From: a virus
Lineage: Duplodnaviria; Heunggongvirae; Uroviricota; Caudoviricetes
Reading direction: 5' to 3' (one strand)
Length of the DNA stretch: 6,817 nt
IMG/VR virus record: IMGVR_UViG_3300009622_000013
Part shown: one piece after another, positions 1 through 6,817 of the stretch
Position numbering within the stretch: position 1 is the first letter of the stretch
Layout of the letters: each line of letters begins with the position of its first letter
Made by a program: the position numbers and the translations under genes
Notes under the pieces: generated by a model
Seen by the model: only the letters and a program-made list of their open reading frames with translations
Databases searched by the model: none
What the model was told of the DNA's origin: nothing

Positions 1-197
1 TATTTGTAGTATCTCTTTTTGGAATATCTCAATTTTATGTGTCATTTTTCGGGGAAGGATATAGAGATTTAAGCAAGCATTTATTTGGAATGTATTTTTC
101 GTTCGACCTTTGCTTATACATAACAGTCGTTTTTTTAATTTATAAAATAATTCAAAGAAATCAAGACAATAGCGATGTAAAGCACTAAGTTTAAATT

Positions 198-217
198 GCG
201 CGCCAATCATGGCGCGC
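198..217 (-). terminator. Candidate stem-loop just 3' of the minus-strand ORF stop; weak intrinsic terminator
   Basis: Perfect 8-bp GC-rich stem GCGCGCCA (198-205) / TGGCGCGC (210-217) with loop ATCA. On the minus strand it is followed by AATTTAAACTT, only a moderate U-tract. It lies 5 nt beyond the stop at 223-225. Confidence 0.3.
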
Positions 218-222
218 ACAAG

Positions 223-504
223 CTATAATACCAACCTAATTTCTCCTCCTCTTAGAGTGACTATATCTCCTGATAGAATTGCGGTATTGACTATCAAATG
301 CCCTGATTCGTTGTTTATTGTAATATCTCCTCTATCTGCAGACGATAACTTAAATGCATCATTGCCCACAACAAACCCCCTCCAGAACCAAGTGCTGATA
401 TTATCATCAACAGTGATAGATACATATACTAACTGATTATCGTTATAAGTGATTCCTGTCTTATACTTAACATAAGGACTTCCACTTTGATTCTCGATAG
501 ACAC
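223..504 (-). CDS. C-terminal fragment of an unassigned protein, possibly tail-fibre-like; no convincing start, likely a remnant
   Basis: The 93-aa minus-strand ORF reads like a real beta-rich protein (..GITYNDNQLVYVSITVDDN..GDITINNESGHLIVNTAILSGDIVTLRGGEI), whereas the overlapping plus-strand ORF 209..436 is low-complexity. It begins with a non-ATG codon at the junction with the tfaS fragment and is followed by the hairpin at 198-217. Confidence 0.3.
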   Translation of the reverse strand: MSIENQSGSPYVKYKTGITYNDNQLVYVSITVDDNISTWFWRGFVVGNDAFKLSSADRGDITINNESGHLIVNTAILSGDIVTLRGGEIRLVL

Positions 505-528
505 ATAACATCCAGGGGTTATGTTTGT

Positions 529-831
529 ATGCGTCCCGCGACTATCGCCCCATTAACGCCATACGATAAATGGGATGGTGAGAAATGGGTGACGGATACC
601 GAGGCACAGCATAGCGTCGCAGTAGATGCAGCAGAAGCACAGCGCCAGTCGCTGATTGATACTGCAATGGCTTCCATTAGTCTGATTCAACTGAAATTAC
701 AGGCTGGGCGGAAGCTGATGCAGGCAGAGACCTCCCGACTTAACACTGTGCTGGATTACATTGACGCGGTGACGGCAACAGATACCAGCACCGCGCCGGA
801 TGTCATCTGGCCTGAACTGCCGGAGGAGTAG
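529..831 (+). pseudogene. tfaS: Tail fibre assembly protein, N-terminally truncated fragment
   Basis: The C-terminal portion (..EAQHSVAVDAAEAQRQSLIDTAMASISLIQ..LDYIDAVTATDTSTAPDVIWPELPEE) matches the conserved C-terminal domain pattern of phage Tfa proteins, and is paralogous to the C-terminus of the convergent yfdK product. First ATG is at 529; the track ORF from 487 starts at TTG. The ~80 N-terminal residues of a full Tfa are missing. Confidence 0.6.
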
Positions 832-1243
832 GCCATTCAATATCTGGCGCACTGGAAGTATCGACCAGCTCCAGTGCGTCCAGATAATCCAGCCACAAAT
901 TATATTGCGCCAGTTCCTCACCTTTCAGACGACCAATAGCCGCTTTACCAGCCCATTGTTTACTGTTCATATAATCGTTGGCCTGATTAATCAATTGCTG
1001 CTTTTTCAGTTCGGCTGCAGCAATCTGTTCCTCATGTGTTGGTGGTGGAATTTCAGACCATGCAGGAAAACCATTTTCTCCAGCGATACGGATTTTTCCT
1101 TTCGGCGGTAATCCGGAAAACTCAATATACACTTGCTCATCAACTTCAACAGCATCATCTGGCCATGAGCCAGCTTGCGTGTAATCCTCTTTCATCTCCA
1201 AGGGATAGAAAGAGTTTGTAGTCGCGGAATATATGTAATTCAT
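803..1243 (-). CDS. yfdK: Phage tail fibre assembly protein (Tfa family), 146 aa
   Basis: ATG at 1241-1243 is preceded by GGAGTG on the minus strand. The protein ends ..LWLDYLDALELVDTSSAPDIEWPTPPAVQAR, the Tfa C-terminal signature. It sits immediately downstream of the tail-fibre fragment, the usual stf-tfa order. Length and sequence agree with my recollection of K-12 YfdK. Confidence 0.8.
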   Translation of the reverse strand: MNYIYSATTNSFYPLEMKEDYTQAGSWPDDAVEVDEQVYIEFSGLPPKGKIRIAGENGFPAWSEIPPPTHEEQIAAAELKKQQLINQANDYMNSKQWAGKAAIGRLKGEELAQYNLWLDYLDALELVDTSSAPDIEWPTPPAVQAR

Positions 1244-1269
1244 TTTTCACTCCATAAAGTTAAAAGAAA

Positions 1270-1992
1270 TTAACACCCTAATGCGAAAAATGAAGCACCG
1301 ATACCGGGTACGCCTGCTCTGGAAATAAATTTCACCGGGTCCTGGTTATAACCGGCACAAGCTATATAGCCAACATTTGCACTGCCGGGAGTGTAATCCT
1401 GAGTCGCAAATACCCGCAGACATCTATTCGGAAATGCAATCGGAAAATAGGTTACTGTGTCCTGAGACGTCAGCGGAACATCAATTGGCCCCCATTGAAT
1501 AATTAAACCGGATGGCAATTTTTGATATCCAGGAACTGAAGCAGAAAGCATAAAACTACCCATATCAGGTATCTGATTCGCCCCTGTCCCTACATTTCTT
1601 TTAGCCGCTTCTCCCAAACCAAGGTTTTCGAGAGCCTTTTGCACCGTGCCGTCCAATTTGATATCGCCAAACGGATTCTTGCGGCTTAACAGCAGCGCAC
1701 GAAGCGCGGTAAGCAGCTGGTCATGCCGCCCCTTCTCCAGGCTGGCACCGGAGGCCTCCACAACGCTGCAAAGCTCCTCCTGCAACATGTCAAAGTAGTC
1801 ATCATCCAGATCGGTGGCAGGCGTGCCGGTCTGGGGGTTACCACGGGTACGGGGGATTACCAAAGGCAGCACCTTTAAGCTCCGCAAGACGTTCTGACCA
1901 GTCATGCGCCAGCGCGTTGTCTTCCGCAGTGTAATACGCGGCACATTTGGCGTTATCACCATCAGTAAACAGATCCAGAACAAACGGGCCAA
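1270..1992 (-). pseudogene. yfdL: Tail fibre protein C-terminal fragment; the real coding part is probably about 1270-1840, with the upstream ORF portion overlapping yfdM out of frame
   Basis: The 240-aa ORF has a C-terminal ~190 aa that is tail-fibre-like (..[64 protein letters not shown]..). Its N-terminal ~50 codons lie over the yfdM 3' end in another frame and look non-native. It is followed 27 nt later by the tfa gene yfdK. Confidence 0.55.
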
Positions 1993-2113
1993 ACAGGGTG
2001 TTAATTCCCCAGAAAATGTTGTCCGGCGTGCGCCACTGATCGCCCACTTCCTTCAGTTCATGGGCTGGTTTGTTCCGCAGCTCCACCAGCGCCTGGCAAT
2101 ATTTATTACTCAT
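1838..2113 (-). CDS. yfdM: Truncated phage Dam-family DNA N6-adenine methyltransferase, N-terminal fragment ending just after the NPPY motif
   Basis: The product [91 protein letters not shown] carries the W-R-T-P .. NPPY pattern of phage Dam methylases but stops 2 residues after NPPY. The ATG at 2111-2113 overlaps the yfdN stop (TAATG). The track ORF starts 11 codons upstream at a non-ATG codon. Confidence 0.6.
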
Positions 2114-2607
2114 TAAGCCCCCACGTAATTCCCTGAGAGATACCACTCTTCACCTGATGCAGCCCGCTTACTGCTTTTCCGTAAACACCGTTCACGACGC
2201 GCCAGAAAATTGTTTCGTTCTGGCTGGGAGTGGCTTTCACGGAATGCCGCCATCCACACCGTTGCAGCACGACGGTATAAGCCCCTGGACTCCAGTTCTT
2301 CCGCCTGGCGGGTCAGGCACAAAATCACCCGCGGGTCGTTAGTGCCGACATAGAAATTGCGCACAGGTCTGGTTTCACGAACTGGTTGTGGTTCCGGATC
2401 CTGCGCTCTCTCAGTCAGGCGCGGGAAATGTCTGTGTGTATCTCCTTCACAACGGTGAGCCACACGCCCACTCTGACGTAACTTGCTTGCTGACTGCAGA
2501 ACGCGCTGCCGTGAGTAACCTGCAAAAGCATCCGCAATGTCTCCGGAAGTACAGCCCGGATGGGCTTCAATGAATTTCTGAACGTCATTCAAAAGACTCA
2601 TGCTCAC
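2113..2607 (-). CDS. yfdN: Prophage regulatory protein, PerC-like C-terminal region (recollection)
   Basis: A 164-aa ORF starting at GTG 2605-2607, which overlaps the yfdO stop as GTGA; an in-frame ATG lies 2 codons downstream. The C-terminal region (LCLTRQAEELESRGLYRRAATVWMAAFRESHSQPERNNFLARRERCLRKSS) resembles PerC-type activators. It is arranged like an operon with yfdO and yfdM. Confidence 0.7.
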   Translation of the reverse strand: MSMSLLNDVQKFIEAHPGCTSGDIADAFAGYSRQRVLQSASKLRQSGRVAHRCEGDTHRHFPRLTERAQDPEPQPVRETRPVRNFYVGTNDPRVILCLTRQAEELESRGLYRRAATVWMAAFRESHSQPERNNFLARRERCLRKSSKRAASGEEWYLSGNYVGA

Positions 2608-2972
2608 CCCCTGAATCCTGCCGGGATCTGGCTGTAGTCCACATTGTCGTAACTGGCTTTGAAGTACGGGTCTTCGCGTTTTTCTGTGTACGTGCTGACG
2701 GACGGCGATAAGCGCAGGGAAAGCTCATCCCATTTTTCCCGCAGCTTCGACGGGCTGAGCACGTTACGGCACCAGAACGGATCGCGGCTGACGCGGCTGT
2801 ACATCTCGCAGATTTGTTTGTGAGTACGACCATCCTGCACACACATCAGGCGAATTTCGTTTGCCCAGGCTGTCCAGTTCGGTTCTTTGGGACGAACCAC
2901 CTCGCCGTCACATTCGGCGGCCTGCTCGTACAGGGCGATGATTTTTTTCCAGAGCCACTGTGCGCAGGTCAA
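2604..2972 (-). CDS. yfdO: Phage replication protein O-like remnant, 122 aa (defective replication initiator)
   Basis: The 122-aa ORF MTCAQWLWKKIIALYEQAAECDGEVVRPKEPNWTAWANEIRLMCVQDGRTHKQICEMY.. matches my recollection of K-12 YfdO, annotated as a defective O-like protein. The iteron array lies directly upstream. Confidence 0.65.
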   Translation of the reverse strand: MTCAQWLWKKIIALYEQAAECDGEVVRPKEPNWTAWANEIRLMCVQDGRTHKQICEMYSRVSRDPFWCRNVLSPSKLREKWDELSLRLSPSVSTYTEKREDPYFKASYDNVDYSQIPAGFRG

Positions 2973-3329
2973 ATCATCCTGCGTTCCCCACTGGCGCTTT
3001 TTAGGGCTGAATACAACCGCATCAGGATGGCGAGTTAAAAAATCCTGTTCATCCGTCTGCGTGTCCGGTTGCGAAGCGTCCGGACGAGAAGGTTTTTTAT
3101 CTGACGGATCATGTTTTGATTTTACTGACGGATCCCCGCCAGATTCTGACGGGTGAAAACCCGATTTTTTGCCAGATTTCGACGCATCAAATTTTGACGG
3201 GTCAGATTTTGATGCGTCAGATTTTGACGGGTCAGAGTCTGACAGTTGAGAAAATGCCGCTGCCTGAAGCTTCGCAACGTTAAGCTGATAAACATTCGAC
3301 GCATTGCGGTTATGATGAGGAGCAGCAAA
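2973..3329. promoter_or_regulatory. Divergent intergenic control region between yfdO (minus) and yfdP (plus); contains the iteron array and presumably divergent promoters
   Basis: A 357-bp non-coding gap between divergently oriented genes. GAGGAG sits 8 nt before the yfdP ATG at 3330. Exact -35/-10 elements could not be assigned with confidence by eye. Confidence 0.4.
3171..3245. repeat. Five tandem 15-bp iterons (consensus GTCAGATTTTGAYGS) with degenerate copies upstream from about 3100; putative ori or operator repeats
   Basis: Units read directly in register: 3171 GCCAGATTTCGACGC, 3186 ATCAAATTTTGACGG, 3201 GTCAGATTTTGATGC, 3216 GTCAGATTTTGACGG, 3231 GTCAGAGTCTGACAG. The last has internal dyad symmetry (GTCAGA-G-TCTGAC). 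Further TGACGG-containing copies occur at 3102, 3126 and 3147. Confidence 0.6.
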
Positions 3330-3692
3330 ATGGCTAGCGAACGCAGTACTGATGTGCAGGCATTTATCGGGGAGCTGGACGGCGGCGTATTTGAAACCAA
3401 AATCGGCGCAGTTCTCAGTGAAGTCGCTTCCGGTGTGATGAACACGAAAACCAAAGGTAAGGTCTCACTCAACCTGGAAATCGAACCATTTGATGAGAAC
3501 CGTCTGAAAATCAAACACAAACTCTCATATGTTCGCCCGACTAACCGTGGGAAAATTTCCGAAGAAGACACCACCGAAACGCCGATGTATGTCAATCGCG
3601 GTGGTCGCCTGACTATTCTGCAGGAAGACCAGGGACAATTACTGACTCTTGCCGGTGAGCCTGACGGAAAACTCCGCGCAGCAGGTCATTAA
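3330..3692 (+). CDS. yfdP: Prophage protein of unknown function, 120 aa
   Basis: ATG at 3330 is preceded by GAGGAG. The product MASERSTDVQAFIGELDGGVFETKIGAVLSEV.. is protein-like. The track ORF from 3246 adds 28 low-complexity residues upstream with no ribosome binding site. Sequence matches my recollection of K-12 YfdP. Confidence 0.7.
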   Translation: MASERSTDVQAFIGELDGGVFETKIGAVLSEVASGVMNTKTKGKVSLNLEIEPFDENRLKIKHKLSYVRPTNRGKISEEDTTETPMYVNRGGRLTILQEDQGQLLTLAGEPDGKLRAAGH

Positions 3693-3757
3693 TATCATTC
3701 TTAATTAACTAATTATTTATCTCATCACTGAATATCTTAATATAGTGAGGACTTATT

Positions 3758-4582
3758 ATGTCTCAGAACTTAGACGCAACCGCAATTAATCAAATCCATG
3801 CCCTTATTTCTGCTCAGGGTGTTAATGAAATTATCAGTAAGATTGGTGCCGATGCTGTGGCATTGCCTGAGAATTTCCGCATTCATGATCTGGAAAAATT
3901 TAATTTAAATCGCTTCCGTTTCCGTGGTGCGCTTTCCACTGCCAGCATCGATGACTTTACCCGTTATTCTAAAGATCTTGCAGATGAAGGCACCCGCTGC
4001 TTTATCGATGCTGATAATATGCGTGCCGTCAGTGTGCTTAACCTGGGTACTATTGATGAACCAGGTCACGCAGATAACACCGCCACTCTCAAACTGAAAA
4101 AGACAGCACCGTTCTCTGCCCTGTTGTCTGTTAACGGCGAGCGTAACTCCCAGAAATCACTGGCAGAATGGATTGAAGACTGGGCCGACTACCTTGTGGG
4201 CTTTGATGCTAATGGTGACGCCATTCAGGCAACAAAAGCGGCTGCGGCAATCCGTAAAATCACGATTGAAGCAAACCAGACCGCTGATTTTGAAGATAAT
4301 GACTTCAGCGGCAAACGCTCCCTGATGGAATCTGTCGAAGCGAAGACCAAAGACATTATGCCAGTGGCATTTGAATTTAAATGCGTTCCGTTTGAAGGTC
4401 TGAAAGAACGTCCGTTTAAATTACGCCTCAGCATTATCACTGGCGATCGTCCTGTACTGGTTCTGCGCATTATTCAGCTGGAAGCGGTGCAGGAAGATAT
4501 GGCTAACGAATTTCGTGATCTGCTTGTTGAGAAATTCAAAGACAGCAAAGTAGAAACCTTTATTGGTACTTTCACCGCCTGA
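3758..4582 (+). CDS. yfdQ: Prophage protein YfdQ, 274 aa, uncharacterised (DUF-type)
   Basis: A 274-aa ORF with ATG at 3758 preceded by GTGAGGA. The product [53 protein letters not shown].. is recognised from memory as K-12 YfdQ. It is followed by a strong hairpin. Confidence 0.85.
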
Positions 4583-4594
4583 TTTCATTACTGC

Positions 4595-4620
4595 AAATGC
4601 CCCTGCGGGGGCATTTATGG
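4595..4620 (+). terminator. Candidate intrinsic terminator or attenuator downstream of yfdQ
   Basis: Perfect 9-bp stem AAATGCCCC (4595-4603) / GGGGCATTT (4608-4616) with loop TGCG, followed by ATGG. The 3' arm ends in UUU. It may act in both directions. Confidence 0.45.
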
Positions 4621-4709
4621 AAACGTAATTAACTCAATAATCACCGGATGGTGAGGGCTTCCTTTTACCCAAACTCAGCGCGGTGCAGCGCATATACGTG
4701 GAGAACAAA

Positions 4710-5246
4710 ATGTCATTTATTAAAACTTTTTCCGGGAAGCATTTTTATTATGACAAGATAAATAAAGACGACATCGTGATTAACGATATCGCGGTTTCCC
4801 TTTCAAATATCTGCCGCTTTGCCGGTCATCTTTCTCACTTCTACAGTGTCGCCCAACATGCGGTGCTTTGCAGCCAGCTGGTGCCGCAGGAATTTGCTTT
4901 TGAAGCATTAATGCATGATGCAACAGAAGCGTATTGCCAGGACATCCCCGCACCACTGAAACGCCTTCTTCCTGACTATAAACGGATGGAAGAAAAAATA
5001 GATGCAGTAATCCGTGAGAAATACGGGTTACCTCCTGTTATGAGCACGCCAGTGAAATATGCCGATCTCATTATGCTGGCAACCGAACGCCGTGATCTCG
5101 GGCTTGATGATGGCTCTTTCTGGCCTGTACTGGAAGGCATCCCGGCAACAGAGATGTTCAACGTGATTCCACTGGCACCGGGTCATGCCTACGGGATGTT
5201 TATGGAACGTTTTAACGATTTATCGGAGTTACGCAAATGCGCATGA
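4710..5246 (+). CDS. yfdR: HD-domain phosphohydrolase (5'-deoxynucleotidase family), 178 aa
   Basis: ATG at 4710 (MSFIKTF..) is preceded by GGAGA; the track ORF from 4683 starts at a non-ATG codon without a ribosome binding site. The HD-domain signature is present: H40, H43, then H69-D70 (codons 4914-4919, LMHDATEAY). The stop overlaps the yfdS start region. Confidence 0.8.
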   Translation: MSFIKTFSGKHFYYDKINKDDIVINDIAVSLSNICRFAGHLSHFYSVAQHAVLCSQLVPQEFAFEALMHDATEAYCQDIPAPLKRLLPDYKRMEEKIDAVIREKYGLPPVMSTPVKYADLIMLATERRDLGLDDGSFWPVLEGIPATEMFNVIPLAPGHAYGMFMERFNDLSELRKCA

Positions 5247-5599
5247 ATGTTTTCGAAATGGAAGGGTTTCTTCGCGGGAAATGTGTACCGCGAGATCTGA
5301 AAGTGAACGAAACAAATGCTGAGTACCTGGTACGTAAATTCGACGCGCTTGAAGCTAAATGTGCGGCACTGGAAAACAAAATAATACCAGTGTCAGCTGA
5401 ACTGCCACCAGCAAATGAAAGTGTTCTGTTATTTGATGCTAACGGAGAAGGCTGGCTGATTGGCTGGCGTTCTCTCTGGTACACCTGGGGACAAAAAGAA
5501 ACCGGAGAATGGCAGTGGACATTTCAGGTTGGGGACCTTGAAAACGTCAATATCACTCACTGGGCAGTAATGCCAAAAGCACCGGAGGCTGGAGCATAA
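5237..5599 (+). CDS. yfdS: Prophage protein of unknown function, 120 aa
   Basis: ATG at 5237 is preceded by GGAG and overlaps the yfdR 3' end (ATGCGCATGA); its TAA stop overlaps the yfdT ATG (TAATG at 5597-5601). Sequence MRMNVFEMEGFLRGKCVPRDLK.. matches my recollection of K-12 YfdS. Confidence 0.75.
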   Translation: MRMNVFEMEGFLRGKCVPRDLKVNETNAEYLVRKFDALEAKCAALENKIIPVSAELPPANESVLLFDANGEGWLIGWRSLWYTWGQKETGEWQWTFQVGDLENVNITHWAVMPKAPEAGA

Positions 5600-5904
5600 T
5601 GACCACATTTACCAATAAAGAACTGATTAAAGAAATCAAAGAACGAATCAGCAGCCTAGAGGTTCGAGACGATATTGAGCGCCGTGCTTATGAAATCGCA
5701 CTCGTATCTCTGGAAGTAGAGCCAGATGAACGCGAAGCCTATGAATTATTCATGGAAAAGCGTTTCGGTGACTTAGTAGATCGTCGGAGAGCAAAAAACG
5801 GCGATAACGAATACATGGCATGGGATATGACTCTCGGTTGGATCATCTGGCAGCAACGAGCTGGTATCCATTTTTCAACAATGTCACAACAAGAGGTGAA
5901 ATAA
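5599..5904 (+). CDS. yfdT: Prophage protein of unknown function, 101 aa
   Basis: ATG at 5599 is translationally coupled to yfdS. The product MTTFTNKELIKEIKERISSLEVRDDIERRAYEIALVSLEVEPDEREAYELFMEKRF.. is charged and helical. It is the last gene of the yfdPQRST block. Confidence 0.75.
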   Translation: MTTFTNKELIKEIKERISSLEVRDDIERRAYEIALVSLEVEPDEREAYELFMEKRFGDLVDRRRAKNGDNEYMAWDMTLGWIIWQQRAGIHFSTMSQQEVK

Positions 5905-5916
5905 TAGAGCCATACA

Positions 5917-5945
5917 GCCTCACACTCGATGAGGCCTGTCAGTTT
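5917..5945 (+). terminator. Weak candidate terminator hairpin downstream of yfdT
   Basis: Stem GCCTCA (5917-5922) / TGAGGC (5930-5935) with loop CACTCGA, followed by CTGTCAGTTTCTT. Short stem and interrupted U-tract. Confidence 0.25.
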
Positions 5946-6000
5946 CTTAAAATATCCTGATCTACCATCGCCGTCATAGAGCGTATTTTTATTACCTGAT

Positions 6001-6016
6001 TTGCAGGTTCGATTCC
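6001..6016 (+). other. Orphan tRNA T-arm-like fragment (TTGCAGGTTCGATTCC), not part of an intact tRNA
   Basis: Contains the canonical tRNA T-loop motif GGTTCGATTCC preceded by GCAGG. The complementary 3' T-stem strand and the acceptor stem are absent, and no cloverleaf can be drawn. By recollection it matches the T-arm of tRNA-Arg argW. Confidence 0.45.
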
Positions 6017-6035
6017 CTATTCGGAGATAGCACTC

Positions 6036-6236
6036 ATGCAACACGAACTACAGCCTGATTCACTGGTTGATTTGAAATTCATCATGGCTGATACTGGCTT
6101 TGGTAAAACCTTCATCTATGACCGGATTAAGTCAGGCGACCTGCCAAAAGCCAAAGTTATCCACGGGCGAGCAAGATGGTTATATCGTGACCATTGTGAA
6201 TTCAAAAATAAGCTCTTAAGCCGCGCCAATGGGTAA
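6036..6236 (+). CDS. torI: Excisionase-like recombination directionality factor / Tor response-regulator inhibitor, 66 aa
   Basis: ATG at 6036 is preceded by GGAG. The product MQHELQPDSLVDLKFIMADTGFGKTFIYDRIKSGDLPKAKVIHGRARWLYRDHCEFKNKLLSRANG is recognised from memory as TorI (AlpA/Xis-like winged helix). It lies next to the att core, as expected for a recombination directionality factor. Confidence 0.85.
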   Translation: MQHELQPDSLVDLKFIMADTGFGKTFIYDRIKSGDLPKAKVIHGRARWLYRDHCEFKNKLLSRANG

Positions 6237-6309
6237 AATAGCGGGTAAAATATTTCTCACATCTAAAAAACACCATTCCAATCAATCCCCTGCTGCTTCA
6301 AGTAGATGT

Positions 6310-6324
6310 CTGCAGGGGACACCA
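6310..6324 (+). other. Putative attR core: 15-nt copy of a tRNA 3' end (CTGCAGGGGACACCA) marking the prophage/host boundary
   Basis: The sequence ends in the acceptor-stem/ACCA-type terminus of a tRNA and by recollection equals the 3' end of argW tRNA-Arg. No upstream tRNA body is present, so it is a partial duplicate as expected at the att site distal to the integrase. It is flanked by torI (prophage) and dsdC (host). Confidence 0.6.
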
Positions 6325-6419
6325 TCCTTGTGTTTATCCCTAAAACCACATAAAAACCGTAAATTAAATTCGAACTAGCAGGCCGAATAAGGCACACCAG
6401 GAACTCGTGGTTTTATTCA

Positions 6420-6755
6420 TTATGAAGTGGTTTTTACCTGTTCTCTTAGCCAGATAATAAACGCTTCAATTTTTGGCCACTGCCTGCCCGGTAATGTGGT
6501 GATGTAATAATGCTGATGGCATTTCACCGTCATATCGCCAAACGGCGCGACGAGCTCACCACTGGCAAGCCTTTTTTGTACCAGGCGTTTTCTTCCCATC
6601 GCCACCCCAATATGATTCATCGCGGCAATAACAGCTAAATCAGAACGATCAAAGCCAATTCCAGAAGATGTCGGCAAATTAACCGCATAATGTTGCGCCC
6701 AACTATGCCATTCATCCGTACCGGAGTCGTTGCTCCATGCCTGTCTGTCATGGAG
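6420..6755 (-). CDS. dsdC: LysR-family transcriptional regulator, C-terminal part only (D-serine deaminase activator); upstream part replaced by a fold-back palindrome
   Basis: The minus-strand ORF ends ..HDRQAWSNDSGTDEWHSWAQHYAVNLPTSSGIGFDRSDLAVIAAMNHIGVAMGRKRLVQKRLASGELVAPFGDMTVKCHQHYYITTLPGRQWPKIEAFIIWLREQVKTTS, a LysR effector-domain C-terminus recognised as DsdC. The first 17 residues of the track ORF (MPFIRTGVVAPCLSVME) are encoded by the reverse-complement arm of the palindrome and are not native. Confidence 0.7.
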   Translation of the reverse strand, partial: LHDRQAWSNDSGTDEWHSWAQHYAVNLPTSSGIGFDRSDLAVIAAMNHIGVAMGRKRLVQKRLASGELVAPFGDMTVKCHQHYYITTLPGRQWPKIEAFIIWLREQVKTTS

Positions 6756-6817
6756 CTCCATGACAGACAGGCATGGAGCAACGACTCCGGTACGGATGAA
6801 TGGCATAGTTGGGCGCA
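6694..6817. repeat. Perfect 124-bp palindrome (62-bp arms, no spacer, centre between 6755 and 6756) running to the window end
   Basis: Bases 6756-6817 are the exact reverse complement of 6694-6755, checked block by block. The centre is GGAGCTCC. Confidence 0.95.

Follow-up and report, generated by a model that had tools for sequence, protein, structure and literature searches.

What do two convergent, overlapping tail-fibre assembly (tfa) genes and an adjoining fibre gene in a cryptic prophage descend from? The question is raised by a stretch of 6,817 nucleotides (the window), the whole of which is the E. coli K-12 prophage CPS-53/KplE1 (100% identity). A sequence-only reading had seen here a decayed invertible tail-fibre segment with neither an invertase nor an obvious crossover site. 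Our analysis supports the frozen invertible segment, and the layout and the missing invertase with it; a crossover site is nevertheless present. This stretch of CPS-53 is a locked leftover of a tail-fibre inversion switch, which has kept one of its two recombination sites and lost its recombinase. Positions 541-1849 very probably represent a 1.3-kb remnant of an e14-type (Pin) invertible segment, frozen by two joints (Table 1). Homology was judged at the DNA level, which we took as decisive. The source phage was a temperate myovirus whose early genes were lambdoid and whose tail genes were Mu-like.

Table 1. Features of the frozen tail-fibre segment and its flanks (window coordinates;. = no strand).
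Feature	Position	Strand	Description
P22-type tailspike gene remnant	223-545	-	last ~106 codons; left scar, outside the switch
Left illegitimate joint	541-561	.	tailspike 3' end joined to tfaS codon 105
tfaS'	541-831	+	codons 105-200 of a 200-aa TfaE-type assembly protein; silent arm
tfa 3'-end overlap	803-831	.	29 bp, two convergent genes
yfdK	803-1243	-	intact 146-aa Tfa chaperone, expressed arm; full-length Caudo_TAP
yfdL variable part (Sv)	1270-1620	-	gp53-like C-terminal fibre tip, within the former invertible segment
Orphan Pin-type crossover site	1609-1634	.	TTCTCCCAAACC-AA-GGTTTTCGAGAG, inside yfdL
Fibre constant-part remnant (Sc)	1635-1849	-	codons 22 to ~93 of a 213-aa e14-type fibre
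Right illegitimate joint	1847-1849	.	3-bp overlap GTA; fibre codon 21/22 joined to the dam 5' part (yfdM')
yfdM'	1847-2113	-	5' fragment of a phage N6-adenine methyltransferase gene; scar flank

The convergence of tfaS and yfdK and the length of their overlap are as first described: the open reading frame at 487-831 on the plus strand (stop at 829-831) meets that at 803-1243 on the minus strand (stop at 803-805). Both products match the Caudo_TAP profile (Pfam PF02413; E = 7e-25 for tfaS and 2e-39 for yfdK) above its gathering score, YfdK with 135 bits over its full length and TfaS with 88 bits over profile positions 34-131 only. Because the match is limited to these positions, TfaS is a truncated Caudo_TAP protein; tfaS carries a pseudogene annotation. 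The C-terminal 72 residues of the two proteins are 38% identical (E = 7e-13), in agreement with the proposal that they are paralogous. Upstream of yfdK on the same strand, again as proposed, lies yfdL (1270-1905/1992), a gp53-like fibre gene. Its variable part matches Pfam Gp53-like_C (E = 5e-18), and its constant part is 94% identical to stfP of K-12 e14 and 93-98% identical to other stfP-type genes. The constant part is joined in frame to the variable part, and therefore the switch is locked in the expressed orientation of the yfdL/yfdK arm. CPS-53 thus retains one complete cassette, the yfdL variable part with yfdK; 96 codons are left of the second tfa gene and the silent tip is absent, which bears out the view that one arm lacks its fibre gene. 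The limits first given for the relic, 487 and 1992, are artefacts of the calling of open reading frames: homology to Tfa begins at 541 and that to the fibre stops at 1849, while 487-540 is part of the tailspike remnant, which runs on the opposite strand, and 1850-1992 is part of yfdM.

The working form of the switch is found in the e14-like prophage ETEC1717 (L008), to which window 541-1849 aligns colinearly and without gaps over 1309 bp, with 98.3% identity. ETEC1717 shares with CPS-53 the crossover site, yfdK (one nucleotide difference) and the fibre tip (zero differences in the yfdL variable part), with a single difference in 652-1636, and it has the 29-bp tfa overlap. Unlike CPS-53, it also has the silent tip (Collar domain) and thus two fibre-tip/tfa arms, a full 200-aa tfa gene, a second site (the inverted 26-bp sites are at L008 4388-4413 and 6288-6313) and pinE, an invertase gene with Pfam Resolvase and HTH_7 domains, of a kind also present in the relative L002. 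Window position 541 corresponds to L008 5220, within the tfa gene at 4908-5510; gone with tfaS codons 1-104 are the silent fibre tip, the second site and pin. When the ETEC1717 segment was flipped in silico, the resulting isomer was found with 100% identity in ETEC1730, where the prophage is the same but its segment is inverted and an IS66 interrupts pin, and with 97.7% identity in UID2309220027, where pinE is intact. During an O157 outbreak, 1739 bp around a yfdK homologue became inverted (PMC8190617), and the e14 P segment is inverted by PinE, PinQ and PinR at TTGGTTTGGGAGAAGG / CCTTCTCCCAAACCAA (PMC12529663). The ungapped match, the natural flipped isomer and the published inversions point to descent from an inverting segment. 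The idea that related intact prophages might have a non-invertible arrangement, which would have spoken against such descent, is not borne out, since ETEC1717 carries the same DNA as an invertible segment, and the inversion isomers that had been suggested as a test do occur in related strains. In the intact relatives, the serine invertase PinE exchanges DNA at the two inverted 26-bp sites, one within the fibre gene at the constant/variable boundary and the other adjoining pin, and inversion links the constant 5' part of the fibre gene with either of two tips, each with a Tfa chaperone of its own downstream.

The convergent genes could also be a chance meeting of unrelated tail-fibre fragments, as cryptic prophages are mosaics and the two Tfa proteins are only 38% identical across the residues compared. 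This explanation is almost certainly wrong: the 29-bp overlap is annotated identically in four other loci (L002, L003, tfaP/tfaE of K-12 e14 and L008), a crossover site lies where expected, and we count the colinear, ungapped match of 1309 bp to an intact switch as its refutation.

The likeness to the Mu G segment, the P1 C segment and e14 that had been noted holds for descent from a switch, and the family can be narrowed to the e14 P segment and Pin. Like e14 (stfP-tfaP / tfaE-stfE-pinE), CPS-53 has a constant part, site, tip, tfa and convergent tfa, and tfaS is ~88% identical to tfaE. It differs from e14 in having no pin, second site or silent tip, and in its expressed tip, which is gp53-like, unlike the StfP tip. 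The resident e14 of K-12 was rejected as the donor of the segment, its identity being only 88-94% as against 98.3% for ETEC1717. The Mu G/Gin, P1 C/Cin, p15B Min and Salmonella Hin systems are of the same kind, with a serine invertase and 26-bp sites with a 2-bp core, and they have alternative tips, each with its own assembly proteins, in convergent orientation; in all but Hin, the site lies inside the fibre reading frame. These systems are lineages distinct from the CPS-53 relic, and their sequences were compared for the form of the site only, the remaining likeness being general knowledge.

Contrary to the statement that the window holds no crossover site, we found a 26-bp site of the Hin/Gin/Pin type inside yfdL, identical to the sites of intact switches. 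It consists of two 12-bp imperfect inverted half-sites flanking a 2-bp core (AA/TT), lies in frame at the constant/variable boundary, where it encodes ...LENLGLGE..., and occurs once in the window, where chance alone would give 0. All 26 positions are identical to the reverse complement of the pix site in stfP of K-12 e14, and likewise to the fibre-side sites of L003, L008, ET565 and L015 (the latter two are described below); the published e14 repeat is matched at 15 of its 16 positions. Homology blocks in other genomes break at this site, and differences from ETEC1717 number 1 in 985 bp (652-1636) but 12 in the 213 bp immediately beyond it. A strict degenerate pattern matched nothing, since the outer half-site has AG rather than AA at its end; a half-site scan took its place. 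Neither a search allowing up to 3 mismatches nor a scan with the half-site model revealed a second site in the window; CPS-53 therefore has one site only, whereas its relatives have two, inverted and flanking the segment.

The invertase is also gone, as first reported: a tblastn search of the window and of the 12.4-kb CPS-53 locus, with PinE as query, gave nothing better than E = 1 for a serine recombinase, and the annotation of the whole 12.4-kb locus holds none. In the known systems, the 5' end of the invertase gene contains the recombinational enhancer, which invertases of the Hin family require in cis, along with a supercoiled synapse of a specific kind. DNA equivalent to L008 3779-5219, that is, pin and its surroundings, is absent from CPS-53, where only 541-1849 aligns, and hence there is no enhancer region. 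Because it has one site and neither enhancer nor invertase in cis, the CPS-53 locus should be unable to invert, judging from the established mechanism of Hin, Gin, Cin and Pin. K-12 has neither the invertase nor the second site, nor the fibre tip of the silent arm, and its switch is therefore frozen. Consistent with this, positions 1222-2021 are contiguous in 360 K-12-type records, a single arrangement among assemblies, in which rare sub-populations would not show, and no inversions were reported in CPS-53 (PMC12529663).

The orphan site should still bind the Pin proteins of K-12. Might PinE, PinQ or PinR, then, still recombine it in trans with the e14 pix sites and so produce large chromosomal inversions or novel fibre chimeras? 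The identical e14 site in stfP is inverted relative to the orphan and ~1.26 Mb away, and the three K-12 Pin enzymes use that very sequence (PMC12529663). If the site were live, a quarter of the chromosome would be inverted by rare recombination with e14 stfP, the predicted product being a stfP-yfdL fibre gene, intact and in frame, with yfdK behind it. However, a junction search found the predicted e14 x CPS-53 junction in no K-12-type complete genome; all 21 full-length matches to the junction were natural e14-like prophages with at most 98.2% identity, and the site region is contiguous in the 360 records mentioned above. The requirement for a cis enhancer and a supercoiled synapse also strongly disfavours sites 1.26 Mb apart, and we regard such activity as highly improbable.

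The freezing of the switch can be traced to the left joint, where the silent tfa gene meets a tailspike remnant. This remnant includes the annotated small gene yodE (223-369; Pfam YodE, E = 5e-36) and is 98.6% identical to HKUOPY1, where it forms the 3' end of a 655-aa open reading frame with Head_binding, Beta_helix and YodE domains (Pfam). The full architecture of a P22-type tailspike is present in the HKUOPY1 homologue but only the C-terminal (YodE) domain in the window, and 223-545 is therefore best read as a tailspike fragment rather than a gene. The tailspike 3' end adjoins gtrABS, next to gtrS, and the joint itself shows ~21 bp of imperfect microhomology (ACTA-TCGCCCCATTAACGCCA versus ACTAGTCGCACCATTAACGGCA). 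An identical left joint is present in the prophage ET565 and in the IMG/VR contig L015 (UViG_2856045503_000004), both of which carry the same site beyond it, together with a complete set of tail, head and lysis genes. The ET565-type prophage (at thrW) resembles CPS-53 in this scar, in identical YfdI and YodE, in its single site and in the absence of pin (no Pin homologue was found), and its early genes are those of K-12 (dam, yfdN, yfdO, yfdR/S/T; 96-98%). It differs in having a full late region, a full-length fibre gene and another expressed tfa/tip allele; its integrase and attachment site are also different (tRNA-Thr, thrW, versus argW in K-12). As ET565 and L015 have in their expressed arm (window-equivalent 866-1550) an allele other than that of K-12, at least one further cassette exchange must be assumed. 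From its annotation, ET565 would be an apparently complete, viable phage. Since the left joint is common to this apparently complete myovirus prophage, the switch was probably already frozen in the whole phage before the K-12 deletion described below.

Our first model was a different one, in which an e14-like switch fragment entered a fibre-less P22-like cryptic prophage by two illegitimate recombinations and had never been in the CPS-53 ancestor. Its basis was HKUOPY1, where a P22-like prophage with the full tailspike occupies argW, together with the microhomology joints at both ends of the fragment; the position of the tailspike 3' end next to gtrS and the intS/torI module, common to the P22-like phages HK620, Sf6 and CUS-3 (PMC2951348), agree with it as well. 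It was dropped because of the left scar in ET565 and L015, where a complete myovirus late region follows the identical joint, and because ET565 shares the K-12 early genes, so that one 25.4-kb deletion explains K-12. Moreover, a P22-like argW prophage with the K-12 right junction (dam joined to fibre) alone is absent, and we now consider this import very improbable. It is rather the tailspike-gtr(-int) module that is likely to be foreign.

The freezing is thus a single illegitimate joint to the P22-type tailspike/gtr module and not slow decay in a dead prophage, which corrects the earlier description of the switch as frozen and decayed. The right joint corresponds to a 25.4-kb deletion relative to ET565, which removes the nin region and the lysis, head, tail and baseplate genes, and among the records searched it is present only in K-12-type E. 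coli. Four of 364 records with the yodE region at 99% identity or more are without the K-12 right junction; ET565 was inspected among them. On the far side of the joint, yfdM' covers positions 3-69 of the 169 in the Pfam Dam profile and is 98% identical to full-length dam in ESY002 and ET565. ESY002, the closest yfdM-side relative first examined, is a lambda-like siphovirus and was uninformative on the fibre region. The start of yfdL in RefSeq (ATG, 1903-1905) falls in the yfdM' region, out of frame with yfdM.

The origin of CPS-53 may accordingly be reconstructed from a serotype-converting myovirus. In a first step, shown by the shared junctions, an illegitimate, microhomology-mediated joint linked the silent tfa gene to the 3' end of a P22-type tailspike with its gtrABS serotype-conversion module, cutting the switch, with loss of the silent tip, the second site, pin and the enhancer within the invertase gene; the fibre would have been locked ON in an otherwise complete phage. 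In a second step, shown by comparison, the 25.4-kb deletion in the K-12 lineage joined fibre codon 22 to dam with a 3-bp overlap. Parsimony across three genomes favours this order and direction of events. An inversion switch can thus freeze through module exchange in a complete-looking phage, besides decaying in a dead prophage.

The relic is an ordinary remnant of an already known system and leaves knowledge of the switch mechanism unchanged. It does explain together, as one unit, tfaS, yfdK and yfdL, long annotated in K-12 as pseudogenes or orphan genes. No description of the relic or its orphan site was found in the literature searched, the coverage of which did not extend to Mehta, Casjens and Krishnaswamy (2004, BMC Microbiol 4:4). 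The orphan site gives K-12 a third copy of the exact PinE/PinQ/PinR target, which is useful in genome engineering and in studies of Pin-mediated phage defence. That the relic is not inert, being either a live Pin target or a locked-ON YfdL/YfdK pair co-opted by the host, seems quite unlikely. YfdL is a paralogue of StfP, and StfP/StfE chimeras block T2 adsorption (PMC12529663); deletion of yfdK lowers peroxide resistance (PMC3105296).

By sequence comparison, window 1-6756 is identical to E. coli K-12, and the window spans the right two-thirds of the cryptic prophage CPS-53/KplE1. Its genes run from the end of yfdI (gtrS) through yodE, the pseudogene tfaS, yfdK, yfdL, yfdM' (a dam fragment) and yfdN onward to torI, and then dsdC. 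As the sequence-only reading had described, tfaS and yfdK converge and overlap. They are also paralogous, both being Caudo_TAP proteins, with 38% identity (E = 7e-13) over the C-terminal 72 residues in a protein alignment. On the minus strand, yfdK is preceded by yfdL, whose assignment as a tail-fibre gene is borne out by a gp53-like fibre-tip domain at its end (Pfam). Annotation and a PinE similarity search found no serine recombinase gene in the window or the rest of CPS-53, in agreement with the claimed absence of an invertase.

Coordinates of the switch relic and of neighbouring or related features
Feature	Record	Coordinates	Strand	Description
yodE	window	223-369 (within 223-545)		K-12 "toxic protein YodE", 48 aa, Pfam PF23504
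tfaS ORF	window	487-831	+	Caudo_TAP, profile positions 34-131 only
Match to ETEC1717	window	541-1849		1309 bp, ungapped, 98.3%
Segment shared with ETEC1717	window	652-1636		1 difference/985 bp
tfaS/yfdK shared stretch	window	803-831		29 bp
yfdK ORF	window	803-1243	-	Caudo_TAP, full length
Allelic tfa + tip cassette	window	866-1550
Same cassette, ET565	L016	20404-21108
Fibre tip	window	1270-1620
Crossover site	window	1609-1634		TTCTCCCAAACC-AA-GGTTTTCGAGAG
Constant part from codon 22	window	1635-1849
~15-bp repeats	window	3138-3251		six copies, 15-bp spacing
Terminal palindrome	window	6694-6817		perfect, 62 + 62 nt
IS66-broken invertase region, ETEC1730	L009	1-3100
SMODS/SLATT region, ESY002	L011	13200-16100
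Mobile-element region, ET565	L016	1-16700

The sites of Hin, Gin, Cin and Pin take the form of imperfect inverted half-sites around a 2-bp core. The sequence-only reading had seen no crossover site in the window; this was wrong, as yfdL carries in frame a 26-bp site with two imperfect 12-bp inverted half-sites and an AA core, which encodes ...LENLGLGE.... The site occurs once in the window (0 expected by chance) and agrees at 26/26 positions with the reverse complement of the stfP site of e14.

Among 3,800 E. coli genomes, homology to the window breaks at four points, including 541, about 1608-1627 and 1847-1849. The best match is the e14-like prophage of strain ETEC1717, which holds a complete switch: pinE (Resolvase + HTH_7), the pin-side site (TTTTCATAAACG-TT-GGTTTGGGAGAA), a silent fibre tip with a Collar domain, a tfa of 200 aa, a convergent tfa of 146 aa overlapping it by 29 bp, a fibre gene of 213 aa containing the window's site, and ymfQ with baseplate genes. 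A related intact prophage thus holds the same DNA, colinear, as an invertible segment, and the proposed e14-like layout stands. This arrangement of parts, with two inverted sites and a recombinase, recurs in a P2-like prophage, an O157 prophage and e14 of K-12. The near-identity of window and ETEC1717 within the segment gives way to 12 differences in 213 bp directly outside the site, which identifies the site as an old boundary of exchange.

We inverted the ETEC1717 segment in silico, taking both core dinucleotides as the points of exchange. The resulting isomer exists naturally and aligns as one colinear match, in ETEC1730 (the same prophage, 100% identity, with pin split by IS66) and in UID2309220027 (97.7%, pinE intact). 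Published inversions agree with these natural isomers: the e14 P segment is inverted by PinE, PinQ and PinR alike at TTGGTTTGGGAGAAGG / CCTTCTCCCAAACCAA (PMC12529663), and a 1739-bp stretch around a yfdK homologue became inverted during one O157 outbreak (PMC8190617). In ETEC1730, whose fibre segment lies opposite to that of its sibling ETEC1717, the IS66 insertion in the adjoining invertase gene is a second, independent route to freezing this switch.

K-12 keeps the fibre-side site, the constant part, the fibre tip, yfdK as the chaperone of the yfdL tip, and the last 96 of the 200 codons of the other arm's tfa (tfaS). It lacks the silent tip, tfaS codons 1-104, the second site and pin, so that one arm is incomplete, as had been noted. 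Since the constant part and tip of yfdL are fused in frame, the switch is fixed with the yfdL tip in the expressed orientation.

The DNA left of 541 is the 3' end of a P22-type tailspike gene, its last ~106 codons, read on the minus strand. Strain HKUOPY1 has this stretch at 98.6% identity as the end of a 655-aa ORF that combines head-binding, beta-helix and YodE domains, beside the same gtrABS genes at argW. The YodE domain there covers residues 608-655, and YodE of K-12 is no more than the final 48 codons of such a tailspike gene. The left joint sits where the two sides share ~21 bp of imperfect microhomology. When the joint sequence was searched for by exact match, it turned up unchanged in an IMG/VR contig (L015) and in the complete ET565 genome, with gtrABS and tfaS' 99% identical to K-12. 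Past the joint, both carry tfa, a full-length fibre gene in which the same site is again the only one, and ymfQ, followed by baseplate, sheath, tube, head, terminase and lysis genes; ET565 continues with Q, RusA, full dam, yfdN, yfdO, immunity genes, yfdR/S/T, xis and int at tRNA-Thr. No Pin homologue or second site was found in ET565. A first reading, in which a P22-like prophage had acquired the fibre fragment from elsewhere, was dropped because ET565 and L015 show the same joint with full late genes. Instead, a tailspike-3'/gtr module would have joined into the silent tfa and truncated the switch, and the shared joint followed by a full late gene set suggests that this happened in a phage genome still looking complete. 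Directly left of gtr, ET565 has a P4-like satellite (integrase, AlpA, Ash, Icd-like, TOPRIM/DUF927 primase) and remnants of P22-like ejection-protein genes, and this region is therefore a tandem array of mobile elements.

Relative to ET565, K-12 lacks 25.4 kb between fibre codon 22 and approximately dam codon 90, the ends of this deletion overlapping by 3 bp, and differs in its integration module and expressed-arm allele. The dam::fibre joint was seen only in K-12-type records. The left scar is 99% alike in K-12 and ET565/L015, whereas the expressed tfa + tip cassette is a different allele, with boundaries in the conserved 3' end of tfa and close to the crossover site; cassette exchange thus went on after truncation. 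ESY002, a lambda-like relative, carries a SMODS/SLATT (CBASS-like) gene pair and a frameshifted fragment of a recombinase directly past a truncated tfa, where its side-tail-fibre genes end. Here too a pin region may have degraded, with a defence cassette now in its place.

We conclude that the CPS-53 locus belongs, in degenerate form, to the e14 P-segment/Pin family; Mu G/Gin and P1 C/Cin are systems of the same kind. The features of descent (identical site, colinear homology, conserved 29-bp tfa overlap) are present; those of a working switch (invertase, second site, second cassette, observed isomers) are absent. These results support the earlier interpretation of a frozen, decayed switch, with three changes: one site survives, the family is of the Pin/e14 type, and the freezing event is a module-exchange scar found also in apparently intact phages, only the later deletion being confined to K-12-type records. 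The underlying biology is already well understood; no account of the relic or orphan site was found in the literature read, which did not take in the most relevant older work, Mehta et al. (2004).

In known systems the recombinational enhancer lies inside the invertase gene, and here it would have been lost along with pin. With one site, no enhancer and no invertase, local inversion in CPS-53 should be impossible by the established mechanism. The three Pin enzymes of K-12 act on the exact sequence of the window's site, and the same study found no inversions in CPS-53 and does not mention the orphan site (PMC12529663). The CPS-53 and stfP sites, ~1.26 Mb apart, have opposite orientations, and recombination between them is predicted to yield an in-frame stfP-yfdL gene. 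A search for this junction gave 21 full-length matches, all natural e14-like prophages at <=98.2% identity, and 0 K-12 records; the site region is unbroken in 360 K-12-type records.

At the extreme end of the window, 6757-6817 is the reverse complement of 6695-6756, whereas the K-12 reference continues with dsdC sequence; the palindrome looks artefactual and not biological, a fold-back that came with the source record or with construction of the window. The ~15-bp repeats (CAGATTTTGACGGGT-like), which have internal dyad symmetry, sit in the 5' half of the truncated yfdO (replication-protein/HTH) gene and could be candidate origin iterons of a lambdoid replication module.

Follow-up and report, generated by a model that had tools for sequence, protein, structure and literature searches.

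Genes and features at the locus

The sequence analysed here, referred to as the window, is a stretch of 6,817 nt that matches the genome of E. coli K-12 MG1655 (NC_000913.3, positions 2470275-2477091) with 100% identity. It is enclosed by an annotated feature, 'cryptic prophage CPS-53' (KpLE1), whose position between argW/intS and dsdC was borne out. The window comprises the 3' end of yfdI, yodE, tfaS (a pseudogene), yfdK, yfdL (a pseudogene), yfdM, yfdN, yfdO, yfdP-yfdT, ypdJ, torI, an attR remnant and dsdC. The features that bear on the present analysis are the following:

803-1243, minus strand: yfdK, an intact tail-fibre assembly gene downstream of yfdL (Pfam Caudo_TAP, E = 2e-39)
1270-1849, minus strand: yfdL remnant (b2355), tail-fibre-derived DNA, namely codons 22-213 and the stop of a gp53-like short tail fibre
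1833-1862, no strand: imperfect direct repeat around the first deletion junction, with GGGGGTTACCA at 1833-1843 (tail-fibre side) and GGGGATTACCA at 1852-1862 (Dam side)
1838-1846, minus strand: last two codons and stop of yfdM, CCG TGG TAA, which are out-of-frame tail-fibre DNA by three-frame translation across the junction
1838-2113, minus strand: yfdM (b2356), 91 aa from ATG, or 102 aa from an upstream GTG at 2146
1847-1849, no strand: crossover of deletion 1, a 3-nt microhomology GTA (TAC on the minus strand, the Tyr codon of NPPY) common to the tail-fibre and Dam parents
1850-1992, minus strand: out-of-frame extension of the tail-fibre frame over Dam DNA, holding ATG 1905 and TTG 1992
1850-2113, minus strand: yfdM DNA of Dam origin, codons 1-88 (the TAC at 1847-1849, which is codon 89 for Tyr, being shared), equivalent to the N-terminal 41% of a phage N6-adenine methyltransferase of 217 aa
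2113-2607, minus strand: yfdN (PerC family), an intact gene that lies upstream of yfdM, shares its operon orientation and has a stop overlapping the yfdM start
3311-3312, no strand: junction of the second deletion, where the flanks overlap by 2 nt and 3,228 bp present in phage vB_EcoM-720R4 are absent

At its 5' end, yfdM is unaltered in the sense that it keeps its native start, and the ATGA overlap at 2113 provides translational coupling to the intact yfdN. At its 3' end, PGAP describes the gene as 'incomplete; missing C-terminus', and the annotation of NC_000913.3 lists yfdL as a pseudogene at 1270-1788.

Reading frames across the yfdM-yfdL boundary

The product of yfdM ends in ...GNPPY-P-W-stop. 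That is, it stops two residues after the NPPY motif, which occupies residues 86-89 and is invariant in the homologue alignment. The next coding sequence on the minus strand is tail-fibre-like and in another frame; this follows from three-frame translation and from a match of YfdL to the Pfam family Gp53-like_C (PF21882) in full, i.e., over 84 of 84 profile positions, with E about 4e-18 to 5e-18. Read in the tail-fibre frame, the end of yfdM is ACC CGT GGT AAC, or T R G N, and T-R-G-N-P-Q... corresponds to residues 22 onward of the intact protein. Read in the Dam frame, the same bases are CCG TGG TAA, or Pro-Trp-stop. The two genes are thus joined out of frame, and no fusion protein results.

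YfdL lacks the native N-terminus and start of the tail fibre (MHRIDTKTAQKDKFGAGKNGF), which are conserved in intact relatives, and has out-of-frame Dam DNA in their place. The tail-fibre frame stays open backwards over this dam DNA, past ATG 1905 to TTG 1992, so that a mechanical ORF spans 1270-1992 and overlaps yfdM at exactly 1838-1992. The extension amounts to 19 residues from ATG 1905, or 48 from TTG 1992, and aligns to nothing in intact tail fibres; judged by these alignments, the interval 1850-1992 is an accidental ORF without homology.

These observations bear out three points of an initial annotation made from the DNA letters, namely the position of the yfdM stop relative to NPPY, the tail-fibre character and different frame of the following coding sequence, and the overlap of the extended yfdL ORF with the 3' end of yfdM. 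Two of its other terms need qualification. It had described the junction as fusing a methyltransferase to a tail-fibre fragment; two genes are indeed joined there, but they do not encode a Dam-tail-fibre fusion protein, and the tail-fibre gene, while truncated, is nearly complete, having lost only 21 of its 213 codons.

In many K-12 genomes, PGAP calls the interval 1270-1905 (minus strand) as a 211-aa 'gp53-like domain-containing protein' (WP_042405267.1), the first 19 residues of which are translated from out-of-frame methylase DNA. With its start in such DNA, this entry should not be handled as a native protein.

The breakpoint of deletion 1

We searched for the breakpoint by megablast of window positions 1200-2700 against 5,426 complete E. 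coli genomes. The search gave two kinds of partial match: among the non-K-12 matches listed that reach the boundary, those on the Dam side start at 1847, and those on the tail-fibre side end at 1849. In three-way alignments, an identity of ~98-100% turns to random sequence within 3 nt, on both sides. Because tail-fibre homology reaches 1849 and Dam homology begins at 1847, the crossover lies within GTA 1847-1849. Alignment to full-length relatives, which the initial annotation had proposed as a check, thus places the breakpoint to within three nucleotides. Across the junction the three sequences read as follows:

Tail-fibre parent: ...GGGGGTTACCACGGGTA, then AAACCG...
Dam parent: ...GCGCGGCTGTA, then (T/C)GGGGGATTACC...
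K-12: ...GGGGGTTACCACGGGTACGGGGGATTACC...

The break at the junction is far beyond chance. The 3-nt microhomology by itself is only mildly non-random, with p about 0.05 for random breakpoints.

Base 1850 is C in K-12 and T in the first relatives examined, and was considered as a possible junctional mutation. This was rejected: intact dam alleles with C at this position (a synonymous CCG Pro codon) exist in natural isolates and match the reconstructed intact sequence perfectly. The junction therefore needs no additional mutation.

The crossover is bracketed by an imperfect direct repeat, GGGGGTTACCA and GGGGATTACCA, with one copy from each parent, both encoding Gly-Asn-Pro on the minus (coding) strand. 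About 0.3% of random breakpoint pairs would show a match of 10/11 between the retained flanks; this figure is post hoc. We considered this repeat as the mediator of deletion 1 and set it aside, since neither copy was lost and the repeat does not stand in register with the crossover.

A microhomology-mediated deletion is recognised by flanks that are colinear with one intact relative, by a sharp loss of identity, and by a few shared bases at the crossover, all of which were found here. A microhomology of 3 nt is what illegitimate, RecA-independent joining typically leaves behind, and we infer that the mechanism was microhomology-mediated illegitimate recombination.

Content of the deleted interval

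The genome of phage vB_EcoM-720R4 (ON470603.1; 35,056 bp) is colinear with the window, with ~98% identity on both sides of the junction by BLAST. The aligned segments are:

Window 541-1849: vB_EcoM-720R4 313-1621, 98.1% identity
Window 1847-3312: vB_EcoM-720R4 26455-27920, 98.0% identity
Window 3311-5587: vB_EcoM-720R4 31147-33423, 97.7% identity

Relative to this phage, deletion 1 amounts to 24,836 bp absent from K-12, with the 3 nt shared. In vB_EcoM-720R4 the interval holds 35 complete genes, from the baseplate to a LexA-like gene, in addition to Dam residues 90-217 and tail-fibre codons 1-21. The functions lost with it are:

Six Mu-like baseplate and tail genes (Mup43-48 equivalents)
Tape measure, tube and sheath
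Head-tail connectors, capsid, protease and portal
Both terminase subunits
Rz/Rz1, endolysin and holin
A second adenine methylase
Nin-type genes, Q, a YdfU/DUF968 protein, KilA-N, RusA and a LexA-like protein

Gene order is the same in Shigella phage SfII and in a dusA-integrated prophage of strain Z1323CEC0012, in which about 24.7 kb separate the Dam boundary from the tail-fibre boundary. An intact CPS-53 with K-12's own gtrS/yodE flank was not found, and the ancestor is therefore reconstructed from mosaic relatives at other attachment sites.

The initial annotation had held that an internal deletion removed the C-terminus of the methyltransferase together with the intervening lysis and morphogenesis genes. 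Both points are supported by nucleotide three-way alignments with colinear intact relatives, namely vB_EcoM-720R4, SfII and the dusA prophage. The deletion had also been put forward as the explanation of the cryptic state of the element. Deletion 1 is enough to make the prophage defective, since no lysis, packaging, head, tail or baseplate genes are left; it is not, however, the sole lesion, as the 3,228-bp deletion at 3311/3312 also makes CPS-53 defective.

YfdM is a truncated methyltransferase

YfdM matches the Pfam Dam family (PF05869) with 82.6-83.1 bits, against a cut-off of 28.1, but covers only positions 3-69 of the 169 in the profile, whereas a full-length relative of 217 aa covers positions 3-167. 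Of the 217 residues of the intact enzyme, 128 are missing from YfdM, and with them all the conserved blocks that follow NPPY. Among 27 aligned homologues (72-98% identity), the near-invariant elements after NPPY are SRA..YITGM, GGRYVFLIKAATSEVWWPE, RGRIGF and GAFFAGA..VFD, and blocks of this region are still recognisable in distant relatives of 170-218 aa. YfdM contains none of the corresponding blocks (SRA...YITGM, LIKAATSExWWPE, RGRxGF and GAFFAGAxxxFD), and so does not constitute a complete domain.

A first homologue search with the 91-aa YfdM as query returned only proteins of at most 158 aa, many labelled 'partial' by their source. These results were therefore unusable as a length distribution, and the search was repeated with the full-length protein and complemented by an exhaustive search of representatives. 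The full-length query gave 1,391 homologues; clusters with thousands of members are 217 aa long, the Cronobacter/Atlantibacter forms are 285-290 aa, and full-length Dam homologues span 170-330 aa overall. In the exhaustive search (1.84 billion representatives), most rows show homology up to YfdM residue 89 and no further, while the proteins themselves run on past it. Two rows reach residue 91, namely P0307, an error-laden K-12 copy, and P0344, a protein of 150 aa that runs well past the motif.

Full-length homologues ending where YfdM ends would indicate a naturally short protein rather than a truncation. Apart from K-12 copies, there were none, and the NPPY-P-W-stop ending was not found outside K-12's own allele among the homologues inspected. 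Three short entries, P0001 and P0075 (both 91 aa) and P0307, were considered as natural short homologues and rejected, being K-12 copies with sequencing or C-to-T conversion errors. In the YfdM copies P0075 and P0307 the changes are systematic, namely P-to-L/S, A-to-V, T-to-I, H-to-Y and R-to-C/W, as would be expected if C-to-T-converted (bisulfite-type) reads had been assembled as native; such entries mimic divergent short homologues. P0292, of 93 aa, ends in ...GNPPYS and thus includes a single residue of the conserved continuation that its 218-aa relative P0311 carries; it is probably a gene fragment.

With the tightly conserved C-terminal 59% of a single domain lost, we infer that the 91-aa YfdM would be unable to act as a methyltransferase.

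Structure prediction was carried out for a 217-aa homologue. The AlphaFold2 model, from a shallow alignment of 28 sequences with at least 72% identity, has a mean pLDDT of 54, and a Foldseek search of the PDB with it yielded nothing significant (best E = 0.05, TM about 0.3). The highest-ranked of these non-significant matches are enriched in N6-adenine methyltransferases such as LlaGI, DrdV, M.TaqI, EcoKI HsdM and CamA. Searches of the PDB with the protein sequence and with a profile found nothing. Structure thus adds little to the case for an inactive YfdM.

Distribution of the junction

As a probe for the junction we used the 48 nt centred on it, of which the part on either side is too short to match a parent alone. 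This 48-mer occurs in 358 of the 5,426 complete E. coli genomes, once in each and in all cases 100% identical. Sixty rows sampled across the ranking were MG1655, W3110, BW25113, DH5alpha, DH10B, MC4100, J53, AB1157 and strains of that kind, or else O16:H48 isolates whose genomes measure 4.5-4.8 Mb; their K-12 lineage was assigned from strain names and genome sizes alone. On this genomic distribution, the junction is seemingly a single event fixed in the K-12 lineage.

At least 80% of window 1-1849 is matched by 362 genomes, whereas 358 carry the junction 48-mer. The difference, of roughly 4 genomes, may be made up of engineered derivatives of K-12, variants with SNPs, or strains with a less-deleted CPS-53.

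Origin of the junction

We regard it as highly probable that the junction is the scar of a single illegitimate-recombination deletion in the ancestor of CPS-53. This ancestor would have been a temperate phage of the SfII/SfIV/vB_EcoM-720R4 type, its early region lambdoid, its head HK97-like and its contractile tail Mu-like. Its gene order, read along the minus strand of the window, would have been O, yfdN, dam, lexA-like, rusA, kilA-N, DUF968, Q, lysis, terminase, head, tail, baseplate, tail fibre and tfa. A break after dam codon 89 would then have been joined to a break after tail-fibre codon 21 at the common TAC (coding strand), with the loss of about 24.8 kb. As a result, yfdM has been left encoding methylase residues 1-89 followed by Pro-Trp and a stop from wrong-frame tail-fibre DNA. 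The tail-fibre gene, in turn, has neither its native start nor a ribosome-binding site, and its frame, open backwards over dam DNA, gives rise to the overlapping ORF.

A different view of the junction is that it created a new gene product, i.e., that the 91-aa YfdM has been kept, or exapted, as a small protein with a function, for example as a helper of phage SW1 that acts by binding and not by methylation. A preprint (bioRxiv 10.1101/413146) reports that yfdM is needed for propagation of the T1-like phage SW1 in BW25113: deletion of yfdM abolishes, and yfdM on a plasmid restores, an SW1-dependent demarcation line, and overproduction of YfdM gives plaques. The gene also retains its native start, its coupling to intact yfdN, and NPPY. 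Nevertheless, with 128 of the 217 residues missing, the 'novel methylase function' favoured by those authors is unlikely as stated, and the preprint leaves the truncation unmentioned. Moreover, the junction is restricted to K-12-like genomes and has one and the same sequence throughout, so that comparison gives no sign of selection. Claims that laboratory strains carry T1-like phages have also been disputed, in a letter, on grounds of contamination. We thus consider this view of YfdM unlikely. Its more specific form, in which a stable 91-aa fragment is now used by the cell or a phage through non-catalytic binding of DNA, AdoMet or a phage protein, invokes a non-catalytic action because over half of the enzyme is missing; it is a long shot, but if true, prophage decay would here have given birth to a gene. 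In any event, the experiments on the 'putative Dam methylase' (bioRxiv 10.1101/413146) may need another explanation or a test of activity, as YfdM is the N-terminal 41% of a 217-aa protein.

The junction might also have arisen by recombination between two resident prophages, or through several successive deletions, in place of one deletion in one phage. This group of phages is highly mosaic: at argW the int/xis/gtr module is found together with structural genes of P22 type, and the tail-fibre module occurs beside a lambda-like early region at torS/torT. In addition, several nested or successive deletions would give the same final junction as one. Against this, both flanks are ~98% identical to a single phage, in the same order and orientation, and this arrangement is repeated in two more intact elements. 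Given colinear flanks in three intact elements, a single deletion is the most parsimonious reading, and an origin by multiple steps or from two prophages is quite improbable.

Finally, that YfdM is naturally short and its overlap with yfdL an ordinary compact arrangement is practically inconceivable, for it has in its favour an intact start codon and an in-frame stop and nothing more, and is refuted by relatives of 170-330 aa and by nucleotide alignments in which the Dam sequence runs past the break in all relatives.

Relation to known prophages and enzymes

The defectiveness of CPS-53 has long been known, and yfdL and yfdM were already flagged as pseudogene and incomplete, respectively; there is accordingly little new biology in the truncation as such. 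The locus described here is the same as CPS-53/KpLE1, with no difference; what is newly added is the exact breakpoint, the microhomology, the content and size of the deletion, and the second junction. A nucleotide-exact map of the 24,836-bp and 3,228-bp deletions shows what a rebuild of an active CPS-53 must restore.

The nearest intact relatives of CPS-53 are Mu-tailed lambdoid phages of the SfII/SfIV/SfV/720R4 group. Phages vB_EcoM-720R4, SfII, SfIV, SfV and PhiR29/PhiR49 resemble CPS-53 in having ~97-98% DNA identity to the surviving segments and the order tfa, tail fibre ... dam, yfdN, O ... yfdP-yfdT. Unlike CPS-53, they are complete, at 35-46 kb, and carry a 217-aa Dam, a tail fibre of 213-216 aa and the full set of lysis and morphogenesis genes. 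They also have other integration and O-antigen modification modules than CPS-53, and K-12 lacks the 24.8 kb and the 3.2 kb. YfdM has the N-terminal half of the PF05869 enzymes (WRTP block, VLDLF and the catalytic-type NPPY), 97-100% identical to that of E. coli prophage enzymes; the family has a conserved C-terminal half, whereas YfdM does not.

The other defective prophages of K-12, i.e., e14, Rac, DLP12 and Qin, likewise have large internal deletions, truncated genes and short-homology junctions, and such remnants may excise by means of an integrase and an excisionase. The process of decay is the same as in CPS-53, while the genes and breakpoints differ, and CPS-53 is mechanistically undistinctive. 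What we describe is ordinary prophage decay, largely flagged already by the reference annotation.

Further lesions and features of CPS-53

The second deletion took the N-terminus of O, the cII-like genes ymfM/ymfL, a cro-like gene, cI and small ORFs. It left yfdO as a C-terminal O fragment adjoining the divergent yfdP. In addition, tfaS lacks its N-terminus at window 540/541. CPS-53 has been reported to excise still, at low frequency.

The initial annotation had recommended a comparison with intact relatives integrated at argW. The one such prophage examined shares the int/xis/gtr module only and is otherwise P22-like, and was uninformative for the breakpoint. It resides in strain CM2010-0578/1 (L009, NZ_CP087564.1 1645045-1685357), is apparently complete, and carries intS, torI and a gtrA/B-type module as in CPS-53, together with P22-like head, DNA-ejection and tailspike genes and a different, 175-aa Dam-family gene in the nin region. 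It illustrates module mosaicism at the attachment site. Because integration and morphogenesis modules are mosaic partners, intact argW relatives are not the right comparators. The prophage of SCU-485, which has a 91%-identical tail fibre, was also considered as a comparator and set aside; it sits at torS/torT and has no yfdM-type dam.

Two other features were observed in the window. At 529-1243, two tail-fibre-assembly genes are convergent and overlap, namely the tfaS pseudogene (plus strand) and yfdK (minus strand), and homology to all relatives begins abruptly at 541. This region resembles what is left of an invertible tail-fibre segment. The intact dusA prophage retains a recombinase and an alternative tail-fibre end (L008, 7554-9239). 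At 3173-3236, inside the remnant of yfdO (replication protein O), a 15-nt unit, CAGATTTTGACGGGT, is repeated 4.3 times; in position and form these repeats resemble the lambdoid ori iterons within the O gene.

Follow-up and report, generated by a model that had tools for sequence, protein, structure and literature searches.

The 15-bp repeats that lie between the annotated genes yfdO and yfdP of Escherichia coli K-12 are probably iterons of a phage origin of replication, bound by its initiator; this putative origin sits inside a λ-O-like initiator gene of the type carried by phage SfII and appears to have been orphaned in the cryptic prophage CPS-53. The origin is considered orphaned because a deletion spared the cis-acting array, with its 99% identity to functional phages, yet removed the cognate N-terminal domain of the initiator; on this comparison, the CPS-53 origin should be inert. 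The stretch of DNA analysed here (the window; 6817 bp in all) is the right half of CPS-53 (KpLE1), a cryptic prophage of K-12, with yfdK, yfdL', yfdM, yfdN and yfdO on the minus strand, yfdP, yfdQ, yfdR, yfdS, yfdT and torI on the plus strand and, at its right-hand end, dsdC on the minus strand. The features on which the argument depends are the following, in window coordinates.

2604-2972, minus strand: yfdO (b2358) as annotated in the K-12 RefSeq entry, 122 aa with a TTG start; C-terminal part of the O-like C-domain.
2604-3312, minus strand: 5'-truncated λ-O-like initiator gene, corresponding to codons 79-313 of SfII gp41 and containing the array.
3063-3085: inverted repeat GTCCGG-N11-CCGGAC, where the homology of all N-domain types resumes; it encodes S/C-P-D-A-S-Q-P-D.
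3093-3135: AT-rich tract directly downstream of the iterons in the gene sense, a candidate DNA-unwinding element.
3109-3149: two degenerate iteron cores, TCATGTTTTGA at 3109-3119 and CCAGATTCTGA at 3139-3149.
3171-3245: five in-register 15-bp iterons, with cores at 3172-3182, 3187-3197, 3202-3212, 3217-3227 and 3232-3242.
3311/3312: deletion junction with a 2-nt 'TA' microhomology; on its left, O codon 79 onward, and on its right, sequence from 18 bp ahead of the yfdP ATG.
3330-3692, plus strand: yfdP, first gene of the early-left operon, placed beside the putative origin through the deletion.

In the K-12 RefSeq entry, yfdO and yfdP are separated by a gap of 357 bp that is apparently intergenic. 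Judged by its reading frame, this 'intergenic' placement of the array is an artefact of the K-12 annotation, and arises because only the last 122 codons of the gene are retained as yfdO. On the minus strand, the frame of yfdO runs without a stop codon from 3464 to 2604, straight through the repeats, with no ATG, GTG or TTG start anywhere in that frame upstream of 2972. From 3312 to 2604, the window is 99.2% identical at the DNA level to nt 234-942 of the 942-bp gene of SfII and SfIV; for the counterparts of this gene in several E. coli phages, the identity is 98.4-99.3%. Annotations of these genes read 'O protein family', 'primosomal protein' or 'DNA replication protein O'. The remnant comprises 235 codons, the annotated 122-aa yfdO being merely its tail, and in K-12 derivatives PGAP treats 2604-3311 as a pseudogene ('helix-turn-helix domain-containing protein, missing N-terminus'). 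The original prediction had set the array between an O remnant and yfdP; it is located instead inside the untranslatable 5' part of the O-like frame.

Homology to the SfII-type gene ends at 3312, and from 3311 onward the window matches what intact prophages have 18 bp ahead of yfdP. The intact prophage L026 has yfdRQP, ymfK-ymfT-ymfL, the O-like gene and yfdN together, and by comparison with this relative, CPS-53 is missing 2807 bp (L026 3348-6154). This deletion of ~2.8 kb took the immunity region and the first 78 codons of the initiator gene, which encode its winged-helix DNA-binding domain. The suggestion that the neighbouring O-like gene has lost its iteron-binding domain is thereby supported, with codons 1-78 and their HTH deleted, and a cognate full-length initiator is absent alongside the array in CPS-53, where the gene also has no start codon. 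The junction is present in just 362 of 5426 complete E. coli genomes, all of K-12 type and mostly laboratory strains among the matches listed; in the same set, each of its halves occurs separately in thousands of genomes, and an intact-looking copy of this gene region in ~1575. In the K-12 matches listed, the array and the queried part of the C-domain are found at one place per genome, and the only other fragment of this gene in K-12 is residues 1-78 within YmfN, a chimera encoded by prophage e14.

The unit of the array is an 11-nt core, TCAGATTTTGA on the plus strand and TCAAAATCTGA in the gene sense, with the dyad symmetry GTCA-N5-TGAC. The 15-mers that begin at 3171, 3186, 3201, 3216 and 3231 are GCCAGATTTCGACGC, ATCAAATTTTGACGG, GTCAGATTTTGATGC, GTCAGATTTTGACGG and GTCAGAGTCTGACAG, respectively. 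The five in-register repeats predicted at 3171-3245 were recovered both by Tandem Repeats Finder, which reports 3173-3236 with a period of 15 (4.3 copies, 81% matches) and, for the same stretch, also with a period of 30 (2.1 copies, 88%), and by a repeat search, which finds in-register copies at steps of 15, 15 and 15 bp together with related copies at 3102-3120 and 3125-3154. When up to two mismatches are allowed, TCAGATTTTGA has 11 matches on the two strands of the 6817-bp window, compared with 3.3 ± 1.9 in shuffled sequences. Nine of these fall within 3109-3242, at seven sites (starting at 3109, 3139, 3172, 3187, 3202, 3217 and 3232), two of which match on the other strand as well. The degenerate copies suspected upstream correspond to the two cores within 3109-3149, both of which are kept in diverged Klebsiella, Citrobacter and Yersinia phages; the perfect dyad symmetry ascribed to the last repeat is likewise present, GTCAGAGTCTGAC (3231-3243) being a 13-bp palindrome of the form 6+1+6. 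The array comprises seven cores, of which five are spaced exactly 15 bp apart; it has the four or more direct repeats with an internal dyad by which a lambdoid origin is recognized. Translated on the minus strand, the iterons read (S-K-S-D-P/A)n, that is, SDPSK/SDASK. Single-strand folding is significant (z = -4.7), which is unsurprising because the array consists of dyad sites. A promoter scan gave a single weak match on the plus strand (3289-3316) and none on the minus strand, and Rfam at gathering thresholds had no match anywhere in the window.

Profile searches with the truncated product gave little: Pfam had no match for the remnant alone nor for YfdO, NCBIfam returned sub-threshold HTH matches only, and a PDB profile search returned only generic winged-helix regulators, with E-values of at least 0.02. 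The identity of the gene emerges from its intact counterpart. SfII gp41 (313 aa) matches PHROG 391 'replication initiation O-like' from end to end (1e-135) and contains a Pfam HTH_36 domain at residues 23-70 (42.9 bits; cut-off 25). Residues 166-278 of this protein align with residues 171-271 of λ O with an hhalign probability of 99.4% (E 3e-21, 43% identity), whereas the N-domain of λ O belongs to Phage_rep_O (PF04492) and that of the SfII type, being HTH_36, falls outside that family; homology to λ O is thus partial and by domain, with a homologous C-domain and a different N-domain. The repeats lie within the initiator ORF, between HTH_36 and the C-domain (from ~residue 166), and the linker DNA of intact genes carries 5-9 copies of the TCAAAATCTGA core at 15-bp spacing. 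SfII-type cores occupy nt 304-437 of the 942-nt gene, and the four annotated iterons of λ occupy nt 349-433 of 900; the order of the parts, namely an N-terminal DNA-binding domain, an iteron linker and the shared C-domain, is colinear with λ. Alignment with lambdoid replication modules, which had been proposed as a check, therefore yields a C-domain homologous to that of λ O and repeats positioned like those of ori-λ. The idea of an orphaned origin is well supported by comparison and is corrected as to placement, the iterons being inside the O-like coding sequence as they are in λ.

No P- or DnaC-type loader gene is found downstream of the initiator in SfII, PhiR29_1, mEp460 or the Klebsiella phages, where the next gene is a PerC-like gene, a Dam methylase or RusA; a DnaC-like loader occurs only in phiP27, whose C-domain differs.

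A scan of genome contigs for related loci gave 9 of them. Across the loci compared, one C-domain is joined to at least six types of N-domain, each with its own family of linker repeats at the same place.

SfII-type N-domain: 15-bp units.
Erwinia: diverged 15/30-bp version.
mEp460: 23-bp repeat, CATCGGGTCAAAGTGACCTGATG.
One Citrobacter locus: 23-bp repeat, AAACCAGAATGCGGAACC.
Another Citrobacter locus: 22-bp repeat, CCGCAGAATCGCGGAAC.
Two Enterobacter loci: 21-24-bp repeat, GGTAGTGCAGGAGATTCACCAGG.

The 21-24-bp repeats (mEp460, the two Citrobacter loci and the two Enterobacter loci) make up four unrelated families, and the similarity of mEp460 to the window starts again at 3100, which is the end of the array. 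In the reverse direction, the SfII-type N-domain retains its TCAAAATCTGA cores with two other C-domains, that of phiNP/LLS/YeP1 and that of phiP27, and the pair formed by this N-domain and its repeats is thus found with three C-domains in all. In both directions, the iterons track the N-terminal domain and not the C-terminal domain.

Codon comparisons indicate that the constraint on the repeat linker acts at the level of DNA. In all pairwise comparisons of six lineages with an SfII-type N-domain, codons that specify the same amino acid agree in DNA at a fraction of 0.56-0.88 in the linker versus 0.31-0.51 in the N-domain (15 of 15 pairs), with a one-sided Fisher p < 0.05 in 13 of the 15 and values down to 6e-7; despite this higher synonymous identity, the amino-acid identity of the linker is lower than that of the N-domain in these 15 pairs. 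Between SfII and KpF5, third positions of same-amino-acid codons are identical at 0.89 in the linker, whereas the N- and C-domains reach 0.50 and 0.53, respectively (Fisher p = 4e-7). In principle, a linker exchanged recently could also show high synonymous identity; such exchange is disfavoured because non-synonymous changes are in excess there. The 11-nt core persists across phages from Shigella to Yersinia, and the 3-4-nt spacers vary freely; since core columns were chosen by matching and spacer columns were not, a sequence logo overstates the information of the core. The core is out of register with the codons, and the codon for P or A sits in the variable spacers. Klebsiella and E. coli phages differ in copy number by complete 15-bp units, so that 1-3 extra units amount to 5-15 extra initiator residues.

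Next to the iterons, the AT-rich tract has a GATCCGTCAG repeat with 24-bp spacing and GATC at 3107 and 3131, and its first 30 nt (3093-3122) are 73% A+T, compared with 47% over the whole gene. Each of the 8 genes examined, irrespective of its iteron type, has a local 30-nt A+T peak of 60-73% at the corresponding position; the tract is short (~30-40 bp), and GATC is 4.7-fold enriched in it (13 in 808 nt versus 24 in 6998 nt, counted in sequences that are not all independent). Given these parts, the N-terminal winged-helix domain of an intact initiator would bind the cores, probably in dimeric form at the GTCA-N5-TGAC dyads. By analogy with λ, it would then wrap the DNA into a nucleoprotein structure over ~135 bp, the complex would open the adjacent AT-rich and GATC-rich tract, and the λ-O-like C-domain would recruit the host replication machinery. 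Against an origin count an N-domain that is not Phage_rep_O, the lack of a P/DnaC loader, the shortness of the AT tract and the unusual 15-bp spacing.

Comparison with known systems delimits what is shared. Plasmid and P1 (oriR) iteron origins consist of initiator-binding repeat arrays that adjoin an AT-rich region with Dam sites. The likeness of the present array to them, a repeat array next to an AT-rich, GATC-bearing region, is one of analogy, whereas they show no homology to it and are located outside the initiator coding sequence. With ori-λ the array shares its location in the middle of the initiator gene, between the N-terminal DNA-binding and C-terminal domains, its multiple direct repeats with internal dyads followed by an AT-rich tract, the swapping of repeats and N-domain as one specificity module, and homologous C-terminal domains (hhalign 99.4%). 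It differs from ori-λ in the HTH_36 N-domain, the unrelated core sequence and the absence of a P gene after the initiator, in a spacing of 15 bp (with a 30-bp super-period) versus 20-24 bp and seven cores versus four, and, in the window, in a truncated initiator and an origin that would be orphaned. λ has 4 iterons and Stx phages have 6, each extra iteron adding residues to the initiator linker (PMC7466680). As in the Stx-phage origins (933W, P27 of PMC7466680), iteron number here differs among relatives and lengthens the linker; unlike the present array, those origins belong to a true λ-O (Phage_rep_O) initiator, for which binding and replication have been demonstrated. The Eru classification of Stx-phage replication modules does not cover the SfII-type module. 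A literature search found no report of an SfII-type initiator binding these repeats or of the region supporting replication, and no description of the array as the origin iterons of an initiator with HTH_36 and a λ-O C-domain; the SfIV genome paper makes no mention of an origin.

The same DNA has been described as a regulatory site. In gSELEX, the highest peak in the genome for the LysR-type regulator SrsR (YgfI) is the yfdO/yfdP spacer, on which SrsR also forms several gel-shift complexes and, at 10-40 µM protein, gives a DNase-I footprint of 66 bp with four boxes (PMC9181523). The boxes listed in Table 1 of that paper, TCAaATTTTGa, TCAGATTTTGa (twice) and TCAGAgTcTGa, map to 3187-3242 of the window; with the SrsR box written as TCAGATTTTGC, the cores at 3187, 3202, 3217 and 3232 are the four that were footprinted. 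RT-qPCR shows that deletion of srsR lowers the mRNA of yfdO, yfdK and the yfdP operon and that its overexpression raises them, the units affected being yfdONMLK and yfdPQ (PMC9181523). The spacer is treated in PMC9181523 as an intergenic operator, with no mention of iterons or of a replication origin, and 'replication protein O' appears there solely as the gene description of yfdO in Table 1. By YgfI ChIP-exo in glucose M9, only dhaK and mdtL were found, the yfdO/yfdP site and other yfd genes being missing, and another group was unable to reproduce SrsR control of fucAO. The published box array and the window iterons are thus identical DNA, whereas the array is read there as an operator and the site is missing from the independent ChIP-exo data. 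Binding of SrsR to the array is likely in vitro and possible in vivo.

As an alternative, the original prediction had proposed operator sites; this finds a counterpart in the published SrsR binding and mRNA effects, which come from one laboratory and face a negative ChIP-exo result, with a binder that is neither YfdO nor YfdN. Origin history and present use by a regulator are compatible readings, one on descent and the other on current role, and the fossil origin has probably become an array at which an activator of the divergent yfdONMLK and yfdPQ units binds, a view that depends on the literature of one laboratory and on data in partial conflict. In this scenario, the illegitimate deletion of ~2.8 kb in CPS-53, which removed the immunity region and codons 1-78 and left the cis-acting array intact, would have set a silent origin between two divergent units, where SrsR may use the same cores as an activator site.

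A more radical version, in which the array is an operator or enhancer for SrsR or another regulator, was never an origin and lies in an O-like gene incidentally, appears quite unlikely. It draws on the binding of SrsR in vitro, on the changes in yfdO, yfdK and yfdP mRNA upon srsR deletion or overexpression (PMC9181523) and on the location of the array between divergent transcription units in K-12; however, the divergent layout is confined to the 362 genomes with the K-12-type deletion, intact phages have the array ~300 nt inside a gene expressed from the cro-side early operon, changes in the repeats accompany those of the initiator N-domain and not those of flanking promoters, and YgfI ChIP-exo is negative at the site. 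It is very improbable that the repeats are a by-product of coding, generated by slippage of a low-complexity linker (SDPSK/SDASK) and devoid of function in the DNA. Such an origin for them would agree with units of exactly 5 codons, in frame, whose number varies by whole units, but synonymous positions of the linker are far more conserved than those of the flanking domains while its peptide is less conserved, the conserved unit is an 11-nt partial-dyad core out of codon register with spacers free to vary, and unrelated N-domains have unrelated 21-24-bp repeats at this place, several with periods that are not multiples of 3.

Whether the CPS-53 site could be live in trans is a further question, in that an SfII-type initiator, incoming or resident, or YmfN might fire or occupy it and cause local over-replication, initiator titration or cross-prophage regulation; the chances of this seem small. 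The cis element is 99% identical to those of functional phages, the gene region is apparently intact in ~1575 of 5426 E. coli genomes, YmfN of e14 still scores as HTH_36 (42.2 bits), and multicopy ectopic ori-λ blocks λ growth (PMC4488673). YmfN, however, lacks both the C-domain and NRNxSNxYxLN (residues 79-89, after the HTH), the most conserved motif across N-domain types, and the CPS-53 site is present in one copy, whereas plasmids were used to demonstrate the λ decoy effect. That SrsR or e14 YmfN might act on SfII-type phage origins or on the CPS-53 relic is likewise doubtful, though somewhat less so; if true, the host might control phage replication, the two cryptic prophages might communicate, or the relic might act as a decoy for the initiator.

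The interpretation of the array as the iterons of an orphaned phage origin has consequences for both fields that it touches. The array DNA is already known in published form as SrsR boxes, and origins of the λ-like kind are also very well known; what the comparison would add is an origin for a very common group of temperate phages in enterobacteria (SfII, SfIV, e14-like and Klebsiella phages), whose SfII-type modules would combine a λ-style pairing of N-domain and iterons with an unusual 15-bp phasing. On the regulatory side, the yfdO-yfdP spacer of K-12 would be mostly the body of a 5'-truncated initiator gene, the published SrsR boxes would be the iterons of its internal origin, the strongest genomic target of SrsR would be a fossil origin, and the SrsR box would equal the iteron core of initiators whose family about one in three E. 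coli genomes carries. Interpretation of the SrsR regulon is affected because its consensus is essentially derived from a phage relic. Beyond these points, the CPS-53 remnant is ordinary prophage decay.

The missing 5' part of the gene has a counterpart elsewhere in K-12. The e14 pseudogene oweE corresponds to nt 1-234 (codons 1-78) of the same gene, with 230 of 234 positions identical to SfII, and its in-frame fusion with a terminase fragment produces YmfN, which still scores as HTH_36; the e14 and CPS-53 fragments are complementary to within 0-1 nt. In strain N767, nt 1-237 of the gene are fused to a tail-fibre gene, and in strain PEC41, nt 1-235 are joined upstream of a holin gene; these two junctions are not derivable from each other or from that of e14. 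One inversion between e14 and CPS-53, or an inversion followed by re-inversion, would need extra deletions ending at the same nucleotide, and inversion models were dropped because independent strains show the same breakpoint.

All four junctions (CPS-53, e14, N767 and PEC41) fall in GGT/A/AC, within the only GGTNACC site of the gene, and each has destroyed that site. GGTNACC, a BstEII/EcoO65I-type recognition site, is found at nt 232-238, ~70 bp ahead of the first iteron. Ligation of the ends left by two GGTNACC cuts was rejected as an explanation: the e14 junction is 9 nt short of the expected product, and the yfdP-side partner of the CPS-53 junction has no GGTNACC site. The breakpoint geometry would be consistent with a restriction-type break and subsequent microhomology joining, in a small sample drawn from this gene only. 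GGTAACC also occurs in the intact terminase partner, 5 nt away from the e14 junction, and a second CPS-53 deletion junction (~1843-1856) has GGTTACC at 1836-1842.

By sequence comparison, exactly codons 1-78 of the O-like gene survive elsewhere in K-12, in the oweE/ymfN gene of prophage e14 (L025 4671-4904 = NC_000913.3 1204170-1204403; compared with window 3312), where they are joined in frame to a terminase fragment. This fragment is identical to SfII at 230/234 nt and its HTH_36 domain is still detectable; the part retained in CPS-53 consists of codons 79-313, so that the two prophages hold fragments that are complementary to within 0-1 nt. Together with deletions in strains N767 and PEC41, four independent junctions fall at nt 234-237 of the O gene and thus define a recurring breakpoint:

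Window 3309-3315: CPS-53 junction, partner yfdP-upstream sequence
L025 4904: e14 junction, partner terL
L027 about 3101-3106: N767 junction, partner a tail-fibre gene
L028 about 3100-3104: PEC41 junction, partner holin-upstream sequence

All four breakpoints are contained in the sole GGTNACC site of the O-like gene, which precedes the first iteron by ~70 bp and is lost at 4/4 junctions. Moreover, the intact terL partner (L029) carries GGTAACC 5 nt from the e14 junction. A second deletion junction of CPS-53, at the yfdM/yfdL' boundary (window 1836-1856), lies close to a similar motif: yfdM is a 5' fragment of a phage Dam methylase gene, whose homology stops at about 1847-1856 and is followed by tail-fibre-related yfdL', with GGTTACC at 1836-1842, 4-13 nt from the junction. 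A restriction-type break and origin-associated breakage are both possible sources of the recurrent breakpoint.

The only sigma-70-like match of the region has a -10 hexamer that straddles the CPS-53 deletion junction. If used, this would be a fusion promoter born of the deletion; however, its relevance is doubtful, because the predicted start lies inside the yfdP Shine-Dalgarno sequence. Two mechanical ORFs that cross the array, translating it as QILTG or RQNLT repeats, were rejected as genes, being by-products of a repeat that is open in several frames:

Window 3289-3316, +: sigma-70-like match (TAACA-type -35 TAAACA, 16-nt spacer, -10 TATGAT)
Window 3116-3283, +: ORF of 55 aa
Window 3122-3595, -: ORF of 157 aa

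In SfII-type modules (L001 3268-5351, L002, L003 and L004-L006), the initiator carries a C-domain with homology to the P-binding half of the lambda O protein. The genes downstream of the initiator in these loci are those for PerC-like YfdN, Dam and RusA, with none for P, DnaC or a DnaB-like protein. phiP27 (L024 1986-2391) shares the N-domain and iterons, but differs in its C-domain and has a DnaC-like loader. Two further elements accompany the array:

Window 3093-3135: AT-rich tract between iterons and conserved C-domain, GATC at 3107 and 3131
Window 3063-3085: inverted repeat GTCCGG-N11-CCGGAC, where initiator sequences converge

Counted over the window tract and its equivalents in L001, L003, L004 and L012-L016, GATC is ~4.7-fold enriched (13 in 808 nt vs 24 in 6998 nt). 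In this set, many phages carry a phage Dam methylase gene two genes downstream. The inverted repeat, kept at the DNA level among initiators whose N-domains and iterons are unrelated, could be an origin component or could merely encode the conserved SxPDASQPD peptide.

Published target lists for YgfI/SrsR/DhfA do not overlap (PMC9181523, PMC8464067, PMC9068703, PMC11011485). The CPS-53 array was ranked first by gSELEX for SrsR (PMC9181523); ChIP-exo for YgfI yielded dhaK and mdtL only, and control of fucAO by SrsR was not reproduced. The basis of the 'SrsR box' consensus is essentially the phage-derived array of CPS-53.

Follow-up and report, generated by a model that had tools for sequence, protein, structure and literature searches.

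The locus raises the question of why five open reading frames, yfdP to yfdT, stand whole in a defective prophage, and in particular whether they have been kept by selection on a function in the host, as an earlier note on this DNA had argued from their preservation.

Identity and layout of the locus

Comparison of the whole stretch of DNA that was analysed (6,817 nucleotides, here the window) revealed matches to K-12 strains at 100% identity, up to base 6756, and the RefSeq annotation of these strains gives the same gene names, yfdP-yfdQ-yfdR-yfdS-yfdT and torI. Judged by this identity, the block is the already described yfdP-T and torI of the defective CPS-53/KplE1 prophage of E. coli K-12. 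The earlier note had expected a described module rather than a new one and had mentioned a published report of YfdR binding to DnaA and of inhibited replication; both were borne out, the same locus and sequence being found in Noguchi & Katayama 2016 (PMC4776307), which is the report in question. Beyond that study, the present analysis describes the junctions left by deletion and mosaic exchange, the make-up of the block from three units, the domain-deleted form of yfdT and the limitation of the arrangement to K-12.

The open reading frames have the coordinates claimed for them (Table 1), each with one terminal stop, and ribosome binding sites of the GGAG/GAGG type lie 5-15 nt upstream of each ORF from yfdP to torI. 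The overlaps described for yfdR/yfdS (ATGCGCATGA at 5237-5246) and yfdS/yfdT (TAATG at 5597-5601) are exact. Regarding translational coupling, these two gene pairs have overlapping stop and start codons (-10 nt and -1 nt, respectively) and may be coupled, but yfdP-yfdQ, yfdQ-yfdR and yfdT-torI are separated by 65, 127 and 131 nt, with a hairpin after yfdQ; a single translationally coupled unit of five genes was an overstatement. The block is intact in that its five ORFs have the same lengths as those of phage SfV, although yfdT is the DUF551-less form of a longer family. The genes to the left of the cassette had been described as fragments throughout, which is true of the truncated O-like replication gene but not of yfdK (146 aa) or yfdN (164 aa, and of equal length in strain EC22), both of which are full-length. 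Similarly, torI was placed correctly at the end of the block but is part of a separate recombination module.

The cassette consists of three evolutionary units. The first is the adjacent pair yfdP-yfdQ, always kept together; the second is yfdR, encoding an HD-family phosphohydrolase, which usually follows the P-Q pair in enteric phages; and the third comprises yfdS and yfdT, which vary among loci as mosaic genes built on the Ea22-like plan of 'N-terminal module + DUF551'. Among 80 IMG/VR loci, full-length forms of P and Q were present in all 80, R in 77, S in 45 and T in 26, and TorI was present in two.

Table 1. Coordinates and strands of the features of the locus, as positions in the window.
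Feature	Position	Strand	Description	Basis or remark
yfdO/oweS remnant	2604..3311	-	lambdoid O-like (helix-turn-helix) replication gene remnant	N-terminus missing; left flank of deletion junction
Iteron-like direct repeats	3125..3247	.	CAGATTTTGAC/TG, 15-bp spacing	inside O-like remnant; 5 copies by repeat search
Weak sigma-70-like site	3289..3316	+	TAAACA-16-TATGAT	spans deletion junction 3311/3312; 9/12 matches, promoter scan
yfdP	3330..3692	+	120 aa, YfdP family (PF27127, phrog_204)	ORF, family match
yfdQ	3758..4582	+	274 aa, DUF2303/YfdQ family	Pfam PF10065, phrog_210
Hairpin	4595..4616	+	9-bp, GC-rich, AAAUGCCCC-UGCG-GGGGCAUUU	13 nt past yfdQ stop
yfdR	4710..5246	+	178 aa, HD-superfamily phosphohydrolase, annotated 5'-deoxynucleotidase	phrog_318, PDB 2gz4
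yfdS	5237..5599	+	120 aa, two modules	start overlaps yfdR stop
yfdT	5599..5904	+	101 aa	start overlaps yfdS stop by 1 nt
xis remnant	5905..5957	+	SfV-type excisionase remnant, part of annotated ypdJ ORF (5820-5960)	right mosaic junction
torI	6036..6236	+	66 aa, KplE1 recombination directionality factor (excisionase) and TorR inhibitor	RefSeq; PMC2951348, PMC3509656
attR core	6310..6325	.	CTGCAGGGGACACCAT, prophage right end	core sequence from PMC2951348

Phage relatives of the cassette and its junctions in K-12

Positions 3311-5957 of the window show 96-98% nucleotide identity to the cassette of the functional phages SfV, SfIV, Kati and PhiR29, with the phage homology starting exactly at 3311 and stopping at about 5957-5966. 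The order in SfV is cI-orf33-orf32..28-xis-int, its five ORFs being equal in length to yfdP-T, and intact relatives carry the cassette on the side of the repressor, with cI before it and xis-int after. By homology, this segment represents an accessory cassette from the early-left region of a lambdoid temperate phage like SfV. At 96-98% identity the cassette occurs in active phages and in some 1,550 genomes; the two K-12 junctions, at 3311/3312 and about 5957, were detected only in about 360-390 of the 5,426 complete genomes, the arrangement defined by them in about 360, and all genomes with it among the matches listed are 100% identical K-12 laboratory strains.

The remnant on the left flank, a pseudogene 'missing N-terminus' in RefSeq, is an open frame of 235 codons without internal stops, cut only by the deletion, and a prophage of strain EC22 has the undeleted layout, with a full-length O-like homologue of 313 aa in the same orientation. 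A deletion of about 2.9 kb in the K-12 lineage would have taken the start of the O-like gene, cro, cI and the immunity region, sparing just 19 bp upstream of yfdP and removing the native upstream region. At the second junction, near 5957, SfV-type xis-int was probably swapped for the torI-attR end of an argW-type IntS/TorI module. A dead xis stub sits between yfdT and torI; in a three-way comparison that included SfV and Kati, it has ATA in place of the ATG start at 5905-5907, and its resemblance to SfV-type xis stops at about 5957, with phage and genome matches running to 5957-5966. TorI is the characterised excisionase, RefSeq torI being located here and adjoining attR, and it matches the excisionase family phrog_66 (2.7e-8). 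The attR core has a single occurrence in the window, at 6310, from which position onward prophage-free genomes match the window. Many genomes have torI but not yfdP-T, and the gene is part of the argW-type IntS/TorI recombination module, not of the SfV-like cassette.

Regarding transcription, the iteron-like repeats coincide with boxes upstream of yfdP that have been published as binding sites of SrsR (YgfI), where 4 x TCAGATTTTGa in the 'yfdO/yfdP spacer' were covered by an SrsR footprint and gave the top gSELEX peak; yfdPQ mRNA, treated as that of an operon, was detectable and SrsR-dependent (PMC9181523). The sigma-70-like site across the left junction might serve as a fusion promoter for yfdP, but sites in the scanned region were no more numerous than in shuffled sequence and this candidate was no better than chance. 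Transcription of the K-12 cassette would be weak and would start from a secondary SrsR-dependent promoter beside the old origin iterons. The hairpin past yfdQ (RNA fold -27.1 kcal/mol, z = -2.5) is possibly a terminator or attenuator between yfdPQ and yfdRST, and its place is also that of a mosaic boundary, where matches to other genomes break (4599/4630).

Proteins of the three units

YfdP is a full-length member of its family, in which 120-123 aa is typical; PF27127 is assigned to cluster P0121, 98% identical to YfdP, and to each of the 120 listed relatives. Its AF2 model consists of one helix and three long strands and gave no informative match in the PDB. YfdQ is a full-length member of the DUF2303/YfdQ family (PF10065, 311.9 bits where the cut-off is 26.6, covering profile positions 2-269 of 269; phrog_210, 5e-120), and the structure of a homologue is available as PDB 9o7m, 'YfdQ Protein' (E = 2e-44). 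The 36 chains of this entry imply a large assembly or a crowded asymmetric unit. In each of the 12 loci examined, which came from six host genera, the gene immediately upstream of yfdQ encoded a YfdP homologue.

The H69-D70 motif noted earlier in YfdR is present, with H50 and D119 as the other metal ligands, and these residues align with those of the HD protein Atu1052 (PDB 2gz4, E = 1.3e-13). YfdR matches phrog_318, 'deoxyribonucleoside 5' monophosphate phosphatase' (1.5e-109), but scores below the curated cut-offs of the Pfam models YfbR-like (24.3 against 25.9 bits) and HD_3 (17 against 22.5) and of NCBIfam PRK03826 (19.9 against 122). Because the family-model cut-offs were missed while phrog_318 was matched, YfdR is classed, on its profile scores, as a distinct phage subfamily of the HD superfamily and not as a YfbR equivalog. 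A dNMP phosphatase activity with an affinity far below that of YfbR is attributed to it (Zimmerman 2008, as cited in PMC4776307).

YfdS combines a widely shared N-terminal leader (residues ~1-47) with a putative C-terminal DUF551 domain (50-117); its matches to PHROG and representative libraries split near residue 47, and the match of residues 50-117 to Pfam DUF551 is marginal (22.2 bits, cut-off 22). YfdT aligns with the N-terminal ~100 residues of DUF551 proteins of 173-177 aa, both ending in QEVK, and with profile positions 3-148 of 193 of phrog_660. No Pfam match to YfdT was obtained even at E <= 10, and the alignment shows DUF551 to be missing. The product of SfV orf28 is the same 101-aa form.

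Function, selection and comparison with known systems

Multicopy yfdQ and yfdR together with yfdS or yfdT inhibit initiation at oriC, yfdQ being required and yfdP dispensable for this; YfdR binds DnaA domain I through Phe46, with moderate competition with DiaA and DnaB, and in pull-downs YfdQ, YfdS and YfdT bound neither YfdR nor DnaA stably (PMC4776307). Evidence for the oriC effect comes solely from multicopy plasmids, with an artefact allowed for by the authors, and deletion of the cluster gave no replication phenotype and left initiation unchanged (PMC4776307). The yfdP-T genes are common in lambdoid early-left operons (PMC12315714), and proteins of the lambda exo-xis region influence DNA replication and the cell cycle in the host (PMC8614690). 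Under overexpression, then, YfdR, which binds DnaA domain I at Phe46, blocks oriC initiation together with YfdQ and with YfdS or YfdT. In the parent phage, the cassette would be expressed early after induction or infection, would restrain initiation of the host chromosome and would probably shift the metabolism of deoxynucleotides and DNA, to the benefit of replication and recombination of phage DNA, in parallel with the reports on the lambda exo-xis region; in K-12 under normal growth it is without a replication phenotype. The best explanation overall, and in our judgement a probable one, is an early cassette of an SfV-like phage with a replication-restraining role in the parent phage, left in K-12 by deletion-driven decay.

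A tentative alternative is that the oriC/DnaA effect is a by-product of overexpression and that the core function lies in phage DNA metabolism, with YfdP-YfdQ as an accessory of the recombination or single-stranded DNA machinery and YfdR trimming deoxynucleotide pools. This is suggested by a new lead, namely that phages of Xanthomonas, Vibrio and Pseudomonas conserve yfdP and yfdQ as neighbours, in most cases next to genes for SSB, exonucleases or annealing proteins. In phages unrelated to one another, the order is P-Q-DUF1351-Erf-exonuclease-endonuclease-SSB in Xanthomonas CP2, exonucleases ... P-Q-x-SSB in Vibrio VvAW1, DnaQ-like-P-Q-SSB in Vibrio 24E35.2, Gam-RecT-exonuclease-SSB-P-Q in Stx phage PA2, and P-Q-R ... 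DnaQ-like exonuclease in LLS, a phage without a canonical Rec module. The 36-chain entry of the YfdQ homologue, the sensitivity of a yfdQ deletion to MMS (as cited in PMC4776307) and the artefact conceded by the authors of that study are also consistent with it. However, the case is one of gene neighbourhood: no homology was detected between YfdQ and Erf or RecT, or between YfdP and Gam or SSB (hhalign probabilities <= 0.2%), the AF2 models gave no convincing match to nucleic-acid enzyme folds, no recombination gene was found nearby in the SfV, Kati and PG1 loci, and not all phages without a Rec module have the genes, nor are these confined to such phages (PMC12315714).

Regarding selection in the host, the conclusion drawn from preservation did not stand, since the cassette is near-identical in working phages, its arrangement is confined to K-12 and its neighbours are equally undecayed. 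The left-hand remnants have clean deletion ends and no internal stops, with no sign of point-mutational decay. Because these remnants are as clean as the five ORFs and the arrangement is restricted to K-12, intactness is no argument for host selection; intact ORFs are therefore what recent deletion-driven decay predicts, and the five would have stayed whole in a decay that proceeded by few recent deletions and not by point mutation. The dN/dS of the cassette is 0.11 against SfV and 0.09 against Kati, and the changes private to K-12 (seven non-synonymous, 18 synonymous) have what looks, in this comparison, like the signature expected for a phage gene evolving under constraint; yfdR holds 17 of the 25 in a cluster, suggestive of an allele acquired by exchange.

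Domestication, in which K-12 keeps yfdP-T for a host benefit such as stress tolerance or damped initiation under stress and has recruited SrsR, is unlikely. In its favour, deletion of yfdS, and likewise of yfdK or yfdO, reduced survival of H2O2, as deletion of CPS-53 reduced survival of acid and H2O2 (PMC3105296), a yfdQ deletion was weakly MMS- and H2O2-sensitive (as cited in PMC4776307), SrsR binding upstream of yfdP raised yfdPQ mRNA (PMC9181523) and the K-12-private substitutions are mainly synonymous. Yet the K-12 laboratory lineage, to which the arrangement is confined, shows zero divergence and gives no evolutionary time, so selection cannot be read from it; neighbouring remnants are likewise free of stops and frameshifts, and the low dN/dS is explained by the same cassette in active phages and the ~1,550 genomes. 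The boxes bound by SrsR are origin iterons belonging to the phage itself, to which binding may be fortuitous, and the stress phenotypes come from uncomplemented single-gene knock-outs that include the opposite-strand yfdK and yfdO, suggesting polar or indirect effects.

A module for anti-phage defence or superinfection exclusion, for example by nucleotide depletion through YfdR, is very improbable: prophage accessory genes are frequently defensive, YfdR is a (deoxy)nucleotide phosphohydrolase and production of YfdQ or YfdM alters plaque production by the resident phage SW1 (preprint), but PADLOC gave no match for YfdP, Q, R, S or T (TorI alone matches the HTH-type model mad1), the genes lie in an early lytic-side operon whereas defence morons are typically lysogen-expressed, they occur in CP2-like Xanthomonas/Vibrio phage genomes where integrase or repressor annotation was not seen, and K-12 lacks the native promoter.

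As a separate observation, the H2O2/MMS sensitivity of single-gene deletions points to some host activity beyond a model of replication restraint.

[quoted passage not shown] The exo-xis region of lambda and Stx phages (ea22, orf60a-orf73) lacks YfdP, YfdQ and an HD-domain gene, and sequence homology between the lambda region and the cassette was seen only in the DUF551 and N-terminal leader modules, the DUF551 module of YfdS also occurring in an Ea22 variant. Nevertheless, both occupy the same position in the early-left operon, adjoining xis, and consist of small, dispensable, mosaic genes that are expressed very early. In comparison with the IntS-TorI module of KplE1/HK620/Sf6, torI, the attR core and its place at the prophage end are exactly as published, and this module is separate from yfdP-T, joined to it at about 5957 across the dead SfV-type xis stub. 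The yfdQ-yfdR-yfdS-yfdT cluster of CPS-53 (PMC4776307) is the identical locus, with zero sequence difference. The orf32-orf28 cassette of SfV, found also in SfIV, Kati, PhiR29, cdtI and Stx2c phages, has the same five ORFs with the same lengths, overlaps and order; in these phages cI (with orf33) and 400-700 bp of upstream DNA come before it and an intact xis-int comes after, whereas K-12 has lost the upstream region and has torI-attR in place of xis-int.

Identity of the window and state of the reading frames

A genome search revealed that positions 1-6756 of the window are the same, base for base, as in E. coli K-12 and the laboratory strains derived from it, and the window is the defective prophage CPS-53, alias KplE1. 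The gene order in RefSeq is argW, intS, yfdG, yfdH, yfdI, tail-fibre remnants, yfdK, yfdL, yfdM (a pseudogene) and yfdN in the left part, followed by an O-like helix-turn-helix pseudogene, yfdP, yfdQ, yfdR, a 'phage protein' (yfdS), yfdT, torI and dsdC in the right part. A tRNA search of the window found none. Past 6756 the K-12 reference diverges from the window, and the window's final 61 bases (6757-6817) repeat 6695-6755 exactly in reverse complement; the resulting palindrome lies within dsdC and looks like a fold-back artefact at the contig end. The Rfam matches in the window were to microRNAs only and were rejected as spurious products of this fold-back.

Coordinates of the features discussed (window positions, except for the last two rows, which refer to the fetched phage loci L005 and L006)
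Feature	Coordinates	Remarks
O-like replication gene remnant (yfdO/oweS)	2604..3311 (-)	truncated
Iteron-like repeats	3125-3247	15-bp spacing (CAGATTTTGAC/TG); inside the O-like remnant
SrsR boxes	3173-3247	within the O-like remnant
yfdP-yfdQ-yfdR-yfdS-yfdT cassette	3311-5957
yfdQ	3758-4582
Hairpin directly 3' of yfdQ	4595-4616	stable, GC-rich, 9 bp
yfdR	4710-5246
Overlap sequence	5237-5246	ATGCGCATGA
Overlap sequence	5597-5601	TAATG
yfdT	5599-5904
ypdJ	5820-5960	contains the SfV-type excisionase stub, especially 5905-5957
ATG to ATA change in the xis stub	5905-5907
torI	6036-6236
attR core	6310-6325	CTGCAGGGGACACCAT
Terminal palindrome	6694-6755 and 6756-6817	perfect, two arms of 62
YfdQ homologue in L005	3068-3892
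YfdQ homologue in L006	6962-7786

The earlier note had described an intact, translationally coupled block ending with torI. All six ORFs were found where it had placed them, each with one stop codon, at its end, and a ribosome binding site of the GGAG/GAGG type; both overlap sequences are exact, and the H69-D70 motif of YfdR is present and, together with H50 and D119, aligns to conserved residues of Atu1052, an HD protein (PDB 2gz4, E = 1.3e-13). The observation is thus real, and the module is one already described: the locus is annotated and its one known activity has been published. The overlapping arrangement holds for yfdR, yfdS and yfdT, but gaps of 65, 127 and 131 nt separate the genes elsewhere. 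The hairpin after yfdQ fits the published handling of yfdPQ as a separate operon (PMC9181523), and it coincides with a mosaic (recombination) boundary at 4599/4630 in other genomes. A promoter scan gave a count of sites not above that of shuffled sequence. The description of the genes to the left as fragments also needs qualifying: yfdK and yfdN are full-length, and the O-like remnant is an open 235-codon frame ended solely by the deletion.

Phage origin, deletion junctions and mosaic structure

Matches in phage genomes (SfV, SfIV, Kati, PhiR29/49, cdtI, 2H10 and Stx2c phages) begin exactly at 3311 and end at 5957-5966, with 96-98% identity. SfV carries, in order, cI, orf33, a terminator, orf32 (YfdP), orf31 (YfdQ), orf30 (YfdR), orf29 (YfdS), orf28 (YfdT), xis and int, and all five ORFs have lengths identical to those in K-12. 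A longer YfdP (226 aa in the Kati annotation) was rejected, as stops interrupt the frame upstream of the gene in SfV, K-12 does not share that frame, and members of the family are 120-123 aa long. The complete prophage of strain EC22 has an undeleted layout, with Q, RusA, a LexA-like gene, yfdN, an O-like gene (313 aa), DUF4222, ymfL and cro in the leftward region and the repressor, a spacer of ~700 bp, yfdP-T, xis and int rightward. Compared with this layout, ~2.9 kb has therefore been lost in K-12: the beginning of the O-like gene, the entire immunity region and, apart from the last 19 bp, the DNA upstream of yfdP. The cassette's native promoter presumably went with this deleted DNA.

On the right-hand side, only a 17-codon stub of the SfV-type xis is left, with its ATG changed to ATA, and homology ends near 5957. 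This stub marks the junction at which a torI-attR module took the place of xis-int. Downstream of it follow torI and then the attR core, which are part of a separately conserved IntS/TorI recombination module of argW-integrating phages (PMC2951348, PMC3509656). TorI also matches the PADLOC model mad1 (E = 7.6e-14), which is taken to reflect a common AlpA/excisionase-type helix-turn-helix fold and not a defence role; none of YfdP, YfdQ, YfdR, YfdS and YfdT matched a PADLOC defence-system model.

The earlier note had taken the preservation of the five ORFs to indicate selection for a host-interaction function, a reading that the distribution, the mode of decay and the substitution pattern do not support. 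Among 5,426 complete genomes, 361 have the left junction, 390 the right one and 360 the entire window; among the matches listed, every genome with the full arrangement was a K-12 laboratory strain with 100% identity, so that the arrangement lacks evolutionary depth. The adjacent remnants are as free of frameshifts and stops as the five ORFs are, and the prophage has decayed by deletion. The dN/dS of the K-12 cassette is ~0.1 against both SfV and Kati, and the codon changes private to K-12 (reference: SfV, Kati and EC22) comprise 7 non-synonymous and 18 synonymous ones, the pattern expected of genes evolving in active phages until recently. Of these 25 changes, 17 lie in yfdR, 14 of them synonymous, which suggests that the K-12 yfdR allele was acquired by recombination from a different phage lineage and was not mutated in place. 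The prophage is a worked example of how a few recent deletions can mimic selective preservation.

The cassette or portions of it were present in 3,890 of the 5,426 genomes, with at least 80% of the cassette in 1,552, and the points where matches in other genomes end coincide with the limits of genes or domains (4599/4630, 5218-5246, 5343, 5587-5590, 5716-5723 and 5957). The block is thus not one unit but a mosaic made up of three, to which torI, an unrelated excisionase, is joined. An IMG/VR survey meant for diverse YfdQ contexts gave near-identical E. coli prophage copies only and was reused for ORF integrity: among 80 prophage contigs with near-identical yfdQ, YfdP and YfdQ were full-length in all 80, YfdR in 77, YfdS in 45 and YfdT in 26, and TorI was present in two. 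YfdS consists of two modules, a widely shared N-terminal leader of ~47 residues and DUF551, a module also noted in an Ea22 variant from Stx phages. YfdT aligns to the N-terminal ~100 residues of DUF551 proteins of 173-177 aa and ends, like them, in the four residues QEVK, the intervening DUF551 being missing. Such short proteins are common, with ~1,100 sequences in one cluster, and the short form is not damage specific to K-12, since the functional phage SfV has it too. A domain shared by YfdS and YfdT, a possible reason for their reported redundancy, was not found (BLASTP E = 0.38), and in the alignment YfdT is without DUF551.

Published phenotypes and the yfdP-yfdQ pair

As the earlier note stated, the module is described in a published DnaA/oriC report: the yfdQRST cluster was found as a multicopy suppressor of hda-185, DnaA binding by YfdR and multicopy inhibition of oriC were shown, extracts with oversupplied YfdQRST inhibit oriC replication in vitro, and deletion of the cluster caused no change, the authors allowing for an overexpression artefact (PMC4776307). 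Sensitivity to H2O2 was reported for yfdS, yfdK and yfdO deletions (PMC3105296) and sensitivity to MMS and H2O2 for a yfdQ deletion (as cited in PMC4776307), and a preprint describes control of the resident phage SW1 by YfdQ and YfdM. The mRNA of yfdPQ is detectable in growing cells, and upstream of yfdP the host regulator SrsR (YgfI, LysR-type) strongly binds four boxes, TCAGATTTTGa, which form its strongest genomic target (PMC9181523). These boxes are the iteron-like repeats in the O-like remnant, which look like a relic of a phage origin; the best SrsR site may thus be a dead phage origin.

A 2025 survey found yfdP, yfdQ and the HD gene to be common in lambdoid early-left operons, with yfdP and yfdQ having no known function (PMC12315714). 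A profile search detected YfdP directly upstream of YfdQ in 12 of 12 fetched phage loci; in CP2 the upstream gene is a YfdP homologue by hhalign (probability 99.2%, E = 1e-19). The neighbourhoods are P-Q-DUF1351-Erf-exonuclease-endonuclease-SSB in CP2; exonucleases, P-Q, one gene and SSB in Vibrio VvAW1; DnaQ-like-P-Q-SSB in Vibrio 24E35.2; Gam-RecT-exonuclease-SSB-P-Q in Stx phage PA2; repressor-P-Q-R ... DnaQ-like exonuclease-xis-int in LLS; and P-Q, two genes and AlpA (an excisionase-type regulator), with an integrase adjacent on the opposite strand, in Pseudomonas PG1. The adjacent pair is conserved in L005 and L007 to L012 (loci of Xanthomonas, Vibrio, Pseudomonas and Stx phages), usually beside SSB, exonuclease, Erf or RecT genes. 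The tie to recombination genes is an association of gene neighbourhood only, and no remote homology was found between YfdQ and Erf or RecT, or between YfdP and Gam or SSB.

The structure of a YfdQ homologue has been solved (PDB 9o7m, 'YfdQ Protein'; 36 chains, 274 aa, E = 2e-44). This protein shows 98.8% sequence identity to the homologue from the CP2-like Xanthomonas phage MET23-P3, and, as the example chain is C, a different molecule may make up chains A and B. A search of the literature library on PDB 9o7m and on YfdQ or DUF2303 structure found no paper. AlphaFold models of YfdQ and YfdP (mean pLDDT 77.6 and 69.9) gave no full-length match to a known fold in a library that runs to April 2026 and is without 9o7m.

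Tentatively, and with more doubt than confidence, YfdP-YfdQ could be a two-protein phage DNA-metabolism unit, possibly a new kind of accessory of recombination or replication takeover, in which YfdQ forms large homo-oligomers. If so, the need for yfdQ in the DnaA/oriC phenotype would stem from the DNA-metabolism activity of the pair. The pair is carried by over half of the complete genomes of E. coli and by phages of several further genera, lies with recombination genes and now has a homologue of solved structure; this makes it a tractable target for function discovery and the single lead worth pursuing here.

Proposed mechanism and the lambda parallel

In the parent phage, the cassette would most likely be expressed early from the repressor-side operon; YfdR would bind domain I of DnaA and, with YfdQ and YfdS or YfdT, restrain initiation at oriC, while YfdP-YfdQ and the YfdR phosphohydrolase activity would probably act on DNA and nucleotide metabolism, aiding phage replication and recombination. 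DnaA binding and multicopy inhibition have been demonstrated by others; we infer when the cassette acts, how it benefits the phage and what the pair contributes. In K-12 the cassette is a remnant that a secondary promoter transcribes weakly. The exo-xis region of lambda is a positional and functional parallel of the cassette, with reported effects on the host cell cycle and DNA replication (PMC8614690).

Follow-up and report, generated by a model that had tools for sequence, protein, structure and literature searches.

The right end of an Escherichia coli prophage carries two separate stretches that read like parts of one tRNA gene and lie on either side of the excisionase gene torI, which raises the question of whether torI once split a tRNA segment and, if it did not, why a second tRNA-like segment is kept ahead of this gene.

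Two argW-derived segments at the attR end of KplE1

The window, which is the whole 6,817-nt stretch of DNA that was analysed, is identical over its first 6,756 nt to E. coli K-12 (strain ER1709). According to the RefSeq annotation and the comparison with K-12, it represents the right part of the defective prophage KplE1/CPS-53 and contains tail-fibre remnants, yfdN through yfdT, torI, the attR junction, and the start of dsdC. The last 61 nt (6757-6817) are the reverse complement of 6694-6754; this terminal fold-back is a contig-end artefact and has no bearing on the tRNA-like pieces. The torI gene, identified from its open reading frame, the RefSeq annotation, and the literature, occupies 6036-6236 on the plus strand and encodes the recombination directionality factor (RDF, excisionase) of KplE1, while intS adjoins argW at the opposite prophage end (L344). 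The window is the attR end of the argW-type recombination module (attL-intS ... torI-attR) of KplE1, HK620, Sf6, and CUS-3, with which it has in common a 16-bp core, torI, GGGTAAAA arm-type repeats, an IHF-like site, and integration between yfdC/argW and dsdC. As in a KplE1-type attR (P-O-B'), the core is present at both prophage ends, torI is adjacent, and intS is at the far end; the P arm, with its TAAA-containing arm-type and IHF sites, is recognised by sequence only.

The argW reference was taken from an unoccupied yfdC-argW-dsdC site (L003:541-615), where ARAGORN calls a tRNA-Arg (CCU). Piece 1, TTGCAGGTTCGATTCC at 6001-6016 on the plus strand, is an exact match to argW nt 46-61; it spans the 5' strand of the T-stem, the T-loop, and the first two bases of the 3' strand of the T-stem, and it matches the left (B) half-site of attB. 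Piece 2, CTGCAGGGGACACCA at 6310-6324, matches argW nt 61-75 exactly, and the two pieces jointly tile argW nt 46-75. A sequence-only reading of this DNA had described a T-arm-like segment and an acceptor 3' end of argW that flank torI and would join into a continuous tRNA 3' half. The alignment to argW bears out each of these points, including the identity of the tRNA; the pieces had also been called non-overlapping, which holds for their separate places in the window but not for the tRNA, where one base, C61, belongs to both.

A chance match was ruled out for piece 1, as 1.4e-4 exact 16-mer matches to argW are expected by chance within the phage part of the window, and 300 shuffles produced an argW match of 13 nt at most. 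The reading of the pieces as a tRNA gene or pseudogene was also rejected: ARAGORN found no cloverleaf and counted 0 tRNA genes in the window, and Rfam over 5850-6450 returned no family match and no tRNA even at E ≤ 10.

Piece 2 lies within the 16-bp attR core at 6310-6325 (plus strand), which reads CTGCAGGGGACACCAT like the published duplicated core of KplE1 (PMC2951348). At attL of K-12, an intact argW ends in the same 16-bp core, and the downstream argW match in the window runs 60 nt further into the original spacer between argW and dsdC, as an attR should. Piece 2 is the ordinary KplE1 attR core, i.e., the original argW 3' end left by phage integration, as had been anticipated from the sequence, and both this piece and the recombination module are already known.

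The interval between the pieces contains two direct GGGTAAAA(T) repeats of the IntS arm-type class, starting at 6231 and 6243 (6231-6251, plus strand), and an IHF-like site, AATCAATCCCCTG, at about 6280-6293 on the same strand, so the search for repeats between the pieces that had been suggested was answered positively. The HK620 record annotates the homologous stretch as an attP repeat (L002:2045-2067), and the P' arm-type sites are described as having a common TAAA motif (PMC2951348). The CCCCTGC of the IHF-like site and the GCAGGGG of the core form an inverted repeat, and CCTGC within the former is invariant or nearly so in 32 lineages. Judged by their sequence, the arm-type repeats and the IHF-like site are ordinary components of the P arm. 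The published 135-bp attR substrate that is sufficient for in-vitro excision corresponds to 6213-6347, with primer attR-IHF2 mapping to 6213-6232 (primers and substrate length from PMC3509656); it starts inside torI and excludes piece 1, which lies 197 bp outside it.

Core anatomy and the question of a split tRNA

In 32 distinct relatives, the DNA to the left of TGCAGGG was aligned in the tRNA register. From -9 to -4 the sequence is TTCGAT, with T-loop matches in 88, 100, 62, 97, 94, and 81% of the lineages, respectively, and at positions -3 and -2 all lineages have GT in place of the TC of the tRNA. The resulting phage half-site, GATGT(C/A), and GACACC form an inverted repeat around the 7-bp TGCAGGG, and this repeat is perfect in the Salmonella phage g341c (GGTGTC-TGCAGGG-GACACC). 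From this pattern, we infer that the core consists of a left half-site, a 7-bp overlap TGCAGGG (6311-6317), and the right half-site B', GACACCA (6318-6324), which refines the anatomy of the att core; an experimentally mapped crossover was not found in the accessible literature. The deduced phage core-type half-site C, TAGATGTC at 6303-6310 on the plus strand, would be a diverged T-loop copy in the tRNA register; it reads TTCGATGT(A/C) in relatives, and the K-12 version is degenerate.

Phages and islands that integrate into tRNA genes have tRNA-identity blocks in attP, by which the phage supplies the 3' part of the tRNA. Piece 2 with its diverged left flank is exactly such a block, and a divergent relative (L218, Xis ~38% identical) has a long uninterrupted form of it, CAGGTTCGATTCCTGTAGGGGACACCA, at its core. 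Piece 1 is unlike these blocks in being a second copy about 300 bp from the crossover; having neither the overlap nor the right half-site, it cannot restore the tRNA or serve as a crossover site.

One suggestion of the sequence-only reading was that the torI module had been inserted into a longer tRNA-homologous attP arm, so that the two pieces would once have formed one continuous stretch of attP or argW, interrupted by a torI segment of ~290 bp. The pieces do tile argW nt 46-75 with a single common base, and the continuous T-arm-plus-acceptor block of L218 demonstrates that long tRNA blocks exist in the family. The same relative argues against an insertion, as its xis and P arm lie upstream of the continuous block and it has no leader motif, so xis was already present and preceded the tRNA block in the ancestral layout. 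A split would also predict a core-side flank unrelated to the tRNA part held in piece 1, but TTCGAT stands there in register in the 32 lineages, together with the invariant GT of the inverted-repeat partner. Since the core has its own T-loop-derived half-site, piece 1 overlaps that half-site in tRNA coordinates and is a second copy rather than the missing continuation. In Serratia and Pantoea lineages (L013/L016), the leader copy even reaches CCTG, past the supposed split point, and so overlaps the core in tRNA coordinates. An attP interrupted at C61 would have lost its left half-site and with it its activity, and a fusion of the 5' part of argW to the torI leader was found in 0 of 5,426 complete E. 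coli genomes (at least 80% coverage of the chimeric query). The tiling itself is explained by both pieces ending at the half-site/overlap boundary, between argW nt 61 and 62: the identity required between attP and attB would start at the boundary of the left half-site and TGCAGGG, and a half-site copy would end there, so that no insertion is needed. The evidence from these alignments does not support a split of a tRNA segment by torI, and such an event is considered extremely improbable. The reading of the two tRNA "halves" as split is thus an attractive one that has to be corrected.

Distribution, constraint, and origin of the torI leader element

Piece 1 belongs to a discrete element, TTnCA-GGTTCGATTyC(C). 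Among 50 distinct xis leaders from genome and viral collections, which come from phages and prophages of E. coli, Shigella, Salmonella, Citrobacter, Serratia, Pantoea, Erwinia, and Edwardsiella, the element is present in 35, so the T-arm fragment is kept in related argW prophages, a check that had been proposed for it. It is retained in g341c and Emek, whose Xis is ~48% identical to TorI. It was not found in the other 15 lineages, which include the viable isolated phages vB_Kpn_Chronis and vB_EhrS_49; hence, the element is optional. Sporadic SNPs occur in the element in some E. coli prophage copies.

The element is located at the left (5') edge of the xis-attP-int module. The homology of K-12 with HK620, Sf6, Kapi1, and related phages begins at window position 5986 and ends at 6325, which places piece 1 15 nt inside the left edge of the common recombination module, and in several lineages the module-to-module homology begins at the motif itself. 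The Shine-Dalgarno (SD) sequence of torI, GGAG at 6023-6026 (plus strand), follows 6 nt after the motif, and the motif-to-SD spacing is 5-8 nt in most lineages. The flanks are unrelated between lineages, both on the left (TTTGCA, CTTCCA, ATGACA, TTTACA, ACGCC) and on the right (CTATTC, CAAACT, CTGTCC, CGGTAC, TGATAT). The element has been tandemly duplicated twice independently, with a period of 16 in Erwinia phages (L004/L127/L131) and a period of 15 in L124. In many lineages, it stands directly 3' of an intrinsic terminator, of which K-12 has a degraded copy at 5966-5992 on the plus strand, recognised by comparison with relatives (GCCGTCATAGAGCGTATTTTT in K-12 versus GCCGCATCAATGCGGTTTTTT or GCCGCCTGATGGCGGTTTTTT in relatives); the terminator scan that detects the HK620 terminator (L002:1783-1802) gives none in the window. 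With regard to a possible role as an operator, the absence of the element from 15 of the 50 lineages, the fact that it is not needed for in-vitro excision, and the sporadic SNPs in some E. coli prophage copies speak against it, and the near-fixed SD spacing would fit a role at the RNA level equally well.

The constrained part of the element is an 11-mer, GGTTCGATTCC, at 6006-6016 on the plus strand with the invariant core GTTCGATTnC, defined by the variability of its columns in 13 lineages. Over 35 distinct motif-bearing sequences, the mean pairwise identity of the 11-mer is 0.916, compared with 0.604 at four-fold sites and 0.93 at codon positions 1+2 of xis and with 0.44-0.50 in the flanks of the element; over all comparisons, third positions of xis reach 0.55-0.65, and the flanks reach 0.40-0.50. 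The 11-mer is as conserved as protein-coding positions. When one representative was used for each of the 13 lineages, 2/11 columns of the 11-mer were variable versus 45/50 third positions of xis (Fisher p = 5e-6) and 18/18 flanking columns (p = 5.5e-6). These comparisons of aligned sequences show that purifying selection conserves the element across Enterobacterales phages. The full 16-mer of piece 1 is identical to argW at 10-16 of 16 positions across the 13 lineage representatives, which supports, at the sequence level, a single old tRNA-derived origin. The sequence-only reading had also considered a relic of an older or secondary att site; this may describe the origin of the segment, but its present state is not that of a decaying relic, given the strong constraint on the 11-mer.

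Several other accounts of the motif were rejected. The motif does not track the host tRNA: host T-stems stay GCAGG/CCTGC and the attR cores all read ..TGCAGGGGAC.., whereas the flank in the phage takes the forms TT(G/C/A/T)CAGG. No family members targeting another tRNA were found, and two scans of viral contigs with divergent Xis queries gave no matches. An N-terminal coding extension of Xis, as implied by the g341c CDS annotated from GTG, is incompatible with motif-to-ATG distances that vary by non-multiples of 3, and in K-12 with an in-frame TGA at 5997-5999. Occurrences of the 14-mer outside xis leaders are mostly phage tRNA genes or scattered matches, and reuse of the motif elsewhere in phage genomes was rejected on this ground.

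The region just upstream of the element records how the module arrived. A start-less stub of an SfII/P22-type excisionase gene lies at 5904-5960 on the plus strand, with ATA in place of ATG, 18 codons, and then TGA; its translation, EPYSLTLDEACQFLKIS*, aligns with MEPYSLTLDEACHFLKIS of SfII Xis, which continues as RPTAINW. The first 18 codons of the SfII/P22-type xis are found at this place in K-12, IME10, g341c, and Emek, with the change of ATG to ATA in K-12, and the homology of the stub breaks off in each of them at one and the same nucleotide, after ...ATATCC (5957). This same break point inside the SfII-type xis indicates that the torI-attP-intS module replaced an SfII-type xis-int module by an illegitimate junction, and in K-12 and g341c the element lies just inside the junction with the truncated foreign xis. 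Piece 1 probably originated as an old capture or duplication of the tRNA/att T-arm; possible routes are a duplication of the att T-arm, capture from attL, or recombination at a secondary site that ended at the half-site/overlap boundary. The T-loop-like leader element is not mentioned in the accessible KplE1 papers (PMC2951348, PMC3509656), and as far as these show, the tRNA identity of piece 1, its family-wide constraint, and its boundary position have not been described in the accessible literature.

Candidate roles of the leader element

The element may have no function and simply travel with the module as a scar of aberrant excision, secondary-site integration, or duplication of the att T-arm. 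In favour of a scar, piece 1 is tRNA-identical, lies at the very edge of the module beside a mosaic junction, is missing in 30% of lineages, is dispensable in vitro, and is marked by SNPs in a few prophage copies. Neutral DNA should nevertheless diverge like the flanks and synonymous sites (0.40-0.65), and the 11-mer stands at 0.91 with 9/11 columns invariant in 13 lineages; both flanks vary independently around it, which argues against a recent spread of the whole leader. Over a stretch as short as 11-16 nt, gene conversion from host tRNAs would be unlikely, given the minimal homology for RecA recombination. A functionless scar is therefore judged improbable. The same is said of a role in the torI mRNA leader, in which the element would tune translation or processing as a T-loop mimic or as an anti-Shine-Dalgarno sequence (ATTyCC with GGAGAT). 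Its near-constant position 5-8 nt upstream of the SD would suit such a role. Pairing of ATTyCC with GGAGAT is seen in 86% of cells, the L019 and L013 groups have T-arm-like hairpins, and z is about -2 for the folding of L014-type leaders. In 20 diverse leaders, on the other hand, RNAalifold gave no consensus structure, most single-sequence z-scores lie between 0 and -1.2, and neither Rfam nor the tRNA model matched. The helices named by hand are without true covariation, the apparent double changes having come from alignment shifts, and a conserved RNA structure was rejected. Moreover, pairing would not require the invariant GTTCGATT, and the ATTyCC/GGAGAT pairing is the trivial complementarity of two independently conserved elements.

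The GenBank records of HK620 and Sf6 offer another reading, in which piece 1 would be part of a cII-activated "pI" promoter for integrase expression. HK620 has a "phage integration" promoter annotated at L002:1806-1844 (window 5991-6029) with a cII site at 1807-1819 (window 5992-6004), and Sf6 "pI" is annotated by homology. The position is analogous to that of the lambda-type cII-dependent pI promoter, which lies at or just before xis and reads toward int, but the spacing of the repeats, the -10 element, and the conservation across lineages do not fit. The repeats are TTGC-N5-TTGC, while the consensus spacing of cII sites in lambda and P22 is N6. K-12 has TTAC, and the first half-site is polymorphic in E. 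coli copies (TTGC/TTAC/TTTC); other lineages without the second TTGC still keep the 11-mer. A scan of K-12 and HK620 found no σ70-like -35/-10 pair, and the motif travels with the module, while cII genes are found in another mosaic block. A σ70 or cII-dependent promoter is not supported, in view of the N5 spacing, the TTAC of K-12, and the lack of a hexamer pair, and a pI promoter at this site is regarded as very improbable.

The reading preferred here is that piece 1 is a predicted protein operator that restrains torI, with IntS or TorI as the candidate partner; it is given a probability of about 0.5, and either partner taken singly is rated lower. Piece 1 is an orphan copy of the left half-site of attB (the 5' strand of the T-stem plus the T-loop), a separate tRNA-derived segment that forms the 5' edge of the mobile torI-attP-intS module, between the upstream terminator and the ribosome-binding site of torI. 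Acting as a DNA operator, it would let a module-encoded protein gate the expression of the excisionase and hence the excision of the prophage, and a protein bound there could act in addition to the upstream terminator, by roadblock or repression. Transcription of int and xis is uncoupled in this phage family, excision is in the published view controlled mainly via expression of the RDF gene, TorI and IntS bind att DNA and thereby repress PintS, and the torI promoter has been called uncharacterised, as has its regulation (PMC2951348). For the control point of torI that is missing from this picture, the element is a specific candidate that is easy to mutate, with KplE1, HK620, Sf6, and Kapi1 as models.

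TorI is a candidate partner in that the core of its sites, GTTCG (PMC2951348), lies within the element, at 6007-6011 in piece 1. The invariant core GTTCGATT contains both GTTCG and TTCGAT, the latter being common to the phage C half-site and the tRNA B half-site. With the TorI sites I1-I5 on attL, which also repress PintS, piece 1 has in common the GTTCG core, the orientation, and a regulatory position beside a recombination gene. Unlike that 10-bp-phased array, it is single, and where duplicated it has a period of 15-16 bp; it also has five further invariant bases (ATTnC) that TorI sites lack. A weight matrix built from 40 TorI sites of eight distinct P' arms scores piece 1 at -2.8, compared with a training range of 2.8-15.7 and a median of 13.1, and positions -2 and +5, which are invariant pyrimidines in TorI sites, are purines in piece 1. 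A canonical TorI site is therefore not supported: besides the low score, the flanking consensus (C/T)A-GTTCG-(C/T) and the 10- or 20-bp phasing are absent. A minus-strand TorI-like site in torI codons 3-6 (TAGTTCGT, matrix score 6.7) is not kept in relatives and was treated as chance.

IntS is the other candidate partner, as it must recognise the same sequence in attB during integration. Piece 1 is not one of its arm-type sites, which are of the GGGTAAAA type with a conserved TAAA and to which it is dissimilar. As a core-type half-site of the B type, it agrees with argW nt 46-61 at 16/16 positions and ends at the deduced boundary between B and the overlap. It keeps the weak, tRNA-like GATTCC instead of the phage-optimal GATGTC and has no convincing inverted partner: after GATTCC and a 7-bp stretch (CTATTCG) comes GAGATA, which has only 4/6 positions in common with GACATC and coincides with the SD region. 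An operator that mimics attB, i.e., a copy of the host half-site bound by the core-binding domain of IntS or by TorI and coupling occupancy by the recombinase to expression of the RDF, is put forward tentatively and considered unlikely rather than probable. If true, it would add a previously unrecognised layer of control to the excision decision in HK620, Sf6, and KplE1, and it would explain why the copy stays tRNA-like instead of drifting to the phage-optimal half-site.

Excisionase stub and terminator upstream of torI

A start-less stub of an SfII/P22-type excisionase gene, 18 codons in length, is located at window 5904-5960, where it reads ATA GAG CCA TAC ... ATA TCC TGA and corresponds to EPYSLTLDEACQFLKIS followed by the stop. 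The homology to the SfII xis gene stops at window 5957, and it ends at the identical nucleotide in the Salmonella phages g341c and Emek. The stub shows that an SfII-type xis-int module was replaced by the torI-attP-intS module. HK620, Sf6, and most E. coli relatives carry an intrinsic terminator immediately 5' of the module, while K-12 has only a degraded version of it (window 5966-5992; GCCGTCATAGAGCGTATTTTT versus GCCGCATCAATGCGGTTTTTT in relatives); this decay may permit read-through from yfdP-yfdT into torI.

The att core and its arms

The P arm contains CCCCTGC (window 6287-6293), which forms a perfect inverted repeat with GCAGGGG of the 16-bp core (6312-6318), lies 18 nt from it, and overlaps an IHF-like site (AATCAATCCCCTG); the CCTGC within it is invariant or almost so across the 32 aligned lineages. 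In the divergent family member L218 (L218:2705-2800), the att core is accompanied by an unbroken T-arm-plus-acceptor block (CAGGTTCGATTCCTGTAGGGGACACCA), and the leader motif is absent. P'-like arm repeats are found downstream of the L218 core, despite which no integrase gene was called there.

In the K-12 attL (L344:884-1002), 31 bp separate the GTTCG of the argW T-loop from TorI site I1, and 20 bp separate I1 from I2. Given this roughly helical phasing, the T-loop could serve as an additional TorI-type element in attL. Another divergent module, L222 (L222:2700-2975), whose Xis is 44% identical, has P'-arm repeats of the TTCCG type, not GTTCG, where the TorI sites lie, which looks like co-variation of the excisionase and its binding sites.

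Operator-like sites and start calls in the xis leader

On the minus strand, TGTAGTTCGTGTT within torI codons 2-6 (window 6040-6052) matches the TorI-site matrix with a score of 6.7 and forms, together with the GTTCG of the argW T-loop copy at 6001-6016, an inverted pair flanking the torI start. Relatives do not conserve this sequence, and the match is therefore probably due to chance. The Pantoea lineages L022/L023 and L025, which are devoid of the T-loop motif, have different operator-like repeats approximately 60 nt 5' of xis, namely, GTGACAGCGTCATGTCAC and two copies of TGTTGnCATATAnCnACAT, suggesting that the xis leader is a general regulatory hotspot.

Many database "excisionase" ORFs are extended N-terminally (75-116 aa) and run through the leader motif, including L215:2528-2791, proteins P0003, P0008, P0009, and P0013, and others; g341c gene 19, for instance, has a GTG start. 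Mis-called starts are suggested for these ORFs, as the frame and spacing differ among lineages.

Fold-back at the contig end

The contig ends, inside dsdC, in a fold-back (hairpin) artefact of assembly: its last 61 nt (window 6757-6817) match the reverse complement of 6694-6754 exactly, whereas K-12 continues with a different sequence.

Follow-up and report, generated by a model that had tools for sequence, protein, structure and literature searches.

An inverted repeat at the attR site of prophage KplE1 and a possible tRNA-like hairpin on the torI-sense strand

At the right-hand end of the cryptic prophage KplE1 of Escherichia coli K-12, an 8-nt inverted repeat joins phage DNA to the tRNA-derived core at which the prophage recombines. 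The question raised by this arrangement is what keeps the two arms complementary. A sequence-only reading had proposed that they could be core-type binding sites of the integrase around the crossover. In the stretch of DNA analysed here (the window, 6,817 nt), the left arm TCCCCTGC (6286-6293, + strand) and the right arm GCAGGGGA (6312-6319, + strand) are indeed perfect complements with 18 nt between them, as that reading had placed them. Our analysis points instead to a hairpin, similar to the acceptor stem of a tRNA, that would be kept by selection on the torI-sense strand, rather than to the C/B' pair; we hold this reading with moderate confidence and put its probability at about 0.5.

The attR junction of KplE1

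Positions 1-6756 of the window are 100% identical to E. coli K-12 and, by the RefSeq annotation of the identical stretch, include the right half of KplE1/CPS-53, running from yfdK through yfdT to torI. The last KplE1 gene, torI (6036-6236, + strand; a 66-aa ORF), encodes the RDF (excisionase) and is followed by the P arm, the 16-nt core and the 3' part of the host gene dsdC (6420-6755, - strand; annotated, and identical to K-12 up to 6756), with 183 nt between torI and dsdC. The opposite end of the prophage lies ~10 kb upstream in the K-12 record, where tRNA-Arg (argW) is followed by intS. K-12 identity, the published core and the torI/dsdC neighbours identify the locus as attR, the right-hand junction of the defective prophage KplE1 (CPS-53), so that the boundary and the flanking genes named in the sequence-only reading both agree with the annotation. 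This site, the product of IntS-mediated integration into the 3' end of argW, is already known and experimentally well characterised, and its confirmation in itself changes nothing.

KplE1 is bordered by a duplicated 16-nt core, CTGCAGGGGACACCAT (PMC2951348), which occupies 6310-6325 (+ strand) in the window, is the 3' end of argW and contains the whole right arm, as had been claimed. The same 16 nt occur at attL (L001 2196-2211), inside tRNA-Arg and ending argW, which answers the earlier concern that attL might not share the core. Among 54 distinct E. coli attR copies the last core base (T6325) is T in 25 and G in 28; the obligatory identity between phage and host is therefore 15 nt, ending CCA, and the 15-nt core proposed from the sequence, without the final T, was a reasonable choice. 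On the right flank, one phage type adjoins several different host sequences. The direct repeat ACACCAT (6270-6276 in the P arm and 6319-6325 at the core end) is probably due to chance, because it is limited to E. coli-type sequences.

The primers attR-IHF2 and attR-XbaI (PMC3509656) map to 6213-6232 and 6323-6347, respectively, and delimit a 135-bp attR substrate (6213-6347) that is sufficient for excision in vitro; the inverted repeat therefore sits within a recombination-competent attR. As printed in the Methods of that paper, attR-XbaI (...GGGATAAACACACAAGGATG) carries two bases more than the genome (...GGGATAAACACAAGGATG, 6323-6347), probably a typographical slip, and the genomic version yields a 135-bp product that matches the stated size. 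Excision of KplE1 has been reported to form attP and attB, and the attP sites of HK620 and Sf6 equal a reconstruction from the left part of attR and the right part of attL. The positions of sites within attR are given in none of the other papers covered that mention KplE1, and this literature handles the 16-nt core as one unit.

Two features of the window lie apart from this site. The final 62 bases (6756-6817) are the exact reverse complement of 6694-6755, and the K-12 sequence beyond 6756 (GAGCAACGTACAG...) differs from the window; this end is a fold-back artefact, not biology, and cuts dsdC off early. The gene yodE, which encodes a small toxic protein within the RyeG RNA (PMC7498339), is annotated at 223-369 (- strand) in the K-12 record and bears no relation to the attR dyad.

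The exchange region and candidate core-type half-sites

The core sites of tyrosine recombinases flank an overlap of 6-8 bp, and a comparison of junctions confines this overlap from both sides. On the left, attR and attL of K-12 differ at 6308-6309 (GT versus TC) and are identical from 6310. At 6310 itself, most relatives have A versus C in argW of E. coli, which is the reference here and not the relatives' own tRNA genes, and prophage attR copies retain the phage bases left of the exchange region, including the phage base at 6310. On the right, several prophages depart from the canonical sequence at their junctions, after 6318 in L020 and after 6321-6322 in L010, L012, L231, L242 and L261, a limit that presumes a canonical attP in those prophages; in Klebsiella attP only TGCAGGGGACAC is common with the tRNA. 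Taken together, the two limits argue well for strand exchange within ~6311-6318, TGCAGGG(G), which is essentially the right arm itself.

This placement leaves little room for the idea that the arms flank the crossover. They lie 18 nt apart, a spacing unfit for an overlap of 6-8 bp, and the right arm coincides with the probable exchange segment. An inner dyad, formed by GATGT (6305-6309) and ACACC (6319-6323) with 9 nt between, has the geometry that fits a 7-bp overlap TGCAGGG, and co-variation is seen at its central position (T/A in 31 sequences, C/G in 8, mismatched in 9). In relatives, the left half of this inner dyad reads TTCGATGT, which resembles the T-loop half-site TTCGATTC of attB. From the conserved T.G.TGT and this resemblance, TAGATGTC (6303-6310, + strand) is a candidate for the phage core-type half-site C, and from the co-varying inner dyad, GACACCAT (6318-6325, + strand) is a candidate for the host-side half-site B' (C' in attP). 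The right arm is essentially the probable exchange segment and the left arm is phage P-arm DNA in an IHF-like site, and the arms are therefore unlikely to be the C/B' pair, for which the inner dyad GATGT-N9-ACACC is well supported as the more likely candidate. Thus, the junction comparison narrows the exchange region of KplE1 to ~8 bp and proposes positions for C and B'.

Might both arms bind IntS all the same, the left one as C or as an extra core-type site in the P arm? The same sequence is present in inverted orientation, as would be needed if a single protein domain were to bind at both places, core changes have their counterparts in the left arm, and in the Pantoea clade a phage-side ATGGCG copies the outer part of the C'/B' half-site. 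Besides the spacing and the position of the right arm, this explanation is opposed by the flank of the left arm, CAATCAA, which has no likeness to the G-R-T-K-Y element common to C, B and C'/B', by the IHF-like site that takes up the position of the left arm, and by relatives that lack the left arm and recombine into the same kind of core. We consider it very unlikely. Of the sequence-only reading, then, the attR boundary, the core shared with attL and a real, conserved repeat have stood, and the assignment of the arms as IntS core-type sites flanking the crossover has not.

Conservation and co-variation of the inverted repeat

Related att sites were collected from four sources: annotated phages (HK620, Sf6, Kapi1, two Klebsiella phages and two Erwinia phages), genomes with a TorI homologue (Serratia, Citrobacter, Dryocola, Pantoea, Tatumella, Rouxiella and Edwardsiella), and viral contigs and metagenome contigs, both searched by DNA pattern. 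A TorI-profile scan of the viral contigs returned only 100%-identical E. coli copies, and the diverged relatives were reached by the DNA patterns. The collection comprises 97 distinct sequences, from the arm repeats to the core, of which 48 diverse ones were aligned (A3); these come from Klebsiella, Erwinia, Serratia, Edwardsiella, Rouxiella and metagenomes.

At the torI side of the P arm, two direct repeats GGGTAAAATA (6231-6240 and 6243-6252, + strand; direct-repeat family D7) are the probable arm-type sites P1 and P2 of IntS. Both contain TAAA, the motif by which the mapped P' sites are defined (PMC2951348), and both are invariant in 48/48 relatives. Exactly 61 nt separate the second repeat, GGGTAAAA, from the core in 95 of the 97 distinct sequences despite a divergence of at least 25%, a constancy that implies a rigid intasome geometry. 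Between the repeats and the core lies an IHF-like site (6265-6292, + strand), assigned by its match to the consensus. It consists of an A6 tract (6265-6270) and, with this tract 10 nt upstream, AATCAATCCCCTG (6280-6292), which agrees with the IHF consensus WATCAANNNNTTR at 12 of 13 positions; matches with one mismatch occur at the chance rate, 8 in the window versus 8.5 in shuffles. No position of the P arm is better conserved than CA and TG, and this holds for every clade, even where the repeat is absent and a canonical TTG stands in place of CTG. These data give good reason to place the left arm in a candidate IHF site, and the overlap could account for part of the conservation of the left arm.

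The complementarity itself has a distinct pattern of conservation. When the 60 nt upstream of the core were shuffled, an 8-nt repeat to the core arose by chance in 0.18% of 200,000 trials; across the whole window, 13 overlapping 8-mer repeat hits (spacer 3-30 nt) were found versus 3.4 ± 2.3 in Markov shuffles. The attP sites of HK620 and Sf6 are identical to KplE1 through both arms. The left arm repeats the crossover segment in inverted form on the phage side, and its CCCCTGC is invariant across HK620, Sf6 and the Klebsiella and Erwinia phages at an overall identity of only 75-80%. The next 9 nt (6294-6302, + strand), which would form the 5' part of the loop, differ in every lineage and appear unconstrained; beyond them, conservation resumes with T.G.TGT and TGCAGGGGACAC. 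When E. coli copies are compared with one another, the non-coding P arm varies less than third codon positions in torI, with 6256, 6271 and 6294-6298 as exceptions; the last of these vary about as much as torI synonymous sites. The hexamer 6294-6299 had seemed hypervariable, suggesting a hypermutable loop; this idea was dropped, its entropy being that of torI synonymous sites and the hexamer merely unconstrained.

In the 53 sequences that are not of the E. coli type, the two arms in their register form 7.2 contiguous Watson-Crick pairs on average (range 2-13), versus a mean of 3.1 or less in every other register. The seven core pairs of the dyad are paired in 37-48 of 48 sequences, and stems of 6 to 13 bp occur, depending on the lineage. 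Compensatory changes are seen at two base pairs. In Rouxiella, the core GTAGGGG faces the left arm CCCCTAC (G-C to A-U), and in the Edwardsiella type, the core GCAGGGA faces TCCCTGC (C-G to U-A, shared by the Edwardsiella/L133 group); within that group the L133 type, with the core GTATGCAGGGAAC and the left arm GTTCCCTGCATAC, forms 13 perfect bp. The independent events number only two or three, and the uncompensated changes are mostly C to T, the commonest mutation anyway. The Pantoea clade lacks the left arm; there, another phage segment, ATGGYG, pairs with CRCCAT at the end of this tRNA fragment, with Y and R varying in concert. In L025, both helices are present and combine into a 20-bp hairpin of -30 kcal/mol. 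RNAalifold gave the same helix with a covariation term of only -0.13 kcal/mol, and structures slid by one column have similar covariation scores, the percentage of paired cells alone standing out for the register of the arms. Pairs between the variable spacer and GTAT, which would lengthen the stem inwards, formed at about the random rate (31-48% versus 37.5% expected) and are not general.

An obvious objection is that the repeat is incidental, the left arm being kept solely because it is half of the IHF site (the 3' one) or makes another P-arm contact, with the complementarity left to chance and shared ancestry. The close match of AATCAATCCCCTG to the consensus together with the upstream A6 tract, the conservation of CA and TG in clades without the repeat, the presence of IHF as a component of the in-vitro excision reaction reported in the literature and the weak covariation statistics all speak for this explanation. 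It does not account well for several other observations: CCC and the trailing C are near-invariant at NNNN positions that IHF does not read; in two cases where the host tRNA dictates a change in the core, the left arm has changed to the exact complement; chance complementarity over 8 nt has p ~0.002; a second clade has an independent complementary arrangement; and the one-mismatch IHF matches are no commoner than in shuffles. We regard it as unlikely, though deserving real weight, and the balance argues moderately for selection on the complementarity of the left arm to the tRNA-derived segment. A change of the left arm from TCCCCTGC to TGGCCTGA is an example of one that keeps CAA-N4-YTG.

A third copy of the repeat, TCCCCTGA, is found in the P' arm of attL (L001 2248-2255), 36 nt right of the core in attL/attP. 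Because only its CCC is conserved in the Klebsiella and Erwinia phages, this copy probably does not belong to the dyad.

A predicted hairpin on the torI-sense strand and its relation to known systems

The hairpin is the minimum-free-energy fold in ~44 of 48 sequences (mean z -3.9), and that of KplE1 has -17.7 kcal/mol and z -2.8. The hairpin is absent from two relatives, L234 and L266, and is only weak in most of the Pantoea clade. The preference for a strand is marginal (+ better in 29, - better in 18, p = 0.05). For KplE1, DNA parameters give -10.0 versus -8.3 kcal/mol on the two strands and RNA parameters -17.7 kcal/mol on both; neither the strand preference nor these folds separate a role in RNA from one in DNA.

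The dyad might act in double-stranded DNA, as a cruciform or other structure in supercoiled attP or attR that modulates IHF bending or the access of IntS to the crossover. Such a role would suit the similar pairing on both strands, the position of the dyad centre between the IHF-like site and the core, and the rigid spacing of the P arm. We think it rather improbable, since extrusion is hardly to be expected of an 8-bp stem with an 18-nt spacer, as in KplE1, since linear attR fragments of 135 bp are reported to recombine efficiently in vitro, up to ~80%, so that supercoil-driven extrusion is unneeded, and since relatives without the dyad exist.

We return to the hairpin on the torI-sense strand as the most likely reason why the phage-side arm would have been kept complementary to the tRNA-derived segment. 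The candidate molecule is an RNA read through from torI, which in the free phage would run from the RDF gene towards int. In such a read-through RNA, the orphan 3' segment of the tRNA would supply the 3' strand of a helix resembling an acceptor stem, with (C)ACCA after it, and the hairpin could serve as a processing or stability element of the RDF transcript. The hairpin would be dispensable for the chemistry of recombination, because some relatives lack it. That the selected object is this tRNA-minihelix-like hairpin in RNA, for processing or stability of the transcript, is a tentative proposal. If the dyad does act in RNA, it would add a new layer of control over excisionase expression and would also be a constraint to respect when att sites are re-engineered. 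More generally, the tracking of the host tRNA by a phage-side segment suggests a structured element, in addition to the protein-binding sites, in att sites located at the 3' ends of tRNAs.

Other explanations of the conserved region were tried and rejected. An ORF that crosses the core (6229-6378; hkaB in HK620) is open in KplE1; it is open in only ~28 of 48 relatives and interrupted in ~20, which argues against a coding constraint. No intrinsic terminator was predicted on either strand within 5900-6500; the tail after the stem is CACCATCCTTG, which has no terminator-like T run, and a U-rich tail occurs only in the Klebsiella phages. As for a tRNA or a known RNA family, ARAGORN returned 0 genes and an Rfam E-value search gave only chance hits.

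Phage RNAs can carry tRNA-like processing signals, as in the P4 CI RNA, which is matured by RNase P, and the P1 C4 RNA. The hairpin predicted here is like a tRNA acceptor/T-arm minihelix in that its + strand form uses the genuine 3' acceptor strand AGGGGA followed by (C)ACCA, and in relatives its loop contains a T-loop-like TTCGAT; it differs in the negative ARAGORN and Rfam results and in the absence of CCA from the Klebsiella phages. A far-reaching form of the idea is that attP/attR of the HK620/Sf6/KplE1 group carries a mimic of a tRNA minihelix, with a surrogate 5' strand from the phage and a captured acceptor 3' strand, co-evolving with the host tRNA. With its NCCA tail and the motif identical to the T arm upstream of the RDF gene, it would be read by RNase P or 3' trimming nucleases and would set the fate of the RDF transcript, uncoupled from int. 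This form is speculative and, in our judgement, improbable.

In lambda sib retroregulation, a hairpin beside att lies on a recombination-gene transcript, and integration changes what follows it. The hairpin of the KplE1 type is likewise beside att on the transcript of a recombination gene. It differs in that no part of the hairpin is separated from the RDF gene, whether the phage is free or integrated, and in that it has no long duplex of the RNase III type, L025 excepted. The att site of lambda is comparable in its heterobivalent integrase, its direct arm-type repeats and an inner imperfect dyad around a probable 7-bp overlap, and the IHF-like site, which has an A tract upstream and lies between the arm sites and the core, recalls lambda H'. 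Unlike lambda, the KplE1-type attP lies between the RDF and int genes and its core is the 3' end of a tRNA; to our knowledge, the P arm of lambda has no inverted copy of the overlap.

The recombination module shared by KplE1, HK620 and Sf6 (IntS, TorI and attL/attR at argW), reportedly described by Panis, Mejean and Ansaldi in 2007 and by Panis et al. in 2010, is the same system as the one analysed here, with the same site, core, neighbours and 135-bp attR and no difference. What the present analysis adds is the dyad linking the P arm to the overlap, together with its co-variation. The co-varying dyad, the narrowed exchange region and the T-arm-identical motif described below were not found in the literature covered, with the site-mapping papers Panis 2007 and Panis 2010 outside it; the co-varying dyad is thus a modest new detail at an already known site, for which we claim no priority.

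A further observation concerns the region upstream of torI, where TTGCAGGTTCGATTCC (6001-6016, 20-33 nt upstream of the torI start; core motif CAGGTTCGATTCC at 6004-6016) equals the T-arm sequence of argW and, in the tRNA, ends exactly at the start of the proposed overlap. Erwinia, Serratia, Citrobacter, Edwardsiella and many metagenomic relatives conserve the sequence CAGGTTCGATT(C/T)CC, located ~33 nt before the RDF gene in surroundings that have otherwise diverged, and the Erwinia phages carry two tandem copies. The search pattern NNNGGTTCGANNNN matched in 24 of 41 further loci, in addition to near variants. All five TorI sites of KplE1 are on attL, where GTTCG is the motif that was mutated to define them (PMC2951348), and the annotation of HK620 places a cII-dependent promoter in the region of the T-arm-identical motif. 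Because this motif contains GTTCG, it may be a TorI operator, a mimic of the attB half-site B or part of the promoter annotated in HK620.

Follow-up and report, generated by a model that had tools for sequence, protein, structure and literature searches.

A perfect 124-bp palindrome at the end of a sequence derived from E. coli K-12 is best explained as a technical fold-back chimera within dsdC

The window, that is the whole stretch of 6,817 nt analysed here, ends in a perfect spacer-less palindrome in which a piece of dsdC is followed directly by its own inverted copy. Judged from sequence comparisons, this structure is very probably a technical fold-back (duplicated-inversion) chimera that ends a contig of E. 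coli K-12 laboratory-strain DNA, and not a feature of a chromosome. This explanation, which the initial annotation had put forward as the most economical one, is supported by the divergence from K-12 past the axis of the palindrome and by the absence of the junction from all independent collections searched. The elements of the window that matter for the argument are the following.

1..6756, plus strand: native K-12 segment, with the 3′ end of yfdI, the CPS-53 prophage from yfdK to yfdT, torI and the 3′ third of dsdC
6420..6755, minus strand: genuine 3′ portion of dsdC, codons 201-311 and the stop codon
6694..6755, plus strand: left palindrome arm, dsdC sequence that is genuine and identical to K-12
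6728..6760, no strand assigned: perfect inverted repeat of native K-12, CGTTGCTCCATG (6728-6739), a loop of 9 nt, and CATGGAGCAACG (6749-6760)
6755..6756, no strand assigned: junction, self-complementary GC common to both arms, a 2-nt microhomology
6756..6806, minus strand: 17 artefactual codons, MPFIRTGVVAPCLSVME, which supply the apparent ATG start
6756..6817, plus strand: right arm of the palindrome, reverse complement of 6694-6755, non-native from 6757 and reaching the last base of the window

The terminal 124 nt were returned by a repeat finder as a perfect inverted pair with arms of 62 nt each (6694-6755 and 6756-6817), 100% complementarity and a spacer of 0 nt. Direct string comparison confirmed the 62-nt arms, and the perfect palindrome claimed at this place from inspection of the sequence was therefore recovered by both approaches. 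Complementarity continues unbroken up to the last base of the window. Since the arm is stopped by the window end and not by a mismatch, 62 nt is a lower bound on the length of the inverted copy. The probability that arms of this length arise by chance is negligible (about 4^-62 per position). Folded as single-stranded DNA, the 124-mer is predicted to form a single unbroken hairpin of -84.7 kcal/mol, as compared with -18.4 ± 2.9 kcal/mol for shuffled sequences (z = -23). The junction reads GGAGCTCCATGAC in the window and creates a hexamer GAGCTC at positions 6753-6758 that is not native. The tail beyond the axis consists purely of the inverted copy of the preceding bases, and no adapter, vector, other locus or foreign sequence was found in it.

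Comparison with native E. coli sequences located the breakpoint exactly. Positions 1-6756 of the window are 100.0% identical to K-12 (MG1655, C600, J53, ER1709 and others) in one ungapped piece, and all E. coli matches terminate at position 6756. From 6757 on, K-12 reads AACGTACAG, and the native sequence at the position of the right arm is AACGTACAGTG... Beyond the breakpoint K-12 reads AACGTACAGTGACAC..., whereas the window reads TCCATGACAGACAGG..., which is the reverse complement of the upstream bases. The native continuation of dsdC is unrelated to the window, which follows K-12 up to 6756 and then the same locus on the opposite strand, as is expected for a fold-back artefact. The initial annotation had predicted that a reference dsdC would diverge exactly at 6756. 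The turn-back was confirmed by this comparison; the position has to be corrected, since the first base unlike K-12 is 6757. The difference arises because the GC at 6755-6756 is self-complementary and belongs to both arms.

Several other properties of the native segment were recorded. The window starts inside yfdI, and its first 400 nt contain a local GC minimum of 23%. The left-end stretch is confined to 365 of the 5,426 complete genomes of E. coli, of which almost all are laboratory K-12 derivatives, so that the DNA is of laboratory-strain origin. A contig break induced by a repeat was ruled out at this end, the flanking K-12 DNA being single-copy. Short-read coverage tends to fall in AT-rich DNA of such composition, and a low-GC, single-copy left end fits a short, low-coverage contig of K-12 DNA. 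In the K-12 derivative ET12567 (NZ_CP045457.1, 2536656-2544749) the CPS-53 region carries an insertion of an IS4-like ISVsa5 element, which splits the match to the window into two pieces. A 15-nt unit, CAGATTTTGACGGGT, is repeated in tandem 4.3 times at 3173-3247, and an 18-nt inverted repeat is embedded in this array. The array is located just upstream of yfdP, in a pseudogene of the yfdO region described as 'helix-turn-helix domain-containing' (2604-3311, minus strand). It has the appearance of iterons or operator sites belonging to the defective prophage CPS-53. A Pfam search of the two ORF fragments of this pseudogene gave no match. A terminator-like hairpin, AAATGCCCC-TGCG-GGGGCATTT, follows yfdQ directly at 4595-4616.

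The way in which the two arms were joined was evaluated by writing out the product expected from each candidate mechanism and comparing it with the 124 nt of the window. A head-to-head join at 6755|6755 matched 124 of the 124 positions and was the only model that reproduced the window. This join corresponds to a nascent strand that ends in ...GGAGC, re-pairs its terminal GC with the GC of a strand of the same sense and copies that strand backwards. Snap-back synthesis primed by the native 12-bp repeat, which places the axis at 6744, was rejected whether the 9-nt loop was kept (85/124) or flipped (80/124). This model covers hairpin-primed synthesis, cruciform-dumbbell intermediates, tandem-inversion-duplication junctions and the PDSM library artefact. 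Hairpin priming implies an axis at the centre of the repeat; the observed axis lies at 6755|6756, and both orientations of the loop are present in the window. A blunt head-to-head join at 6756|6756 was also rejected (73/124), as was an SpCas9-type break, the native sequence having no NGG 3 nt from either candidate cut on either strand. A protelomerase-type hairpin telomere of a linear replicon, which would call for a dedicated palindromic target and a gene for the protelomerase, was discarded as well: all 124 nt are dsdC sequence, and the genes of the window are the known ones of CPS-53, torI and dsdC.

The non-native GAGCTC is a SacI site, and the palindrome could be taken for a cloning or ligation artefact in which two identical restriction fragments were joined head-to-head at such a site. 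This origin is exceedingly unlikely. The hexamer is merely GAG plus its own reverse complement, K-12 reads GGAGCAAC at the axis, where the symmetric part is restricted to 2 bp (GC), and the blunt join fails too. Since native DNA has no symmetric (palindromic) recognition site centred on the axis, these data refute a restriction-ligation event.

The fold-back axis falls 7 nt into the 3′ arm of the native inverted repeat, of which the window keeps positions 6728-6756. The hairpin formed by this repeat has a predicted energy of -13.9 kcal/mol (z = -4.6). In a 64.7-kb sample of K-12, we counted the perfect repeats with a stem of at least 12 bp and a loop of 3-20 nt; five were found, covering around 0.2% of the sample, as against 0.1 per 64.7 kb in shuffled sequence. 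The other four are intergenic terminators, and the dsdC repeat is the sole non-terminator of the class in these 64.7 kb. As such repeats cover so small a fraction of the sample, it is unlikely that the axis lies inside one by chance (post-hoc p of about 0.002). Only in Escherichia is the repeat complete (12/12), while 77 other enterobacterial orthologous loci keep 6 to 11 of the 12 pairs, without compensatory substitutions. On this basis the repeat was rejected as a conserved structure of DNA or RNA, and an Rfam search of the window gave no match. Because the repeat is perfect in Escherichia alone and degraded elsewhere without compensation, it is probably a coincidence of codon choice. Its capacity to form a hairpin probably made the site prone to breakage, stalling or switching, the pairing of the arms having another source. 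Given the failure of the snap-back models, the repeat would mark where the strand broke, stalled or switched, and not how the arms paired. The position of the axis in this rare native repeat is left unexplained by the simple priming models tested.

The initial annotation had named independent molecules carrying the same palindrome as evidence that would speak against an artefact, and the junction was accordingly searched for in several collections. The arm sequence was found in 2,702 of the 5,426 complete E. coli genomes, with a maximal coverage of the 124-mer of 51% per record. The two arms were adjacent in none of the 5,426, which include hundreds of K-12 derivatives; each match corresponds to one arm, in native dsdC. 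Searching the 124-mer in plasmid and phage collections yielded single-arm matches and no junction. A 32-nt probe spanning the axis had no exact match in the IMG/VR viral contigs, among the genomes of 185,579 species (one per species), or in the JGI metagenome contigs. The palindrome is thus absent from the complete E. coli genomes, plasmids, phages, viral contigs, species representatives and metagenome contigs searched, and this lack of reproduction in every independent collection is what a fold-back artefact predicts.

Relatives of dsdC were also seen on records of other bacteria. The short contigs JAEWTL010000016.1 (2,676 bp, from a 'Bacillota bacterium' MAG) and JAWDXP010000072.1 (1,371 bp, from a 'Dysgonomonas' MAG) have a dsdC that is, respectively, 100% E. 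coli-like and Enterobacter-like. Both look like enterobacterial contamination of MAG bins. E. coli dsdC being known on small contaminant contigs in MAGs, this was counted in favour of an artefact at a contig end. The 1.1-Mb contig JAWQUI010000001.1, labelled Pseudomonas lundensis, carries a dsdC relative with 77% identity to E. coli DsdC. This relative groups with Serratia, its local sequence equals that of loci L082 and L083, and the record may be mislabelled or may hold a horizontally acquired dsdC relative.

These searches bear directly on the possibility that the inverted duplication is genuine. A chromosomal fold-back inversion in a K-12 derivative, in which a break or a replication U-turn at the hairpin-prone dsdC site was sealed head-to-head, would inactivate dsdC, and the window would show only the first of two junctions. 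Such an event would be in keeping with a breakpoint inside a native perfect 12-bp inverted repeat, of a class so rare in K-12, and the data set no upper bound on the length of the arms. We nevertheless consider it improbable, because the junction occurs in none of the complete genomes, K-12 derivatives included, because the in vivo snap-back and cruciform-dumbbell routes predict a retained 9-nt loop and an axis that the window does not have, and because the palindrome halts exactly at the end of the sequence, as an assembler would leave it. The argument that SbcCD counter-selects long perfect palindromes, advanced in the initial annotation, points in the same direction and is not decisive, since lethality was shown for a palindrome of 460 bp and sbcC laboratory strains exist.

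According to Azeroglu et al. 2014 (PMC4245961), SbcCD cuts a chromosomal perfect palindrome of 460 bp in E. coli on both sister chromosomes, which is lethal to the cell; AAV ITRs of around 145 bp prove unstable except where SbcC is lacking (PMC11754738). Both observations make a stable perfect palindrome of 124 bp or more unlikely in an ordinary K-12 strain. PMC4245961 also describes palindromes and inverted repeats as hotspots for breaks and inverted duplications, and palindromes can reportedly be maintained in laboratory strains lacking sbcC (Chalker et al. 1988, as cited elsewhere). The palindrome would be real if a K-12 laboratory derivative, for instance an sbcC- or sbcD-deficient host, had a spacer-less inverted duplication that arose at the hairpin-prone dsdC repeat from a replication U-turn or a fusion of sister ends and was caught before remodelling; we regard this as quite improbable.

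The length of the palindrome can be accounted for by the assembly of a chimeric read. When a walk over canonical k-mers enters a fold-back of any length, new k-mers are exhausted (k-1)/2 positions past the axis for odd k and k/2 positions for even k. The contig stops there because the assembler meets only k-mers that have already been used in reverse complement. The terminal palindrome produced by this walk is 30 nt long at k = 31, 124 nt at k = 124 or 125, 126 nt at k = 127 and 140 nt at k = 141. The palindrome of the window reaches its last base, and its length is the one that the walk gives at k = 124 or 125; one of these values may have been the assembly setting behind the 124-nt end. The upper limit of k in IDBA-UD is 124. 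The phrase 'maxk 124' co-occurs with IDBA in 13 published papers, indicating that the setting is in real use. Counting against the k-mer account, neither 124 nor 125 is a default in most common assemblers, and a lone overhanging chimeric read in an overlap assembler would give an identical appearance.

A fold-back generated in the assembly graph alone was ruled out, since the two strands share only 12 bp, which is below any usable assembler k. It follows that there must have been at least one physical chimeric read, save in the case of a hand-made sequence. An end of purely computational or constructed origin, in which an assembler or a post-processing step folded back without a chimeric molecule or a reverse complement was appended, would explain why the end of the palindrome coincides with the last base and why its length equals a possible k-mer size; it would also fit the lack of a source contig among the viral, genome and metagenome contigs searched. 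To turn back, a de Bruijn graph needs a shared (k-1)-mer, for which the native repeat of just 12 bp does not suffice, and the chance that a constructed end placed at random lands in a perfect inverted repeat of 12 bp is only about 0.2%. This origin is accordingly very unlikely.

On the preferred explanation, a chimera of technical origin, a molecule or read from an E. coli K-12 laboratory strain would have ended or switched strand in dsdC at 6755/6756; from there it would have run on along the complementary strand of this locus, with an overlap of only the 2-nt GC. The chimeric read or reads would then have become the last extension of the contig, the end of the window being presumably the contig end. 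At low coverage such a read may be the sole one to extend the end, so that it is not clipped as a tip. The step of origin would most likely be library preparation, sequencing or assembly. At the bench, candidate steps are a strand switch by a displacing polymerase, an end-repair fill-in or a concatenation of template and complement.

Technical chimeras of related types have been described. The foldback reads of ONT and PacBio data (Heinz, Meyerson & Li 2026, PMC12870357), which their authors ascribe to library preparation, resemble the present junction in that the join is near-perfect and usually free of adapter. They differ in being whole reads that turn back close to their middle, whereas here 62 nt follow the axis in an assembled consensus. 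The 100% accuracy of this consensus points to a short-read or polished assembly. Inverted-repeat chimeras make up 0.18-7.33% in ONT ligation libraries (PMC13141652). After MDA of a single E. coli cell, more than 85% of the chimeras were inverted and were primed on complementarities of 2-21 nt (Lasken & Stockwell 2007, PMC1855051). The present case shares with them the E. coli DNA, the inverted junction and, as a candidate mechanism, a displaced 3′ end that primes on a strand of the same sense, and the 2-nt GC lies at the low end of their range. The MDA chimeras usually carry an intervening deletion, however, while the offset at the present junction is zero.

PDSM chimeras, which arise during library preparation, are concentrated where DNA has natural inverted repeats or palindromes (Chen et al. 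2024, PMC10908179). As in the window, a strand is joined to its own inverted complement and the breakpoint lies at a natural repeat, here the 12-bp one. In PDSM the two arms of the natural repeat pair with each other, which predicts a loop-retaining product that mismatches the window; the site fits, therefore, but the pairing register does not. The engineered palindromes of E. coli (Azeroglu et al. 2014; Eykelenboom et al. 2008) are spacer-less, perfect and carried by K-12 DNA, as is the palindrome of the window. Those described there are deliberate lacZ constructs of 246-460 bp in controlled sbcCD strains. In contrast, the present palindrome consists of dsdC sequence only, has not been seen in other K-12 genomes and is located at a sequence terminus.

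The effect of the fold-back on dsdC was then defined. The dsdC coding sequence of K-12 maps to the minus strand, at 6420-7355 in window coordinates. Its nucleotides 600 and 601 flank the axis, in agreement with the initial annotation, which had placed the axis within the coding sequence. The apparent ORF of the window comprises 128 amino acids and runs from 6806 to 6420 on the minus strand. Its first 17 codons come from the inverted copy, and the earlier claim that they are artefactual held: the peptide that they encode is not DsdC, and the native protein resumes at Leu201. Of the LysR substrate-binding domain, what remains of dsdC covers the C-terminal half, with a match confined to positions 114-208 of PF03466. 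An HTH_1 domain and a complete LysR_substrate domain are both present in full-length DsdC, whereas the window ORF has no HTH. Exact look-up of the chimeric ORF, in three plausible gene-call forms, returned no record in an index of 153 billion genes.

The terminal fold-back thus creates a false start codon and, with it, a false 128-aa 'DsdC' protein, which would pass gene callers and protein databases and could be mistaken for a disruption of dsdC or a structural variant. Phantom ORFs of this type can be removed by trimming terminal palindromes of approximately k in length off contigs. The biological importance of the palindrome itself is slight. If it were real, it would be one of the rare perfect palindromes of natural origin in E. 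coli and at the same time a null allele of dsdC, with the activator of D-serine deaminase knocked out.
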